DNA of 44,628 nucleotides, from contig DXJV01000069.1 of the NCBI GenBank assembly GCA_019056785.1, positions 1 through 44,628 on the forward strand. The letters are read 5' to 3'. Below the pieces are notes generated by a model. The model was not told where the DNA came from. It ran no database searches and worked only from the letters and a program-made list of their open reading frames with translations. This document shows positions 1 through 44,628 of the stretch, one piece after another. Source of the DNA: Candidatus Heimdallarchaeota archaeon. Its GTDB lineage: Archaea; Asgardarchaeota; Heimdallarchaeia; JABLTI01. Position 1 is the stretch's first letter, and every line of letters starts with the position of its first letter. A program made the translations under genes and the position numbers.

Positions 1-789
1 GCTGAAAGGAATGATTCGCTTGGAAAAGGGCCCTTTTATGGTGCTCCATTCCCTCTTGAAGCTATTTTGGAAGGGAAAAAAGAGTTGGTGATCTATTTTG
101 GGCGCGCTCAAAAATACGTGAAGGGGACAGATGCTGTTATTGCTGTAGCAAGACATGACAAAAAGCGGCACTATATGATTATTTGCAGTGGCTCCAAAAG
201 TGAATTGCAATGGCATTTATCAATGATGACGGGTTTGGAAAATGTCACTTTAGCATGGGAACATAATTCAAAACTCGTTCTTGGAGTAGTTCAATTGGCA
301 GAAACAAATCCTAAAGTTAGAAGCTATGCTTTGTTTTTATCACGAAGAGAACCAATGGGCCTTGTCAGTCGAGAAGTTGTTCTTATGCAAGATCGTGGGA
401 CTGTTCTCCCCATTGTTTCAAATCTTTGCGGTTTCGATGATAAATGGCAAAGAGAATTTAGCTTTGTAGTTACCAATCCCTCCTATGGAGAAGAAAAGGG
501 TAGTCATTTTCAAGAAAAGAACTCTCAAATGAGCCCACAGGAAGAACTGTTCATTAATGACCAATGCATTAAAGAAACTTTAGAGGCCTTAGATTCCTTA
601 AGTAAATTACCAGTAGAAGAGTTGCAAGAGCGCGTGTCGAAATACAAAGCAGCAATTAAACAAGTCTACAATCAAAATCGTTATTGGAGTTTTTATTTGC
701 AAATAATAGAAAAACTCATACCTGAAATAGTGCCAATTGTAGATAGCATTATAGAAAAAAATGGTTTAGAGCGCCTGCCAAATATTTAA
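1..789 (+). CDS. Hypothetical protein, 5'-truncated by the window edge
   Basis: Frame 1 is open from base 1 (AERNDSLGKGPFYGAPFPLEAILEGKKE...) through the listed ORF to TAA at 787-789. No family motif recognised. Confidence 0.7.
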   Translation, partial: AERNDSLGKGPFYGAPFPLEAILEGKKELVIYFGRAQKYVKGTDAVIAVARHDKKRHYMIICSGSKSELQWHLSMMTGLENVTLAWEHNSKLVLGVVQLAETNPKVRSYALFLSRREPMGLVSREVVLMQDRGTVLPIVSNLCGFDDKWQREFSFVVTNPSYGEEKGSHFQEKNSQMSPQEELFINDQCIKETLEALDSLSKLPVEELQERVSKYKAAIKQVYNQNRYWSFYLQIIEKLIPEIVPIVDSIIEKNGLERLPNI

Positions 790-930
790 CAAAAAATCCT
801 CCTACAGCTTAAATCTTTTACTATTTTGCTACAAGGCATAAATTTATTTTCCAAATAGGCTTTTTAGAGAATAATATTACAATAACATAATTTTTAATAG
901 CTTAGTAAAAAATTAGATGGGGCAACAATC

Positions 931-3900
931 TTGACTGGACCTGTAAAAGATGAGAATTCATCATCAAGTCACAAGAAATCAGAAAAAGGGTCTAATCGAG
1001 ATACAATTAGTAATGAAGAACAATTAGCTTTTGAAAAAGAGCAATTATCAAAACGTCTCATCGAAATAGAGCGACGCGCTTTAGGTCTTTTTGAACTAAC
1101 AAATGATGCCATTTTCTTCCTTGATCTAGAGGGTAATCTATTGGATGTTAATCAACGTGCAGCAGAAATACTGGGTTATAATCGTCATGACATTATTGGA
1201 ACTTCTATTTTCAATTATATTGCAGATGAGGATCAAAAAGATGCAAAAAACCGGTTAAAGGCATTGATTTCAGGTGAAATTTTACCAATCTATTGTCGCT
1301 GGTTTAAAAGAAAAGATGGCTCAAAATTTCCTGCTGAAATAAACGTTGCTTTAGTTCAGGATGAAGAAGGGAAACCTACCTATATTCAAAGTGCAGTTAG
1401 AGATATTAGTGAACGACATGCTGTTGAGGAGACTTTAAAAAGAGAGCGTGAAGCATTCAATTTACTAGCCAAGGCATCCATTCTTTCAACTGACCTGGTT
1501 GATCTCTGTAAGCGAATTGCCTTTAGTATCTGTCGAGTCTTAGATTTTGATGCAGCAGCTATAAGAGTTTTTGAAAAATCAACTTCTCTTTTGAAAGTAA
1601 TCGCAACTCATGGCATTAGAGAAAAAACCGCTTACCTTGAACCAACTAAACTCTCGGACCCAAATTATATTTATACCTTAAGTGCACGACTAAAACGTGA
1701 AATTATAATGTCACGATTTGAAGAGCAATCACTAATCGCTCAATATAAAGAGAAATTACGTTCTGTTGGGATACACGAACTCATTACTTGGCCGATTTTA
1801 GATAATAAAAATGATCTTTTAGGAGTAATTCAATTAGCCTCCTATCACCCCAAAGTTGTCTCTGAGCATGATTTCCAATTCTTTGAAACCTTAGCAAGAA
1901 TGTTTACTCTTGCCTTTGAACGGAAGCTGGGTGAAGAAGCTCTTAAAGAAAGCGAGGAACGGTATCGTTCTTTTGCTCAGAATTTCCAAGGTATTGCTTT
2001 TCGGGTAAAAAAAGATTGGACGCCTGTCTTTTTCCATGGTGCTGTTGAGGCTCTTACGGGCTATAGAGAAGCTGATTTCTTAAAAAGAGAACCTGAATGG
2101 AATGAAATCATTTACCCCGCAGATCGAGATATAGTTTTGAAGGAACGAAAGGCTTTACAAACAACACCAAATAAGTCTAGCACTCTGGAATACCGAATTA
2201 TCCGGAAAAATGGGCAAATTAAATGGGTTCAAGAAATCTCTCAGAATATCTGTGATGAGTCAAATAAAATACTTCATATTCAAGGAGCAATCTATGATAT
2301 CACCGAGCGAAAGAGAAATGAATCAATCCTTGAAATTCAAAAGGACCTTGGAATAAAATTAAGTACGATTACAAATCTTCAAACAGCATTGGAGTGTGTT
2401 TTGGAGACAGCAATGGATATTGATGTTTTTGATTGCGGGTGTGTATATCTTGTCGATAAAGAAACTGGTTTTATCTATCCAACAGCGAAAAAAGCGTTAA
2501 GTGATGAGTTTATAGATGAGATTACTTATTATTCCTCGAACTCTCCATTCACTCATGCTGTCCTAACAGGAAAAGCGTTTTACCAGGAATATGATGACTT
2601 ACAGGTCAATTTTGAAGAAGAATCTTTCAAAGAAGAAAAAATACGCTCTTTAACCATTCAACCAATTTATTCGGATGAAGACCATATCATTTCTATCCTT
2701 GTGCTTTGTTCACATAAAATAGATCATATCCCTCTTTCAACAAGGCATGCTATCGAATTACTAGTTGCCCAGATAGAAGGAGCCATACAACGGATAGATG
2801 TTGAGGAAGCTTTACGAGAAAGCAATGAAAAATATCGTACATTCGTTCAAAACTTCCAAGGAATTGCTTATCGAATGGATATTGATTATAAACCCATTTT
2901 CATTGATGGTGCTTGTGAAGCAATTCTCGGGCTGTCTGTAGAAGAGATGCTTTCAGGGAAATATAAACGGGAAGATTATATCCATCCATATGACATTGAT
3001 AAATTAAATAAGAAAATGCAAGAATCCCTTCAAAATCCACAGAAAAACTGGCAAATGGAATACCGGATAATTACTAAAGATGGTAAAATTAAATGGATTT
3101 TAGATAGTTGGCAAGTTTTAGTTGATAATGAGAATAATCCTATTGGTTATCAAGGGTCTATCCAGGACATCTCTGAAAAGAAGGTCGCACAAGATGAACT
3201 CCAAAAATTATATGAGGACCTCGAACGGCGAGTAAATGAACGGACTGACCAAATTTCTGAAATCAACAAAGAATTGGTCGCTTTTTCATATTCAGTTTCT
3301 CATGATTTGCGAACCCCCTTAAGGCACATAGGTGGCTTTGCTCAATTATTGCAAAAACGTGTTGCATCAATGGAAAACAAAGATGAACGCATTGAAGGTT
3401 ATTGTCAAAAAATTCTAAATTCCGTTGAAGAAATGAATGCCCTTATTGATGGTCTTCTAACTTACTCGCGGATGAGTCGGGTAGAAATGGTGCGAATAAA
3501 GGTGAATCTCACTGAACTCGTTCATGACGTTTTAAATGACTTCCAAATTGAACTGAAAAATCGTAAAGTAGATATTAGAGTTGACATCCTTCCTGAAGTC
3601 GTTGGTGACCCCTCCTTACTTCGGCTTGTGCTTGTTAATCTGATAGCCAATGCTTTGAAATTCACCAAAACAAAGGAGTTAGCTGTTATTGAGATTGGGC
3701 AAAAACCGTTCCAGGATCCTGAAAAAGTGACGATTTATATTCGGGATAATGGTGTTGGCTTCGATATGAAGTACTATGAACGTTTATTTGGCGTGTTCCA
3801 ACGATTGCATAAACAAGAGGAATTTGAAGGAACGGGAATTGGATTGGCAACTGTTCAACGAGTCATTCGTCGAATGGGAGGAAATATTTGGGCAGAAGGG

Positions 3901-3972
3901 GAAGTGGGCCAAGGAGCAACTTTTTATTTCACCCTTCCTAAAGCAGACAAAAATCTTAAAAAAAATGACTAG
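931..3972 (+). CDS. Soluble PAS-GAF-PAS-GAF-PAS sensor histidine kinase (HisKA + HATPase_c)
   Basis: H-box FSYSVSHDLRTPLRHIGGF, N-box NLIANALKF, G1 DNGVGFD, F/G2 FQRLH..EEFEGTGIGLA. Repeated PAS/PAC motifs (DISER, DITER, DISEK). No TM segments. Confidence 0.93.
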   Translation: MTGPVKDENSSSSHKKSEKGSNRDTISNEEQLAFEKEQLSKRLIEIERRALGLFELTNDAIFFLDLEGNLLDVNQRAAEILGYNRHDIIGTSIFNYIADEDQKDAKNRLKALISGEILPIYCRWFKRKDGSKFPAEINVALVQDEEGKPTYIQSAVRDISERHAVEETLKREREAFNLLAKASILSTDLVDLCKRIAFSICRVLDFDAAAIRVFEKSTSLLKVIATHGIREKTAYLEPTKLSDPNYIYTLSARLKREIIMSRFEEQSLIAQYKEKLRSVGIHELITWPILDNKNDLLGVIQLASYHPKVVSEHDFQFFETLARMFTLAFERKLGEEALKESEERYRSFAQNFQGIAFRVKKDWTPVFFHGAVEALTGYREADFLKREPEWNEIIYPADRDIVLKERKALQTTPNKSSTLEYRIIRKNGQIKWVQEISQNICDESNKILHIQGAIYDITERKRNESILEIQKDLGIKLSTITNLQTALECVLETAMDIDVFDCGCVYLVDKETGFIYPTAKKALSDEFIDEITYYSSNSPFTHAVLTGKAFYQEYDDLQVNFEEESFKEEKIRSLTIQPIYSDEDHIISILVLCSHKIDHIPLSTRHAIELLVAQIEGAIQRIDVEEALRESNEKYRTFVQNFQGIAYRMDIDYKPIFIDGACEAILGLSVEEMLSGKYKREDYIHPYDIDKLNKKMQESLQNPQKNWQMEYRIITKDGKIKWILDSWQVLVDNENNPIGYQGSIQDISEKKVAQDELQKLYEDLERRVNERTDQISEINKELVAFSYSVSHDLRTPLRHIGGFAQLLQKRVASMENKDERIEGYCQKILNSVEEMNALIDGLLTYSRMSRVEMVRIKVNLTELVHDVLNDFQIELKNRKVDIRVDILPEVVGDPSLLRLVLVNLIANALKFTKTKELAVIEIGQKPFQDPEKVTIYIRDNGVGFDMKYYERLFGVFQRLHKQEEFEGTGIGLATVQRVIRRMGGNIWAEGEVGQGATFYFTLPKADKNLKKND

Positions 3973-4400
3973 CTGATTTCTGTTCGCCATTGTTTCAAGT
4001 TGTCTACAAAAATTTTTCTGTCGTCTTTTTGTTCTAAATTGTCTAATAATTCGAGCAAGCTATCTTGAACTAGATAAATGTTTCTTGAAGAAGTGGGATA
4101 GCTAAGAGTAAAGTCAAGTAACGGAAAATATTTCTCCATTAATTCATCATTTGCTTCGATTAGCTTGGAAAACAACCCATTTGGAATTGGGAGCTCTTTT
4201 ACCCACGCATTTGCTTCAGTGATGCTTACTCTCTCATCATGAACAAGATAAAATGATGCGAGGGCAATATTTTCTAAAGCCCTTTTACAATGTGTATAAA
4301 CACTTTGATGGTTCAAATATTTCCGAGCTTCAATAGCCTTCTGATATTCAGCAATTGCTGTAGAAATCAGATTAATCATTAATTGAGGGTCATCAATCAT
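3969..4400 (-). CDS. Hypothetical helical protein, weakly HEPN-like
   Basis: 143-aa ORF with ATG start, convergent 4-bp overlap with the kinase. N-terminal pattern (A..EY.KA..A......V..HCKRALE....A) loosely fits HEPN. No RxxxxH motif. Confidence 0.55.
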   Translation of the reverse strand: MIDDPQLMINLISTAIAEYQKAIEARKYLNHQSVYTHCKRALENIALASFYLVHDERVSITEANAWVKELPIPNGLFSKLIEANDELMEKYFPLLDFTLSYPTSSRNIYLVQDSLLELLDNLEQKDDRKIFVDNLKQWRTEIS

Positions 4401-4454
4401 TTTTTTACCAAGCCTTTTTCTTTGCTTAAATTAATCTATGCATTCCCTGTAAAA

Positions 4455-5315
4455 TCATTTTTCTATCCAACTAATAATATAGCGCTTTAAATGGGATTTC
4501 TCGTTCTCTTTTTCCGCTATTTTCTGCCAAGAGCCTTTTATATTCTGTTCTTGCACACATAAATCGAAATGACATAAAGCAATTCCAATGTCAAGAAGTT
4601 TTAATTTCGGAAACTTTGTTGGAGTAATCTTTTCTGTTGTTTCAATATAAAAGTGGAACATTTTCTCATCCTTTATAATGCGCCATGGCTGTGAATTGCG
4701 ACTCGAGGGCGCCCAGCGAACCATTTCAAGAGTTTCAGAAAACTTTCCCGCGGCTTCTCGTGAAAGAGTATGGAAGAAATCTTTCTGAAAGAAAAAGTGT
4801 TTCCAACTTTTCCTGCGTTTAGATCTAATTGCAAGAGAAATTATTGAGTCTCTTATTCCTGTTGTATTTGTTGGATAACCAACGGGAGAAATAGCTGGAA
4901 TTATTTCGTCGTTTTTTAATTCAATGACTTTTGCAAGGTAATCATTACGAAAAGTTTGTCCAAGCCAACAAGTGCCCAAATCAAGTTCTGTGGCTTTTAA
5001 AATTACTTGCTCAAAAGTATACCCATAATCAATAACTGTTTCTGGAGTTGCTTGGGGGATGACGCCAACGAGAAACATCTTGGCCCCACGTACCATTCGA
5101 TAAGTAAGTTTATTGCTATCCGGAATTTCATCAGGGAGTTTTACAAGTTTATACTTAATTTCAGTGTTGAAAAGTCCCTTCAGGGGTTTTTTGATTGCGT
5201 GTTCTAAAATCCTCAAAGTTTGTTTCTTAATCGGAACGTTTTGATATTTCCTGCATGATGAGCGTTTTCGAATTATATTAAAAACTGATTCTTGAAATTT
5301 CATTTGGTCATTCAC
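4455..5315 (-). CDS. Nitroreductase family protein (two-domain type)
   Basis: IRKRSSCRKY, ATELDLGTCWLG, RWAPSSRNSQPWR, LDIGIALCHF motifs. The start may be the ATG at 5303. Confidence 0.9.
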   Translation of the reverse strand: MNDQMKFQESVFNIIRKRSSCRKYQNVPIKKQTLRILEHAIKKPLKGLFNTEIKYKLVKLPDEIPDSNKLTYRMVRGAKMFLVGVIPQATPETVIDYGYTFEQVILKATELDLGTCWLGQTFRNDYLAKVIELKNDEIIPAISPVGYPTNTTGIRDSIISLAIRSKRRKSWKHFFFQKDFFHTLSREAAGKFSETLEMVRWAPSSRNSQPWRIIKDEKMFHFYIETTEKITPTKFPKLKLLDIGIALCHFDLCVQEQNIKGSWQKIAEKENEKSHLKRYIISWIEK

Positions 5316-5447
5316 AAAACAAGAAGTGCCCCTTGGCTATTTAAAACCTCACTTTTAATCGTTTAGAACATACGGCTTTCTCAGAATTGATTATTGTATA
5401 ACCTCTTTTTCATTTATTCTCGGAAATTGTTAAAGACTCAAGAATAG

Positions 5448-7166
5448 TCAAGAGAATTCTCTCGTCATAAATTTTTTTCGAAATTCCTCCTTTAAGAGTT
5501 GTTTGGTGATTAAAATTGACATGTCATTTCTGTTTTTATTAACCGAAAGGCGAAGAATAGGAGAGGTTTGTTCTCGTTTATAGTAGAACACCTTAAAGAA
5601 ACCTGCAGTGCCTTCACTATATGGTTCTCTTCTTCCGAGGCTCACTATCAATTCTTTCTCGCCATCGTTATCAAGATCAAAAGTGTCAACATCCCAATTA
5701 AAGGAGTCATTCCCCCATAAAACAATCGGTCGAATGGTTGAAATATTGAATCGTGAATGGGAGAGAGGAATAATTCCAAAGTCATCCCCTAAATTTTGAA
5801 AAATTACAATGTCGCCCCAAGTATTTGCCCCTTGACGGGTTCGCATAGCATAGATAGCAATGTCATCAAAACCATCTTTATTATAATCCCATGGTTGAGG
5901 ACTAGAGTATACCCATATGTAGGGATAGGTCCAATCAAAATTAAAATCGATTGTTCTTATCGTCCAACTGGCACCTTCTTTTACAAAATAGAGGAAACCA
6001 TTCAGTCCTATGCCTTCAACTGCCACAGTATTTGCCAAGCCAAAAACAATTGCTTCTGCACCATTGGTAGCATTTCCATCGAAATTCCCTCGATTGGCTG
6101 GAAAAAGTTCAACACCACCCATCCACCAGCTTTGTTCCTCTTGAAAAGCATAGGTGTGGTTGACATCAGCTGCTACTCTGCGATAAAAAACAATTTTACT
6201 GGCAAGAATGGCATTATGTTCATCACGAAAGGTTCCCCACATCATTAAGTCTAACCCTGGACTATCATCATAGAGATTAGTTACCGTAGCTCGTGCTTGT
6301 AATCTATCTGAGAGGTTCATTTCAGCCGGGTCCCAATACAACTCTCGGTAACTATCTGAAAGGTTATCATAAAGCCAAAAACGTTTCAGGTAAAAGGGTT
6401 CTTGATTGTGAGGTTCAGCTCCTATAATGGTTTTCGTAACAAATCGATAATCAAATGGATAAAATCCCTCTTCAGGTTGCTCTAGAAGAAAGACATGTCC
6501 AAAATATTTGTTATCATTAAAACGATTACATGTCACCAAAATGTGATAACCATCCTTTAAGGGGCCGGAAAAAGAACGCGGAACAAAAGAGGGAATAATC
6601 ATTATCCCACCAGTTAAGTTTTCAGCCCAAGCGCCATAAAATAGCGGTTTTGGCTCCCACAAAGACCCTGCGTTTGGATCAATATAGATTACTCCGGGAA
6701 AGGGTCTACTTGAATAAGCATGATTTGGCGGGTAGTTTATAATATCAGCCATTGTAACGATCTCTTGCAAACCATCACCATCAATATCCTCATCAACTAT
6801 CCCTTTAACAGGCCAGGTATAGGACTGATTGCCTGAAAAGTCAAATCGGGGGTGAAGGGTTTCTACTCCCCAGTCACCTTGCTCATTCTGATAATGACGA
6901 AAAATTCCAGCAACACCATGAGAATAACTCCCAATCATTTCAAGAGTGCCATTGCCGGTGAAATCTCCAAAGCTAACTGTTTGCTGAAAATCATCCTTCA
7001 TTGGTACACCTATCTCGTGCCAATCCTCAGGCGGTTCCTGCCATGGTCCATTAGCCGTTGTTGAAGTTTTATTATGGAAAGTCAAATAACCAATTAAAAC
7101 GCCTAAACTAGTACAACTTAAACTCAAAATAATAACTATTGAAAAAAATTGTTGCCGGTTCATCAT
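5448..7166 (-). CDS. N-terminally anchored FG-GAP/VCBS-repeat (beta-propeller) surface protein
   Basis: Hydrophobic N-terminal segment. Repeated Ca-binding-type loops GDFTGNGTLE, EDIDGDGLQE, WDYNKDGFDD, FDLDNDGEKE. Many NxS/T sequons. Confidence 0.8.
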   Translation of the reverse strand: MMNRQQFFSIVIILSLSCTSLGVLIGYLTFHNKTSTTANGPWQEPPEDWHEIGVPMKDDFQQTVSFGDFTGNGTLEMIGSYSHGVAGIFRHYQNEQGDWGVETLHPRFDFSGNQSYTWPVKGIVDEDIDGDGLQEIVTMADIINYPPNHAYSSRPFPGVIYIDPNAGSLWEPKPLFYGAWAENLTGGIMIIPSFVPRSFSGPLKDGYHILVTCNRFNDNKYFGHVFLLEQPEEGFYPFDYRFVTKTIIGAEPHNQEPFYLKRFWLYDNLSDSYRELYWDPAEMNLSDRLQARATVTNLYDDSPGLDLMMWGTFRDEHNAILASKIVFYRRVAADVNHTYAFQEEQSWWMGGVELFPANRGNFDGNATNGAEAIVFGLANTVAVEGIGLNGFLYFVKEGASWTIRTIDFNFDWTYPYIWVYSSPQPWDYNKDGFDDIAIYAMRTRQGANTWGDIVIFQNLGDDFGIIPLSHSRFNISTIRPIVLWGNDSFNWDVDTFDLDNDGEKELIVSLGRREPYSEGTAGFFKVFYYKREQTSPILRLSVNKNRNDMSILITKQLLKEEFRKKFMTREFS

Positions 7167-7206
7167 AATTTTAAACTTGGGTCTTTCTGATTAATAAACT
7201 ATCTTC

Positions 7207-7279
7207 CCGAAAAAGAATCGTTCATTAAAAATGGGAGGATGTTATTTAAATTAGTAGTAAAATAAGACTTTGAAGGTTT
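7207..7279 (+). repeat. Diverged direct repeat, copy 1 (copy 2 at 10356-10432)
   Basis: ccgaaaaagaatcgttcattaaaa...atgttatt..aaat...ctttgaaggttt matches 10356-10432 (ccgaaaaagaatcgtttattaaaa...atgttattgtaaat...ctttgaaggttt). Confidence 0.8.
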
Positions 7280-7530
7280 ATTTCCATTATGAATTTCTTA
7301 AGGTTCTTACTGAAAACTACAAACTCTTGTTATTTTCTGAAAGGCAAACGTTTAGTAATTATTTGAGGGATTTCTTAAAACGTCGATTGGTCTTTCACAA
7401 AACTAGGGCCCCCCTTCCGGATATTTAAAATCTCACTTTTAAGTCACTTAAACACTACACTAAAAAGAAAAAAGAGAAAGGAAAGAAAGCTTCGCAGAAT
7501 GATTAAAGCTTCAAGACTCTCAAAAAAGTT

Positions 7531-8274
7531 TTATCTGCTTTCATTTCCATTGGGAACAAATATTATACCATCTTCTAAACGTAATATTTGATCTGTCTTT
7601 TCCCAGACTCGAGGGTCATGAGAAACAATTACCACAGTAACACCCATTTCGCGATTAAGGCTGCGTAGAAGGGCAATGATTTCATCGCCATTCTTTGAAT
7701 CGAGGTTTCCGGTGGGTTCGTCAGCAAAAATAATTGAAGGATTATTAATTAGTGCTCGGGCGATTGCAATTCTTTGTTTTTCACCCCCACTAAGTTCCTT
7801 GGGTTTGTGTTTGGCTCTTTGCTCAAGTCCAACCATTGCCAGGGTTTTCAAAGCTCGTTCACGGTCTGTTTTTGAAATGCCATCGGGAATGAGTGGCAAC
7901 AGAACGTTCTCTAAAGCCGAGAGTGTTGGGATTAAGAGGAAATCTTGAAACACGAAGCCAATTTCTGTTTTCCGTATGGTCGCAAGTTTTCCTTCAGAGA
8001 GGCCAGTAATTTCAATCTCCTTTAGAAAGGCTTCCCCCGAAGTAGCAGAGTCCATACACCCAAGAATGTTGAGCAGTGTGCTTTTTCCTGAGCCGCTAGG
8101 ACCTGCAATTGAGACCATTTTTCCTTGTTCAATACCAAAGGAAACATTGTTTAATGCCACAACTTCAGATGGCTCGCCTTTATTGTAAATCTTAGTTAAA
8201 TTATAGGTTCTGATGATATATTTCTCAAGATCATGCCTTTTGGTGAGTTCAATATGATTTATGTGTTCTGTCAT
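7531..8274 (-). CDS. ABC transporter ATP-binding protein (LolD/MacB type)
   Basis: Walker A GPSGSGKST, signature LSGGEKQR, Walker B IIFADEPTGNLD, H-loop VSHD. SD-like AGGAGGT upstream. Confidence 0.95.
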   Translation of the reverse strand: MTEHINHIELTKRHDLEKYIIRTYNLTKIYNKGEPSEVVALNNVSFGIEQGKMVSIAGPSGSGKSTLLNILGCMDSATSGEAFLKEIEITGLSEGKLATIRKTEIGFVFQDFLLIPTLSALENVLLPLIPDGISKTDRERALKTLAMVGLEQRAKHKPKELSGGEKQRIAIARALINNPSIIFADEPTGNLDSKNGDEIIALLRSLNREMGVTVVIVSHDPRVWEKTDQILRLEDGIIFVPNGNESR

Positions 8275-8293
8275 TTTTTAACCTCCTTGATAA

Positions 8294-9511
8294 CTAAAGT
8301 CCTCGAATAACTTCCATTGGTTTCACCCGTGCAGCTCGAATGCCAGGGATTAACCCAGCAATAAGGCCAAAACCAATGCCTAACGCAAGCACTTGGAGGG
8401 CAATTTGCCATGTAATAACAATGAAGGTTTCAGTTGCTCCGCGTTGTGCAATAAAGATTAACCCTGCGCCAAAACCAAAACCAATGAGGGCGCCAACAAG
8501 TCCGATAATTATTGATTCGAGAATAATTGTAAAAAGAATGGTTCTATTCTTCCAACCGGTGGCTTTCATAATGGCAAATTCTTTCATTCGTTCTGTAACA
8601 CCCATTAATTGGGCGACAATTATGGCCATGCCCCCTGCAACAATAACAATAACTGTCAGAATTATTTGAACTGTGTTGAAGTTTTGCATCACGGAAGAAG
8701 CATCTTGCATAGCTTCGCCGATAAGTTCAATTTGTAGCTTTGGTTCCAACGCTTCGAGCTCTTCAGCATATTTTTCAGTTGTTTCCAGGCTCGAAGAATC
8801 GAAGCGAATATTGACATAATTGTAACCAGTCAATTCATACGGTAAAAATAGGTTATTTAACATTCGACCCGTAGCAACAGACATTACAATTGTTGGATGA
8901 AGCATTGCAAGGGTGTCCTGTGAGGTGTCAAAAATTCCTACGACTGTTAGAGGAATAGCATAGGTAAAGTTAATTTGAAAGTCAATCGTTTGGCCAACAA
9001 CAAAGAACCCATTAGAATCACTGGTAAGAAAATCAGCAACAATAATTTCAAAGTTAGTCTGATAAACGCGCCCTTCGATAATTCGTGTAGTGGGCCCCTC
9101 AAATTGTGCATCATTGATGGGGTTGATCCCTCGAGCGTTTAAAGCAACAGTGGCCATTCCCGGCCGATGGGGAGAACTAGCAGTGATGTTTTCACTGAAT
9201 TGCTCAAACCCTTGGACATAAATAATTGGACTAATTGCCTCTATTTTTTCGCTATTTTCAATGGTCATAATTGTATCTGTAATATTTTCTGGCAATTGTG
9301 AAATTGTTATGTCCTTATTATACTCTGTCACTCGAACATCACCAAGGGTTTCAGCAATGGTGTTGTCCAATAATTGATTAAATCCTGCAGAAGCAGAAGA
9401 AAGCGTGACCATTAATCCTACTCCTATCGCAATACCGGTAATAGAAAGAGCAGTTACTAACTTTTTTCGAAACGTATTCTTCACCACAAAACTAATGGTT
9501 TGAAAGCTCAT
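8294..9511 (-). CDS. ABC transporter permease (MacB/FtsX family)
   Basis: One N-terminal TM, large extracellular domain, ERMKEFAIMKATGW motif, three C-terminal TMs ending PGIRAARVKPMEVIR. Confidence 0.93.
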   Translation of the reverse strand: MSFQTISFVVKNTFRKKLVTALSITGIAIGVGLMVTLSSASAGFNQLLDNTIAETLGDVRVTEYNKDITISQLPENITDTIMTIENSEKIEAISPIIYVQGFEQFSENITASSPHRPGMATVALNARGINPINDAQFEGPTTRIIEGRVYQTNFEIIVADFLTSDSNGFFVVGQTIDFQINFTYAIPLTVVGIFDTSQDTLAMLHPTIVMSVATGRMLNNLFLPYELTGYNYVNIRFDSSSLETTEKYAEELEALEPKLQIELIGEAMQDASSVMQNFNTVQIILTVIVIVAGGMAIIVAQLMGVTERMKEFAIMKATGWKNRTILFTIILESIIIGLVGALIGFGFGAGLIFIAQRGATETFIVITWQIALQVLALGIGFGLIAGLIPGIRAARVKPMEVIRGL

Positions 9512-9561
9512 TTTTCTTTTTCTCCTTTGTGAATCATTTTTTGTTTATAATGTGTTTAGTT

Positions 9562-9585
9562 TTTGTTTATACAAGTATAAACAAA
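9562..9585. promoter_or_regulatory. Palindromic candidate TetR operator
   Basis: Perfect inverted repeat TTTGTTTATAC-AA-GTATAAACAAA between the divergent ABC permease and TetR starts. Confidence 0.7.
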
Positions 9586-9626
9586 TGGCAATCTTTATAT
9601 AAACCTTTGGAAATAGTTCTATTTAG

Positions 9627-10331
9627 ATGAGCATGAGTGACGAAGTGGTTAAGTTAAAAAAAGAGCAAAGAAGAGAGTCAATATTACAAACGTCATTGGT
9701 TGTCCTAGCAGAAAAGGGTATAGAGGGAACAACGATGCGAGAGATTGCTCGTCTCGAGAAGATTTCGGAAACGTTGTTATACCGCTTTTTTAAAAACAAA
9801 TACGAAATTCTCATAGCCATCTTTCAAAGTTATGTCTTAAAGACAATTGAAAAATTAAATGAGTTTCGAGAGACAATTAAAGGAATGATCCCAGATCCAG
9901 AACAAACATTACCAATAATAGTAAAATTAGCGAAAAAAAAATTGACTGAAAACGAACCATTAATTTCATTCATTCAAAAAGAAGGACCTCATCTTCCGGA
10001 GCATTTTCAACACATTAGAACAATGGCAAAGGTAGACATTCAATTCAGAAAGCAAATCGTAGAAAAAATTCAGGAATTGAGAATCGATCAAGCATTTAAC
10101 GATTATTTTGAGCGGTGTAAAAACGCCGGGAATTTGCGTGAGGATGTTGATATTAATGTGTTGACGAATTTATTTTTACGACTTCTCATTTCCCCTATGA
10201 GAGTGAATTTTTTTACTGAGGAAGGGAACATGCCAGTGCTGTCTGAGCAACAAAGAGAACAGCTAATAATGCAACAGATCGATATCATTCTTAAGGGGAT
10301 AGTCCCTCAAAAAAGGCGTATGGTAAAGTAA
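9627..10331 (+). CDS. TetR/AcrR family transcriptional regulator
   Basis: N-terminal HTH EKGIEGTTMREIARLEKISETLLYRFFKNKYEIL. Divergent from the ABC genes. Confidence 0.92.
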   Translation: MSMSDEVVKLKKEQRRESILQTSLVVLAEKGIEGTTMREIARLEKISETLLYRFFKNKYEILIAIFQSYVLKTIEKLNEFRETIKGMIPDPEQTLPIIVKLAKKKLTENEPLISFIQKEGPHLPEHFQHIRTMAKVDIQFRKQIVEKIQELRIDQAFNDYFERCKNAGNLREDVDINVLTNLFLRLLISPMRVNFFTEEGNMPVLSEQQREQLIMQQIDIILKGIVPQKRRMVK

Positions 10332-10355
10332 GGTGTTTTATTAGAAACACGCTTA

Positions 10356-10432
10356 CCGAAAAAGAATCGTTTATTAAAAGGAAGTATGTTATTGTAAATG
10401 AGTTTAACATAAACTAAAACCTTTGAAGGTTT
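10356..10432 (+). repeat. Diverged direct repeat, copy 2 (upstream region of the HEAT gene)
   Basis: See 7207-7279. This copy ends just before the ATG at 10438. Confidence 0.8.
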
Positions 10433-10437
10433 TTTTC

Positions 10438-11145
10438 ATGAGTGAAGAGGCAAAAGCATTATTAAGACGATTAAAAAAAGAGAAAAAGATTAACAAGCAA
10501 ATAGAGCTCATTCAGAAATTGCAGGCCTATAATAATGAAGAGATTGTTACCCATGTCCTCCTTGTTCATTTAGAGCGAAAGGATCATGATGCTTTTCGCA
10601 CTGAAGTCCTAAATGCCCTTAACCCAAAAGATGAATTTATAATCAAACCTTTGAGCCAAATACTTTTTAACAAGGATGAACCTCTGACAATAAGACAAAA
10701 AGTTGTAATGTTACTGGGACAGAACGGTTCGAAAAAAGCTTTAAGCACTTTACTTACTGCTGCTAAGAAAATAAAGGACCCACTATTGCTTGATAACATT
10801 ATCCTTGGATTGACCTATTTTGAAGATAAAAAGGTCGAAAAGCCTCTTCTTAAAGCCTTAGAGAATGAGGATTTACGATTGCAAGTGCTCACCGGATTGG
10901 CTCGGAATGAAAACCTTCTATTAAAATCTTATCCTCTCATTAAAGCTGCATTAAACCTTTCGATAACCAAAAGCTTTGAAAAACTCCACTATGAAAAAAT
11001 ACTTGAGACACTTTTAGCTGAATTTGGCTATCAAACAAAAGAAGAGCTCCTGGCAGCTATTAGCGATAAAAGCATTATGAAAAAAATTACCGCTTATAAT
11101 AAAAAACAAACAGAAATTGCTGCAACATTGAAAAAAATCCGATAG
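10438..11145 (+). CDS. HEAT-repeat protein
   Basis: Helical repeats IRQKVVMLLGQNGSKKALSTLL and IILGLTYFEDKKVEKPLLKALENEDLR. ATG at 10438 preferred over TTG at 10423. Confidence 0.75.
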   Translation: MSEEAKALLRRLKKEKKINKQIELIQKLQAYNNEEIVTHVLLVHLERKDHDAFRTEVLNALNPKDEFIIKPLSQILFNKDEPLTIRQKVVMLLGQNGSKKALSTLLTAAKKIKDPLLLDNIILGLTYFEDKKVEKPLLKALENEDLRLQVLTGLARNENLLLKSYPLIKAALNLSITKSFEKLHYEKILETLLAEFGYQTKEELLAAISDKSIMKKITAYNKKQTEIAATLKKIR

Positions 11146-11382
11146 GGAATAATTTTTCTTTAATATTTTTCCCAAAATTAACATTTTGCAGCTAACTCTA
11201 TTTTTAAATACTAAAACGTTCAATGACTATTTAATGTTTAAAAGGAATGAAACAGAAGCCACATAAAAGCTAAAATCATTCATCACAAAAACCTTCCACT
11301 AGAAAAAACCACTGCATTGATTTGGCTCTAAACTCCTGTTCTGCCCTTGAAAACGATTTAACTTTGTTCAAATCCCACTCAT

Positions 11383-11421
11383 AAAAAAACCAGTCCGGTA
11401 CCCCAAGGCTGGACTGGTTTT
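11383..11421 (-). terminator. Hairpin plus T-tract downstream of the VOC gene
   Basis: 11-bp arms AAAACCAGTCC (11386-11396) / GGACTGGTTTT (11411-11421). On the minus strand the stem runs into a T7 tract. Confidence 0.55.
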
Positions 11422-11484
11422 CCACACATTCTGGAGTTTTTTCTATTATGACTTGTTTTTTTCATGTGGAAAGGGTGGGAGACT

Positions 11485-12030
11485 TTAATGTTCGCTTAAT
11501 TTTTCTGTGGAAAGCATAAGTTGAGCAATGTTGCTGGGAGTAAAGAACCCATCAAAGTCACCAAAGCGTTGGATATATTCGATGATATGATTTGAGTTCT
11601 GTGTTGGTAGTGTGAAAATTTGTTTAATGCCTTCTTCTTCGCTTCCGATTACTTTTTCAGTCGTAAATTTTATTCCCCTTGCTTTCTGGATTTTAACCAC
11701 TTTCTCAATGTCTTTGACTTCGTAAGCAAAATGATGAATACGATTACCGTATTTCTGACAGTATTTTTCTACGACAGAATCTTCTGAAAGCCCTTCGCTA
11801 ATAACGATAATTAGTAATGTGTCAGCCATTTTTAAACAGGTTGTAGTAGCATTTGAAGAGACAACTTTAAAACTTTTGAATAATTTATAAGGAAGAATGT
11901 TCATAAGTTCGGCCATTAACGCTTCACGTGTCCCCATTTTCACACGATAGGCGATATGATCTAATCGAACAATAAACTGATCAACGCCAGAGGCATTGCG
12001 TTCTTCCCCTATTTTTTGAAATGTTTTCAT
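11485..12030 (-). CDS. VOC/glyoxalase-superfamily metalloenzyme resembling the C-terminal domain of 4-hydroxyphenylpyruvate dioxygenase
   Basis: RLDHIAY, IHHFAYEVKDIE, IKQIFT, IEYIQR..DFDGFF..SNI give a His/His/Glu metal triad. ATG at 12030 is preceded by GGTG; the ORF could extend to TTG at 12057. Confidence 0.75.
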   Translation of the reverse strand: MKTFQKIGEERNASGVDQFIVRLDHIAYRVKMGTREALMAELMNILPYKLFKSFKVVSSNATTTCLKMADTLLIIVISEGLSEDSVVEKYCQKYGNRIHHFAYEVKDIEKVVKIQKARGIKFTTEKVIGSEEEGIKQIFTLPTQNSNHIIEYIQRFGDFDGFFTPSNIAQLMLSTEKLSEH

Positions 12031-12253
12031 CAAATAAACACCGAAATTGATTGTCAAATTTCTATTTGAAAAATAGCTTTTAGTTGTATTTAATCTATTG
12101 CCATAGAAAATTAAGAAAGGGTATTACAAAAATTAAAAAAAGTCCCTTGGTAAATAAGGAATGGCGAATTTAGGAAAAAAGCCGGCTATTCAACATGTCA
12201 ATTTATGATAAAGCTCAAAAAGACGTTTGCAATAGTCTTTTAATAGTTATTTA

Positions 12254-13543
12254 ATGGAGAAACAACTATTGAAGTTTTCAAAAGAAATAGAGAATTTTTT
12301 ACTGGAAGAAGCGAAAAGTCGCTTCCTAAAATACGTTCAAATTCATACGACCTCTGATGAAAATTCCACTTCTGACCCCTCAACTGACAGGCAATTTGAC
12401 CTTGCAAAAATCCTTGCTTCCGAATTAAAAGAGCTTGGTTGTAGAAAAGTCATCTTAGACGAATATTGTTATGTTTATGGTTTTCTTGATGCAACAAAAG
12501 GCTACGAAGATGTTCAAGCTATTGGCTTAATTGCTCACATGGACACTTCCCCCGCCGAGAAAGGAAAGAATGTTCAACCGGTTATTCATGAAAATTATGA
12601 CGGCAAAGTCATCAAGTATCCCAAGAACCCAGAGCTTATTTTAACACCAGAGGATTCTCCAGAATTAAAGAAATTTATTGGTATGGATATTATCACCTCT
12701 TCTGGGGACACCTTATTAGGCGCTGATGACAAAGCTGGCATTGCTGAGATTATGGCTGCTGTGGCTGCTTGGCAAAAGTTCCCCTTCCTAGACCATGGGC
12801 CAATAGTTATTTGCTTTACGCCTGATGAAGAGATTGGACGTGGAACGAAAAACATTAACCTCGAGTATCTCCCTGCCTATTGTTATACATTTGATGGGGG
12901 TGAAATAGGAGAACTTGAGATAGAATGTTTTGATGCATGGAAAGCGAACATTCAATTCAATGGCATAAGTGTCCATCCTGGTTATGCAAAGAATCGCATG
13001 GTAAATGCAATTGAAATTGCTTGCAGATTTGTTTCGCAAATTCCCGAAGCTGAAACACCGCAACACACTGAAAACCGAGAAGGGTTCTATCATCTTTATC
13101 ACTTGGAAGGTGACTGTGTTAAAGCAAAGGCAGTTCTCATTTTGAGGGATTTTGAGAGCAAAAATAATAAAAAGCGCATCAAATACCTCGAACAATTAAT
13201 AGCAACCTTTGAGACACGTTATCCTGGTTTAAAGATTGACCTTACAACAGAGCATTCATATGAAAATATGATTGTTTATCTAAAAAAGCATCAGCAAGTG
13301 ATCCAAAAAGCGGCCCAAGCGATCAAACAAGCAGGCATTGAATTAAAAGAAACAATCATTCGTGGAGGGACAGATGGCGCAAGATTAAGTGCGAGGGGTG
13401 TTCCAACACCAAATATCTTTGCAGGGGGATTGCTCTTTCATTCACTGAAAGAATATGTCCCTGTACAAGCACTGGAAAAAGCAGCTGAAGTTATCCTCTA
13501 TTTAGCTGGAAATTGGTTGGAAGAAAAGCAAGCCAAGAAGTAG
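12254..13543 (+). CDS. pepT: Peptidase T (M20B tripeptide aminopeptidase)
   Basis: AHMDTS, LLGADDKAGIAEI, FTPDEEIGRG, VHPGYAK, IRGGTDGARLS, FHSLKEY motifs. Confidence 0.95.
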   Translation: MEKQLLKFSKEIENFLLEEAKSRFLKYVQIHTTSDENSTSDPSTDRQFDLAKILASELKELGCRKVILDEYCYVYGFLDATKGYEDVQAIGLIAHMDTSPAEKGKNVQPVIHENYDGKVIKYPKNPELILTPEDSPELKKFIGMDIITSSGDTLLGADDKAGIAEIMAAVAAWQKFPFLDHGPIVICFTPDEEIGRGTKNINLEYLPAYCYTFDGGEIGELEIECFDAWKANIQFNGISVHPGYAKNRMVNAIEIACRFVSQIPEAETPQHTENREGFYHLYHLEGDCVKAKAVLILRDFESKNNKKRIKYLEQLIATFETRYPGLKIDLTTEHSYENMIVYLKKHQQVIQKAAQAIKQAGIELKETIIRGGTDGARLSARGVPTPNIFAGGLLFHSLKEYVPVQALEKAAEVILYLAGNWLEEKQAKK

Positions 13544-13746
13544 TTGCAATAGAAACTGGTACTTCACCGAGTAATGCCGGTGAAACTACCCGCTTCTTTC
13601 ACTTTTTTGCCTTTTTTCCAAAAACCCCCCTCTGGGGGAAATAGGCTTTCAAAATGTTTAATTATATAAAATGCCTTTTTTTAAAAAGAAATAATGAGCC
13701 ATTAGACTTTATAATATAAAAAAATCCTCTTAGTGAGATGTGAAAC

Positions 13747-14547
13747 ATGAGTGAGAAGAAATCAACCAAGAAATCAAGCGAAAGTAAAGCATCAACAAGT
13801 AAAAGTAAAACAACCTCAAGTAAGAGTAAAACAACAACAAAAAGCAAAAAAAGTGCAACGACAAAAAAAAGTAAAACATCAAAACGTCCAGCAACAAAAG
13901 CAAAGACTGCCAAACCAAAGAAAGAAGATTTAAAAGATATTGATGACACCCTGATTTTAAATGGTATCTCTCTCATTGAAGAAAACAAACTGGAAGCAGC
14001 GTTAGAATGCTTCGAGGACTTTTCAAAGACTTATCCGCAGAATCCCTTTGGATGGTACTACCTTGGCTATACAAAAATGTTGCAAGATAAAAAGAAAGAC
14101 GCGATGAGACATTTTAAGAAAGCCACAAAATTAGACAAAAAATTCATGCCAAGTTTATATTATCAGGGGCTTATTGAATTTGAAAATAATAATTTTGAGA
14201 AAGCATTAAAGATTTTCGATGATATGATGCTGAAATTCTCCACAGATGAGATCAAAGAAAGCGGTTTTAATATCCCTTATTTTGTCGCGATCTGTTATCA
14301 TTATTTGGGAAACCTCGAACGTGCTGAAGAATTCTTTTTGTTTGCATATAATCTTTCTCCGGAGGACCCTGTTGTTCTCTATTATAAGGGCTTCAATGAG
14401 TTAGCTTTAAGAAAATACGATTTTGCCATTGAAACATTCAAGACTTTACTATATATTGATATCAATAATCAGATGTTCTGGGATTTATTTAAAGGCTATA
14501 GCTATTTCTATCATCAACAAGAAGATAAAAAGAAAGCCGAAGAATAA
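13747..14547 (+). CDS. TPR protein with a Lys/Ser/Thr-rich low-complexity N-terminal tail
   Basis: About 60 N-terminal residues of SKSKTT-like repeats, then TPR motifs (GWYYLGY...A..HFKKATKLD; LYYQG; LYYKG). Confidence 0.85.
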   Translation: MSEKKSTKKSSESKASTSKSKTTSSKSKTTTKSKKSATTKKSKTSKRPATKAKTAKPKKEDLKDIDDTLILNGISLIEENKLEAALECFEDFSKTYPQNPFGWYYLGYTKMLQDKKKDAMRHFKKATKLDKKFMPSLYYQGLIEFENNNFEKALKIFDDMMLKFSTDEIKESGFNIPYFVAICYHYLGNLERAEEFFLFAYNLSPEDPVVLYYKGFNELALRKYDFAIETFKTLLYIDINNQMFWDLFKGYSYFYHQQEDKKKAEE

Positions 14548-14620
14548 GAGGGAAAGAGCGATTGAATTTCAATTTCGGTGCAGTTGAAAAACTGTTGTGA
14601 ACCTTCTTTTGGTGAAAGAA

Positions 14621-16663
14621 ATGGCAAAAAGAGACACAAAAGAAACCTCTCTAATGGAACAAGAAAAGGTTTTGGGCCTTATTCAAAAGCTAGATGTTAA
14701 TGTTTTTCGTTTCTTGAAAAAACGTCTCGAGAAAAAAAAGAGAGAATATAAAAGAAAGGCTGCCAAAAGAAAAAAATTTCTAAAATCCTCGCATGTAAAA
14801 CGATTCGATGAAAGAGAACGACTTAAGCTTGGTGTTCTCCCTCAAATGATCTATCAAGCTATGAGTAAAGGACTCCCTCTTCGTGAGCCAAAAAGAAAGA
14901 AACATAGTGAGCCAGAAATAGCCCCTCTTCTTTATCAGACAATTGGAACATCGCTTTTAACAAAACCCCTTCCCATTAGAAATGAAGAAATACCATTTGA
15001 GTTACCTTTTGAACCAACAATTAAATATGTCCCTGATATGTTATACCTCCAACGTGTTGATGCCGACAGCACAAAGATGCTGGTGAAAATGGTCGTAAGC
15101 TGGGGGTTTCTTGAGGAGAATCGCTTGACGTTTTTCTTGAATGAAAAAGGCGAAGAAATTAGTGAGAATCGTGTTCTCGTTTTTAATGCTGATAAAACCC
15201 TACAAGGTCTCTACCCACTTCGGCATGCTTCACATTTCCAAAACGACGATGAAGAAACTGCAAAAGCACTTTTTGTCAGCTTAATGGTAAATTTACGACC
15301 AAATAGTCGCTACTTTTACCGAATTGAGTGTTATGATAAAAAGACAAAAAAGCTCTTCGCAGCAACAAATAACATTGCTTTTCGAACCGCTTTCGTTTTG
15401 AAAGAAGATAATTATCCCCTCTTTCTCAATGTTAGCTCAGATTTACACGGCGGTCGTGGCGGAAAATTTTTGCGAGGAAAAGTAAAGGGAAAAATTCCCA
15501 CCGGCAATCTAGTTCTTGCACATGTTTTCAACGCCCTGGCAACCACAGAAAAAGAAATAACGTTCAATACCGGTTATTCCATTTCTATTGCCACGGGAGA
15601 TTTAACAGACAATGCTTCCTACTCAGAATATTGGATTGATTTGTTCAAACGCTGTTCAGTATTATGGAATCATGTGCCACTATTAACGAGCATTGGCAAT
15701 CACGACTATTATTGTGGAGGAAGGGGGCGGGGAAACGTTATCGGCGGCCTGGAAGAAGATTGTAGGTATTTCCATCGGTACATTTCCAATCCCAATAGTT
15801 GTTCCGGCAATTTGCCTGAGCATTGGTATGCCTTAGAGCTTGGAAATGTTTTTGCTATCTTTTTAGATACTAATGGGCTTGGCTGGGGAAAATACGAAAT
15901 TGCTTGTGGGTCTGAGCAATGGTTGTGGTTAGAAGCAGAACTCAAGAACTGGCGAGCGCGGCAGCAAAACGATCCAAAAACACCGCAGTTTTGTTTTGTC
16001 TTTCTCCACTCAGCAATCATGAGTTTGGGTTTTTGGGGCCGGGGTTTTAATAGCGGAAATGATGAAAAAGCGCAGTCCTATCTTACACCTCTTTTTAGGA
16101 AATATGGGGTAGATATGGTTTTCTGTGGGCATGACCACATTTACCAACGATCCACTTGGATGGGTACTGTTTATCTAGAAAATGGGCGTCATGGTGGCAC
16201 TACGCGACCCTTCTTTTATTGGAAAAAGCGACAAGCAGTATATGATATTGAAAAAACTTGTAATAATTGGAACACTCGGATTTACACAACAATTTATGTT
16301 CCTCAAAATAAAGCTGCATTAACACCAGAACAACAAAAGAGATTCGAAGATTTCAAAAAAGAAGTGAAAAAAACACTACTCGAACAACCAACAGCTTGCA
16401 ACTATTTTTTTGGCACGCGAAAAACAAATCAGAAAATTGGAGAATTATTTGACAGGCATTTCGAGTTAAAAACAAAACTTGTTGAAGACTTTATCCTGCC
16501 CAAACTTGAGGGACATGTTTGGTTACGGGCATACGCCTTAGAAAGTGATTACTCGCCAAACAAACGAGAACTTTTTGATATGGCATTTGTTGCTCCAAAA
16601 ACATCCAATGAAATAAGAAAAAGGAATTATGTCCTTTCTTGCCCCGAAAAAGTGGTGGAATAA
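14621..16663 (+). CDS. Calcineurin-like metallophosphoesterase (purple-acid-phosphatase-like, FN3-like N-domain) with a basic N-terminal extension
   Basis: SDLH, TGDLT, GNHD, FLH and GHDH motifs. NLRPNSRYFYRI is FN3-like. GGTGA precedes the ATG at 14621. Confidence 0.85.
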   Translation: MAKRDTKETSLMEQEKVLGLIQKLDVNVFRFLKKRLEKKKREYKRKAAKRKKFLKSSHVKRFDERERLKLGVLPQMIYQAMSKGLPLREPKRKKHSEPEIAPLLYQTIGTSLLTKPLPIRNEEIPFELPFEPTIKYVPDMLYLQRVDADSTKMLVKMVVSWGFLEENRLTFFLNEKGEEISENRVLVFNADKTLQGLYPLRHASHFQNDDEETAKALFVSLMVNLRPNSRYFYRIECYDKKTKKLFAATNNIAFRTAFVLKEDNYPLFLNVSSDLHGGRGGKFLRGKVKGKIPTGNLVLAHVFNALATTEKEITFNTGYSISIATGDLTDNASYSEYWIDLFKRCSVLWNHVPLLTSIGNHDYYCGGRGRGNVIGGLEEDCRYFHRYISNPNSCSGNLPEHWYALELGNVFAIFLDTNGLGWGKYEIACGSEQWLWLEAELKNWRARQQNDPKTPQFCFVFLHSAIMSLGFWGRGFNSGNDEKAQSYLTPLFRKYGVDMVFCGHDHIYQRSTWMGTVYLENGRHGGTTRPFFYWKKRQAVYDIEKTCNNWNTRIYTTIYVPQNKAALTPEQQKRFEDFKKEVKKTLLEQPTACNYFFGTRKTNQKIGELFDRHFELKTKLVEDFILPKLEGHVWLRAYALESDYSPNKRELFDMAFVAPKTSNEIRKRNYVLSCPEKVVE

Positions 16664-16767
16664 CTCCCTTTTTTCGCCCAATCTTACTCTTTTTTATTAG
16701 AAGAAAATTTTTTAGGAAGGAAAAGCTTCCGTAGTTTAAATCGAGTATAATTTCTGGGTGACAAACC

Positions 16768-18048
16768 TTGACAGACATCAAAAAGAAATTACTGATACCA
16801 GAAGAACGGTTAAAAGCCATCAACGAATTCTTTCTAAAGGAAAACAATTCATTAGTTGATGACTTACTTGCCATCGTTGAGAAATATGGCGGCGTAGATG
16901 AAATCAATAAGAAAGCCATGGAAGCACGAAAAATTGACAATCTGTTGGCTCGCTTAGAAAAGAAAAACCCACAATATGTAAAGGACTTAAATTGGGTTAT
17001 TGAACAGCGCGATAAAGAAGCTTTTATTAGCATTGCAGACTACCGCCGGAAAATTCTCGGACAAGAGGCTGATAAGATAGCATTTGACAAGTCCTACGCG
17101 GTTACGCTTGAAATAAGTGCTTGCCAATATTTCCCTTTCTTTGTTACTCAAGCAAAGCAAGCTGTTGCAAAACAGGAATTGATGCCTGCGAGATTTATTC
17201 GTGTACGACGGATGAAGGAACAAGAAGAAGATGGCGATCTCTTGGCAATGACAGCAGCTATGCAAATTATTGGCGCCTCATGGGTCGAGACTTTAGACAC
17301 GAAAGGGACAGCTCCTGGGCCAGACGGTCTACCTGTGAATATCCATCTTGGTGGTCCGGAAACGATTACAGGCTACTTTGGTGGTGTGGGGCAACCAAAT
17401 GATTTTGCTTTGAAATGGATTGATGAGTTCCTTTATTATTATACTAACTATGGCACGCCTTCAGTGCTTAATATCAATCCCGGCACTGTTTTGTTAGGGT
17501 ATATGCTATATAAATTGGGCGTGAATATGGAATTCAAAATCTCCGTCTATATGGGAAATGACAACCCATACTCTTGTCTTTGGACATTGTTAACTGCAAA
17601 GCTCTTCAGTAGAGATGATGGGACAACACCCCTCATAGGTTTCAACCTCTCAAACTCTGTCAATAATAAAACAATGGAATTAACTGCTCAATTTAGAAAG
17701 GACTTTGGCTTCGAAGACATTGTTCGATTTGAGCACCATATTACCGAGACATGGAAGAGTATTGTTCGACAACCATATGACCGAACAGAAGAGCTGGTTG
17801 AACTAGCAAAGAAGGTTAAAAACATAAGTGCAAAACATGAAGGTGGAAAGCGTGAGATTGAAGAAAAACGTGAACGCCCCTCAGACATTCTCGACTATTT
17901 CCGAGCAAAAGATGAAATAATCAAAGCCGGAGACATGGAACACATGTTGACTAATTATCTTGACAAGCATCAAGCGCTTAATATTACTGCTGAAACACTG
18001 ACTCGGAATAAACTTACATTTCTTGCAGCACAAAAACTGCATAAATAA
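16768..18048 (+). CDS. Uncharacterised enzyme-like protein
   Basis: 426-aa ORF with glycine-rich motifs (ETLDTKGT, HLGGPETITGYFGGVGQPN, EHHITET, SAKHEGG). Ends 6 bp before the DapA-Fae ORF. No function assignable. Confidence 0.8.
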   Translation: MTDIKKKLLIPEERLKAINEFFLKENNSLVDDLLAIVEKYGGVDEINKKAMEARKIDNLLARLEKKNPQYVKDLNWVIEQRDKEAFISIADYRRKILGQEADKIAFDKSYAVTLEISACQYFPFFVTQAKQAVAKQELMPARFIRVRRMKEQEEDGDLLAMTAAMQIIGASWVETLDTKGTAPGPDGLPVNIHLGGPETITGYFGGVGQPNDFALKWIDEFLYYYTNYGTPSVLNINPGTVLLGYMLYKLGVNMEFKISVYMGNDNPYSCLWTLLTAKLFSRDDGTTPLIGFNLSNSVNNKTMELTAQFRKDFGFEDIVRFEHHITETWKSIVRQPYDRTEELVELAKKVKNISAKHEGGKREIEEKRERPSDILDYFRAKDEIIKAGDMEHMLTNYLDKHQALNITAETLTRNKLTFLAAQKLHK

Positions 18049-18054
18049 ATTCAA

Positions 18055-19590
18055 TTGGAGATGAAAAAACAATTGGGAAAGAAATTCGTACCTGGAGGAG
18101 TAAGCCCTGCATTAGTTACTCCTTTTACAAAACAAGATGAATTTGATGAAGAAGCTTATCGCCGGTTAATACGGTTCGTCATTGACGACCTGGGCGTAAC
18201 TGGTATCGTTCCTGCGGGTTCCACAGGAGAATTTTCCTCACTGTTCTTTGAAGAGCAGAAACGCGTCATAGAGGTTGCTGTCGATGAAGCAAATGGCAAA
18301 GTTGATGTAATGGCCGGAACAGGAACAAGTGGGACGAAACGCACACTTGAAATGACCAAGCATGCTCTGGATGTTGGGGCAGATGCAGCGTTAATTATTA
18401 CACCGTATTATATGAAACCAACACAAAGAGGCCTTTTCCTTCATTACTCAAAAATCGCCGACAAAGTTGATATGCCAATCATGCTTTATCAATTGCCAGC
18501 ATTAACGGACGTAGTGCTTCCGCGGATGGTCGTTGAAGATCTCGCTGTAGAGCATGAGAACATCGTTGGGATGAAATGCTCGTGGGGAAACATGGCCTAC
18601 CTCATGGAGATCCTCGAACGGGTAAAACCCGTTGCACCAAATTTCAAAATTCTCTGTGGTTGGGATGAAATAGTCTTCCCGGCTCTTGCAGCTGGTGTGG
18701 ATGGTTGTATCCTTGCTTCAGCGAATATAATTGGCGACCACTGGGTGAAGATCAAGAAATTGGTTGATAGCGGGAAGCTATTCGAAGCACGAAAAGCCGA
18801 GATGGAAATACACAAGATAACAAGGATCATTGTAAAAACGGGTGCAGCTGGAACAAAAGAAGCACTTAATATGATGGGCATTAAAGTTCGGAAACCACGC
18901 TTGCCGCTCGAAATTGGTGGAAGTATTAGCCATGAACTTCGCTCAGAACTACGTTTAGAGTTAGAACGCATCGGAAAGGTCAAAATAGAACCAATTGTCG
19001 CCTTACCAGAAGAACCAGCAAAAATCGAAGAACGCTTTGGGCAAGTGGATGTTACTGCAGAAACAATTCTTCAAAACAAATTGCTTGTTGGCGAAGGATT
19101 TTTTGGCGGGGACAGACCTGAAATGGCTCACATTGACTTGTTAATCGGACCGAAAGATGGCCCCGTTGGGGAAGCTTTTGCCAAAGCATTAGCAATGGTG
19201 AAGGATGACCCCTCGAAAATAGAAGGCCACGAACCTCTCCTCGCTCTTCTCGAGACAAACGAAGCTGTAAAACCAGAAACCATTTTGATACCAAAAGTTT
19301 TCATTCGAAACCTGCGACAAGCATCGATGGTCTTCGGACCCGTTCAAGCCGGCGTTGCTAAAGCCGTCATACAATGTGTGAAAGACGGCTTCCTACCGGA
19401 AAAGTATGTTAATGACTTGGTCATAATTGCTTCGGTATTTGTTCATCCACATGCAGTCTCAAGAAATCGGGTCTATGTCAATAACCGGAAAGCTACTGTG
19501 ATGGCAATCCGCAAAGCAGTCGAAAACAAACCGGATCTTGACTTTCTATTCGAATCTCCTGCGCGCCATCCATTAAAGAATGAACCCTAA
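18055..19590 (+). CDS. DapA/NAL-family aldolase fused to a C-terminal formaldehyde-activating enzyme (Fae) domain
   Basis: N-terminal: ALVTPF, GSTGE, ITPYY, MLYQLP, Schiff-base Lys in VGMKCS. C-terminal: GEG...AHIDLLIGPKDGPVGEAFA, GHEPLLA, KPETILIPKV, FGPVQAGVAKAV, VFVHP, N..AT..AI.KA. Exact start (18055/18061/18073) uncertain. Confidence 0.88.
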   Translation: MEMKKQLGKKFVPGGVSPALVTPFTKQDEFDEEAYRRLIRFVIDDLGVTGIVPAGSTGEFSSLFFEEQKRVIEVAVDEANGKVDVMAGTGTSGTKRTLEMTKHALDVGADAALIITPYYMKPTQRGLFLHYSKIADKVDMPIMLYQLPALTDVVLPRMVVEDLAVEHENIVGMKCSWGNMAYLMEILERVKPVAPNFKILCGWDEIVFPALAAGVDGCILASANIIGDHWVKIKKLVDSGKLFEARKAEMEIHKITRIIVKTGAAGTKEALNMMGIKVRKPRLPLEIGGSISHELRSELRLELERIGKVKIEPIVALPEEPAKIEERFGQVDVTAETILQNKLLVGEGFFGGDRPEMAHIDLLIGPKDGPVGEAFAKALAMVKDDPSKIEGHEPLLALLETNEAVKPETILIPKVFIRNLRQASMVFGPVQAGVAKAVIQCVKDGFLPEKYVNDLVIIASVFVHPHAVSRNRVYVNNRKATVMAIRKAVENKPDLDFLFESPARHPLKNEP

Positions 19591-19620
19591 AGGTTGTTCA
19601 TTCTCTAATTTTTCTTTTTT
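19577..19620 (+). terminator. Hairpin over the stop codon followed by T-rich tracts
   Basis: AGAATGAAC (19577-19585) / GTTCATTCT (19596-19604), then a long pyrimidine/T-rich run. Confidence 0.5.
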
Positions 19621-19798
19621 ATTTCTCTTTTTCTTCTCTTTCTTCTTACTCATTTTATGCTCCAAAAAAGAATCCTTTTAAAGAAGAAGTCAATAAATAG
19701 CATTAACACTCATATTGAGAATTTCCACCTATTTCAACAATTGATGGCAGTAAGAATGTTTCCAAAGGACTTGCCATCACATAGGAGATTTATTTAAA

Positions 19799-21034
19799 AT
19801 GTACCTATGGTTAAAGATACTAACAATTGTTTATTTAGTGAGTATTGCAATTAGCTTGCTCTACTATTTCTTCATCAGCTTGAATCATAAAGAAGTGCTG
19901 AATGATGCTTATTTGCTGAAAGTTGATCGAGAACCGTTTGTAAGTATCATTTTACCAACTTTGAATGAGGAGAATAATATCGAGAAGTGTTTGCAATCGC
20001 TTCGGTCACAAAATTATTCGAATTTTGAGATCATCCTATCAGATGGTGGCTCAAAAGACAAAACAGTAAAACTAGCGAAAAAATATGTGGATAAAATAAT
20101 TATAAAAGATGATACGCCTGATGAATGGATTGGTAAGAATTACGGTTGCCATCTCGGCTATGAGCAAGCACAAGGAGAGATTTTGCTTTTTACAGATGCA
20201 GATACAGTTCATGCTCCTGATGCATTGCGGATTTTCGTCAGTAAATTACTCGAGAAAAGAGCCGGCTTAGTAACAGTTTTCCCTTATCAAAACTTAAGGC
20301 GATGGTGGGAAAGTATTGTCCCAATTTACTTCTTTCTATCGCACTTAACATCTGGTGGCTTGAAAAAAGTGAATGACCCCAGAGAAAATGATAGTTTCTT
20401 GGGTATAGGACAATATTTGCTGTTCACAAGAGAAGCTTACGAAGAGATAGGTGGGCATTTGCGCTTAAAGGGCTCCATTATAGAAGATTATGCTTTTGCA
20501 CGGATTGTCAAAAAAGAATTACAAGCGCTATTTTATACCCCCAGCGACAAACTTGTAAGGGCACAAATGTATCCAGAGTCATTCCGACATTGTTGGACGG
20601 GCTTCAAAAAGGTTCTCTATGCTGGAACAAAATTAACACCCCCTCGACGAATAACTATTACATTACTGTTTTGCTTAGCAACGATTTTTTCTCCGGTAAT
20701 GATAACCTTGATCGCTATTTACCAAACGCCTCATTCTTTTTGGTTGCTAACAATGGTAATTGGCTATGTGTTCATTATTTTAGCCTTTGCTTTTTATTGG
20801 AATAATAAAGGACGGCATTTTTGGGTGACGTATTTCTTTTTCCCGTTCCTGATGCTCTTTTTCATATTCACATTAATTGCTTCCACATTAGAAATTTTGA
20901 TTAGTAAAACAACCACTTGGAAAGGGCGAAAATACAAGCCTGATTTGCGTGCGGGTTTGAATGATTTTGAAAATAAAAAAGAGGAGGACTTTCCGGCAAG
21001 TGCTCCGAAGGTGAAATTAAAGAGCAATCAATAA
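19799..21034 (+). CDS. Membrane GT2 glycosyltransferase (CrtQ/HpnB-like)
   Basis: SIILPTLNEE, DGGSKDKT, WIGKNYGC, FTDADT, GQYLL..AYEEIGGH, IIEDYAFAR, terminal WKGRKY. N- and C-terminal TMs. AGGAG upstream. Confidence 0.9.
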   Translation: MYLWLKILTIVYLVSIAISLLYYFFISLNHKEVLNDAYLLKVDREPFVSIILPTLNEENNIEKCLQSLRSQNYSNFEIILSDGGSKDKTVKLAKKYVDKIIIKDDTPDEWIGKNYGCHLGYEQAQGEILLFTDADTVHAPDALRIFVSKLLEKRAGLVTVFPYQNLRRWWESIVPIYFFLSHLTSGGLKKVNDPRENDSFLGIGQYLLFTREAYEEIGGHLRLKGSIIEDYAFARIVKKELQALFYTPSDKLVRAQMYPESFRHCWTGFKKVLYAGTKLTPPRRITITLLFCLATIFSPVMITLIAIYQTPHSFWLLTMVIGYVFIILAFAFYWNNKGRHFWVTYFFFPFLMLFFIFTLIASTLEILISKTTTWKGRKYKPDLRAGLNDFENKKEEDFPASAPKVKLKSNQ

Positions 21035-21300
21035 TGGCTTTTAACGCCGGTTCCATTTTTTTCTTTTATGAAATAGTTAGAGGATCATCTCTTTATTGCC
21101 TTAATCCAGAAAGTAGTTTCATGTGAAAAATTTAAAAACACTCTAAAGAATAATTCAAGAAACGTGCTTTTTGCATGAATTCAACTATTATATCAATAAG
21201 AAATATCTGCGAGAAAAATGTCTTAGCAATTGTAACTCTGAATAACAATAAAGCGGGCCATTTTTTGAGATAGGTATTTCTCAAGAGGAGAAAGTCACTA

Positions 21301-22529
21301 TTGTTCCCCCTATGGTTTGCCATATTGACTTGTATTTATCTATTGTTAGTAATTATAATAACTGTTTATTATATTATTATCAGCACGAAAAGAACAGAAC
21401 TCTTTACTGATGATTTTCTTTTACGAAAAAAGCATGAACCTTTTGTTAGTATTATTGTCCCGACATTTAATGAAGAAAAGAACATCGAAAAGTGCTTAAG
21501 TTCTCTAAAAACCTGAATTACTCTCGTTTTGAAATAATTGTTTCAGATGGTGGCTCGACAGATGATACGCCCTTCTTAGCAGAACAATACACTGATAAAG
21601 TATTGGTTGAATCTTCAGTTCCTGAAGGATGGATTGGGAAAAATTATGGTTGCCATCTGGCTGCAGAAATAGCACAAGGAGAGCTACTACTTTTTACCGA
21701 TGTGGACACACGACATACCCCAAATTCGCTGCAGATTGCAGTTAGCAATTTATTGGAAAAAAAGGTTGATCTCTTAACGATTTTTCCGTATCAGAAATTA
21801 TCTCGTTGGTAGGAAAGCATTATCCCGCTCTATTATTTTCTCTCATTGTTTGTTTCAGGCGGGATAAAAAAAGTGAATGATGCAAAAAATGACGACAATT
21901 TTGTGGCAATAGGTCAATATTTGCTTTTCACGAAAAAAGGGTACAAGCAAATTGGCGGCTATGAAAGAATAAAAGGCTCAATAATTGATGATTATGCTTT
22001 CGCTCGGTTAGTAAAAAAAGAACTTCGTTCTCTCTATTATCTCGATTGTAGTAAATTAGTGTACACAGAAATGTACCCAGATTCGCTCTCACATTGTTGG
22101 TCTGGTTTGAAGAAATTTCTCTATGCAGGTGTAAAAATAACGCCGGCACGACGAATCGCCGTCACTATTGTGATGATTCTCTGGACGCTCTTAGCACCAT
22201 TGATGATTATATTAACAAGTCTATATAGTGATTCTTGGGGGCTTTTAGGAACAATTGTTTTCAGCTATGCCCTATTGTTGCTCGAGTTTAACCTTTACTG
22301 GCAAAACAAAGGCTCTCATCGATGGCTCATTTACCTCTTCTTCCCAGTTCAAATGATGATGTTCATTGTTTTAATGCTAACATCTTTAGTGGAAAGCACT
22401 GTCATAAAAACAACTACGTGGAAAGGACGAAAATATTCTCCTGACCTTTCTGCCGGGCTAGATGATTTTGAATCTCCCAACCCCTCCAATGAATTGTTCT
22501 CAGCACAAAGTCAATACAATCAACGGTAA
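21301..22529 (+). pseudogene. Tandem paralogue of the GT2 glycosyltransferase, disrupted by a frameshift and a nonsense codon
   Basis: Three ORF pieces align colinearly with 19799-21034. One base is missing in the A-run at 21507-21511. TAG at 21810-21812 sits where the paralogue has TGG (RWWES vs RW*ES). Confidence 0.85.
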
Positions 22530-22550
22530 GTTTTATTTTTGTTGGCACAA

Positions 22551-24284
22551 TTATTGTGAGAGGAGCCGTTCTCGAGCTTTTTTGAGCATTTCCAAATCTC
22601 TTTCAGTGTGAAAACCACTTTGTTCCCAGACTTTCTGTAAATCAATTAAGGGTGTTATTTCGAGGAGTTTTTTAAGATTGATCCGCATAAGCAATTCTTT
22701 TGTGAAAGGGCGTTTAGCTTCTAAATCCACTATCGCTTCAAGAAACATTTGTGCTTTTTTAGCATTCAATACTGAACTGATGAGCAATGCTTCATCATAG
22801 GAGTCAAACCCTAAAAAATAGCAAGTATCATCGAATAAAACAGGCTTGTTATTAATTGGCCAGACCAAAGAAAAGACAAAGCTCTTGCTTAATCCGGCTT
22901 TTGCCACTTTAAATTTCTTAAAAGCATAATTGCCAATGCCAAAAATTGCGAATTTATTGTTCTTAGGATAAACCTTAGACTTCCGTTTGGTGAAAAAACT
23001 CTCATGTAAGTTAAGGTACTGCCATGTCTTAGGGCAGCGCATTTGAAGTGTCTCGTCTTGTAAGTTCTTCTGAGTAATTAATAAAAATCTATTTGTGGTT
23101 TTTATTTCGAATTTTTTCAAATCTGAACCTTTTAAGAGGGGATAAATATTCTCATTCTCAAGTTCAATGTTTTCATTTAACTTGTTTGAATAGCATTTTA
23201 ATGTTGCATTAAATGTCAATTCAAGGATTTTACTACAATCGTGTTTTACTCCTTGTCTCCATTCAAAAGAAGAAATACCTTCAAATTCTCTGACCTTCTC
23301 AAATTTGGCAATGTCTGAAACAAAAATGTTATCCACCCAACCCATTTTCCGGAACAAAGAGGGATTCTCTTCACTAAATTTACCAAAGGAGCAATTGAGC
23401 TCTTTCTGTCCTGGAGAGAGGTCAGCTACAAATAGCGATGCATTCGCGGTTTTTCCAAAAATCCCTTGTGTGTCAATTTTTAATGCCCGGATATTTGAAA
23501 GATCATAACTTGCTTTCGGGAGGAATTTCAAGAGATTGCGTATAACAGAATTTTTAGTTAGTATGGCAATCTTACCTGAAAATGCAGAGAATTGTTTTAA
23601 CAAGCGATGGATGATAACTTCTGTTAGGTCAAAATTGCTCTTCCCTGTAATAGCCGCAATCCCTTTCGTCTGTTTATAATTACTTTTTGGGATATGGATA
23701 GCTGCTTTTAATTTTGATAATTCGGCTGCAGTAACCCATGGAGGGTTGCCAATAATGAGTAATTTTCTATGAGATGCTTTAAACAGTTCTTCGTTAAATT
23801 GATGATAAAAAATATTATCTAAATGTAAATAGAACTTGGTTTTTACTTGTGGGTGATTTTGGGAGGTTTTTAGCAGTTGGAGAAGAGCGTTCCAACGGTG
23901 GTGGGGTTGAATCTCGAGTCCATAAACGAACAAAGCCTTTGGAAAAAAACTGCAAATAGGGAGAAGAAAATTCCCATCACCAAAAGTGGGTTCTAAGATA
24001 ATTTCAGGAGAAAAGCCCTCACTTTCAAGAAAGTGATAAATCTTCCGGACGAAATTTGTGGGTGTTTGAACATCCCCCCATGAGCGCTTTATCCTTTCTG
24101 ATTGCTTTAGTTGTGGTTTTTTAACATACTCAAGGAAGGCTTGAACTTCTGTAAATGCTGTAAAAAAATGTATGATGTTAGCCCATTCTTCAATCAGTTT
24201 ATTTGCTCTCTCGAGGTTTTTTACACGCTGCAAATCAGCGAGAAATTTATTGAGGGCGGGATCAACTTGTTTGGGCTTATACAT
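22551..24284 (-). CDS. Amino (N6-adenine-type) DNA methyltransferase, gamma-class motif order, no cognate nuclease adjacent
   Basis: DVQTP, motif I LEPTFGDGNF, motif IV GNPPW, GKSNFDL. C-terminal TRD-like region with WRQGVKHDCSKILEL. Confidence 0.85.
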   Translation of the reverse strand: MYKPKQVDPALNKFLADLQRVKNLERANKLIEEWANIIHFFTAFTEVQAFLEYVKKPQLKQSERIKRSWGDVQTPTNFVRKIYHFLESEGFSPEIILEPTFGDGNFLLPICSFFPKALFVYGLEIQPHHRWNALLQLLKTSQNHPQVKTKFYLHLDNIFYHQFNEELFKASHRKLLIIGNPPWVTAAELSKLKAAIHIPKSNYKQTKGIAAITGKSNFDLTEVIIHRLLKQFSAFSGKIAILTKNSVIRNLLKFLPKASYDLSNIRALKIDTQGIFGKTANASLFVADLSPGQKELNCSFGKFSEENPSLFRKMGWVDNIFVSDIAKFEKVREFEGISSFEWRQGVKHDCSKILELTFNATLKCYSNKLNENIELENENIYPLLKGSDLKKFEIKTTNRFLLITQKNLQDETLQMRCPKTWQYLNLHESFFTKRKSKVYPKNNKFAIFGIGNYAFKKFKVAKAGLSKSFVFSLVWPINNKPVLFDDTCYFLGFDSYDEALLISSVLNAKKAQMFLEAIVDLEAKRPFTKELLMRINLKKLLEITPLIDLQKVWEQSGFHTERDLEMLKKARERLLSQ

Positions 24285-24464
24285 TACAATTCACAGTAGC
24301 AACTTTTAAGATTTCAATTAATTTAGGAAATCTTCGAATAAATATCTTCTGTGTCATGTTTACGAAAAAATAATAAAGGACAACCACCGACAATAAAGAT
24401 GGTGAACAGGTGCTTTTTAGCTATTAAGTCCTAGAACATAAAGAGCAATTCGAGTTGAAAGTAG

Positions 24465-25079
24465 ATGGTAGATATAATTGAAACAGAAGAAATACTAACT
24501 GGTTTACAGGATAGTAATCCGAACAAGCGTAATGAGCTGATCGACAAATTAACTCAATTGCGTAATTCTGATATTGTAACATATCTTATCTCTCTCTTAA
24601 AACAGGATGTTATTCACTGGCAAGTAAAAGAAGGAGCATGTAAAGCCCTAGGGCGAATCGGCGATAAAAGTGCCACAGAAGCATTGATTGCCTCTTTAGA
24701 TGATGACAATGAAATTGTTCGTTATCAAGCAGTAAATGCTCTTGGCAAACTGGGCGATAAACGAGCTGTTCCAAAATTGCTGTCAATTTTGCAAAAAAAG
24801 GAAGAACAATTGGTCAGGTCAGAGGCTGTGAAAGCCTTGGGAATGATTGGTGACCCGAGCGCCTTGAAAATCGTCTTAAATATCCTGAAAAAAGAAGAGG
24901 ACCGTTTTATCAAATATCACTCTGTAACTACTTTGGGAAAACTGGGTGATAAACGAGCATTAAAAGAGCTGCAAAAAATTGCTAAAACATCAACAGATGA
25001 TCGGCTAGTATTGCGTGCACTCGAGGCTATAGAAAACATCGAGAAACGTATGAATAAACTGAAAGTTGTTGCTGGATAG
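24465..25079 (+). CDS. HEAT-repeat (PBS-lyase-like) protein
   Basis: Repeats ALGRIGDKSA, ALGKLGDKRAV, ALGMIGDPSAL, TLGKLGDKRAL. Confidence 0.92.
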   Translation: MVDIIETEEILTGLQDSNPNKRNELIDKLTQLRNSDIVTYLISLLKQDVIHWQVKEGACKALGRIGDKSATEALIASLDDDNEIVRYQAVNALGKLGDKRAVPKLLSILQKKEEQLVRSEAVKALGMIGDPSALKIVLNILKKEEDRFIKYHSVTTLGKLGDKRALKELQKIAKTSTDDRLVLRALEAIENIEKRMNKLKVVAG

Positions 25080-25162
25080 ACAATCTCGGAGCGTTATTAA
25101 TAACTTTCTTAATTTTTATATGCACAGTTTCAGTAGTTCAGTCAAGGGGAACAATTCTCTTG

Positions 25163-26239
25163 TTATTCCTTAATTGGCACATTCCAATTGTATGGATCAT
25201 CGATTTTTCCGTATTGAATGCTGGTTAACTTTTCATAAATTGTCTTGGTGATTTCTCCAACCTGGTTATTATTAATAACATATTTCTTGCCGTTATAGAC
25301 AAGTTTTCCGACAGGGGCAATAGATGCTGCTGTTCCTGCTCCAAAAGCTTCAGTGAGGTTTTCACTATTTATAGATTCGATAATAGTATCAATTGAAAGG
25401 GGTTGTTCTTTAACTTTGTAGCCATTGTCTCTAGCAAGAGTAATAACACTGTCCCGGGTGACACCTCGAAGAATTGTCCCTTCTAAAGGCGCAGTGTAAA
25501 TAACATCATCAATAACGAAGAATTGATTCATTGTCCCTACTTCTTCAACATATTTGTGCTCTATCGCATCCAACCAAAGAACTTGATCGCAACCGGCTTT
25601 CAGGGCATTCTGTAGTGCTAATAAGCTGGCAGCATAATTTCCACCAGTTTTTGCTTCACCAGTGCCGCCTTTTACAGCACGAATATATTCTGGTTCAACA
25701 AAAATACTGATGGGTTTGAATCCTTCACTGAAATAGGGGCCAACAGGAGAAAGGATGATATAAAATAAATATTCTTTAGAACTGCGTAAGCCAATGGCTG
25801 CTTCTGTAGCAATCTCGGTTGGGCGGATATACAGAGCAGAACCAAACACCGTAGGAACCCAATGGCGTTCTAAAGATATCAATCGATGAATTGCTTCAAG
25901 AAAATATTCTTTTGGTAAAGGTTCCATTGCCATTCGTTTTGCAGAGGTAATCAACCGTTCAGCATTCATCTCGGGTCGAAAGAGTGAGGCGCCATGTGTT
26001 CTAGTCTGGTAAAAAGCTTTCATCCCCTCGAAAATTTCTTGCCCATAATGAAAGACCATACTCGCAGGTGAAAGGCTGAGATTTTCAAACGGCTGGATCC
26101 GGGCGTTTTGCCAGTTTCAATTCTTTGCTTCCATTAAAAACATGTGGTCGGTGAAAATGCGGCCAAAACCAAGTTTCTCAATTTTCTCAGGTAATTTTCT
26201 TCGCTGCTCTTCTGGGAGGAGTTTTTTTTCAATATCCAT
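25163..26239 (-). pseudogene. ilvE: Branched-chain amino acid aminotransferase with an in-frame TGA at codon 41 (nonsense mutation, sequencing error or recoding)
   Basis: ATG at 26239 gives MDIEKK...LGFGRIFTDHMFLMEAKN*NWQNARIQPF...VFHYGQEIFEGMKAF. TGA at 26119-26117. PLP Lys in AKTGGNYA; also EEVGTMN, LRGVTRDS, EAFGAGTAA. Confidence 0.85.
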
Positions 26240-26312
26240 TCTATTTCGCCATAGAACTTTTAACATTTGAATTCTAAAATTTTTAGTTCTACAAACTAAA
26301 GTTTTTGCAATT

Positions 26313-27452
26313 TTAGTCCTCGATGTAAAGAATTTCGTGAGCTTCTTTTAACCGTTTAATTATCGGGATTCCTTGCGGGCACTTTTCTTCGCATTCACCA
26401 CATTCAATGCAAGCAGTTGCGTTTTTCCATTGAGAATTAGGTTCTTTTCCTATCATAGAGTAATATTGTTTAGCCAAATCCCAGCCGTAGACTTGCCAAT
26501 GTATTAGTTGTTTTAAAATCTTGGTAATATTTACACCATGTTCGCATGGCATACAATAACCACATTGTGTACAAATCAGGTCTGACAAGCGCTTGTATGT
26601 TTCGCTGATTTTTTGAACTCGTTCTTTCTCCTTAGCTGTCAAAGTGATTGTTGGACTATTGGCTAAAGCAAGGTTTTCCCTTACCATGGCCTTATTTCCC
26701 ATCCCTGAAAGGGCAACAGAGATGTTTGGGTTTGACCAGACATGTTTAAATGCCAGGTCGACAAATGTCTTCTTCCCGGGCGTGAGGTAGTTCACTAATT
26801 CTTTTGGTGGCTCTAAGGCTAACCTTCCACCGGCAACAGGCCCCATCACGCACACACCCAACCCTTTCTTTGCTGCGTATTCTATTACTTCAGCATTTGT
26901 ATTATCAATAATATTGTATTGTAGTAAGATAACCTCGAAGATTCCGACATCTATGAGTTCCATTATATTTTCAACTGAATCATGTGACGAAAGCCCAATA
27001 TGCCTAATTTTTCCTTCCCGTTTTGCTTCTTTGGCTTTTTCTAGTAAATCAAATTTCAACACGATTTCTTCATATTGCTGTTTTTTCAAGCTGTGGAAAA
27101 GATAGACATCAATATGGTCTGTTTGGAGGCGTTTTAATTCTTCCTCGAGGAAATTAAGATAATCTTCTTCACTTTTCACTTTCCAGATGGGATTTTTGGT
27201 CATTAAAGTGACTTTTTCACGGTAGCCATCTTGAAGTGCTTTCCCTACCAAAACTTCACCCTGCTCGCGATGGTAAACATAGGCGGTATCAATATAATTG
27301 ACCCCTCCATCAATTGCTTGCCGGATGATCTTTATGGCCTCTGCTTCATTAATAGCTGCAGGGTTTTCAGGGTCAGTTGTAGGGAGTCGCATTGCCCCAA
27401 AACCAAGAACCGAAGCTTTTATACTTGTTTTTCCGAGTAACCGGTAATGCAT
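26313..27452 (-). CDS. Aldo/keto reductase with C-terminal 4Fe-4S dicluster domain
   Basis: LGFGAMRLP, NYIDTAYVY, CTQCGYCMPC, CIECGECEEKCP. Confidence 0.93.
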   Translation of the reverse strand: MHYRLLGKTSIKASVLGFGAMRLPTTDPENPAAINEAEAIKIIRQAIDGGVNYIDTAYVYHREQGEVLVGKALQDGYREKVTLMTKNPIWKVKSEEDYLNFLEEELKRLQTDHIDVYLFHSLKKQQYEEIVLKFDLLEKAKEAKREGKIRHIGLSSHDSVENIMELIDVGIFEVILLQYNIIDNTNAEVIEYAAKKGLGVCVMGPVAGGRLALEPPKELVNYLTPGKKTFVDLAFKHVWSNPNISVALSGMGNKAMVRENLALANSPTITLTAKEKERVQKISETYKRLSDLICTQCGYCMPCEHGVNITKILKQLIHWQVYGWDLAKQYYSMIGKEPNSQWKNATACIECGECEEKCPQGIPIIKRLKEAHEILYIED

Positions 27453-27598
27453 AATAAGGATTCATTTTTTCTAGAATTAATTAACTTTTCTTTCTACTTA
27501 AAAGCCTTCTTTCATCTGAGACTATAAATAAAATTAATAAAATCCGTTTTTCATTTTATAACCGGTATACTGTTTATTTCCAACAATTACTAGCTGTA

Positions 27599-28570
27599 GT
27601 GAGAAAAATGACCGTTGCAGAAAATAGTCAAGGCGAAACATTACGGATTCGTTCGTCAACTGATGTTGATAAATTCGTTTTATCCTTTAGGCAAGATGCA
27701 CCAAATTTCTATGCTGAAGGTGTATGTGATGTTTTTTATGTCCCTGTAGAAGGTGGACAATTACGAGTCTTTCACCATAAACCAAAAAAGGTGAAAGCAA
27801 AGCGCCCCATTGTTTTTGTGCCAGGGTTTGGTACGACTCCTTGGAGTTGGCAAGAATTTCATCGCGCACATCATGGTTTGGCTGAATATTTCTATATAGA
27901 AACACGTGATAAGAAATCTTCCATCATTAAAAGAAACCGCAAAACAGATATGACAATTGAACGGTTGGCAAAGGATATTGCTGAAGTAATTGATTATCTG
28001 GGATTGCGAGACAAAGATTTCGTTCTTATTGCTACTTGTTTGTCAGGAGGGGTATTACTAACAGGCCTAATCAAGAAAACTCTAAAGGCACCAACGGTGG
28101 TTGTTTTTGATCCATTCACAAAATGGACCCAGAATCGGTTTGTTGTAAAATTTATTATGCCCATTCTTCCCCCCATCTTTTTAACTGTCTTTAAAAAAAT
28201 CATCGGAATGCTCATCATTGCTAATATGAAAAACAAAGCACAAAAAGAGCGAAATATGGATACAATTGAGAGCGCTGTCGCTTGGAAATGGCGGAAATTT
28301 AGTATGCAGAATGTAAATTTTGACATTACCAATGAGTTTCAAACAATAGAGCAAGTTGTGTATGTTTTTCATGGTCCAAAAGACAAATATCATCCAGAAG
28401 GAACATTCGAACACGTAGCAAAAGCTATTCCTAATGCCCATTTCTTCCTGATGAAAACATCTGATGCCCTTCGAGAGCTATTGGTTGGTGTCATTGCAAC
28501 CGAATTTGCCTTTATAACGAAAGAGGATGGCATTCCTACCAGCTTACGAGAATTTGAGGTCCCATTGTAA
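27599..28570 (+). CDS. Alpha/beta-hydrolase-fold protein with a non-canonical catalytic centre
   Basis: PIVFVPGFG oxyanion segment, LAKDIAEVIDYLGL, elbow LIATCLSGG, FHGPKD. Confidence 0.75.
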   Translation: MRKMTVAENSQGETLRIRSSTDVDKFVLSFRQDAPNFYAEGVCDVFYVPVEGGQLRVFHHKPKKVKAKRPIVFVPGFGTTPWSWQEFHRAHHGLAEYFYIETRDKKSSIIKRNRKTDMTIERLAKDIAEVIDYLGLRDKDFVLIATCLSGGVLLTGLIKKTLKAPTVVVFDPFTKWTQNRFVVKFIMPILPPIFLTVFKKIIGMLIIANMKNKAQKERNMDTIESAVAWKWRKFSMQNVNFDITNEFQTIEQVVYVFHGPKDKYHPEGTFEHVAKAIPNAHFFLMKTSDALRELLVGVIATEFAFITKEDGIPTSLREFEVPL

Positions 28571-28609
28571 ACTCTTGGAATAATCGCTATAATAAGAAAA
28601 AGATGGAAG

Positions 28610-29368
28610 TTAAATGCTTCCATTTTTTGTGCTTTCTTTATTGGTATCCTTAATAATAATGCCCCCTTTCTTTCCAATTTGATATTCTGTTCCTTTAAAC
28701 ATGCCAATAAATGCCATTAGATATTTTGGAAAGATTGCAAGGGAGATTCCGATTACAAAAAGGCCGGTGATAAAAGGATTGCTCATGTGTGTAAGAACCA
28801 TCCATGGAGGTGAGAATCGTAAGAAAAAGGCGATGGGTGTGCCAATGAAAATTGCCAGAAATTGCGATGGGCGAACATAACGTGTTAGTGCTAAAAATAC
28901 TACCATACTGAAAATGAAAATTAACAGCAAAAGGGGGTTGGTTAACACAAGAAAGCTAACCGTGACAGCGATCCCACGGCCACCTTGAAATTTAAGGAAA
29001 ATAGGATAATTATGGCCTAAAATAACTGCCATCGCTACAAAAATGTAGATAAGATTGTGTTTTGTTATTTCCCAATATTTGCCTGCACAGGCCAATGGTG
29101 TGTTATCAAATGGAATGGCAAGAACTGCAATAATAGTTGCTAAGCCTTTATAAAAGTCCAAGCCTCCTGCTAAAAGCCCCCAATTAAAACCACTTTTAAC
29201 CATAACATTTAAACCACCAACATTTCCAAGTCCAGTTTTTCGCAAATCTTCTCCAGTACGCCATTTAGCGATAATATACGAAAAAGGAATGGAACCAATA
29301 AAATATGCGATAATTGGACAAATAATTATCCATATCCAATGATCAATAGCTGCCATAGTTGTTATCAC
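28610..29368 (-). CDS. plsY: PlsY-family (glycerol-3-phosphate acyltransferase-like) membrane protein, divergent motifs
   Basis: YFIGSIPFS, DLRKTGLGNVGGLN, DFYKG, ILGHNYPIFLKFQGGRGIA, multiple TMs, terminal GTE. Confidence 0.8.
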   Translation of the reverse strand: MITTMAAIDHWIWIIICPIIAYFIGSIPFSYIIAKWRTGEDLRKTGLGNVGGLNVMVKSGFNWGLLAGGLDFYKGLATIIAVLAIPFDNTPLACAGKYWEITKHNLIYIFVAMAVILGHNYPIFLKFQGGRGIAVTVSFLVLTNPLLLLIFIFSMVVFLALTRYVRPSQFLAIFIGTPIAFFLRFSPPWMVLTHMSNPFITGLFVIGISLAIFPKYLMAFIGMFKGTEYQIGKKGGIIIKDTNKESTKNGSI

Positions 29369-29597
29369 CTAGTTTTTTTATTGTAATTTGTGTTTGGGTT
29401 CTTCTTTAATTATTTTTTTGCTTCTATGTTTAAAGAGTGATGATAAATTGTGTCACACTTTTCGCATATGTCTTTTTCTAACGGGCGTTTAAATTAAAAA
29501 GCACAGAATGTTTAAAAAAGACCATTAATTTTTTACCATTAGAAACAACTATTTAATAGTAGATTCGATATATACCTATACATCTGCTTATTGCTTA

Positions 29598-31781
29598 TTG
29601 ATTAAAATGGCCAAGATATCTTTTGATAAAGTTAAAAAAAGTCTGAAAATTGATGATTTCCTTTCAGCTAAGAAATTCATCGAAACCATAGAACTAGAGT
29701 CTCTCTCTCCAAAAGAAAAAATATCCTGGTTATTATTGAAAGGGGAAATTCAACTTGGCCTTGGGCAGCTGGAAGAAGCACAGCAATTTGTGGAGGAAGC
29801 CCTAAAGAAGAGTGTTGATCTTAGTGCAACCGAGCAAATCGTTGATTCTTATATTTTAAAATTGAGGTTCATGAGCACTTTAGCTCGAGATGAAAAATTC
29901 CTTTTAATACTTAACGTTGCCGAACGAAGTTTAGGAGACATCTCGGAGAAAAGTTCCAAGGGATACTTGACACGAAAAGCTCACTTACAAGTCATCAAAG
30001 GAGGTTTTTTTGAGAAAAAAGGGAATTATGATGACGCTATGAGTCTTTATGAGTCAGCTTTACAAACATACAAAAAACTCAAACTTGATAAAGAGGTACT
30101 TTCAACACAATCGAAAATTGTGGGCGTTTTTAGTCGAAAAGGTGAATATGAAGCTGCGTTGTCTATTCTTTCTGAAATTTTGCCAAAAGCAAAGAAGCTG
30201 CCATTTAAGAGGGTTCTTATGAACATCTACAATCGGGCCGGTATAGTTAGTGTTAGAAACGGTCAAATCAATCAGGCTAAAGAATACTATGCTGCTGCCT
30301 TAGAGATTGCGTTAAAACTTGGGAATCAACGTTCTTGTGCAGGATTCCTTAACAACCTTGGGCTCGTTCATTTTCAGTTAGGGGATTATCATTCTGCAAT
30401 TGATTATTTCGAGAGATCATTGGCAAATCTAACGCCCCCACGAGATGACTTTTTAATTGCGATAATAAATTACAATCTTGCTATAATCTATCGCGAACAA
30501 GGAAAATTGGACAAATCGCTCGAAAAAATGTTGATTGGGCTAGAAGTTGCCCAAAAAGAAGGGAATATTACAAATATTATGGATTTTATGAACAGCATTG
30601 GTAAAGTTTATCACCTGAAAGGTGATTTTGACGAAGCCTTAAAATATCTACAATTAGCTTATCAAGTTCGAGACAAAAACCCAAACAAACTCTCCATTTC
30701 TAGAACAGTATACTATTTGATCAATCTCAGTATTGATTTAAACAAAATTGCTCTTGCAAAGGATTATTTTGCAGATTTAAAAAGGCTTGCTAAAAATGAA
30801 AAGAACTTGATCCTGCAACAAAGAACTCAAATTGCTGAAGCATTGCTTTTGAAACTCGAAACACGTTCTCGATATCGAGTACGAGCAGAAGAATTGTTTA
30901 ATGAAATCATTAATGGACCAATAATTGATAATGAATTATATGTAGATGCTTTGTTAAATCTAACAGAAATGCTTCTATTAGAGCTTAAAATGACCGGCAA
31001 CGAAGAATTACTCCAGGAAGTGAAGGAACTTACTACGAAGCTTTTGAAAATGGCTGAAAAGCAATCCTTATCTTCCTTGCTTGCCGAAGTTTATTGGCTT
31101 CAGTCCCAAATTGCTTTATTAGAGTCCGATATCCCCCGTTCACGACGTCTTTTAAGTCAAGCAGAAAGCATAGCTGCGGAACTAGGCTTTAAACGGCTTG
31201 GTTATCACATTGCTCAACAGCATGACCGGCTCTTAGATCAAATTGAAAGCTGGGAATTTTTAATGACACAAAATGCTCCTCTAATTGAGCGAATGGAAAC
31301 TATCAAGCTTGATGAATTTCTTTTAGAACTTTTCAAACGAAGGGCTTTCGACATTCCTCCTCTCCCGGCTGAGGAACCCATTATGTTACTCCTTCTCAAT
31401 GAGAGTGGGGCGCCCATTTTTTCGAAGAACTTCACAAGTGAAGAACGACGTATCGATGATGCCTTGATAAGCGGCTTTTTAACTGCAATAAATGCTTTCC
31501 TTTCTGAAACCCTCGAGTCGAAAGGGATCGTGGAACGAATTAAATATAATGAATATAATATGATCATCCAATCTTTTGATTCATTTATGCTTTGCTATAT
31601 TTTTATAGGGCAATCTTTTTCAGCGATGCAGCATGTCACCAACATTATTAATTTCATTAAAAAAGACGATGCTTTAAGGCAAAGCCTTCTGGAACAGTGC
31701 GAGTCAGCAAAACCTCTCAACCGGCAAAAAGAACTCCAACTTCAGAAAATTATCGATTCTGTTTTTCTTTCGCCCATATGA
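29598..31781 (+). CDS. TPR-repeat protein with a C-terminal longin-like domain
   Basis: Many TPRs (LNNLGLVHFQLGDYHSA, NSIGKVYHLKGDFDEA). C-terminus MLLLLNESGAPIFSKNF...LISGFLTAINAFLSE...IKYNEYNMII...MLCYIF has longin-like strand/helix order. Confidence 0.8.
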   Translation: MIKMAKISFDKVKKSLKIDDFLSAKKFIETIELESLSPKEKISWLLLKGEIQLGLGQLEEAQQFVEEALKKSVDLSATEQIVDSYILKLRFMSTLARDEKFLLILNVAERSLGDISEKSSKGYLTRKAHLQVIKGGFFEKKGNYDDAMSLYESALQTYKKLKLDKEVLSTQSKIVGVFSRKGEYEAALSILSEILPKAKKLPFKRVLMNIYNRAGIVSVRNGQINQAKEYYAAALEIALKLGNQRSCAGFLNNLGLVHFQLGDYHSAIDYFERSLANLTPPRDDFLIAIINYNLAIIYREQGKLDKSLEKMLIGLEVAQKEGNITNIMDFMNSIGKVYHLKGDFDEALKYLQLAYQVRDKNPNKLSISRTVYYLINLSIDLNKIALAKDYFADLKRLAKNEKNLILQQRTQIAEALLLKLETRSRYRVRAEELFNEIINGPIIDNELYVDALLNLTEMLLLELKMTGNEELLQEVKELTTKLLKMAEKQSLSSLLAEVYWLQSQIALLESDIPRSRRLLSQAESIAAELGFKRLGYHIAQQHDRLLDQIESWEFLMTQNAPLIERMETIKLDEFLLELFKRRAFDIPPLPAEEPIMLLLLNESGAPIFSKNFTSEERRIDDALISGFLTAINAFLSETLESKGIVERIKYNEYNMIIQSFDSFMLCYIFIGQSFSAMQHVTNIINFIKKDDALRQSLLEQCESAKPLNRQKELQLQKIIDSVFLSPI

Positions 31782-31958
31782 ACCCACTCCCTTGTGCTGC
31801 TTTTCTAATGACTTAATTGCTTCAATGACCCTTACGCTTTCTTTGCATGTTAAAGTATTCCTTTATATAGTTGAAGCTCAAATAGCTATTATAGGAAATT
31901 ACTCTAAATACGAAGAAGAGTTTTGCAAATTTTTAGATTGATTTTCTGGGTGCCAAAC

Positions 31959-32366
31959 ATGCATACGCAAGAAGAAAGCGAACGAAGTGGCTATATAAGA
32001 ATCACTGAGAATCACAACCTTTTATACTACAACCTTCCTAATAGTATCGTTGAAAAATTACGCTTATCAAAAAATGATTACCTAGAATACGATGTTCGTG
32101 GAGAGCACTTTTACATTCGGAAAAAAGGCAGTGAAAGTTTTCCAGAGATTAATGACAATCTTTTCCGTGGTTTACGTGTTGAACGGTCTATCACCCAGAA
32201 TAATACTCGCTTACGAACAAACCTCCCTAAAGAGGTAGCTCAATCATTATCTATACAAAAAGGTGATGTGCTTGAGTTTACTCTTACAGGCGAGGTGGTA
32301 ATTGGAAAGAAAAAGAATAAACTAACGAAAAACACTCAAAAAGAAATTCAGGAGAAAAAACCTTGA
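31959..32366 (+). CDS. Tandem AbrB/MazE/SpoVT-type DNA-binding protein
   Basis: Two copies of the swapped-hairpin motif: NLPNSIVEKLRLSKNDYLEY and NLPKEVAQSLSIQKGDVLEF. The stop overlaps the next start (TTGA, 32363-32366). ATG at 31959 preferred over TTG at 31923. Confidence 0.8.
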   Translation: MHTQEESERSGYIRITENHNLLYYNLPNSIVEKLRLSKNDYLEYDVRGEHFYIRKKGSESFPEINDNLFRGLRVERSITQNNTRLRTNLPKEVAQSLSIQKGDVLEFTLTGEVVIGKKKNKLTKNTQKEIQEKKP

Positions 32367-35062
32367 GAATAAGAGAAAAAATAATGGTGACTTTTATCAT
32401 TTTATTGATAATGCCACCTGTAATTATGATCTCTGTTTCAAGCATTAGGATTTCACGAATCTCGAAAAATAATGCAAGCGATTCTGCTGAAGCCTTACTA
32501 TCGGAAGAGTTGGAACATCTCCAAAGGCTAGCAACAGACGAGTCACAGAAGATCAATGAATTGTTCAGCCAAATCGTCGCAGAAGTGACGATGCTGGATA
32601 CTTTTGCTGAGCAATTGTTTAACGGTGAAATAGCCATTGAACCGTATCGTTCTTACTGGTGGGATGATGCTGCCGAATTGGCAGAAACCGGGCGGAGCAT
32701 ACCGGGGCAACATTATAATGCAACCTACGACTCAAACATTTCCTTTGATGTTAGTTGTTATTATATGCCCCGAGACAAAATTAGTAGTGCTCTTGGTGGA
32801 GATCCGTTTAACTGGACGCCTAAATTGGAATATTATCTGAACGTTTCGTCAAATCTTGATATAGCGTTTAAAAACATGCATCTCGCCAATCCAAACTACA
32901 TTTGGATTTATGCCGCCTTTGCCGACCCAACCTATTCGCTTTTTAGGAATTATCCTTATGATTCAATGGCTTGGACCCAAGAAGATGAAAATGGTAATCC
33001 AGTTTCCCCTGAAGATGATTGGGACCCACTCGAATATGATTGGTACACAAATGCTGCTAATATTGTAGATAACAGCACTGCGTTTACTTCACCATATTTT
33101 GATCCCATAGGTTTGATCATTTCTGTAGGGCGACCGGTACGTTATACTAATGGGACACTCATTGGTGTTGTTAGTGTTGACATTACCATTGAAACAATGC
33201 AACAGAGCATTCTTAATCTTGATGTAAGTAAGAATGGTTATGCATTCTTGGTTGATGAGAATGGTGACACTATTACTCATCCTGACTTGGTCAACGAATT
33301 TATTCCGATTATCGATTTAGAAATGACAGATGCATCTGCAACAGAACGAACAGCTTTTCAAGATATTATTAATGATATGCGCCTTGGTTTAACAGGACAA
33401 GAGAGCTTCACGAAGAACGGCGCCAAATGGTACATTTCTTATAGTCCAGTAAGCACTACAAAATATTCCCTTGCCTTAGTTGTTCCAGAAGATGACATTC
33501 TTGAGCCTGTTTACCAATTGCGAGATGACATTCTTAGAAGAAGCTTGAACAATGTTCTAGTTTCAATTGGTTTATTGGTTTTAGCCTTTATTTTCATTGT
33601 CGTTATTTCTGTGAACGTTTCGCGCCGAACGGTGAAACCAATTCAAGATTTCATCGACTTCTCAGAGCGCATTGCTAAAGGAGACTTGTCTACTGAACTT
33701 GATGAGGATAAAATTCTCCCAAGAGAAATTAAGGGATTGCATTCGGCTTTAGATGGACTCCTCACAGCACTGCGGTTTGGAAACACAGACTATTATGGAG
33801 GCAATCTAGATAGAGCATATAATAACTATCTTAAAGCCTTGAAACTGTTCGAAACAACCAACGATGAAGCCGGTATTGGTGTTTGTCTAAACAATCTTGG
33901 CAATGTCTACCGAGAGTGGGGTGACTTAAACCAAGCAAAGGATTTCTATGCAAAAGCTATTGTGGTTGCTGAAAAGCTTGGAGAACGTCCTTCTCTTGCT
34001 TCGCGCTATAATAACTACGGCTTAGTACTCCTTGATTCAGGAGATTATGAGGGCGCAAAAGACTATTTGGAAAAAGCTCTGGCAATAAATGAAGAGCTTA
34101 ACAGAGTTCGAGGGCGCGTTCTCTGTCTAAACAATCTCGGTCTTGTACACTTCAAATTAGGCAATGTGAAACTTGCCTTCAAGTATTATCAAGAAGCCCT
34201 CAAGTTGGCAAAAGATGACGACTTCCTTAGAGGTGTTGCGCACAGTCACTTGAATTTAGCAATGTTCTATCTTGAACAGTACGATGTTCCAAGTGCAAGG
34301 TCTCATCTAGAACAAGCATTAGAAAATGCGAAATTGGTTAACGATGTTTTGCTTGTCGAAGAGATACTCCAGCGCGCACAGATGATTGACCGTGATCTCG
34401 ATGACCATTCCACTCGAGAACAAATACAAACAATATTAGACCAGCTACGTGGTGGTACAGCTCCAAGAAAAACAGTACTCTATATTCTTGACTACAGCGG
34501 CTCAATGAGCGGCTCGCGTAATCGAGCATCTATTCGTGGCTCTCTCGACCTTTTGAAAACGGCTATCAAAGACAAAGACTCTGTTGGTATTATTACGTTC
34601 CATACAAGGAGTCAGGTTGTTTTACCCATTACTCCAGTTAAAAACCAGCGCACAAATATTACCAATACATTCAAAATGCTTAGTCGACCAAATGGCAATA
34701 CAGCCCTTTGGGATGCTGTTTATGATGGTATTGTGCAACTTGAGCAACTAGGTTCAGGCCAAAAATGGTTAGTCGTTTTAACTGATGGTGAAGACAACTC
34801 GAGTCAACGAACTTCTCGTGATGTGATTCGAAAACTCGAGAAGATGAAAGCCAAACCCAATCTTGTTGTTATAAGCGTTGGGGACATCGGTCAAGACGAA
34901 GCCGTTCTTATGAGCTTATGTGATGCAGTTGATGGAACGTTTATCAAGATCTCCGGAACAAGAAGTGTCCATAAGGAGATTGAGAAAGCGTTCAAAACAG
35001 TAGGACAATTAATGTCCCAGGCCCAGGTCTCAGTTGAAGGACTGGTGCTCGACGATCTATGA
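32363..35062 (+). CDS. Transmembrane receptor: TM-dCache-TM-HAMP-TPR-vWA (MIDAS)
   Basis: TM at about aa 7-26 and 397-417. Cache motifs DWY...FTSPYFD...GVVSVDI...GYAFLVDENG..ITHP. HAMP VKPIQDF...IAKGDLS...EI..L..ALD. TPRs CLNNLGNVY, YNNYGLV, CLNNLGLV. vWA LDYSGSMSG, GNTALWDA, VLTDGEDN. Confidence 0.88.
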   Translation: MRIREKIMVTFIILLIMPPVIMISVSSIRISRISKNNASDSAEALLSEELEHLQRLATDESQKINELFSQIVAEVTMLDTFAEQLFNGEIAIEPYRSYWWDDAAELAETGRSIPGQHYNATYDSNISFDVSCYYMPRDKISSALGGDPFNWTPKLEYYLNVSSNLDIAFKNMHLANPNYIWIYAAFADPTYSLFRNYPYDSMAWTQEDENGNPVSPEDDWDPLEYDWYTNAANIVDNSTAFTSPYFDPIGLIISVGRPVRYTNGTLIGVVSVDITIETMQQSILNLDVSKNGYAFLVDENGDTITHPDLVNEFIPIIDLEMTDASATERTAFQDIINDMRLGLTGQESFTKNGAKWYISYSPVSTTKYSLALVVPEDDILEPVYQLRDDILRRSLNNVLVSIGLLVLAFIFIVVISVNVSRRTVKPIQDFIDFSERIAKGDLSTELDEDKILPREIKGLHSALDGLLTALRFGNTDYYGGNLDRAYNNYLKALKLFETTNDEAGIGVCLNNLGNVYREWGDLNQAKDFYAKAIVVAEKLGERPSLASRYNNYGLVLLDSGDYEGAKDYLEKALAINEELNRVRGRVLCLNNLGLVHFKLGNVKLAFKYYQEALKLAKDDDFLRGVAHSHLNLAMFYLEQYDVPSARSHLEQALENAKLVNDVLLVEEILQRAQMIDRDLDDHSTREQIQTILDQLRGGTAPRKTVLYILDYSGSMSGSRNRASIRGSLDLLKTAIKDKDSVGIITFHTRSQVVLPITPVKNQRTNITNTFKMLSRPNGNTALWDAVYDGIVQLEQLGSGQKWLVVLTDGEDNSSQRTSRDVIRKLEKMKAKPNLVVISVGDIGQDEAVLMSLCDAVDGTFIKISGTRSVHKEIEKAFKTVGQLMSQAQVSVEGLVLDDL

Positions 35063-35074
35063 GGTGATGAACAA

Positions 35075-36541
35075 ATGGGACTGAAAAAATTCATACAAAG
35101 TAGAAGCATCAGAACCAATATCATGGTTAGTTTTGTGCTCCTCTCACTATTATTCATTGGTGGAACTGGCGGGTTATCTTATCTTTTGTTTAAGCGTGCC
35201 GGCCAGGAAACGATAAGCGATAGCACAAGTGCTCTTGAGAAGCAAATAACTGAAAATATCAAAATTACTGCGGAAAAGAATGCAGAAATCATCTTTCAAA
35301 AGCTCTCCAATGCAGAATCGATGGTTAGATATGAGGCTTCTAATTTAGAATACCTCTTCTCTGATGAGAACCGCTTTGGACCACGATATACTTACTATGA
35401 CTATTGGTTTGAATACAATCTCTCAAACACACCGGCAGATACACATTACGATCCTTCTTACGGCATTCAAGTGAGTTATGATTATGCCAGCTATTATTTT
35501 GAGGGTTCAAATTCAACTCACTATTTACCCCAGAATTCCTTACAGAACAAAACCCTCAACACTGTTGCTGCGATGGATTATGTTTTTAAGGAGATCCATA
35601 ACAATGCGCCTGAATTCCGCTGGCTCTATATTGCCTTCGAATTGGCTGGTATCGATTTGTTCATCAATTACCCCGGTAGTGTTCTCTTGGGTGATGATGC
35701 AGAACGAAACAACGAACCTTATGAACCACATTTGGAGCCGTGGTATATAGATGTCAAAAGCGGTGACGGCCGGATTGTTTTCACCGAGCCTTATTTTGAC
35801 GAATTTGATGGTGTGCCCCTGATAACAATTGGTCGCGTGGCAAAATTCAGCAACGGTACAGATATTGGGGTGATTTGTGGCGACATCTCCATTGAAGACA
35901 TGGTGAATAAAATTGTTAATATCACTATCTTAGAGACAGGTTATGCCGCACTCATTAATTCCGATGGCTTGGTGGTTGCTCATCCAGAGTCTGCGCCGTC
36001 AATTGCTGACCCTAACTTCCCCTATATAAATGAAGTGGAAGTGAATTCAGACGACACATCAGCTCTCAATGCAACAGCGCTTTCCTTGATAACCTCTGGT
36101 GGTTCGGGGATTATTAAATACACCCGCAACGGCCAGGAACGATTCCTCGCTTATCAACCTGTAGGAAAAGGCGACTACATTAGCTTAATTATCCTCCCGG
36201 TCGATGAAGCGTTGGCCGGAATTGAACCAGTAGTCACAAGAATGAACAATGGTATTCGCACAAACCAAAACACCATTTGGATAATTGTTGCATCCAGTTT
36301 TGTAATAGGTATCACTGTAGGGCTAATTTTGACTGCATATATTACACGACCATTTACGCATCTTATTCAAGTGGCACGCTCGTTATCCACAAGGCGCGCA
36401 AGGAAAGACATAGAGCAAGGCTTGATGATGAAGATCGACCAACGGCTTTTAGAGAGCAACGACGAACTTGGCGAACTTACGAGAGCCTTTAAAGGCATGT
36501 TAGAATCGGTACAAGAAGCCGAACGGGAGAAAAACCATTAA
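35075..36541 (+). CDS. TM-dCache-TM-HAMP protein with no output domain
   Basis: Two TMs. PWY...FTEPYFD...GVICGDI...GYAALINSDGLVVAHP. HAMP ITRPFTHL...NDELGELTRAFKGM, then stop. GAGGTGA SD overlaps the previous stop. Confidence 0.88.
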   Translation: MGLKKFIQSRSIRTNIMVSFVLLSLLFIGGTGGLSYLLFKRAGQETISDSTSALEKQITENIKITAEKNAEIIFQKLSNAESMVRYEASNLEYLFSDENRFGPRYTYYDYWFEYNLSNTPADTHYDPSYGIQVSYDYASYYFEGSNSTHYLPQNSLQNKTLNTVAAMDYVFKEIHNNAPEFRWLYIAFELAGIDLFINYPGSVLLGDDAERNNEPYEPHLEPWYIDVKSGDGRIVFTEPYFDEFDGVPLITIGRVAKFSNGTDIGVICGDISIEDMVNKIVNITILETGYAALINSDGLVVAHPESAPSIADPNFPYINEVEVNSDDTSALNATALSLITSGGSGIIKYTRNGQERFLAYQPVGKGDYISLIILPVDEALAGIEPVVTRMNNGIRTNQNTIWIIVASSFVIGITVGLILTAYITRPFTHLIQVARSLSTRRARKDIEQGLMMKIDQRLLESNDELGELTRAFKGMLESVQEAEREKNH

Positions 36542-36576
36542 AACCTTCTCCCCTTTATTTTTCTTGGAGAAAAAGT

Positions 36577-38373
36577 ATGACTTGGACAATAGCAGATAGT
36601 AAGCTTGTTTATGGTGTTAATCAAAAGGACCTTTCCCACCTAGATATTTCTTCTAATGGAAAACTCGAATTAGTTATTGATGGAAAGAAAATCACTTTTG
36701 AGGAAATTGTTCGTCATTTTTGTACGACAACGAAGTATCAGGATTGTTCTTTTGCAATCCGTCTTCCACAATTAATTGTGAGTCAGATCAAGAAATTATT
36801 TACTTCTTTTAGAGTTGCCCGTGAAAAATATTCTTATAAAGGCAGCTACCATCCCATCTACCCAATTAAAGTGAACCATTCCAAATTCATAATCGATACG
36901 ATTCGAAAAGCTCACCCCAATTATGCCTTTGAATCGGGCACAAAATCAGAATTTATTCTGTTAAAAGAAGTCTTGAAAGATGAGAAGCATCGTTTAATTA
37001 TGTGTAATGGCAATAAAGACCATGAGTTCCTTGAAGAGATGAAAATTGCAATACGGGAAGGGTATACAATTTGCCTTTCAATAGAATCGGTGCAGGAATT
37101 AAAAGACACGTTAACAATTTTACCTCGCAAGGGTTTTCAACTTGCATTTCGCATTAAACCTTATGTATCCTTACATGGCCATTGGGGGACCTCTAGTAGT
37201 CGACATTCGAAGTTTGGACTTGCTATTGGCGAACTTGTTGAAGTGATGAATCTGCTTAAAGAGAGAAAGGCAACTTCACTTTTGACAACCCTTCATGCCC
37301 ACCCCGGTTCACAAATCACGAGTCTCCATGACATCGAAAATTACGCCCATTTCATGGCAACTGTTTTTCGTCTATTGCATGAGAATGGTCTTACAAACTT
37401 GCGAGCTATTAATTTCGGGGGTGGCTTGCCTATTGATTATGATAATCGTCTTGATAGCCTTTTTATGAAAAAATATGCTGATATTTTGGTAAAGGTTCTT
37501 GCCCAAGAATTACCTGCATTGCAACCTGAACTTTTAACTGAATCAGGGCGAGCTATTACAGCACTTTCTACAATTGTGGTTGTAAAAACAATAGACAGGT
37601 ATGCTGTCTTTCCTGAAAGTGCCATTGACGAACAACTTAAGAACCATTTTTGGTCAAAAGCGAAAACATTACTTCATGCGAAAAGTTCGAAAGAAGTTCT
37701 TGCTAACTGGCAGCAATGGGAAGACAGCCAATTGGTTTTGGACTCACTCCAACATTTGCATGATTTTGAGCATGTCACTCTTCTGTTAAAACGAAAGCTA
37801 CGCGAAGAATTCTTTCAACATAATGATTATCTCGAGTATCTTAATACTCCCGCAGCTAAGAGTTTGTTGAAACCTGAATATACTGTCCAAGGGAATTTTT
37901 CTATTTTTAATTCAATCTGTGATCTGGTTCTTGTAAGTCAGTATTTCCCGGTGATCCCGCTAAACAATTTACACCTTCAGCCGGAAACTCTTGTGAGACT
38001 TTTTGATATAACCTGCGATTCAGATGGTGTGGTAGATGTTTACAATGCCCCTGTGTCTGAGAAAAAGCTGGCAACAAAGGATCATTTTCAATTAACTTTC
38101 CCTAAAGAGTTAACCCTTGGAGGTATACCTGTCGGAAAAAAAGATGAGTTAATCGATAGCTATTTTGTTATTCCTCTTGCCGGAGCTTATCAAGATATTA
38201 TTGAATTTGATCATAACCTTCTTGGCGATTTACCCGATGTGCTTGTCACAGCCAGAACTGATTGGCAAATAACATTACTAACTGGTGCAGAATCAATTGG
38301 CGATATTTTGGAGGATCTGGGTTATCATTTTCCAAATAGTAACGATCCCTATTTTGATAATGGCGGGAAATAA
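36577..38373 (+). CDS. speA: Biosynthetic arginine decarboxylase-like (PLP fold type III)
   Basis: YPIKVN (PLP Lys), ESGTKSE, CNGNKD, SKFGL, HAHPGSQI, GGGLPIDYD, TESGRAITA, NFSIF.S..D, DITCDSDG, GAYQDI...HNLLG. Confidence 0.85.
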   Translation: MTWTIADSKLVYGVNQKDLSHLDISSNGKLELVIDGKKITFEEIVRHFCTTTKYQDCSFAIRLPQLIVSQIKKLFTSFRVAREKYSYKGSYHPIYPIKVNHSKFIIDTIRKAHPNYAFESGTKSEFILLKEVLKDEKHRLIMCNGNKDHEFLEEMKIAIREGYTICLSIESVQELKDTLTILPRKGFQLAFRIKPYVSLHGHWGTSSSRHSKFGLAIGELVEVMNLLKERKATSLLTTLHAHPGSQITSLHDIENYAHFMATVFRLLHENGLTNLRAINFGGGLPIDYDNRLDSLFMKKYADILVKVLAQELPALQPELLTESGRAITALSTIVVVKTIDRYAVFPESAIDEQLKNHFWSKAKTLLHAKSSKEVLANWQQWEDSQLVLDSLQHLHDFEHVTLLLKRKLREEFFQHNDYLEYLNTPAAKSLLKPEYTVQGNFSIFNSICDLVLVSQYFPVIPLNNLHLQPETLVRLFDITCDSDGVVDVYNAPVSEKKLATKDHFQLTFPKELTLGGIPVGKKDELIDSYFVIPLAGAYQDIIEFDHNLLGDLPDVLVTARTDWQITLLTGAESIGDILEDLGYHFPNSNDPYFDNGGK

Positions 38374-38491
38374 AAGCCGGTTTAGAACATTAAACTTGCC
38401 AGAAAAATGTGCTTGTGTTCGATTAATAACAATCTCAAGAATTATAAAGTACATGAAATGGTAAATTATTTGTTCTATTGGAGATGTCCTC

Positions 38492-39874
38492 TTGGCTCAT
38501 GATCAACCTTTATTTCAAAAAGTTGGAAACAAAATTTATTTCGATGGGCAAGATTTGACATTGCTCGTTTCCGAGAAAGTAAAAACACCTGTCTATCTTT
38601 TTAGCGAAAGGGAACTCCACCGTAATATAGATCGACTGCAAAATGCGTTTAGAAAAAATTATCCTAATGTTTCGATAGCCTATTCAATGAAGAATAACAG
38701 CCTTCCGGAAATTGTTAGTATCATTGCCCAACGACTCGAGTCATTTGAAATAAATTCTTTGAAGGAACTACAAATTCTCGAGATGCTTGCGAAAAAAAAC
38801 GGTTCAAAATTCCACCCTATCACAACAACACTTTACAAGCCACCAGAATTTATTGCAAAAATGATTTCCAGCGAATTTTTCAGTGAACCTCTTTTTGCTA
38901 TTGATTCTTTTCAAGATTTCCGAATAGTAAAGAAGGTTGCAGAGCAATTTAAAAAGCGGGTTAACGTTCTTGTTCGTGTAAATCCCGGGCTCGAGACTTC
39001 TTCCCGTGATGCAGTGTTTGCTTCTGCTGGGCTTAATTCGAAATGTGGCTTGCCAATTGGCACCATTGCTTCTTTAATGGAAATGAATAAAACCTCACTT
39101 ACAAACACAATTTTAACTGAACCTCCTGTTGAACAAACAAAAGAAACTGCTGAATATATAATCCAAGAAATTAGCAAAAGTAACTGGCTAAACTTGCAGG
39201 GACTTCATTTTCATACCGGAAGTCAAATAACTGATTTAGATTATTTTAACAATGTTTACGAAATTGCTGCACTCTTTTACAAATGGGTGAAAAACGAATT
39301 CGCAACGGAACTTACGATTCTAGACCTCGGAGGTGGCTATCCTGTACAATACTCACCAGCAGATAAGGTTCCTTCTTTGGATGCCATTGCAAATTGTCTC
39401 AGCACGCATTTGAAGAAGCATGCTATCGCCCCAGAAGTCATCCTCGAAAGTGGGCGATATATTACTGCAAGTGCCGGGATATTATTAACGACAGTCAAAT
39501 TAATAAAACAACTTCTAACTGGGCAGAGACTTGCTGTGTTGGACTTCTCTGTTTACAGCGACTTGTTGGATACGCTCACTGCAAAGTGGTTTTATCAACC
39601 GATTCTCGTGAATAACCTTCCCCAAGAAACGCAAACTAATCCTGGGATCTGTTATGAGCTTGTGGGTTGCACAAACGATGTTTTGGATCGTTTGCCCTCT
39701 TATCTTGATACATCAAGTAGTAGTTTTTCTGAAAATATCAATGGGCATTGTTTTCCTCGAGAGCTAAAGGAAGGAGATTTAATCGCCATTAAAAATGCAG
39801 GTGCTTATACTACTTGTTTCAATTCTGAGTATAGTGGTAAACCTATCTCAGCGAAATTTATTCTTAAAAAATGA
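38492..39874 (+). CDS. Fold-type III PLP decarboxylase (LysA/ODC-like), substrate unknown
   Basis: TPVYLF, YSMKNN (PLP Lys), VRVNPG, HFHTGSQI, DLGGGYP, LESGRYI, NAGAYT. GGAG lies 8 nt before the TTG start. Confidence 0.85.
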   Translation: MAHDQPLFQKVGNKIYFDGQDLTLLVSEKVKTPVYLFSERELHRNIDRLQNAFRKNYPNVSIAYSMKNNSLPEIVSIIAQRLESFEINSLKELQILEMLAKKNGSKFHPITTTLYKPPEFIAKMISSEFFSEPLFAIDSFQDFRIVKKVAEQFKKRVNVLVRVNPGLETSSRDAVFASAGLNSKCGLPIGTIASLMEMNKTSLTNTILTEPPVEQTKETAEYIIQEISKSNWLNLQGLHFHTGSQITDLDYFNNVYEIAALFYKWVKNEFATELTILDLGGGYPVQYSPADKVPSLDAIANCLSTHLKKHAIAPEVILESGRYITASAGILLTTVKLIKQLLTGQRLAVLDFSVYSDLLDTLTAKWFYQPILVNNLPQETQTNPGICYELVGCTNDVLDRLPSYLDTSSSSFSENINGHCFPRELKEGDLIAIKNAGAYTTCFNSEYSGKPISAKFILKK

Positions 39875-39928
39875 CCTTTTCTTTCATATATACGGTCTTA
39901 TTTAAATTGCTAAGTAGTCCTATTTATT

Positions 39929-40297
39929 GTGAGACTTATGACATATCGTGATAGGCGATTATTGAATCTTGTTTTGCTTATTGTCGTTGTAGCAATGATA
40001 ACTGTTACAGCTTTAGCCATTATTATTACAAATGCCATTATCAATCACTGGGGCTTCTTTGAGATTTCATTGTCAATCGGAATAACTTTGATAATTATTG
40101 GTGGGCTTGGGGTTTTTGGTAGTTATCTCGGAGCTTATTCTGTCTCCAGTTTTGCAGCTCATGCGCGTTATCCCGAAATGGCAACAGTAGAGTCAAACTA
40201 TGCTTTTAAACGCCGACAGAAATTCCCAATTATAAGTATTGCATTAATGGCTCTTGGCGCCATCTTTGCCGGCATTGGCTTGATTGGGATATTCTGA
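39929..40297 (+). CDS. Small membrane protein (about 3 TM)
   Basis: Three hydrophobic segments; the ORF fills the intergenic gap. Confidence 0.7.
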   Translation: MRLMTYRDRRLLNLVLLIVVVAMITVTALAIIITNAIINHWGFFEISLSIGITLIIIGGLGVFGSYLGAYSVSSFAAHARYPEMATVESNYAFKRRQKFPIISIALMALGAIFAGIGLIGIF

Positions 40298-40379
40298 AGA
40301 TTTGGCTAATAATCCTGTTTTGTTTTTAGCGAAGATAACAATCTTTTTTTATCTTTAGTTTTCTCATCAGCTGATTTCA

Positions 40380-41195
40380 ATGAAGAAAGAATTTTTTGAT
40401 GCCAACCAAAAGCTTTGGGATGAATACGCCCTTGCCCATTTCAGTTCCAACTTTTATAATGTTAAAGGATTCCTCAATGGGGAAACAACTTTAAAATCTT
40501 TTGAACTCGAGGAATTAACTGACGTAAAGAGTAAAACGTTGTTGCATTTACAATGCCATTTTGGTTTGGACACTCTTTCATGGGCTCGAGAAGGAGCAAT
40601 TGTTACAGGAGTAGACTTTTCTCTGGAAGCAATTCGTCTTGCTAAACAACTCGCAGAAAAAGCACACCTTAAAGCAACCTTCATCCAATCCGATGTCTAC
40701 AAGCTCCCTGAAAAACTAAGCAAGAAATTCGACATTGTGTATACCTCTTTCGGAGTCATCGTCTGGCTACCTGATCTAATTAAATGGGCTCGAGTCATTA
40801 GTCACTTTCTCAAACCTAGGGGGAAGTTTTACTTTGCAGAATTCCATCCTTTCGTTCAGATTTTCGATGAAGAAGACCCTTCCGGTTTAAAATTAAAGTA
40901 TGATTACTTCCCAAATGCAGAACCTCACATTTTTGAAAACTCGAGTGGTGGCTCATATGCAACAAGTGATGAGCGTATTAAACAACCTGTTTCTTACGAA
41001 TGGCAGCATTCTCTCTCTGAAATTTTCAATTCGTTAATTAAGGCAGGACTCAGAATAGACTCCTTTAATGAATACCCTATCACCTTTTTCCCACAATTCC
41101 CCTTTGCAGTAAAACAAGAAGATGGTACCTGGCATTTACCTTCCCTCCCAGCTAAGCTTCCGCTTACCTTCTCTCTTCTTGCCACCAAAGTTTAA
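40380..41195 (+). CDS. Class I SAM-dependent methyltransferase
   Basis: LLHLQCHFGLDTLSWAREGA.VTGVDFS, FDIVYTS.G, LKPRGKFYFAEFHP. Confidence 0.9.
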   Translation: MKKEFFDANQKLWDEYALAHFSSNFYNVKGFLNGETTLKSFELEELTDVKSKTLLHLQCHFGLDTLSWAREGAIVTGVDFSLEAIRLAKQLAEKAHLKATFIQSDVYKLPEKLSKKFDIVYTSFGVIVWLPDLIKWARVISHFLKPRGKFYFAEFHPFVQIFDEEDPSGLKLKYDYFPNAEPHIFENSSGGSYATSDERIKQPVSYEWQHSLSEIFNSLIKAGLRIDSFNEYPITFFPQFPFAVKQEDGTWHLPSLPAKLPLTFSLLATKV

Positions 41196-41380
41196 TTTCT
41201 CAGTTTTTTCAACCACAAAACCTTTTTATTTAGCTAAGTAATAATTTAATGTTTGTTGAAAAAAGCTGAATGAATAGTAATCTATCCATATTACAAGGAT
41301 ATTACAATCATATCTATATGGGTTCGTCCTTCAATAGTGAACAGGTCTTTAATAATCACTAAAAGAGAGCGCGTAAAAAA

Positions 41381-41581
41381 ATGGAAGAGTCTCAAGAAGA
41401 GTTTAATAAAGAATTAATTAAAACGCTTCAAAAACTCGTGAGCCCAAAACGCTTAAATCACATCTATGATCGGGTGATTTCTCTACAAACAAACAAAAAA
41501 ACTCTGGAACATCAACAATATGTTTTGGGAATCATTCAAGATTATATCAAAGAAATTGATGGCTATTTAAGCGAGCGGTAA
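41381..41581 (+). CDS. Small hypothetical protein
   Basis: 66-aa ATG-started ORF with protein-like amphipathic helical composition in an otherwise empty interval. Confidence 0.55.
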   Translation: MEESQEEFNKELIKTLQKLVSPKRLNHIYDRVISLQTNKKTLEHQQYVLGIIQDYIKEIDGYLSER

Positions 41582-41639
41582 TTGTAAGTTAAAAAAGAAG
41601 GGAATAGAAGGACAGCATTTGTCCTCCTCTTTTTCCTAT

Positions 41640-42725
41640 CTAACCTGTTTTGCTTGAGTTTTTAGCAATTGTTTTCTCATTGGTTTCTATATCGCTTGAT
41701 TTCTTCTGGAGTTTAAGAGCAGGTTTCTTCTTGGCATACATGTACTCCTTAATGGATTTGATATGTGCTTGATAGTATTTCGATTGTTTAAGAAGATAAC
41801 TTCTAATGGCGGGCCGGAAAAGCACTATCAGTGGTTTTAACCAGCGGAACCGCTTTTTAATATCATGGAGAAGGTCATCAAAAGTTCGCCGTTGAAAGTG
41901 TAAAAGTTGTTGGGTCTCTGTAGTGTCCATATACCCACAATGGAATGGCTCTGTGCCAAAAGCCTCTTCTGGAAGCCGGCCAATACCCATTTCATCAAGA
42001 ATTCTTCCGACATATTCACTGTATGGTACACGACATTGTTCACCACCGCCAATGTGAAGGATTTTTCCCCATACCTTAGTGCTTTCAATAGCATTTGCTA
42101 AAGCAAAACCAGTGTCTAAAGTGTGGCACAATTCCATTGGCGTGTCCAAGGGAACATCGAACATTATGGGATCAAGTTTCAGATCAAATGGTGGGATTGC
42201 TGCAAAGCGGAAAATAACATATGTTAGTCCAGACTCTTTTAGCATTTTTTCACATTTGATCTTATGTCTCGCATAATGATCATGGGGACTTGGTTTGATT
42301 TCATCTGTCGTTTTAATGATATAGTCAAATCCCTTTTCTCGGACATCACCATACACTGCAACAGATGACGAGAAAATAATCTTTGGCGGTTTCTTTTGTT
42401 GCTTGGCAGCGATAATGATGTTTTCTGTTCCGCCTACATTCACAGGTTCCGCTATTTCAGGGTGTTTATTTGCAAATGGGGGGATGATTGCTCCCAGATG
42501 GATGATTACATCTACTCCATTCACTGCTCGTTCTACATCAACGTAATTGGTTAAATCGCCCCAAAAAATCTCAACTTTTTCATTTAAACGTTTATACTTT
42601 TTCGCAAGTCGCTTGTTCCTTTTTGTGGGGAGATCAAAGCATCGAATGGTACGCTCTCGTTTTACTAGCTCATTTAATGTACTGGTGCCGACATTTCCAA
42701 ATGCACCGGTTAATAATATTTTCAT
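41640..42725 (-). CDS. NAD-dependent epimerase/dehydratase (extended SDR)
   Basis: TGAFGNVG, GDLT, IHLGA, NVGGT, SSVAVYG, YARHK (YxxxK). GGAGG upstream. Confidence 0.92.
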   Translation of the reverse strand: MKILLTGAFGNVGTSTLNELVKRERTIRCFDLPTKRNKRLAKKYKRLNEKVEIFWGDLTNYVDVERAVNGVDVIIHLGAIIPPFANKHPEIAEPVNVGGTENIIIAAKQQKKPPKIIFSSSVAVYGDVREKGFDYIIKTTDEIKPSPHDHYARHKIKCEKMLKESGLTYVIFRFAAIPPFDLKLDPIMFDVPLDTPMELCHTLDTGFALANAIESTKVWGKILHIGGGEQCRVPYSEYVGRILDEMGIGRLPEEAFGTEPFHCGYMDTTETQQLLHFQRRTFDDLLHDIKKRFRWLKPLIVLFRPAIRSYLLKQSKYYQAHIKSIKEYMYAKKKPALKLQKKSSDIETNEKTIAKNSSKTG

Positions 42726-43096
42726 TTTTTTATTACATGCCTCCGTATTGCTTGAAGCATTTTGAACTCTGACTAGGTTTCTCTTGTGTTTCTATTTTTG
42801 CAATAGCTTCATGAGTACATGTAAATTTCCAGGCTCTTCTTCTAGAGCCTTGTTTACACCACCATTCAATTGCTGTAATAATTAGAATCCAAGGACCTAA
42901 CTCAAGGCTTTTCTTCTTTTTTTATTGGTGGTAATAATTTTGGTATAACGCTATAATCATTAGTAAAGCCTAATTGGTTAGACCTCTAACTGATATTGTT
43001 ATCTTAAGTATATAAACCTTGGCAAATGTCATAAAATAGGGAAAAGTAATTTTTGAGGGATTGAAAGATAAATAAGGGAAAAGGAAAAGTAAGCAA

Positions 43097-44002
43097 GTGA
43101 TGAAAATGTCTCCTACAAAAGTTGGTTCGAGAGGCTTTGTCTTTACGTTTGACGATTTGTCAACCCCTGAAGTAGCCTGTCCAACAAATGTTTATTTAAT
43201 TGATGGAAAAAAGCACATTTTTTTATGTGACACGTTCCTTGGCCCCCAGTCGATGGAACAAATTATTGCTTTTATGAAGAGGGAATTAGAAGAGAAACCT
43301 CTGGTGATTTTTAATTCTCATTATGATTATGACCATCATTGGGGTAACTGTGCGTTCTCTAAGTATGAAATGATCCTTAGTAGCAAGTTTTGTTATGAAC
43401 GAATGGCTGCTGTGGGCGAAGCCGAGCTCAAATTATACGAAAAATGGAAAAGAGGTAATGTGAAGATAGTGCTGCCTACAAAGGTATTCGAAAAGGATTA
43501 CACTTTTCCGGATGATGGCGTAAAATTTTTCCACTCACCCGGGCATACCCATGATTCTTCCTCTTGTTATGATGAGGTTGACAAGATTCTCTTTGCGGCA
43601 GATAATGTTGAAGAACCAATTCCTTATGTTCGCTCCGATTTGGAAGGCATTCAAACCTATCTTAAAACTTTGAAAGGATATCTCGAGTATGATTTTACAA
43701 CCCTCATTCCGGGGCATGGTTCTATTTCTGACCAACGACTTCTCAAAACCAATCTCTCCTATCTGGCAAACCTTCTAGATGAGAATGATGGCAGTCTGAA
43801 CCTTCTCTTGAAGGACGATCATTCCAAAGCTATTCACTTGCAAAACCTATATACAATAGCCGAAGAATATGTTAAAAAAAGCAAGAACAATTTAGCGATA
43901 AAATTCTTGCAAAGAACAATTGAGTTTGCGAATAAAGAACATCTTCTCGATGCTTCAATTATAACGAAACTCGAAGGAAAAATTTCCAATTTAAAGAAAT
44001 AA
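43097..44002 (+). CDS. MBL-fold metallo-hydrolase
   Basis: NSHYDYDHHWG, SPGHTHD, LFAAD, IPGHG. Confidence 0.9.
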   Translation: MMKMSPTKVGSRGFVFTFDDLSTPEVACPTNVYLIDGKKHIFLCDTFLGPQSMEQIIAFMKRELEEKPLVIFNSHYDYDHHWGNCAFSKYEMILSSKFCYERMAAVGEAELKLYEKWKRGNVKIVLPTKVFEKDYTFPDDGVKFFHSPGHTHDSSSCYDEVDKILFAADNVEEPIPYVRSDLEGIQTYLKTLKGYLEYDFTTLIPGHGSISDQRLLKTNLSYLANLLDENDGSLNLLLKDDHSKAIHLQNLYTIAEEYVKKSKNNLAIKFLQRTIEFANKEHLLDASIITKLEGKISNLKK

Positions 44003-44021
44003 CACTTCTCGGGCATATATC

Positions 44022-44064
44022 TTCCGGAAAAATAGCAAATAGCTATTTTTCTGGAAATTTTTTT
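44022..44064 (+). terminator. Hairpin plus T-tract after the MBL gene
   Basis: TTCCGGAAAAATAGC / GCTATTTTTCTGGAA (15-bp arms, one G-U pair), followed by a T-run. Confidence 0.55.
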
Positions 44065-44133
44065 AAAAATTAACTTTCGTATCACAAATACTCCCAACAA
44101 GAATTATTTAAAGGAGAATAAATATTTACGTTT

Positions 44134-44628
44134 ATGAATCTTCAACGATTTCCATATATTCGCATACTTCTTGTAAGCTTTGGTTATTTTACAAATAACC
44201 TTACCTGGTCAGCTTACAATGTCTTCGTTCCTTTCTTTCTTAGCCAAAATTTCAAAGCAATCCTCGGTGAAGATTCAGCAATAATTAATACTCTTGTTGC
44301 CATTGTAATGATTTTGGATAATATTGCCTCAATTATTATTCAACCATATATTGGGCAGTTAAGTGATCGAACATGGATTCCAAAGTTAGGGCGTCGCATG
44401 CCCTTTGTAATCATCGGTTTGCCTTTGGCAGCATTTTTCTTTGGTTTAATTGGCTCTTTTCATTCTGTCTTATGGATCTTACTTGTAGCAATTTGTGGTT
44501 TCAATATTTGTATGGCTTTTTACAAGTCACCTGTTATGAGTCTTATTCCAGATATGCTTCCTCAAGATTATCGGAGTCAGGGCTCAGGGGTATTAAATGT
44601 TGTTGGTGGCGTTGCCAGCATTACTGGA
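44134..44628 (+). CDS. MFS transporter (GPH/SLC45-like), 3'-truncated by the window edge
   Basis: Read manually, not in the ORF track: MNLQRFPYIRILLVSFGYF...IQPYIGQLSDRTWIPKLGRRMPF..., open to the end of the window. Confidence 0.85.
   Translation, partial: MNLQRFPYIRILLVSFGYFTNNLTWSAYNVFVPFFLSQNFKAILGEDSAIINTLVAIVMILDNIASIIIQPYIGQLSDRTWIPKLGRRMPFVIIGLPLAAFFFGLIGSFHSVLWILLVAICGFNICMAFYKSPVMSLIPDMLPQDYRSQGSGVLNVVGGVASITG

Follow-up and report, generated by a model that had tools for sequence, protein, structure and literature searches.

In non-methylotrophic archaea, the formaldehyde-activating enzyme (Fae) acts as a formaldehyde sink in Fae-Hps, a fusion of Fae to an enzyme that forms or cleaves a C–C bond to formaldehyde. 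Class I aldolases of the DHDPS/NAL superfamily, for their part, are often promiscuous. Pyruvate and formaldehyde can be joined by an aldolase to give 4-hydroxy-2-oxobutanoate (HOB), which an aminotransferase converts to homoserine, and both steps work in an engineered homoserine cycle (reviewed in PMC8879981). So far, this route to homoserine is known only as a laboratory design; a literature search turned up neither a description of a DHDPS-Fae fusion nor one of homoserine made naturally by way of HOB.

The locus described here lies in a window of 44,628 nucleotides (contig DXJV01000069.1) from a Candidatus Heimdallarchaeota archaeon. The aldolase–Fae fusion P0001 occupies positions 18055..19590 of the forward strand and is, as the initial annotation had read it, a single uninterrupted frame, open over 511 codons from a TTG; the real start may instead be the ATG at 18061. 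The N-terminal part is a class I (Schiff-base) pyruvate-type aldolase domain of the DHDPS/NAL superfamily (18094..18954, residues 14–300; Pfam DHDPS E 1.2e-70). A linker rich in Glu, Pro, and Ile, with few invariant columns in an alignment across the family, spans the stretch between the two Pfam envelopes (18955..19086, residues 301–344) and is followed by the Fae domain (19087..19557, residues 345–501; Pfam Fae E 2e-50). Immediately upstream on the same strand, P0122 (16768..18048), which encodes a 426-residue TIM-barrel protein of no known family, is co-transcribed with the fusion, its stop codon lying 6 nt 5′ of the TTG. A T-rich tract read from the sequence 3′ of the fusion stop (19591..19660, forward strand) probably marks the end of this two-gene transcription unit; the gene that follows, for a GT2 glycosyltransferase, does not begin until 19799. 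No aminotransferase gene neighbours the fusion in this window. The same fused architecture recurs in many relatives among the Heimdall-, Hod-, Loki-, Thor-, and Borrarchaeia as well as the Bathyarchaeia, and it is therefore a genuine conserved gene rather than a chance reading frame or an assembly artefact. Public records name the protein DapA, Fae, or “hypothetical protein”, these being every name seen.

The aldolase core is intact, with GSTGE at residues 55–59, Tyr145 within MLYQLP, and Lys174 within GMKCS. Its key residues are Ser56/Thr57, Tyr119, Tyr145, Lys174, and a GWDE motif at 202–205; Lys174, Tyr145, Ser56, and Tyr119 are the equivalents of the Schiff-base lysine (Lys161) and the Tyr133/Thr44/Tyr107 relay of DapA. 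In a residue census of 119 fusion proteins against Escherichia coli DapA, NanA, YagE, and YjhH, positions Lys161, Tyr133, Tyr107, Thr45, Gly186, and Ile203 (E. coli DapA numbering) were invariant, and the position of Ser56 was Thr in 92 of the 119. At the site of DapA Arg138, which belongs to the YNVPxRT motif and binds the carboxylate of aspartate semialdehyde, the fusion of this window has Leu150. Across the family, this site holds Cys (50 proteins), Val (31), Leu (24), or Ala (12) and in no case Arg; it is Leu in NanA, YagE, and YjhH, and Arg in E. coli DapA and four Asgard DapA proteins. Among family models, NCBIfam dapA (TIGR00674) was passed only marginally, the score of 210.7 bits exceeding the cut-off of 206.15 by 4.5 bits, and the fusion stayed below the cut-offs of NF003164 (178 versus 281), TIGR00683 (153 versus 382), and Arch_KDGaldase (96 versus 390). 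Around 40% of residues match in an alignment of the aldolase domain to the Methanocaldococcus jannaschii DapA structure 2yxg.

The initial annotation had suggested that the enzyme does not act in lysine synthesis and had proposed a phylogeny against true DapA. In the resulting tree, which is small and has long branches outside the DapA clade, E. coli DapA and four dapB-linked Asgard DapA proteins formed a clade with 100/100 support, and all 23 fusion aldolase domains fell outside it. Asgard dapA genes adjoin dapB and carry YNVPxRT; in the Asgard sample, dapB was found only in family f13 (37 of 40 genomes) and in one f26 genome, and it was not found in f1, f10, f16, f17, f19, or f24, all of which bear the fusion. 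The earlier remark that neither dapB nor asd lies in the window extends to the whole 2.87-Mb genome (82.5% complete), in which neither gene was found. The absent Arg138 equivalent, the position outside the DapA clade, and the lack of a dapB/asd context all speak for a role other than lysine synthesis.

The Fae domain scores well above threshold with both Pfam PF08714 (171 bits versus 27) and NCBIfam one_C_fae (TIGR03126; 169.5 bits versus 118), and it is full-length, aligning to residues 5–164 of the Methylorubrum Fae structure 1Y5Y and thus along its entire extent. Residues His359, Asp361, Phe427, Phe462, and His464 are retained and also align to the genome’s own Fae-Hps. All but one of these are invariant in the 119 fusions, position 427 being always Phe or Tyr. 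His359, Phe427, and Phe462 are the counterparts of His22, Phe84, and Phe119, which we take to be active-site and pterin-clamp residues of the Methylorubrum enzyme. To judge from this conservation, both domains of the fusion are intact and under selection, and the Fae domain is predicted to interconvert formaldehyde plus tetrahydromethanopterin (H4MPT) and methylene-H4MPT.

The genome does not lack H4MPT metabolism, in keeping with the earlier proposal of formaldehyde chemistry linked to this carrier. Of the three H4MPT genes originally named for checking, Mtd and Mch (two copies) are present, alongside beta-RFAP synthase and a canonical Fae-Hps (520 bits); the third, Mer, was not found in this 82.5% complete genome. 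Methylene-H4MPT would therefore come from formate or CO2 reduction via Mtd and Mch, or from Fae-Hps.

What the carbon skeleton might be used for is suggested by the genes of homoserine and threonine synthesis. The genome encodes a ThrC-family protein (TIGR00260; 173 bits, narrowly above a cut-off of 167) with a C-terminal extension and a putative substrate. No aspartate kinase, aspartate-semialdehyde dehydrogenase (Asd), homoserine dehydrogenase (HDH), ThrB, or DapB was found in it, and no Asd, HDH, ThrB, or DapB was found in three genomes of the same genus. With the assembly 82.5% complete, an absence could reflect sequence missing from it; these absences do recur in the three congeneric genomes and in whole families. 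An E. coli ThrC query missed the archaeal ThrC, which came to light with a ThrC query from archaea and with the family model, and single-protein negatives therefore need care.

The fusion and HDH are largely mutually exclusive in two phyla. Counted by hand over 201 Asgard genomes, 14 carry both, 81 the fusion without HDH, 60 HDH without the fusion, and 46 neither; the corresponding figures for 91 Bathyarchaeia genomes are 2, 20, 54, and 15, although related genomes are not independent and such raw counts hence overstate the statistical weight. HDH is thus absent from 81 of 95 fusion-bearing Asgard genomes and from 20 of 22 fusion-bearing Bathyarchaeia, and it is present in 54 of the 69 Bathyarchaeia without the fusion. 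Five further fusion-bearing Bathyarchaeia genomes, at least two of them chromosome-level records, gave no HDH match. The 14 Asgard and 2 Bathyarchaeia exceptions belong to families f12, f19, f21, and part of f13. In both samples, nearly every genome has a ThrC-family gene. In one Bathyarchaeia genome without HDH (G239), genes for an ACT-domain protein, the fusion, a GHMP kinase (ThrB), and ThrC follow one another in the same orientation, closely spaced and beside his genes; here the fusion occupies the slot that hom takes in hom-thrB-thrC operons. This cluster and the anticorrelation in two phyla lend support to the HOB chemistry that the initial annotation had put forward. They also favour a biosynthetic direction, in which C1 units pass from H4MPT into the homoserine skeleton; the handing of a C1 unit to the H4MPT pathway, as first suggested, is probably the reverse of what takes place.

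The partner protein P0122 matched no Pfam or NCBIfam family, and its homologues share 66%–72% identity across Asgard classes and Bathyarchaeia. Its AF2 model (pLDDT 80.6) gave generic TIM-barrel matches only. Foldseek returned nothing below E 2e-3 in the PDB, VIA-align tied several generic TIM barrels at Z 11–12 (CutC, DUF849/Kce, IspG, and glutamate mutase E), the Atlas fold search stayed below a TM of 0.5 by model length, and the hits of the Atlas feature search were unrelated families scoring under 0.9. None of these comparisons placed P0122 in a family. A profile search of 1.8 billion representatives returned little beyond a single full-length cluster, namely two divergent proteins of full length and some fragments, with no distant relatives found.

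By coordinates, at least 27 other genomes of the sample have a P0122 homologue as the gene immediately 5′ of the fusion and in the same orientation, as do loci L014 and L015; in family f10 the homologue divergently adjoins ThrC-PadR in at least 16 genomes; and in Bathyarchaeia it occurs only in genomes that bear the fusion (7 of 22 versus 0 of 69). In Heimdall families without the fusion, it heads an operon with an Asp-aminotransferase-like gene, HDH, and an AOR-family gene. These associations point to P0122 serving the same pathway as the fusion. A simple replacement of ThrB by P0122 would suit families f1, f2, f10, and f13, in which no ThrB was found, but the idea was not adopted, since P0122 and canonical ThrB occur together in G239 and in 5 of 10 genomes of family f4. 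For a further TIM-barrel partner, of 315 residues, the top Foldseek matches are class II metal aldolases (YdjI, tagatose-bisphosphate aldolase, and FBA II; E around 2e-8, TM around 0.5–0.58), which is suggestive of a class II metal aldolase-like fold, a likeness of fold that does not imply function. Between P0122 and the 315-residue family, phmmer found no homology; hhalign gave a probability of 5.5% and E 0.007, with motif matches in order.

Taking together the domain architecture, the conserved catalytic residues, the missing DapA arginine, the phyletic patterns, and the gene clusters, we consider it reasonably probable that the fusion is a bifunctional, H4MPT-linked, HOB-forming enzyme that supplies homoserine and then threonine in place of the aspartate route. 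The Fae domain would interconvert methylene-H4MPT with H4MPT and formaldehyde. In the aldolase domain, Lys174 would form a Schiff base with pyruvate, whose enamine would add to the Fae-derived formaldehyde to give HOB. Overall, pyruvate would be hydroxymethylated in an H4MPT-dependent manner, by a logic like that of PanB or Fae-Hps. HOB would be converted to homoserine by an aminotransferase encoded elsewhere, and homoserine would pass through a kinase step to the ThrC-family enzyme and so to threonine, possibly also methionine. The fusion would thereby replace the route through aspartate kinase, aspartate-semialdehyde dehydrogenase, and HDH, which was not found in this genome, with co-transcribed P0122 presumably acting in the same pathway. 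HOB aldolase activity has no curated family of its own. That the aldolase acts on pyruvate and formaldehyde is inferred from its fusion to Fae, the exclusion of HDH, and the linkage to thrB-thrC; substrate and direction are read from genomic context alone, and channelling between the two domains is likewise a proposal.

The same two domains could also work catabolically. The aldolase would then cleave HOB, derived from homoserine or from the P0122 reaction, to pyruvate and formaldehyde; the latter, which is toxic, would be captured by Fae as methylene-H4MPT and then oxidised through Mtd and Mch. The host organisms are presumably peptide and amino-acid fermenters, Fae-Hps, the analogous formaldehyde sink, is encoded in this genome, and the presence of Mtd and Mch with Mer not found fits an oxidative C1 branch. 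The P0122-headed operon with the aminotransferase, HDH, and AOR genes can also be read as degradation of homoserine to aspartate. This cleavage is nevertheless unlikely, if worth keeping in mind: in at least 74 Asgard genomes and most fusion-bearing Bathyarchaeia, the ThrC-family genes would be left with no supply of homoserine, it leaves unexplained the ACT-fusion-thrB-thrC cluster among biosynthetic his genes, and no source of HOB or homoserine to feed it was identified.

Slightly less likely is a C1-linked aldolase with another donor or acceptor—2-oxobutanoate, 3-methyl-2-oxobutanoate (giving ketopantoate, as PanB does), or a larger 4-hydroxy-2-oxo acid—in the service of a cofactor or other pathway. 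The variation at the Arg138 site (Cys, Val, Leu, or Ala) suggests pocket differences within the family, and P0122, with no detectable distant relatives, has no assigned function. Against this, the conserved neighbours are all related to homoserine or threonine (thrB, thrC, HDH, the Asp-aminotransferase-like gene, and the ACT protein), and the exclusion between fusion and HDH points the same way. Ketopantoate in particular was dropped as a product: the genome already encodes PanB, in two fragments at contig ends, and so needs no substitute for it.

An aldolase whose substrate is a sugar acid or some other compound without a link to formaldehyde, with Fae as a non-catalytic oligomerisation or scaffold module, is improbable. 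The best pairwise match among the E. coli references is indeed YagE, a 2-keto-3-deoxy sugar-acid aldolase (149 bits), and Fae, a pentamer, has served protein designers as a fusion scaffold (8ub7 series); the invariance of the four Fae residues His359, Asp361, Phe462, and His464 and a score above the NCBIfam equivalog cut-off are, however, at odds with a merely structural role, and no sugar-acid dehydratase or kinase gene lies beside the fusion at any locus inspected. Finally, a genuine DapA (4-hydroxy-tetrahydrodipicolinate synthase) making lysine with an accessory Fae domain, as the name in public records, the narrowly exceeded dapA equivalog cut-off, and the best solved-structure matches would have it, is scarcely credible, given that the aspartate-semialdehyde-binding arginine is missing from all 119 fusions, that the domain lies outside the DapA clade, that neither dapB nor asd nor lysA was found above cut-off in this genome, and that most fusion-bearing families have no detected dapB and, where dapB is present, a separate dapA adjoins it.

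Whether the H4MPT-linked synthesis of HOB extends across these groups is a wider claim, for and against which we are about evenly divided: that many Asgard archaea and Bathyarchaeia make homoserine and threonine, and perhaps methionine, from pyruvate and the C1 unit of methylene-H4MPT rather than from aspartate, with the fusion as the committed enzyme, the P0122 and 315-residue families as further undescribed members, and C4 of threonine drawn from the Wood–Ljungdahl/C1 pool. If true, two of the most abundant groups of sediment archaea, among them the closest prokaryotic relatives of eukaryotes, would make homoserine, a core amino-acid precursor, by a natural route that has yet to be described. 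Such a route would tie C1 metabolism to amino-acid synthesis, with one aldol step in place of the one ATP and two NAD(P)H of the aspartate route, and would be a natural counterpart of steps of the synthetic homoserine cycle. Synthetic methylotrophy currently relies on promiscuous class II aldolases; the fusion would offer that field a naturally selected, dedicated, carrier-coupled formaldehyde–pyruvate aldolase. The function of two highly conserved protein families, that of P0122 and the 315-residue family, becomes experimentally approachable. For annotation, the DapA label can cause false calls of lysine-pathway genes, and it masks genomes that have no recognisable homoserine route and still keep ThrC.

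Set beside the described systems, the fusion shares with DapA the fold, the Schiff-base lysine, and the Tyr/Thr(Ser)/Tyr relay, but it differs in having no Arg138, in falling outside the DapA clade, in its lack of a dapB/asd context, and in its Fae domain. With NanA, YagE, and YjhH it has in common GSTGE, GxDE, and a hydrophobic residue instead of Arg at DapA position 138, a site that lies, as in NanA, in a Y-x-x-P-x-L-T/S motif; it nonetheless scores far under the NanA and KDG-aldolase family cut-offs and has no sugar-acid genes nearby. The Fae-Hps model NF009833 reaches 132.5 bits against a cut-off of 274, with the match limited to the Fae part; the fusion is not a member of that family, and by analogy it would work like one. 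In both proteins Fae is joined to an enzyme acting on a C–C bond to formaldehyde, so that free formaldehyde would be tied directly to the H4MPT pool. In the fusion, however, the partner is a DHDPS/NAL class I Schiff-base aldolase and not an Hps of the OMP-decarboxylase fold, the two domains stand in the opposite order, Fae being C-terminal, the likely carbon partner is pyruvate rather than ribulose 5-phosphate, and the likely pathway leads to homoserine and threonine rather than to pentoses. The fusion would share its net logic with PanB (ketopantoate hydroxymethyltransferase), in which a methylene-pterin donates a hydroxymethyl group to C3 of a 2-oxo acid; PanB, however, is a single metal-dependent domain that uses methylene-H4F directly, whereas the fusion has two separate catalytic domains. 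The proposed chemistry is also that of the engineered homoserine cycle, with its HOB aldolase and HOB aminotransferase, in which pyruvate and formaldehyde give HOB and then homoserine. That synthetic pathway depends on metal-dependent class II aldolases (the promiscuous E. coli RhmA) and on free formaldehyde (PMC8879981), whereas the fusion would be a naturally conserved class I enzyme, dedicated to this reaction and coupled to H4MPT as the C1 carrier.

The aldolase–Fae fusion occupies one uninterrupted 511-codon frame on the plus strand (window positions 18055–19590), with a TTG start codon and an ATG two codons further 3′. Both domains are complete: a DHDPS-family domain at amino acids 14–300 (Pfam E 1.2e-70) and a Fae domain at amino acids 345–501 (Pfam E 2e-50). 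The C-terminal part scores 169.5 bits, above the NCBIfam Fae equivalog cut-off of 118, and the N-terminal part 210.7 bits, marginally above the dapA cut-off of 206.15. Open frame, Pfam, and NCBIfam thus bear out the two-domain reading of the initial annotation, and all the motifs quoted there were found. The source organism, a Heimdall-type Asgard archaeon, has a genome of 2.87 Mb in 102 contigs, 82.5% complete. The best public matches share both domains and their order; identity is 87%–95% for Heimdallarchaeota MAGs and drops to around 64% for Hodarchaeota, 58% for Borrarchaeum, and 54% for Bathyarchaeia. Where names are given, most are "DapA" and a few "Fae" or "hypothetical protein".

Near-identical fusion genes also occur under the labels Zixibacteria, Acidiferrales, and Krumholzibacteriaceae (P0014, L137, L140), most likely archaeal contigs mis-binned into bacterial MAGs. 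Diverged fusion genes, with about 40% identity to that of the window, form tandem pairs in f10, a genome family of the 201-genome Asgard sample (L025:5883–8764, −), and in genomes G007, G053, G223, G259, and G265, these pairs including some from Bathyarchaeia. Elsewhere in the window, an aldo/keto reductase carries a fused 4Fe-4S dicluster domain at its C-terminus (26313–27452, −), and a full GT2 glycosyltransferase (19799–21034, +) is followed by a 106-residue GT2 fragment (21492–21812, +), perhaps a second copy that has split or decayed.

The database label would make the fusion a DapA. When 119 fused proteins were aligned with E. coli DapA, NanA, YagE, and YjhH (annotated loci), the Schiff-base lysine, both tyrosines, Thr45, Gly186, and Ile203 were invariant. 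Arg138, which binds aspartate semialdehyde in DapA, is replaced by Leu150 in the window's fusion and by Cys (50), Val (31), Leu (24), or Ala (12) across the 119, with arginine in none; the replacement is also evident in alignment with M. jannaschii DapA. Asgard genomes bearing dapB possess a separate dapA of around 300 residues with a YNVPxRT motif, immediately 5′ of dapB. In a tree, these dapB-linked proteins and E. coli DapA form a 100/100 clade that contains none of the 23 fusion domains. Within the Asgard sample, dapB was found in family f13 (37 of 40 genomes) and one f26 genome, and in none of the fusion-carrying families f1, f10, f16, f17, f19, and f24; a search of the window's genome returned no dapB, asd, or lysA above cut-off. 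The lost arginine, the tree placement, and the separate dapA beside dapB speak strongly against the DapA label and support the initial annotation's suggestion that this is not a lysine-pathway enzyme. The fusion is very probably a formaldehyde-coupled 2-oxo-acid aldolase and not DapA. An adjacent pair of PLP-decarboxylase-like ORFs (36577–38373 and 38492–39874, +) scores 94–102 bits against the lysA family, below its cut-off of 298; these are probably arginine/ornithine decarboxylase-type enzymes rather than LysA.

The Fae domain aligns over the full length of the solved Methylorubrum Fae structure. The counterparts of that enzyme's His22 and Phe119 are invariant among the 119 fusions, as are Asp361 and His464 of the fusion itself, and the counterpart of Phe84 varies only between Phe and Tyr. 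The domain looks functional. The window's genome encodes beta-RFAP synthase, Mtd, two Mch, and a canonical Fae-Hps; thus, it does not lack H4MPT metabolism, a lack that the initial annotation had counted against its proposal. Of the mtd, mch, and mer genes it had named, only Mer was not found in the genome.

A ThrC-family gene was found in the window's genome, and searches there for aspartate kinase, Asd, homoserine dehydrogenase, and ThrB gave no match. Across the 201 Asgard genomes, of which 180 have ThrC-family genes, the fusion and homoserine dehydrogenase are largely mutually exclusive: 81 genomes have the fusion only, 60 the dehydrogenase only, 14 both, and 46 neither. Families f1, f10, f16, f17, and f24 carry the fusion in 61 of 71 genomes and the dehydrogenase in 2 of 71; f2, f3, f4, f7, f8, f11, and f22 have no fusion, and the dehydrogenase in most genomes. 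The comparison was repeated in a second phylum with 91 Bathyarchaeia genomes chosen around one complete chromosome, where 20 had the fusion only, 54 the dehydrogenase only, 2 both, and 15 neither. Because related genomes are not independent, all these counts are descriptive only, and the 14 Asgard and 2 Bathyarchaeia genomes with both genes are exceptions to the exclusion. ThrC scored above cut-off in 17 of the 22 fusion-bearing Bathyarchaeia genomes, and no homoserine dehydrogenase was found in five further such genomes, two or more of which are chromosome-level records.

In one Bathyarchaeia genome (G239), genes for an ACT-domain protein, the fusion, a GHMP kinase, and ThrC (377 bits) lie on one strand with short gaps (L147:5281–9726, +), next to the his genes hisG and hisA/F. 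The kinase matches E. coli ThrB (E 2.9e-27), no homoserine dehydrogenase was found in this genome, and the fusion occupies the slot of hom in hom-thrB-thrC operons. The short ACT-domain protein may regulate the pathway by sensing amino acids.

The fusion also has conserved neighbours. P0122, a 426-residue protein without a family match in Pfam or NCBIfam, is encoded at 16768–18048 (+), its stop 6 nt 5′ of the fusion. P0122 sequences from the various Asgard classes and from Bathyarchaeia are nevertheless 66%–72% identical, and when 1.8 billion representatives were searched with a profile, essentially one full-length cluster (50% identity) came back. By coordinates, a homologue lies directly 5′ of the fusion in 27 or more of the sampled f1, f13, and f26 genomes, as it does in Loki- and Thor-labelled contigs; in Bathyarchaeia it is a divergent neighbour, absent from 15 of 22 fusion-bearing genomes. 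Families f12, f16, f17, f21, and f24 have the fusion without P0122 and encode instead, usually directly 5′ of it, a 315-residue protein without Pfam match (L034:8813–9760, −; L037:8929–9876, −; L033:5421–6359, −). By hand count, one or other partner is present in 92 of 95 fusion-bearing Asgard genomes; in the remaining three, the genome is incomplete or the fusion sits at the end of a contig. The models of both proteins are TIM barrels, and the known structures closest to them are class II metal aldolases along with other barrels of a generic kind; the 315-residue fold comes nearest to the former, for example YdjI. Profile comparison hints that the two may be remotely related. P0122 does not fit as a simple substitute for ThrB: both proteins are encoded in G239 and in half of the f4 genomes, and the majority of fusion-bearing Bathyarchaeia do without P0122.

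P0122 always occurs with the fusion, in an aminotransferase-hom-AOR operon, or adjoining ThrC. The operon belongs to the fusion-less Heimdall families f2 and f4 (L021:6304–11759, +; L022:6580–11926, +), where a P0122 homologue is followed by an aspartate-aminotransferase-like gene, homoserine dehydrogenase (NF004912, 415 bits; cut-off 373), and an AOR-family oxidoreductase. Since these families possess homoserine dehydrogenase but almost no Asd (0 of 21 genomes in f2, 1 of 10 in f4), the arrangement suggests that the oxidoreductase interconverts aspartate and aspartate semialdehyde; a tungsten/molybdenum AOR may thus stand in for aspartate kinase and Asd. In at least 16 genomes of family f10, the P0122 homologue divergently adjoins a ThrC-PadR gene; ThrC-family proteins of around 485–500 residues with a C-terminal PadR-type DNA-binding domain are widespread in Asgard (L024:3647–5152, −; in the window's own genome L066:7995–9449, +) and may be enzyme–regulator fusions.

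The domain architecture, the conserved residues, the lost DapA arginine, the exclusion in two phyla, and the gene clusters are direct observations; the fusion's substrate, its reaction direction, and any channelling between its domains we infer, as follows. The Fae domain would equilibrate methylene-H4MPT and formaldehyde, and the Lys174–pyruvate enamine of the aldolase domain would add to the Fae-derived formaldehyde, giving 4-hydroxy-2-oxobutanoate (HOB). A class I aminotransferase would convert HOB to homoserine—the window's genome encodes three homologues of the f2/f4 operon aminotransferase away from the fusion—and a kinase step plus ThrC would complete threonine. That HOB is product or substrate of the fusion is likely; that the enzyme acts biosynthetically, replacing hom, is the direction towards which we lean, with less assurance. 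Our literature search found no paper on an aldolase–Fae fusion; new here are the homoserine/threonine link, its recurrence in another phylum, the cluster with thrB and thrC, and the second partner family. In an engineered homoserine cycle, both steps, from pyruvate and formaldehyde to HOB and from HOB to homoserine, work; that cycle employs class II aldolases with promiscuous activity, together with formaldehyde in free form (PMC8879981).

Follow-up and report, generated by a model that had tools for sequence, protein, structure and literature searches.

A receptor gene pair of Asgard archaea with dCache-HAMP front ends and a TPR-vWA arm, adjoining an SpeA-type arginine decarboxylase gene

Of the prokaryotic transmembrane sensors known to us, nearly all terminate in an enzyme or in a domain for chemotaxis signalling. 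Kinase-free control by direct protein contact occurs in Mlc-PtsG sequestration and in the CadC-LysP control of lysine decarboxylase genes; the logic proposed below is the same, but as an analogy only, since the proteins are unrelated and no homology is claimed. The closest described front ends belong to the bacterial dCache_1-HAMP receptors (PctA/B/C, Mlp24/Mlp37, McpU and TlpQ) and to Cache histidine kinases (for example PDB 3LI8/3LIB, from Methanosarcina), which have the same order of TM helix, double Cache domain, TM helix and HAMP domain as the two receptor proteins described here (gene 2 and gene 3). These receptors and kinases were the best PDB sequence matches of both Cache domains (E 1e-11 to 1e-14), and they share with genes 2 and 3 the W/Y, Y and D positions of the ligand pocket. 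Unlike them, the pair lacks an MCP, kinase, cyclase or PP2C output, the arm of gene 2 consists of TPRs and a vWA domain, two different subunits are encoded side by side, and the carboxylate-binding Arg of the pocket is gone.

A Cache domain and a MIDAS-vWA domain are also combined in one protein, as in gene 2, in the eukaryotic alpha2delta and CACHD1 proteins, and CACHD1 ranked second among the PDB sequence matches of the gene 2 Cache domain (E 1.9e-11; alpha2delta-1, E 2e-6). However, the vWA and Cache domains of alpha2delta are all extracellular and interleaved, whereas the vWA of gene 2 is cytoplasmic and follows TM2, HAMP and the TPRs. A special homology of gene 2 to alpha2delta was therefore rejected: the two differ in topology, and the matches to bacterial dCache_1 sensors are just as good, which means that the likeness to alpha2delta/CACHD1 is a general, family-wide one. 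BatA, BatB and BatC are, like gene 2, membrane-anchored prokaryotic vWA/TPR proteins, and their function is poorly known, but they have no Cache or HAMP domain, and the NCBIfam matches from gene 2 were far under the cut-offs.

The window analysed here, 44,628 nucleotides of contig DXJV01000069.1, comes from the genome of a Heimdall-type Asgard archaeon, an organism recorded at sediment and vent sites, in which the receptor pair adjoins the gene of a predicted agmatine-forming enzyme. The features of the locus are as follows.

31863..31870, + strand: TATA-box-like TTTATATA, read from the sequence of the 177-bp spacer (31782-31958) 5' of gene 1; possible promoter
31959..32366, + strand: gene 1, 135-aa tandem SpoVT/AbrB-like protein with two beta-beta-alpha-beta-beta units (about 31986-32126 and 32166-32315)
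32363..35062, + strand: gene 2, 899-aa receptor with TM1 (32381-32437), extracellular dCache (about 32465-33547) and TM2 (33554-33610), then HAMP, TPR and vWA
33617..33772, + strand: HAMP-like helix-loop-helix of gene 2, residues 419-470 (AF2 helices 419-438 and 454-478)
33773..34459, + strand: TPR array of gene 2, residues 471-699, 11-12 helices (Pfam TPR_12, E 1e-27)
34469..35020, + strand: vWA domain of gene 2, residues 703-886 (Pfam VWA, VWA_2 and VWA_3)
34490-34504, 34700-34702 and 34784-34786, + strand: MIDAS of gene 2, D710/S712/S714, T780 and D808, respectively (alignments A1 and A2)
35075..36541, + strand: gene 3, 488-aa partner sensor with TM1 (35120-35176), dCache by Pfam (35594-36178), TM2 (36275-36331), HAMP (36329-36517) and a short acidic tail
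36577..38373, + strand: SpeA-type arginine decarboxylase (fold III, PLP), the next gene after the pair; PLP-binding Lys98 at 36868-36870
38341..38370, + strand: C-terminal tail of SpeA, residues 589-598, with an acidic D-P-Y-F motif; candidate docking peptide
38492..39874, + strand: second fold-III PLP decarboxylase (LysA/ODC-like, 460 aa; Pfam Orn_Arg_deC_N and Orn_DAP_Arg_deC)

An earlier sequence-only reading of this DNA had proposed that genes 1 to 3 are tightly coupled, and the open reading frames, the TTGA overlap and the GAGGTGA with its 12-bp gap were all re-read as claimed. Gene 2 begins with a TTG at 32363 and shares 4 bp with the end of gene 1, including its TGA stop (32364-32366); an AGGAG lies 9 nt 5' of this TTG, which is also the point from which the N-terminus of gene 2 aligns with its orthologues. 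The gene 2 stop (35060-35062) is overlapped by GAGGTGA and followed, after the 12-bp gap, by the gene 3 ATG at 35075, and the gap between gene 3 and the SpeA gene is 35 bp. The TATA-box-like TTTATATA is a possible promoter of this putative operon.

Pfam assigned to gene 2 dCache_1 (residues 202-371), many TPR families (466-660) and VWA (707-862), and the same set was common to about 110 full-length relatives. Gene 2 itself had no Pfam HAMP match, but PF00672 was matched by 18 of 34 aligned relatives (best E 1.9e-9) and the canonical HAMP Pro (P426) and Glu (E455) were invariant among the relatives, so HAMP in gene 2 is supported at the family level. With the two hydrophobic helices found in each Cache protein in all orthologues, these assignments bear out the TM-dCache-TM-HAMP-TPR-vWA order that had been read for gene 2. 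The TPR part of the AF2 model had a pLDDT above 85 over most of its length, and its best Foldseek matches were TPRs that bind peptides, namely those of LGN/Pins, kinesin light chain and OGT; a Foldseek search with the whole cytoplasmic model had TPR proteins only among its matches. The vWA model showed a Rossmann-like alpha/beta fold, and the closest solved sequences were the vWA domains of CLCA1 and ITIH4. The MIDAS was complete, as had been noticed, and its five residues were invariant in 29 to 34 relatives (alignments A1 and A2), down to 24% identity.

The side of the membrane on which the vWA lies had been set beforehand as a test of the interpretation. K/R-rich flanks precede TM1 and follow TM2, and the density of N-x-S/T sequons in the Cache region was about three times that of the TPR-vWA part; together with the two helices, this places the TPR-vWA part in the cytoplasm. 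No HisKA/HATPase, MCPsignal, GGDEF/EAL, cyclase or PP2C domain was found by Pfam or NCBIfam in gene 2, gene 3 or about 230 relatives, in agreement with the proposed lack of an enzymatic output.

Gene 3 proved to be, as described before, a paralogous sensor that ends just past HAMP, about 10 residues after it. It was 29% identical to the N-terminal half of gene 2 (E 1e-38), and Pfam found dCache_1 (E 4e-20) and a HAMP match of 24.1 bits, slightly below the cut-off of 25; the orthologues were mostly above this threshold, and the canonical D-E-[IL]-G-x-L motif was present. The length of gene 3 was kept at 477-497 aa in about 100 orthologues, and contigs from four independent metagenome runs spanned its 3' end with the stop codon kept, so gene 3 is genuine, neither a truncation nor an assembly artefact. 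Most lineages have a gene 3 with no output domain of its own, and one lineage has HEAT repeats there, which represent a second protein-docking output.

Then the spread of the family was analysed. A search of 400 Asgard genomes turned up gene 2 in 122 of them and in 36 of 85 genera. All matches that covered the full TPR-vWA part also had Cache and/or HAMP, and every named one was labelled Asgard except one 'Zixibacteria' bin (70% identical); non-Asgard matches were restricted to the TPR part. Judged from these matches, the family of gene 2/gene 3 pairs is restricted to Asgard. None of the full-length matches had a eukaryote label; ten divergent representatives were metagenome proteins, and the two of these whose contigs were inspected lay on compact contigs of prokaryotic appearance. 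Clusters with Cache and VWA_4 domains, 1145 aa long, are also listed in the protein atlas. A literature search for the Cache-HAMP-TPR-vWA architecture found no description, as the first reading had supposed, and the receptor pair is thus undescribed as a combination, its known parts being the dCache_1-HAMP front end, the TPRs and the MIDAS-vWA.

Among 39 informative loci drawn from Heimdall-, Hod-, Thor-, Loki- and Hermod-type genomes, which are related genomes and not independent samples, gene 2 and gene 3 were adjacent and co-oriented with their order kept in 38. The Cache domain was missing from both proteins in one lineage (L026-L029), and this joint loss argues for one shared receptor. 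Based on the adjacency, the co-orientation and the joint loss, a common function of gene 2 and gene 3 is very probable. The synteny that had been predicted for three genes thus held for gene 2 and gene 3 but not for the AbrB gene, which was found in the window's genus only. So the proposed unit of one AbrB protein and two receptors had to be given up, as it included a gene confined to one genus and omitted the SpeA and beta-propeller neighbours, and the earlier interpretation as a whole was partly supported.

SpeA matched NCBIfam NF003763 with E 1.6e-90 and a score of 304.5 against an equivalog cut-off of 369, which means that SpeA here is a divergent member; it was alignable with C. jejuni and E. 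coli SpeA. The motif set was complete (PLP Lys, H-x-H-x-GSQ, GGG, E-S-G-R and the catalytic C-D-S-D-G), and K98, H242/S245, GGG281-283, E322/R325, CDSDG480-484 and Y538 were invariant in 22 linked orthologues; as judged by these residues, the enzyme is catalytically intact. SpeA adjoined the pair in all Heimdall-, Hod- and Thor-type loci, even if divergently transcribed, and Asgard SpeA-like genes were almost confined to receptor-bearing lineages. Three Loki-type lineages (f19, f20 and f21) had the pair with an invariant MIDAS and no SpeA-like gene anywhere, so SpeA cannot be the universal ligand of the MIDAS or the TPRs.

A [DE]-x-P-Y-[MFVI] ending was found in 25 of 29 receptor-linked SpeA proteins, with P591 and Y592 at least 90% conserved. 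In six genomes that have no gene 2, the SpeA-like proteins were about 30 residues shorter at the C-terminus and had no tail. The link between tail and receptor is imperfect, since three nearly complete Thor genomes had a full-length SpeA-like match (to residue 584-594) with gene 2 undetectable. In other lineages a soluble beta-propeller protein with Zn-ribbon or winged-helix-like ends was a conserved neighbour of the pair, and for this protein the window's own genome (82.5% complete) gave weak repeat-level matches only.

The pocket residues were identified by aligning the Cache domains to PctB and Mlp24 with HMMER and were then tallied over the loci. The W/Y, Y and D positions were conserved in the Cache domains, and the amino-binding Asp was kept in both pockets while the carboxylate-binding Arg was absent from both. 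At the Arg position (PctA R126) gene 2 has Tyr and gene 3 has Glu, and most relatives of both have Glu/Asp, with the Arg retained in a few orthologues. Genes 2 and 3 therefore deviate from the dCache_1AA motif, defined as the equivalents of PctA Y121, R126, W128, Y129, Y144 and D173: the aromatics and the Asp are present and R126 is replaced. The full dCache_1AM motif includes an upstream insertion with an Arg-Asp pair; the positions of it that were read in genes 2 and 3 were those shared with the AA motif. This AM motif was reported in a single archaeal phylum, Halobacteriota, and amine sensors derive evolutionarily from amino-acid sensors (Cerna-Vargas et al. 2023; 10.1101/2023.04.06.535858). 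The dCache_1 domains of McpU and TlpQ, which have the same fold, show nM to uM affinities for agmatine and polyamines (PMC6234866). From two pocket positions and the gene neighbourhood only, we infer that the ligand may be a cationic amine, for instance agmatine or a polyamine. Against this reading, the Arg position of the window's gene 2 pocket is taken by Tyr and thus lacks an acidic residue.

Our preferred explanation, which we hold to be about as probable as its opposite, is that the products of genes 2 and 3 are the paired subunits of an amine-sensing receptor peculiar to Asgard and free of an output enzyme, which would dock soluble partners and link amines to agmatine synthesis or expression. 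The dCache_1 domain of each subunit would face outside and bind the cationic amine (agmatine or polyamine), and the signal would pass through TM2 to a mixed gene 2/gene 3 HAMP bundle, where a change would alter the accessibility of the gene 2 docking arm, that is, of the LGN-like TPR groove and the MIDAS vWA. Soluble partners would bind to this arm. The best candidate here would be the putatively co-transcribed SpeA, via its conserved acidic D-P-Y tail, with the genus-specific tandem-AbrB protein of gene 1 as a possible further partner, and in other lineages the beta-propeller/Zn-ribbon/winged-helix protein could take this place. In this way the external amine level would be coupled, kinase-free, to agmatine synthesis and/or gene expression.

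Across much of Asgard the receptor pair ends only in docking modules (TPR, MIDAS-vWA and, in one lineage, HEAT repeats), so if it signals, it would do so purely via regulated protein-protein contacts, a logic that is typical of eukaryotic receptors and hardly explored in archaea. Agmatine or polyamines are a specific and testable proposal for the ligand, prompted by the tight SpeA linkage together with the changed Cache pockets, and the conserved tail of SpeA prompts a specific hypothesis on docking. A bolder and rather improbable version is that the surface receptor gates a metabolic enzyme: the amine would expose or hide a TPR-MIDAS clamp on the SpeA D-P-Y tail (elsewhere on the propeller), and membrane docking would switch polyamine synthesis with no phosphotransfer or second messenger. 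If such enzyme gating were true, a eukaryote-style scaffolded receptor complex would have arisen in the archaeal lineage closest to eukaryotes.

The pair might instead be a static membrane scaffold or anchor for SpeA, the propeller and other clients, for example beside a transporter, with the Cache domains used for assembly or surface contacts. The docking modules are indeed the sole cytoplasmic domains, and the Cache-less forms keep TM-HAMP-TPR-vWA and the same partner genes, so the arm works without an outside sensor; the MIDAS was also invariant in these forms, whichever neighbour gene was present. However, HAMP, which is a signal converter, was retained in both proteins in all lineages, the pocket W/Y, Y and D positions were conserved as a ligand site would be, and two distinct Cache paralogues were kept across the phylum. 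We consider a purely static role unlikely and prefer the amine-sensing receptor.

Gene 1 was analysed as a possible output within the window's genus. Pfam MazE_antitoxin (AbrB clan) matched with 37.4 bits against a cut-off of 24.7 (E 2.4e-9), the TIGR01439 AbrB domain matched the second unit (E 1e-5), and the internal repeat could be recognised in the sequence as well as in the secondary structure of an AF2 model of low confidence (pLDDT 61). Foldseek with this model gave nothing at E <= 0.001; MraZ, which has two AbrB-type units per chain like gene 1, was matched at prob 0.87 and E 0.12, which is not significant. Homologues with 53-55% identity were found in three genomes of the genus, and the gene was confined to the window and to L001 (= L008), L009 and L010 of that genus; no locus of another lineage had it. 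Gene 1 is therefore a genus-specific accessory gene, which does not belong to the core of the system and cannot be its general output. A MazE-type antitoxin was rejected for gene 1: MazEF has a toxin partner, whereas no toxin family was matched here, the neighbours being the upstream TPR protein and the downstream gene 2.

In the genus itself, a DNA-binding regulator encoded by gene 1 could be captured at the membrane by the TPR/MIDAS arm and freed on ligand binding, as in Mlc-PtsG. The 4-bp overlap with gene 2 and the homologues directly upstream, in an order kept throughout the genus, are consistent with this, and so are the DNA-binding nature of the AbrB clan, the MraZ precedent for two units per chain (a weak Foldseek match) and the propeller protein with Zn-ribbon or winged-helix-like ends that takes the same slot elsewhere. 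But the gene is missing from every locus outside the genus and is hence an add-on, and its model is of low confidence. Such a role for gene 1 is quite unlikely in our view, and it is compatible with the amine-sensing receptor, not exclusive of it.

It is very unlikely that genes 2 and 3 encode independent homodimeric sensors which became neighbours by tandem duplication, with gene 3 signalling to an unlinked partner. The two are paralogous (29% identity) and Cache-HAMP receptors are usually homodimeric, but order and adjacency were kept in 38 of the 39 loci though the orthologues were only 24-35% identical, the intergenic gaps were 12-20 bp or overlaps, the Cache domain was lost jointly, and in most lineages gene 3 lacks its own output. 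A chaperone or metal-insertion system made of the vWA and a MoxR-type AAA+ ATPase (cf. RavA-ViaA, CbbQ-CbbO and the Bat operon), with SpeA as client, is highly improbable: many cytoplasmic prokaryotic MIDAS-vWA proteins partner MoxR ATPases and gene 2 had weak NCBIfam matches to cobaltochelatase, BatA and BatC, but these were far under the cut-offs, and, unlike in MoxR-vWA pairs, no MoxR, AAA_3 or AAA_5 gene was found in the seven loci with Pfam tables, out of 47, which also speaks against the AAA+ partner suggested in the sequence-only reading.

Further genes were seen around the pair. The upstream TPR protein (29598-31781) was considered as a member of the system and rejected, as it was not kept beside the pair in L001 or elsewhere, and for an unannotated 428-aa gene upstream in L001 no counterpart was found in the window's genome. 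In public annotation the receptor proteins are named only 'tetratricopeptide repeat protein' or 'cache domain-containing protein'. The second decarboxylase lies downstream in the window's genus only (L001 and L008-L011), and each of its NCBIfam matches was under its cut-off. A histone-deacetylase-family gene flanks the Thor-, Hermod- and Loki-labelled loci and possibly encodes an acetylpolyamine amidohydrolase.

Contig 94 of a Heimdall-type Asgard MAG (2.87-Mb, 82.5% complete) contains the window. In its sequence, a 177-bp spacer with the TATA-like TTTATATA is followed by four co-oriented ORFs:

31959-32366, plus strand, gene 1, AbrB-clan protein
32363-35062, plus strand, gene 2, protein with dCache_1, TPR array and VWA
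35075-36541, plus strand, gene 3, protein with dCache_1 and HAMP
36577-38373, plus strand, fourth gene (speA), SpeA-like arginine decarboxylase

Genes 1 and 2 are joined by a TTGA start/stop overlap (32363-32366) that has AGGAG in front of it. The start of gene 3 at 35075 comes after GAGGTGA and a 12-bp gap, and that of the fourth gene at 36577 after a 35-bp gap with GGAG. Re-reading the sequence reproduced exactly the first two junctions, which the sequence-only reading had described. The gene 3-speA spacer (window 36539-36576, 35-bp) contains the T-rich CTTTATTTTTC, which may serve as a weak terminator or as an internal TATA-like element, and a variant strain has two 1-bp insertions within this spacer.

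Pfam and NCBIfam searches identified dCache_1, a long TPR array and VWA in the gene 2 product, and dCache_1 and HAMP in the gene 3 product, where HAMP was slightly below threshold. The gene 2 segment after TM2 had no HAMP match of its own in Pfam; such a match was found in 18 of 34 aligned relatives, and the canonical Pro and Glu of this region were invariant in the alignment. The AF2 model of gene 2 (pLDDT 81) showed a helix-loop-helix that continues into 11-12 TPR helices, followed by an alpha/beta vWA domain, and the MIDAS residues D710, S712, S714, T780 and D808 were invariant among 29 to 34 relatives with identity down to 24%. For each Cache protein, all orthologues examined had exactly two hydrophobic helices, K/R-rich flanks lay on the predicted inner side in both proteins, and N-glycosylation sequons per residue were about threefold more frequent in the Cache part than in the TPR-vWA part. 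These features place the TPR-vWA arm of gene 2 in the cytoplasm, in line with the sequence-only reading. Gene 3 is genuine and not a truncation or assembly artefact: about 100 orthologues had lengths of 477-497 aa, contigs of four separate metagenome runs covered its 3' end with the stop codon kept, and a single contig of one run spanned genes 2 and 3 gap-free.

In a search of 5.8 billion proteins, the Cache, TPR and VWA set of gene 2 recurred in about 110 full-length relatives (30-99% identity). Those with a name carried the label Heimdall, Hod, Kari, Thor, Loki, Odin, Hermod or Sigyn, and the matches ranked below them were unrelated TPR proteins. When only the TPR-vWA part was used as query, all proteins covering the whole part had Cache and/or HAMP, the named ones were labelled Asgard, and non-Asgard matches reached the TPR part only. 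One protein labelled Zixibacteria had 70% identity. Gene 2 was present in 122 of 400 Asgard genomes (36 of 85 genera). The sources name family members only "tetratricopeptide repeat protein" or "cache domain-containing protein", and no description of the Cache-HAMP-TPR-vWA architecture was found in the literature searched. The finding is real, and comparative evidence backs the core idea of the sequence-only reading, a kinase-free receptor built from two Cache/HAMP paralogues whose output is the TPR/MIDAS part.

The neighbourhood was compared in seven loci with gene tables and in 40 further loci scanned by HMMs built from the first seven. Of 39 informative loci, 38 had gene 3 immediately 3' of gene 2 and in the same orientation. 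In the remaining one, L036:8432-13235 in one relative's genome (G368), an in-frame TAA interrupts gene 2, and a gene 3 paired with SpeA is located about 185 kb from it; possible causes are decay or rearrangement of the module or a sequencing error. Both proteins were Cache-less in four genomes (L026-L029, e.g. L026:8254-10442; 575 aa and 150 aa), which kept TM, short loop, TM and HAMP and had a gene for a propeller protein of about 610 aa downstream; both proteins have jointly lost the sensor domain. The gene 3 orthologue of one lineage was 640-670 aa long with C-terminal HEAT/Armadillo repeats (L012:296-2290, L013:11210-12958; P0151-P0158). Adjacency, joint Cache loss and the HEAT-repeat gene 3 forms argue that the two proteins are a single functional unit, with protein docking as its output. 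An additional, divergent gene 2/gene 3 pair occurred in a complete Heimdall-type genome (L016:6766-11086) with neither SpeA nor propeller near; the 544-aa gene 3-like protein of this pair has Cys-rich zinc-ribbon-like motifs at its end.

The SpeA-like gene adjoined the pair in all Heimdall-, Hod- and Thor-type loci (divergently transcribed in two), and a gene for a soluble beta-propeller protein (380-620 aa, Zn-ribbon or winged-helix-like ends) adjoined it in Hod-, Thor- and Loki-type loci. Loki-type families had the pair and the propeller, and a genome-wide search found a SpeA-like gene in 0/14, 0/135 and 0/4 of their genomes. The AbrB-like gene was confined to the window's own genus among the loci examined, in the slot occupied elsewhere by the propeller gene, which shows that AbrB is a late, local addition. 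So of the three-gene set in the sequence-only reading, the gene 2-gene 3 linkage held and AbrB as a core part did not; SpeA and, elsewhere, the propeller are conserved partners that it had left out, and the suggested AAA+ partner was not seen in the seven loci with domain annotations. In one propeller-less lineage, the same slot directly 5' of gene 2 held a 115-aa protein with a weak RING-finger-like match (L020:11262-11606, minus strand, E 6e-5). A histone-deacetylase-family gene (PF00850, E 6e-75), which could encode an acetylpolyamine amidohydrolase, was transcribed divergently from the propeller gene at L003:3343-4422, L005, L006 and most Thor loci.

Gene 1 itself gave an AbrB-clan match, with MazE_antitoxin above threshold (Pfam, NCBIfam). 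It consists of two SpoVT/AbrB-like units in a single chain: the sequence itself shows the repeat, and a low-confidence model gave the beta-beta-alpha-beta-beta pattern twice. A toxin-antitoxin module was rejected because no toxin gene adjoins. In the window's genus the gene 1 product may be a captured DNA-binding regulator, as the sequence-only reading had proposed.

For the receptor we infer a mechanism in which agmatine or polyamine outside the cell would be bound by the dCache domains, and the TPR-vWA arm would dock SpeA via an acidic C-terminal motif. The TPR part is similar to TPRs that bind peptides, those of the LGN/Pins, kinesin-light-chain and OGT type, and the typical ligand of a MIDAS is an acidic side chain on the partner. 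A conserved acidic [DE]-x-P-Y-[MFVI] C-terminus was present in 25 of 29 receptor-linked SpeA proteins (D-P-Y-F, residues 590-593, in the window), and one Hod-type group of linked SpeA had a different conserved tail. SpeA-like proteins of six gene 2-less genomes ended about 30 residues earlier; three nearly complete Thor genomes had a full-length SpeA-like match, and gene 2 was not found in them. The association of the tail with receptor presence is imperfect. The MIDAS is invariant also in SpeA-less Loki lineages, which rules out SpeA as the sole ligand; further candidates are the propeller, the short acidic end of gene 3 and, in the window's genus, the AbrB protein.

On the sensor side, the Cache domains matched best the bacterial dCache_1 sensors PctA/B/C and Mlp24/37 and an archaeal kinase sensor; CACHD1 and alpha2delta, members of the same universal family, matched as well. 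In alignments to PctB and Mlp24, both proteins retained the aromatic positions and the Asp contacting the ligand amino group. At the position of the carboxylate-binding Arg, gene 2 has Tyr and gene 3 has Glu, and across the loci both proteins mostly have Glu or Asp there. Related dCache_1 domains of McpU and TlpQ bind agmatine and polyamines (PMC6234866), and amine sensors derived from amino-acid sensors (10.1101/2023.04.06.535858). The SpeA catalytic residues were all intact and invariant, and a second PLP decarboxylase lies downstream in the context of the window's genus only. An agmatine or polyamine ligand would fit the adjacent intact SpeA, this second decarboxylase and the deacetylase-family gene beside Thor loci.

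Immediately upstream of gene 1, window 29598-31781 (plus strand) encodes a 727-aa TPR protein whose C-terminal ~130 residues gave only a faint longin-like match (Fuz_longin_1, E 0.06), and its neighbourhood with the receptor pair is not kept in relatives. Window 28610-29368 (minus strand) encodes a PlsY-type glycerol-3-phosphate acyltransferase (PF02660, E 3.5e-33), a bacterial-type ester-lipid gene within an Asgard genome.

Follow-up and report, generated by a model that had tools for sequence, protein, structure and literature searches.

A probable kinase-free pair of dCache_1 receptors in a Heimdallarchaeota archaeon: putative amine sensors related to alpha2delta and CACHD1

Two adjacent genes of a Candidatus Heimdallarchaeota archaeon (GenBank assembly GCA_019056785.1, contig DXJV01000069.1), here called gene 2 (protein P0001) and gene 3 (P0002), are best explained as encoding a kinase-free transmembrane receptor pair that would sense an amine. 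In this joint reading, which we hold at a probability of about 60%, the sensors of the pair are diverged cousins of the eukaryotic alpha2delta proteins and not their forerunner, and the vWA of gene 2 was added independently, on the cytoplasmic side, and has no special tie to that of alpha2delta. The likeness of the Cache sensors to alpha2delta is genuine at the level of the family. Both genes lie in the window, that is, the whole stretch of 44,628 nucleotides that was analysed, and the features discussed are collected in Table 1.

Table 1. Features of the window that bear on the receptor pair.
Feature	Coordinates	Strand	Evidence
Upstream TPR protein, 727 aa	29598..31781	+	Pfam TPR_12, 114 bits
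SpoVT-AbrB small protein (AbrB/MazE fold), 147 aa	31923..32366	+	Pfam MazE_antitoxin, E 2.4e-9, two stretches
Gene 2 (P0001), 899 aa: TM1, dCache_1, TM2, linker, TPR, vWA	32363..35062	+	Pfam, hydrophobicity, AlphaFold
Gene 2 sensor extension, residues ~88-152	32624..32818	+	Short helix, three short strands, helix (model)
Gene 2 C-terminal vWA, MIDAS complete	34475..34948	+	Pfam VWA/VWA_2, 38-41 bits
Gene 3 (P0002), 488 aa: TM1, dCache_1, TM2, HAMP-like segment	35075..36541	+	Pfam, AlphaFold
Gene 3 sensor extension, residues ~95-154	35357..35536	+	Short helix and three-strand meander (model)
PLP-dependent decarboxylase, 598 aa	36577..38373	+	Pfam Orn_Arg_deC_N, 91 bits
Second PLP-dependent Orn/DAP/Arg decarboxylase, 460 aa	38492..39874	+	Orn_Arg_deC_N, 105 bits, and Orn_DAP_Arg_deC

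Architecture and Distribution of the Gene Pair

Hydrophobic windows and Pfam place in gene 2 a first membrane helix at residues ~8-27, an extracellular dCache_1 domain at ~31-395 (63-66 bits) and a second membrane helix at ~396-418, followed on the cytoplasmic side by a helical linker, a TPR array at ~466-690 (TPR_12, 96 bits) and the vWA domain at 705-862 (AlphaFold model, pLDDT 90.8). Gene 3 is built in a similar way up to the second membrane helix, with TM1 at ~17-39, an extracellular dCache_1 at ~40-400 (73 bits) and TM2 at ~401-423, and stops behind a HAMP-like segment at 419-481, with no output domain (pLDDT 83.5). The Pfam gathering cut-offs applied were 45 bits for dCache_1 (PF02743), 34.7 for VWA_N (PF08399), 25 for HAMP (PF00672) and 23.8 for vWA (PF00092). 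Genes 2 and 3 are the only dCache_1 matches in the genome, both above the cut-off, and the domain inventory of the initial annotation (two dCache_1, one MIDAS vWA) was right. By BLASTP the two sensors are paralogous, with 27% identity in 407 aligned columns (E 1e-39). The HAMP score of gene 3 (24.1 bits) falls slightly below the cut-off, and no HAMP match was found in residues 400-480 of gene 2; HAMP is matched by the tails of 43 of 116 relatives. As regards enzymatic outputs, neither MCPsignal nor HisKA with HATPase_c is listed for gene 3 or is present in the best 25 of the 36 families matched by gene 2, and the 25 families met most often in the tails of the 116 relatives (top matches) include no chemoreceptor, kinase or cyclase output.

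The start of gene 2 overlaps the end of the AbrB/MazE-fold gene by 4 nt, 12 nt separate gene 2 from gene 3, and the first decarboxylase, which has the size and family of a biosynthetic arginine decarboxylase, begins 35 nt past gene 3. An arginine decarboxylase-type neighbour also adjoins the gene pair at Thor, Loki, Hermod and Hod loci; the decarboxylase was absent at L047, the sole arginine-type locus looked at (n = 1). Matches to the pair have been found in 125 of 400 Asgard genomes (36 of 85 genera), usually two side by side, and the named homologues are all from Asgard archaea with the exception of one contig labelled Zixibacteria.

Likeness of the Sensors to alpha2delta and CACHD1

An initial annotation, made from the sequence alone, had compared both sensors with the Cache region of alpha2delta/CACHD1 on the basis of motif order. 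The motif strings that it quoted are present in the translations (P0001 ~118-308; P0002 ~125-224), and the order that it gave for the alpha2delta-1 motifs is borne out by a phmmer alignment of P0002 126-227 to alpha2delta-1 152-247 (15.5 bits). As far as the W-Y motif of the pocket, the core motifs follow one another as they do in the first dCache_1 of alpha2delta/CACHD1. The insert-bearing N-terminal segment attributed to both sensors can also be seen in both AlphaFold models as the same extra piece, an extension of about 60 residues placed after the first helix and before the generic Cache helix; its meander is formed in gene 3 by the strands E124-126, E131-134 and E139-142, and in gene 2 it spans residues 117-134. 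The resemblance to alpha2delta holds for the complete N-terminal Cache segment, which hhalign matches to a profile of the eukaryotic VWA_N region with probabilities of 92% for P0002 (E 7e-7) and 90% for P0001 (E 1.5e-6), but it fails for the insert itself: profiles of the extension alone reach 0.8%, 10% and 1.1% against the eukaryotic region, which is noise, shuffled sequences score as high as the extension does when compared with eukaryotic proteins by HMMER, and a profile of the 46 near homologues of the insert did not find alpha2delta in the PDB. By these sequence comparisons, the significant signal lies in the core that is common to Cache domains, and the extension by itself does not rise above noise.

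These values would suit another explanation, namely that both proteins are ordinary dCache_1 sensors whose likeness to alpha2delta is no more than the general Cache homology, which was recognised in 2000 and refined in 2022. The extension would then be a lineage-specific insertion that falls by coincidence at a place where alpha2delta has additional residues as well. A Pseudoalteromonas chemoreceptor reaches 97% on the same eukaryotic profile, but over the generic core only. On that core, the families near the window proteins have median scores of 19 and 16 bits, no better than seven bacterial chemoreceptors (19 bits, maximum 36); by profile score, the window proteins are no nearer to this profile than amino-acid chemoreceptors of bacteria. 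Similarly, the best PDB sequence matches of the near-family profile are Methanosarcina and bacterial sensors, with 3LIB first. The fold is indeed like that of bacterial and archaeal dCache_1 sensors (PctA/B/C, Mlp24/37 and CtaA; Methanosarcina 3LIB/3LI8; Z 17-22), with which genes 2 and 3 have in common the TM-sensor-TM layout, followed in gene 3 by the HAMP-like segment, and the W, Y, Y and D of the pocket. On the other hand, those sensors do not have the extension, and their match to the sensor profile starts only at position ~99-168; they carry chemoreceptor, kinase or cyclase outputs, whereas genes 2 and 3 have a TPR-vWA arm or none.

Findings on the wider family argue against this explanation. 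The Pfam comparison that had been proposed as a check gave dCache_1 in both proteins, but VWA_N had no match at E<=10 in either window protein or in a six-frame search of the genome. Three gene-3 orthologues from another Asgard family (L001-L003) do exceed the VWA_N threshold, with 38.5, 37.2 and 34.9 bits and alignments that extend to model positions 18-40, and 12 of the 46 near homologues match VWA_N weakly (best E 0.0018). The 14 control genomes, of which seven hold dCache_1, gave no VWA_N match with E<=0.01, and seven bacterial chemoreceptors gave none with E<=1. An orthologue profile (A4) retrieves from the PDB CACHD1 with E 8.8e-14 and alpha2delta-1 with E 2.8e-9, against 2.2e-4 for the best bacterial structure; in a search of 1.84 billion proteins it recovers alpha2delta-like proteins of Ploeotia, Asterias, Sycon, Capitella and Saccostrea (68-90 bits, E 1e-14 to 1e-20), and its closest labelled matches outside Asgard archaea are eukaryotic, not bacterial.

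Structure comparison, also proposed at the outset, points the same way. Alpha2delta-1 aligns 283-305 residues of the gene 3 model (Z 20-23) and 279-300 of the gene 2 model (Z 19-22, 26% identity), and CACHD1 aligns 289 residues of the former (PDB 8if4, 7mix, 5gjv and 8s7c/9eq6 for the two proteins), while bacterial Cache domains align 215-250 and 216-251 residues, respectively. As judged from the predicted models, alpha2delta-1 is thus the solved structure with the widest coverage of both sensors, exceeding any bacterial Cache domain by 50-60 residues in whole-length, not residue-by-residue, counts. What the window sensors have in common with alpha2delta/CACHD1 is the double-Cache fold and, as the aligned lengths suggest, possibly an enlarged N-terminal part. 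The differences are that alpha2delta/CACHD1 carries a vWA inserted in its first dCache_1 after the W-Y motif and has two dCache_1 domains in one chain, whereas the window sensors match the profile uninterrupted, with one dCache_1 each and no inserted vWA, within a membrane topology of prokaryotic type (TM-sensor-TM, with a HAMP-like segment in gene 3). With the orthologue matches, the extra aligned residues and the tree described below against it, the ordinary-sensor explanation is unlikely, although it is the likeliest of the rival accounts.

The vWA Domain and the Question of a Precursor

The initial annotation had further proposed that the operon holds the parts list of alpha2delta and is a possible relative of its precursor; on this reading, taken to its end, the two dCache domains and the vWA would be the pieces that were joined later. 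It is true that two dCache_1 and a MIDAS vWA are encoded on the same strand, the intergenic gaps being 12-35 nt, and that the VWA_N link stands at the family level. The correspondence is nevertheless superficial, a coincidence of common domains, because the vWA of gene 2 is C-terminal and cytoplasmic; its location follows by topology from its place beyond TM2 and the TPR array. The MIDAS residues (DxSxS...T...D) are D710, S712, S714, T780 and D808. The best solved relatives of this domain are CLCA1 and ITIH4, not alpha2delta, and it shows 26% identity (E 0.001) to the vWA inserted in other Asgard Cache proteins, so that it is not specially like either of them; an independent origin on the cytoplasmic side is the more probable account of it.

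Better candidates for such a precursor are found in those other Asgard proteins, in which a vWA is inserted in dCache_1 at profile position ~191, the same position as in eukaryotes (for example L027, 595 aa; L013, 601 aa; L017, 639 aa; P0232). No vWA-in-Cache protein was found in the present genome, which is 82.5% complete, and when the Asgard vWA-in-Cache proteins were used as queries, genes 2 and 3 were the only relatives in this genome. These proteins have a median of 58 bits on the eukaryotic profile, against 16-19 for the window-near families, and form a clade of their own, yet they belong to the same group of Cache domains as genes 2 and 3. The eukaryotic clade moreover branches outside the gene-2/gene-3 core, and a place for this operon near the alpha2delta precursor is therefore very improbable.

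Phylogeny and Ancestry

The Cache tree, which was built on generic columns only and rooted by just six bacterial sequences, splits bacteria from the ingroup with support of 100/98 and unites the Asgard and eukaryotic clades, as the claimed kinship with alpha2delta would have it; the window sensors, on the other hand, do not stand next to the eukaryotic clade. Four deep Asgard clades are present (gene 2, gene 3, vWA-inserted and tandem). The gene-2 plus gene-3 core (91/97) contains both window sensors and leaves outside it the eukaryotic alpha2delta clade, which is monophyletic (100/100). The Asgard vWA-inserted clade is supported at 100/99, but it joins the eukaryotic clade at only 35/66. The tree thus supports a dCache_1 group that spans Asgard archaea, eukaryotes and giant viruses and includes alpha2delta/CACHD1 and the Asgard vWA-inserted family, in which the sensors of genes 2 and 3 would be cousins that have diverged.

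Proteins from jakobids, chytrids and giant viruses are nested within the gene-3 clade (100/99), and this, with the patchy occurrence in Asgard archaea (125/400 genomes), might suggest that Asgard archaea received the genes from eukaryotes or giant viruses, or that contigs were mis-binned. We regard this as improbable, since it is opposed by the depth of the four Asgard clades, by a gene order that is kept on contigs, reaching 3 Mb in length, from the Heimdall, Hod, Thor, Loki and Hermod groups, and by the position of the monophyletic eukaryotic alpha2delta clade outside the Asgard clades. According to PMC8915833, the eukaryotic Cache domains of alpha2delta come from Bacteria, and the vWA was inserted at the stage of the last eukaryotic common ancestor; no paper linking Asgard archaea to alpha2delta or CACHD1 was found in the literature. 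A bolder proposal, which we put forward only tentatively, is that the gene-2/gene-3 receptors, the Asgard vWA-in-Cache proteins and alpha2delta/CACHD1 form one lineage, inherited by eukaryotes from an Asgard ancestor.

Ligand Pocket and Proposed Function

The amino-acid motif of dCache_1AA domains reads Y-x4-R-x-W-Y ... Y ... D, its Arg binding the carboxylate of the ligand (Gumerov et al., 2022; PMC8915833). The corresponding positions are Y216, E221, W223, Y224, Y240 and D270 in gene 3, and W220, Y225, W227, Y228, Y245 and D273 in gene 2. Neither sensor conforms to the full motif, and both are in this respect unlike alpha2delta/CACHD1: in place of the Arg that binds the carboxylate, gene 3 has Glu221 and gene 2 has Tyr225, while the amine-binding half is kept (the last four residues of each series). 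The replacement is general among close relatives, with E, D or Q in 12/12 near homologues of gene 3 and a residue other than Arg in all 10 near homologues of gene 2; the Arg is kept in 6/6 orthologues of family f19. In addition, the Methanosarcina structure 3LIB has been classed as amine-binding (Cerna-Vargas et al., 2023; 10.1101/2023.04.06.535858). Because the carboxylate-binding Arg has been lost and an arginine decarboxylase is a conserved neighbour, a decarboxylated amine, for example agmatine or a polyamine, is proposed as the candidate signal; an amine is the likely ligand, as judged by a single residue substitution and by the order of the genes.

The two proteins would work together as a receptor pair without a kinase, each with an extracellular dCache_1 between two membrane helices, and the paralogues probably associate in the manner of other dCache receptors, through helix 1 and both membrane helices (TM1, TM2). 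A predicted complex of gene 2 with gene 3 scored 0.77, the best of three controls scoring 0.00; the mark that it passes was also passed by 58 of 80 solved complexes and by 2 of 110 mismatched pairs, counts that are rough here, with alignments of our own making. At least 90% of contacts agree between the runs, with a partner pLDDT of 81 or more. As a prediction, this model supports binding between the two proteins, with the proviso that solved dCache dimers exist, so that the pass may reflect likeness to them, and that a heterodimer and homodimers are indistinguishable by it. The TPR array and vWA of gene 2 would serve as protein-docking parts, not as enzymes, and occupation of the membrane-distal pocket by the ligand may cause the TPR-vWA arm to gain or lose a cytoplasmic partner. 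A possible candidate for this partner is the upstream 727-aa TPR protein, whose C-terminal ~130 residues are faintly longin-like (Fuz_longin_1, E 0.063).

Biological Significance

The pair exemplifies a receptor that lacks any enzymatic output; situated next to an arginine decarboxylase, it could serve to test amine sensing in the archaeal group nearest to eukaryotes. A genome of the Heimdall group is seen to hold two members of the Asgard side of the family, and what they share and do not share with alpha2delta has been delimited. If the single inherited lineage were true, the part of human alpha2delta that binds gabapentin would descend from Archaea, and would not have been transferred from Bacteria at the stage of the last eukaryotic common ancestor, as proposed in PMC8915833; uninterrupted receptors of the gene-3 type would also persist in jakobids and chytrids.

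Architecture and conservation of the receptor locus

The two sensors belong to a series of four forward-strand genes separated by overlaps or short gaps, which code for an AbrB/MazE-fold protein, gene 2 (P0001), gene 3 (P0002) and a PLP decarboxylase. A 99%-identical database protein carries the label Candidatus Heimdallarchaeota, and the dCache_1 matches of the whole genome are confined to genes 2 and 3. In both of these genes the Cache domain is bracketed by two hydrophobic segments, so that the sensors would be extracellular and gene 2 would have its TPR-vWA arm inside the cell. The HAMP-like segment of gene 3 scores slightly below the Pfam cut-off, and the MIDAS of the gene-2 vWA domain is complete (D710, S712, S714, T780, and D808). 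The AbrB/MazE-fold gene overlaps the start of gene 2 by 4 nt and its product may be a transcription factor that serves the operon; no such gene was seen beside the receptors in the four further lineages inspected. At its C-terminus, the upstream TPR protein has a region of about 130 residues that faintly resembles a longin domain, and its place beside the receptor pair is taken by a beta-propeller gene in other Asgard lineages.

Features of the receptor locus, with positions in the window
Feature	Position	Strand	Remarks
TPR protein, 727 aa	29598-31781		Upstream of the receptor pair; faint C-terminal Fuz_longin_1 match, E 0.063
AbrB/MazE-fold gene, 147 aa	31923-32366	+	Two SpoVT-AbrB stretches
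Gene 2, 899 aa	32363-35062	+	Pfam dCache_1, 66 bits; TPR array; C-terminal vWA
Gene 3, 488 aa	35075-36541	+	Pfam dCache_1, 73 bits; HAMP-like segment, 24.1 bits
PLP decarboxylase, 598 aa	36577-38373	+
Second decarboxylase	38492-39874		Downstream of the first

The pair has been matched in 125 of 400 Asgard genomes (36 of 85 genera), mostly as two adjacent matches. Contigs of the Thor, Loki and Hermod lineages carry, in succession, an HDAC-like gene, a beta-propeller, gene 2, gene 3, and an Orn/Arg decarboxylase; the decarboxylase of a Hod/Heimdall chromosome lies upstream and is divergent, and in the window two decarboxylases lie downstream of gene 3. Genes of the Hist_deacetyl family, which includes acetylpolyamine amidohydrolases, and QueC-like genes flank the propeller-gene 2-gene 3-decarboxylase block in these three lineages (loci L034, L035, and L037). 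Another arrangement is found at locus L047 (genome G137), from f19, an Asgard family with Arg-type gene-3 orthologues, where a beta-propeller-like gene directly follows gene 3 and a Roadblock/LC7-Ras fused small GTPase of 331 aa (5186-6184) lies 2.6 kb from the pair. Homologues of both genes with 60-71% identity (P0021 and P0135) were also found in a 100,830-bp contig labelled by NCBI as 'candidate division Zixibacteria'; a bacterial origin was considered and set aside, the contig being probably mis-binned Asgard.

Proposed ligand, pairing and output

Of the amino-acid motif the pocket retains W, Y, Y, and D; where that motif has its carboxylate-binding Arg, gene 3 has Glu221 and gene 2 has Tyr225. 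None of the 22 near homologues has Arg at this site, which holds E/D/Q or some other residue; Arg is present in the f19 orthologues (6/6), in 21 of the 22 members of the protist/virus group and in 9 of 16 eukaryotic proteins. By the logic of Cerna-Vargas et al. (10.1101/2023.04.06.535858), the loss of this Arg marks a change from amino acids to amines. Its replacement, taken with the neighbouring decarboxylase, would make agmatine or a polyamine the putative ligand of the sensors. The decarboxylase is absent at L047, the single Arg-type locus examined (n = 1), a hint that the Arg loss accompanies the decarboxylase neighbour.

When gene 2 (residues 1-420) was modelled in complex with gene 3, the score was 0.77, against 0.00 for the best of three controls; this passes a mark that 58 of 80 solved complexes and 2 of 110 mismatched pairs attained, counts that are approximate here because own alignments were used. 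At least 90% of the contacts agree between runs, the partner has a pLDDT of at least 81, and the predicted interface follows TM1, helix 1, the generic helix, and TM2. Since solved Cache dimers exist, this pass may reflect likeness to them; the prediction, which cannot tell a heterodimer from homodimers, supports and does not show the binding of gene 2 to gene 3. The TPR-vWA arm of gene 2 has no enzyme domain, and it might signal by recruiting or releasing a partner, for which the upstream TPR protein or, in other lineages, the neighbouring beta-propeller would be a candidate.

Likeness of the window's sensors to alpha2delta

The sensors of genes 2 and 3 are paralogues (27% identity, E 1e-39). 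Their AlphaFold models are confident, with a pLDDT of 83.5 for gene 3 (mostly above 90 in the sensor) and of 90.8 for residues 1-420 of gene 2. In both models the long first helix is followed, ahead of the generic Cache helix, by the same extra piece, which consists of a short helix and a meander of three strands (gene 3 residues ~95-154, gene 2 residues ~88-152). The initial annotation had likened the N-terminal Cache segment that bears this insert to the VWA_N/Cache region of alpha2delta-1. The strings that it quoted are found in both translations, and the alpha2delta-1 sequence that it gave was accurate, as phmmer aligns residues 126-227 of gene 3 to residues 152-247 of alpha2delta-1 in the proposed motif order, although with just 15.5 bits (E 0.05 to 0.14).

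The VWA_N match that had been put forward as a check is lacking with Pfam VWA_N (PF08399) in either window protein and in the whole genome. In searches of the PDB, an insert profile built on 46 near homologues gave only noise, alpha2delta being absent, and the full near-family profile found alpha2delta solely through the Cache part that follows the vWA. By hhalign, with a target profile built from 15 eukaryotic VWA_N regions, the probabilities were 92% for the gene-3 segment, 90% for the gene-2 segment, and 93 and 96% for the family profiles. A Pseudoalteromonas chemoreceptor reached 97% with the same target in an alignment confined to the generic core (template columns 119-187), whereas the Asgard alignments begin at column 76-80. 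Comparisons of extension-only profiles with the eukaryotic region were not significant (probabilities of 0.8, 10, and 1.1%), although the longer two, of 29 and 31 columns, share one register, and an extension-only HMM gave on eukaryotic proteins a median of -1.0 bits versus -3.7 for shuffled sequences, judged equal. In the reverse search, a eukaryotic core profile gave medians of 19 bits on the window-near gene-3 family and 16 on the gene-2 family, and 19 bits (maximum 36) on seven bacterial chemoreceptors. Because extension-only and reverse scores are at the level of the controls, the motif matches inside the insert have no statistical support; the part of the proposed match that holds is the Cache core, which bacteria also have, and the window's own sequences give modest evidence of a likeness to alpha2delta.

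The operon had also been described as holding the alpha2delta parts list. Two dCache domains and a MIDAS vWA are indeed present, but the gene-2 vWA is C-terminal and, by the predicted topology, cytoplasmic, whereas the eukaryotic one is inserted in the Cache. The best solved relatives of the gene-2 vWA in PDB are CLCA1 and ITIH4, with alpha2delta absent at E<=0.001. Its identity with the vWA inserted in Asgard Cache proteins is 26% (E 0.001). The co-occurrence of these domains is a coincidence of common modules.

A family-level link to alpha2delta and CACHD1

The link to alpha2delta is strong at the level of the family. In a six-frame search of 400 Asgard genomes, Pfam VWA_N was matched in 25 at E<=0.01 and in five above the curated cut-off, and in none of 14 control genomes, though dCache_1 is present in seven of the latter. 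Cache-HAMP proteins of 462-486 aa, encoded beside TPR-vWA genes, account for the matches above the cut-off; they are orthologues of gene 3 (full-length BLASTP to P0002, E 1e-47 to 1e-57), and three of them scored 38.5, 37.2, and 34.9 bits by hmmscan. The N-terminal segments of 11 such orthologues were made into a profile, which is biased because these were chosen by their VWA_N match; it found CACHD1 (E 8.8e-14) and alpha2delta-1 (E 2.8e-9, residues 106-256) ahead of the best bacterial structure (E 2.2e-4); the 11 are one orthologous family and not chance picks. Among 1.84 billion proteins, the same profile matched 909 at E<=0.001, and the top 150 include gene-3-like, gene-2-like and Asgard vWA-in-Cache proteins, together with eukaryotic alpha2delta/CACHD1-like proteins of Ploeotia, Asterias, Sycon, Capitella, and Saccostrea (68-90 bits) that carry VWA_N, VWA, and dCache_1, and in two cases VGCC_alpha2. 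The tails of 116 top matches contain HAMP in 43 and TPR plus vWA in 14-16; chemoreceptor, kinase and cyclase domains are absent among their 25 commonest families.

Structural comparison of the predicted models agrees with this link. By VIA-align, alpha2delta-1 is superimposed on the gene-3 model over 283-305 residues (Z 20-23, rmsd 3.0-3.7) and on the gene-2 model over 279-300 residues (Z 19-22, 26% identity), whereas bacterial Cache domains, with similar Z, align over just 215-251 residues. The surplus in aligned length, compared on models, equals the size of the extension.

Phylogeny of the sensors

With a sensor profile built from 96 seeds, the vWA insertion falls at position ~191 both in Asgard proteins of 590-640 aa and in eukaryotic proteins. 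The Pfam order VWA_N, VWA, dCache_1 is found in the Asgard proteins L027, L013, and L017. No vWA-in-Cache protein was found in the window's genome (82.5% complete), where L027 matches solely genes 2 and 3. A careful tree was built from generic columns only, excluding the extension, and was rooted on six bacterial plasmid chemoreceptors (one of seven, from Burkholderia, failed to match and was omitted); it leaves out 2/3 of the gene-3-like representative matches, six poorly covered eukaryotic rows, and V_P0240. Its chief weakness is the small bacterial sample. Support (ultrafast bootstrap/SH-aLRT) is 100/98 for bacteria versus the rest, 100/100 for the eukaryotic clade, 100/99 for the Asgard vWA-inserted clade, and just 35/66 for the union of the last two. 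The window's sensors fall in a core clade of gene 2 plus gene 3 (91/97). According to this topology, they are paralogues of a duplication within the Asgard lineage, and cousins of alpha2delta rather than its forerunner.

Ordinary high-scoring dCache_1 outgroups were sought in 151 Asgard genomes and none was found at E<=1e-25, a threshold that was too strict, although Bacillus subtilis has such a match; the Asgard Cache domains are all distant from the Pfam consensus. A further architecture is that of P0202 (993 aa, from an ENA metagenome contig), in which a dCache with an inserted vWA (54-237 and 417-560) is followed by a second complete dCache (583-889), i.e., two Caches and an inserted vWA in tandem, not nested; its score with the profile of gene-3 orthologues is 187 bits.

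Eukaryotic and viral relatives and significance

Uninterrupted gene-3-like Cache proteins of 510-610 aa (P0239, P0269, P0264, P0300, P0321, P0286, P0353, and P0241) occur in jakobids (Stygiella, Andalucia), chytrids (Nowakowskiella, Polyrhizophydium), and giant viruses (Yasminevirus, Mimivirus LCMiAC02, and a 650-kb viral contig), and the sampled jakobid, chytrid and giant-virus members nest within the Asgard gene-3 clade (100/99). Published work has described a vWA insertion in every eukaryotic dCache_1 protein. VWA_N has been recognized as the first part of a dCache_1, and the eukaryotic domain has been attributed to transfer from Bacteria, with the vWA inserted at the last eukaryotic common ancestor; Asgard archaea are not mentioned (Gumerov et al., PMC8915833). 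A literature search found no paper that connects Asgard archaea to CACHD1, or to Cache and VWA together. The wider interest of these sensors lies in the family, which other genomes display better than the window does.
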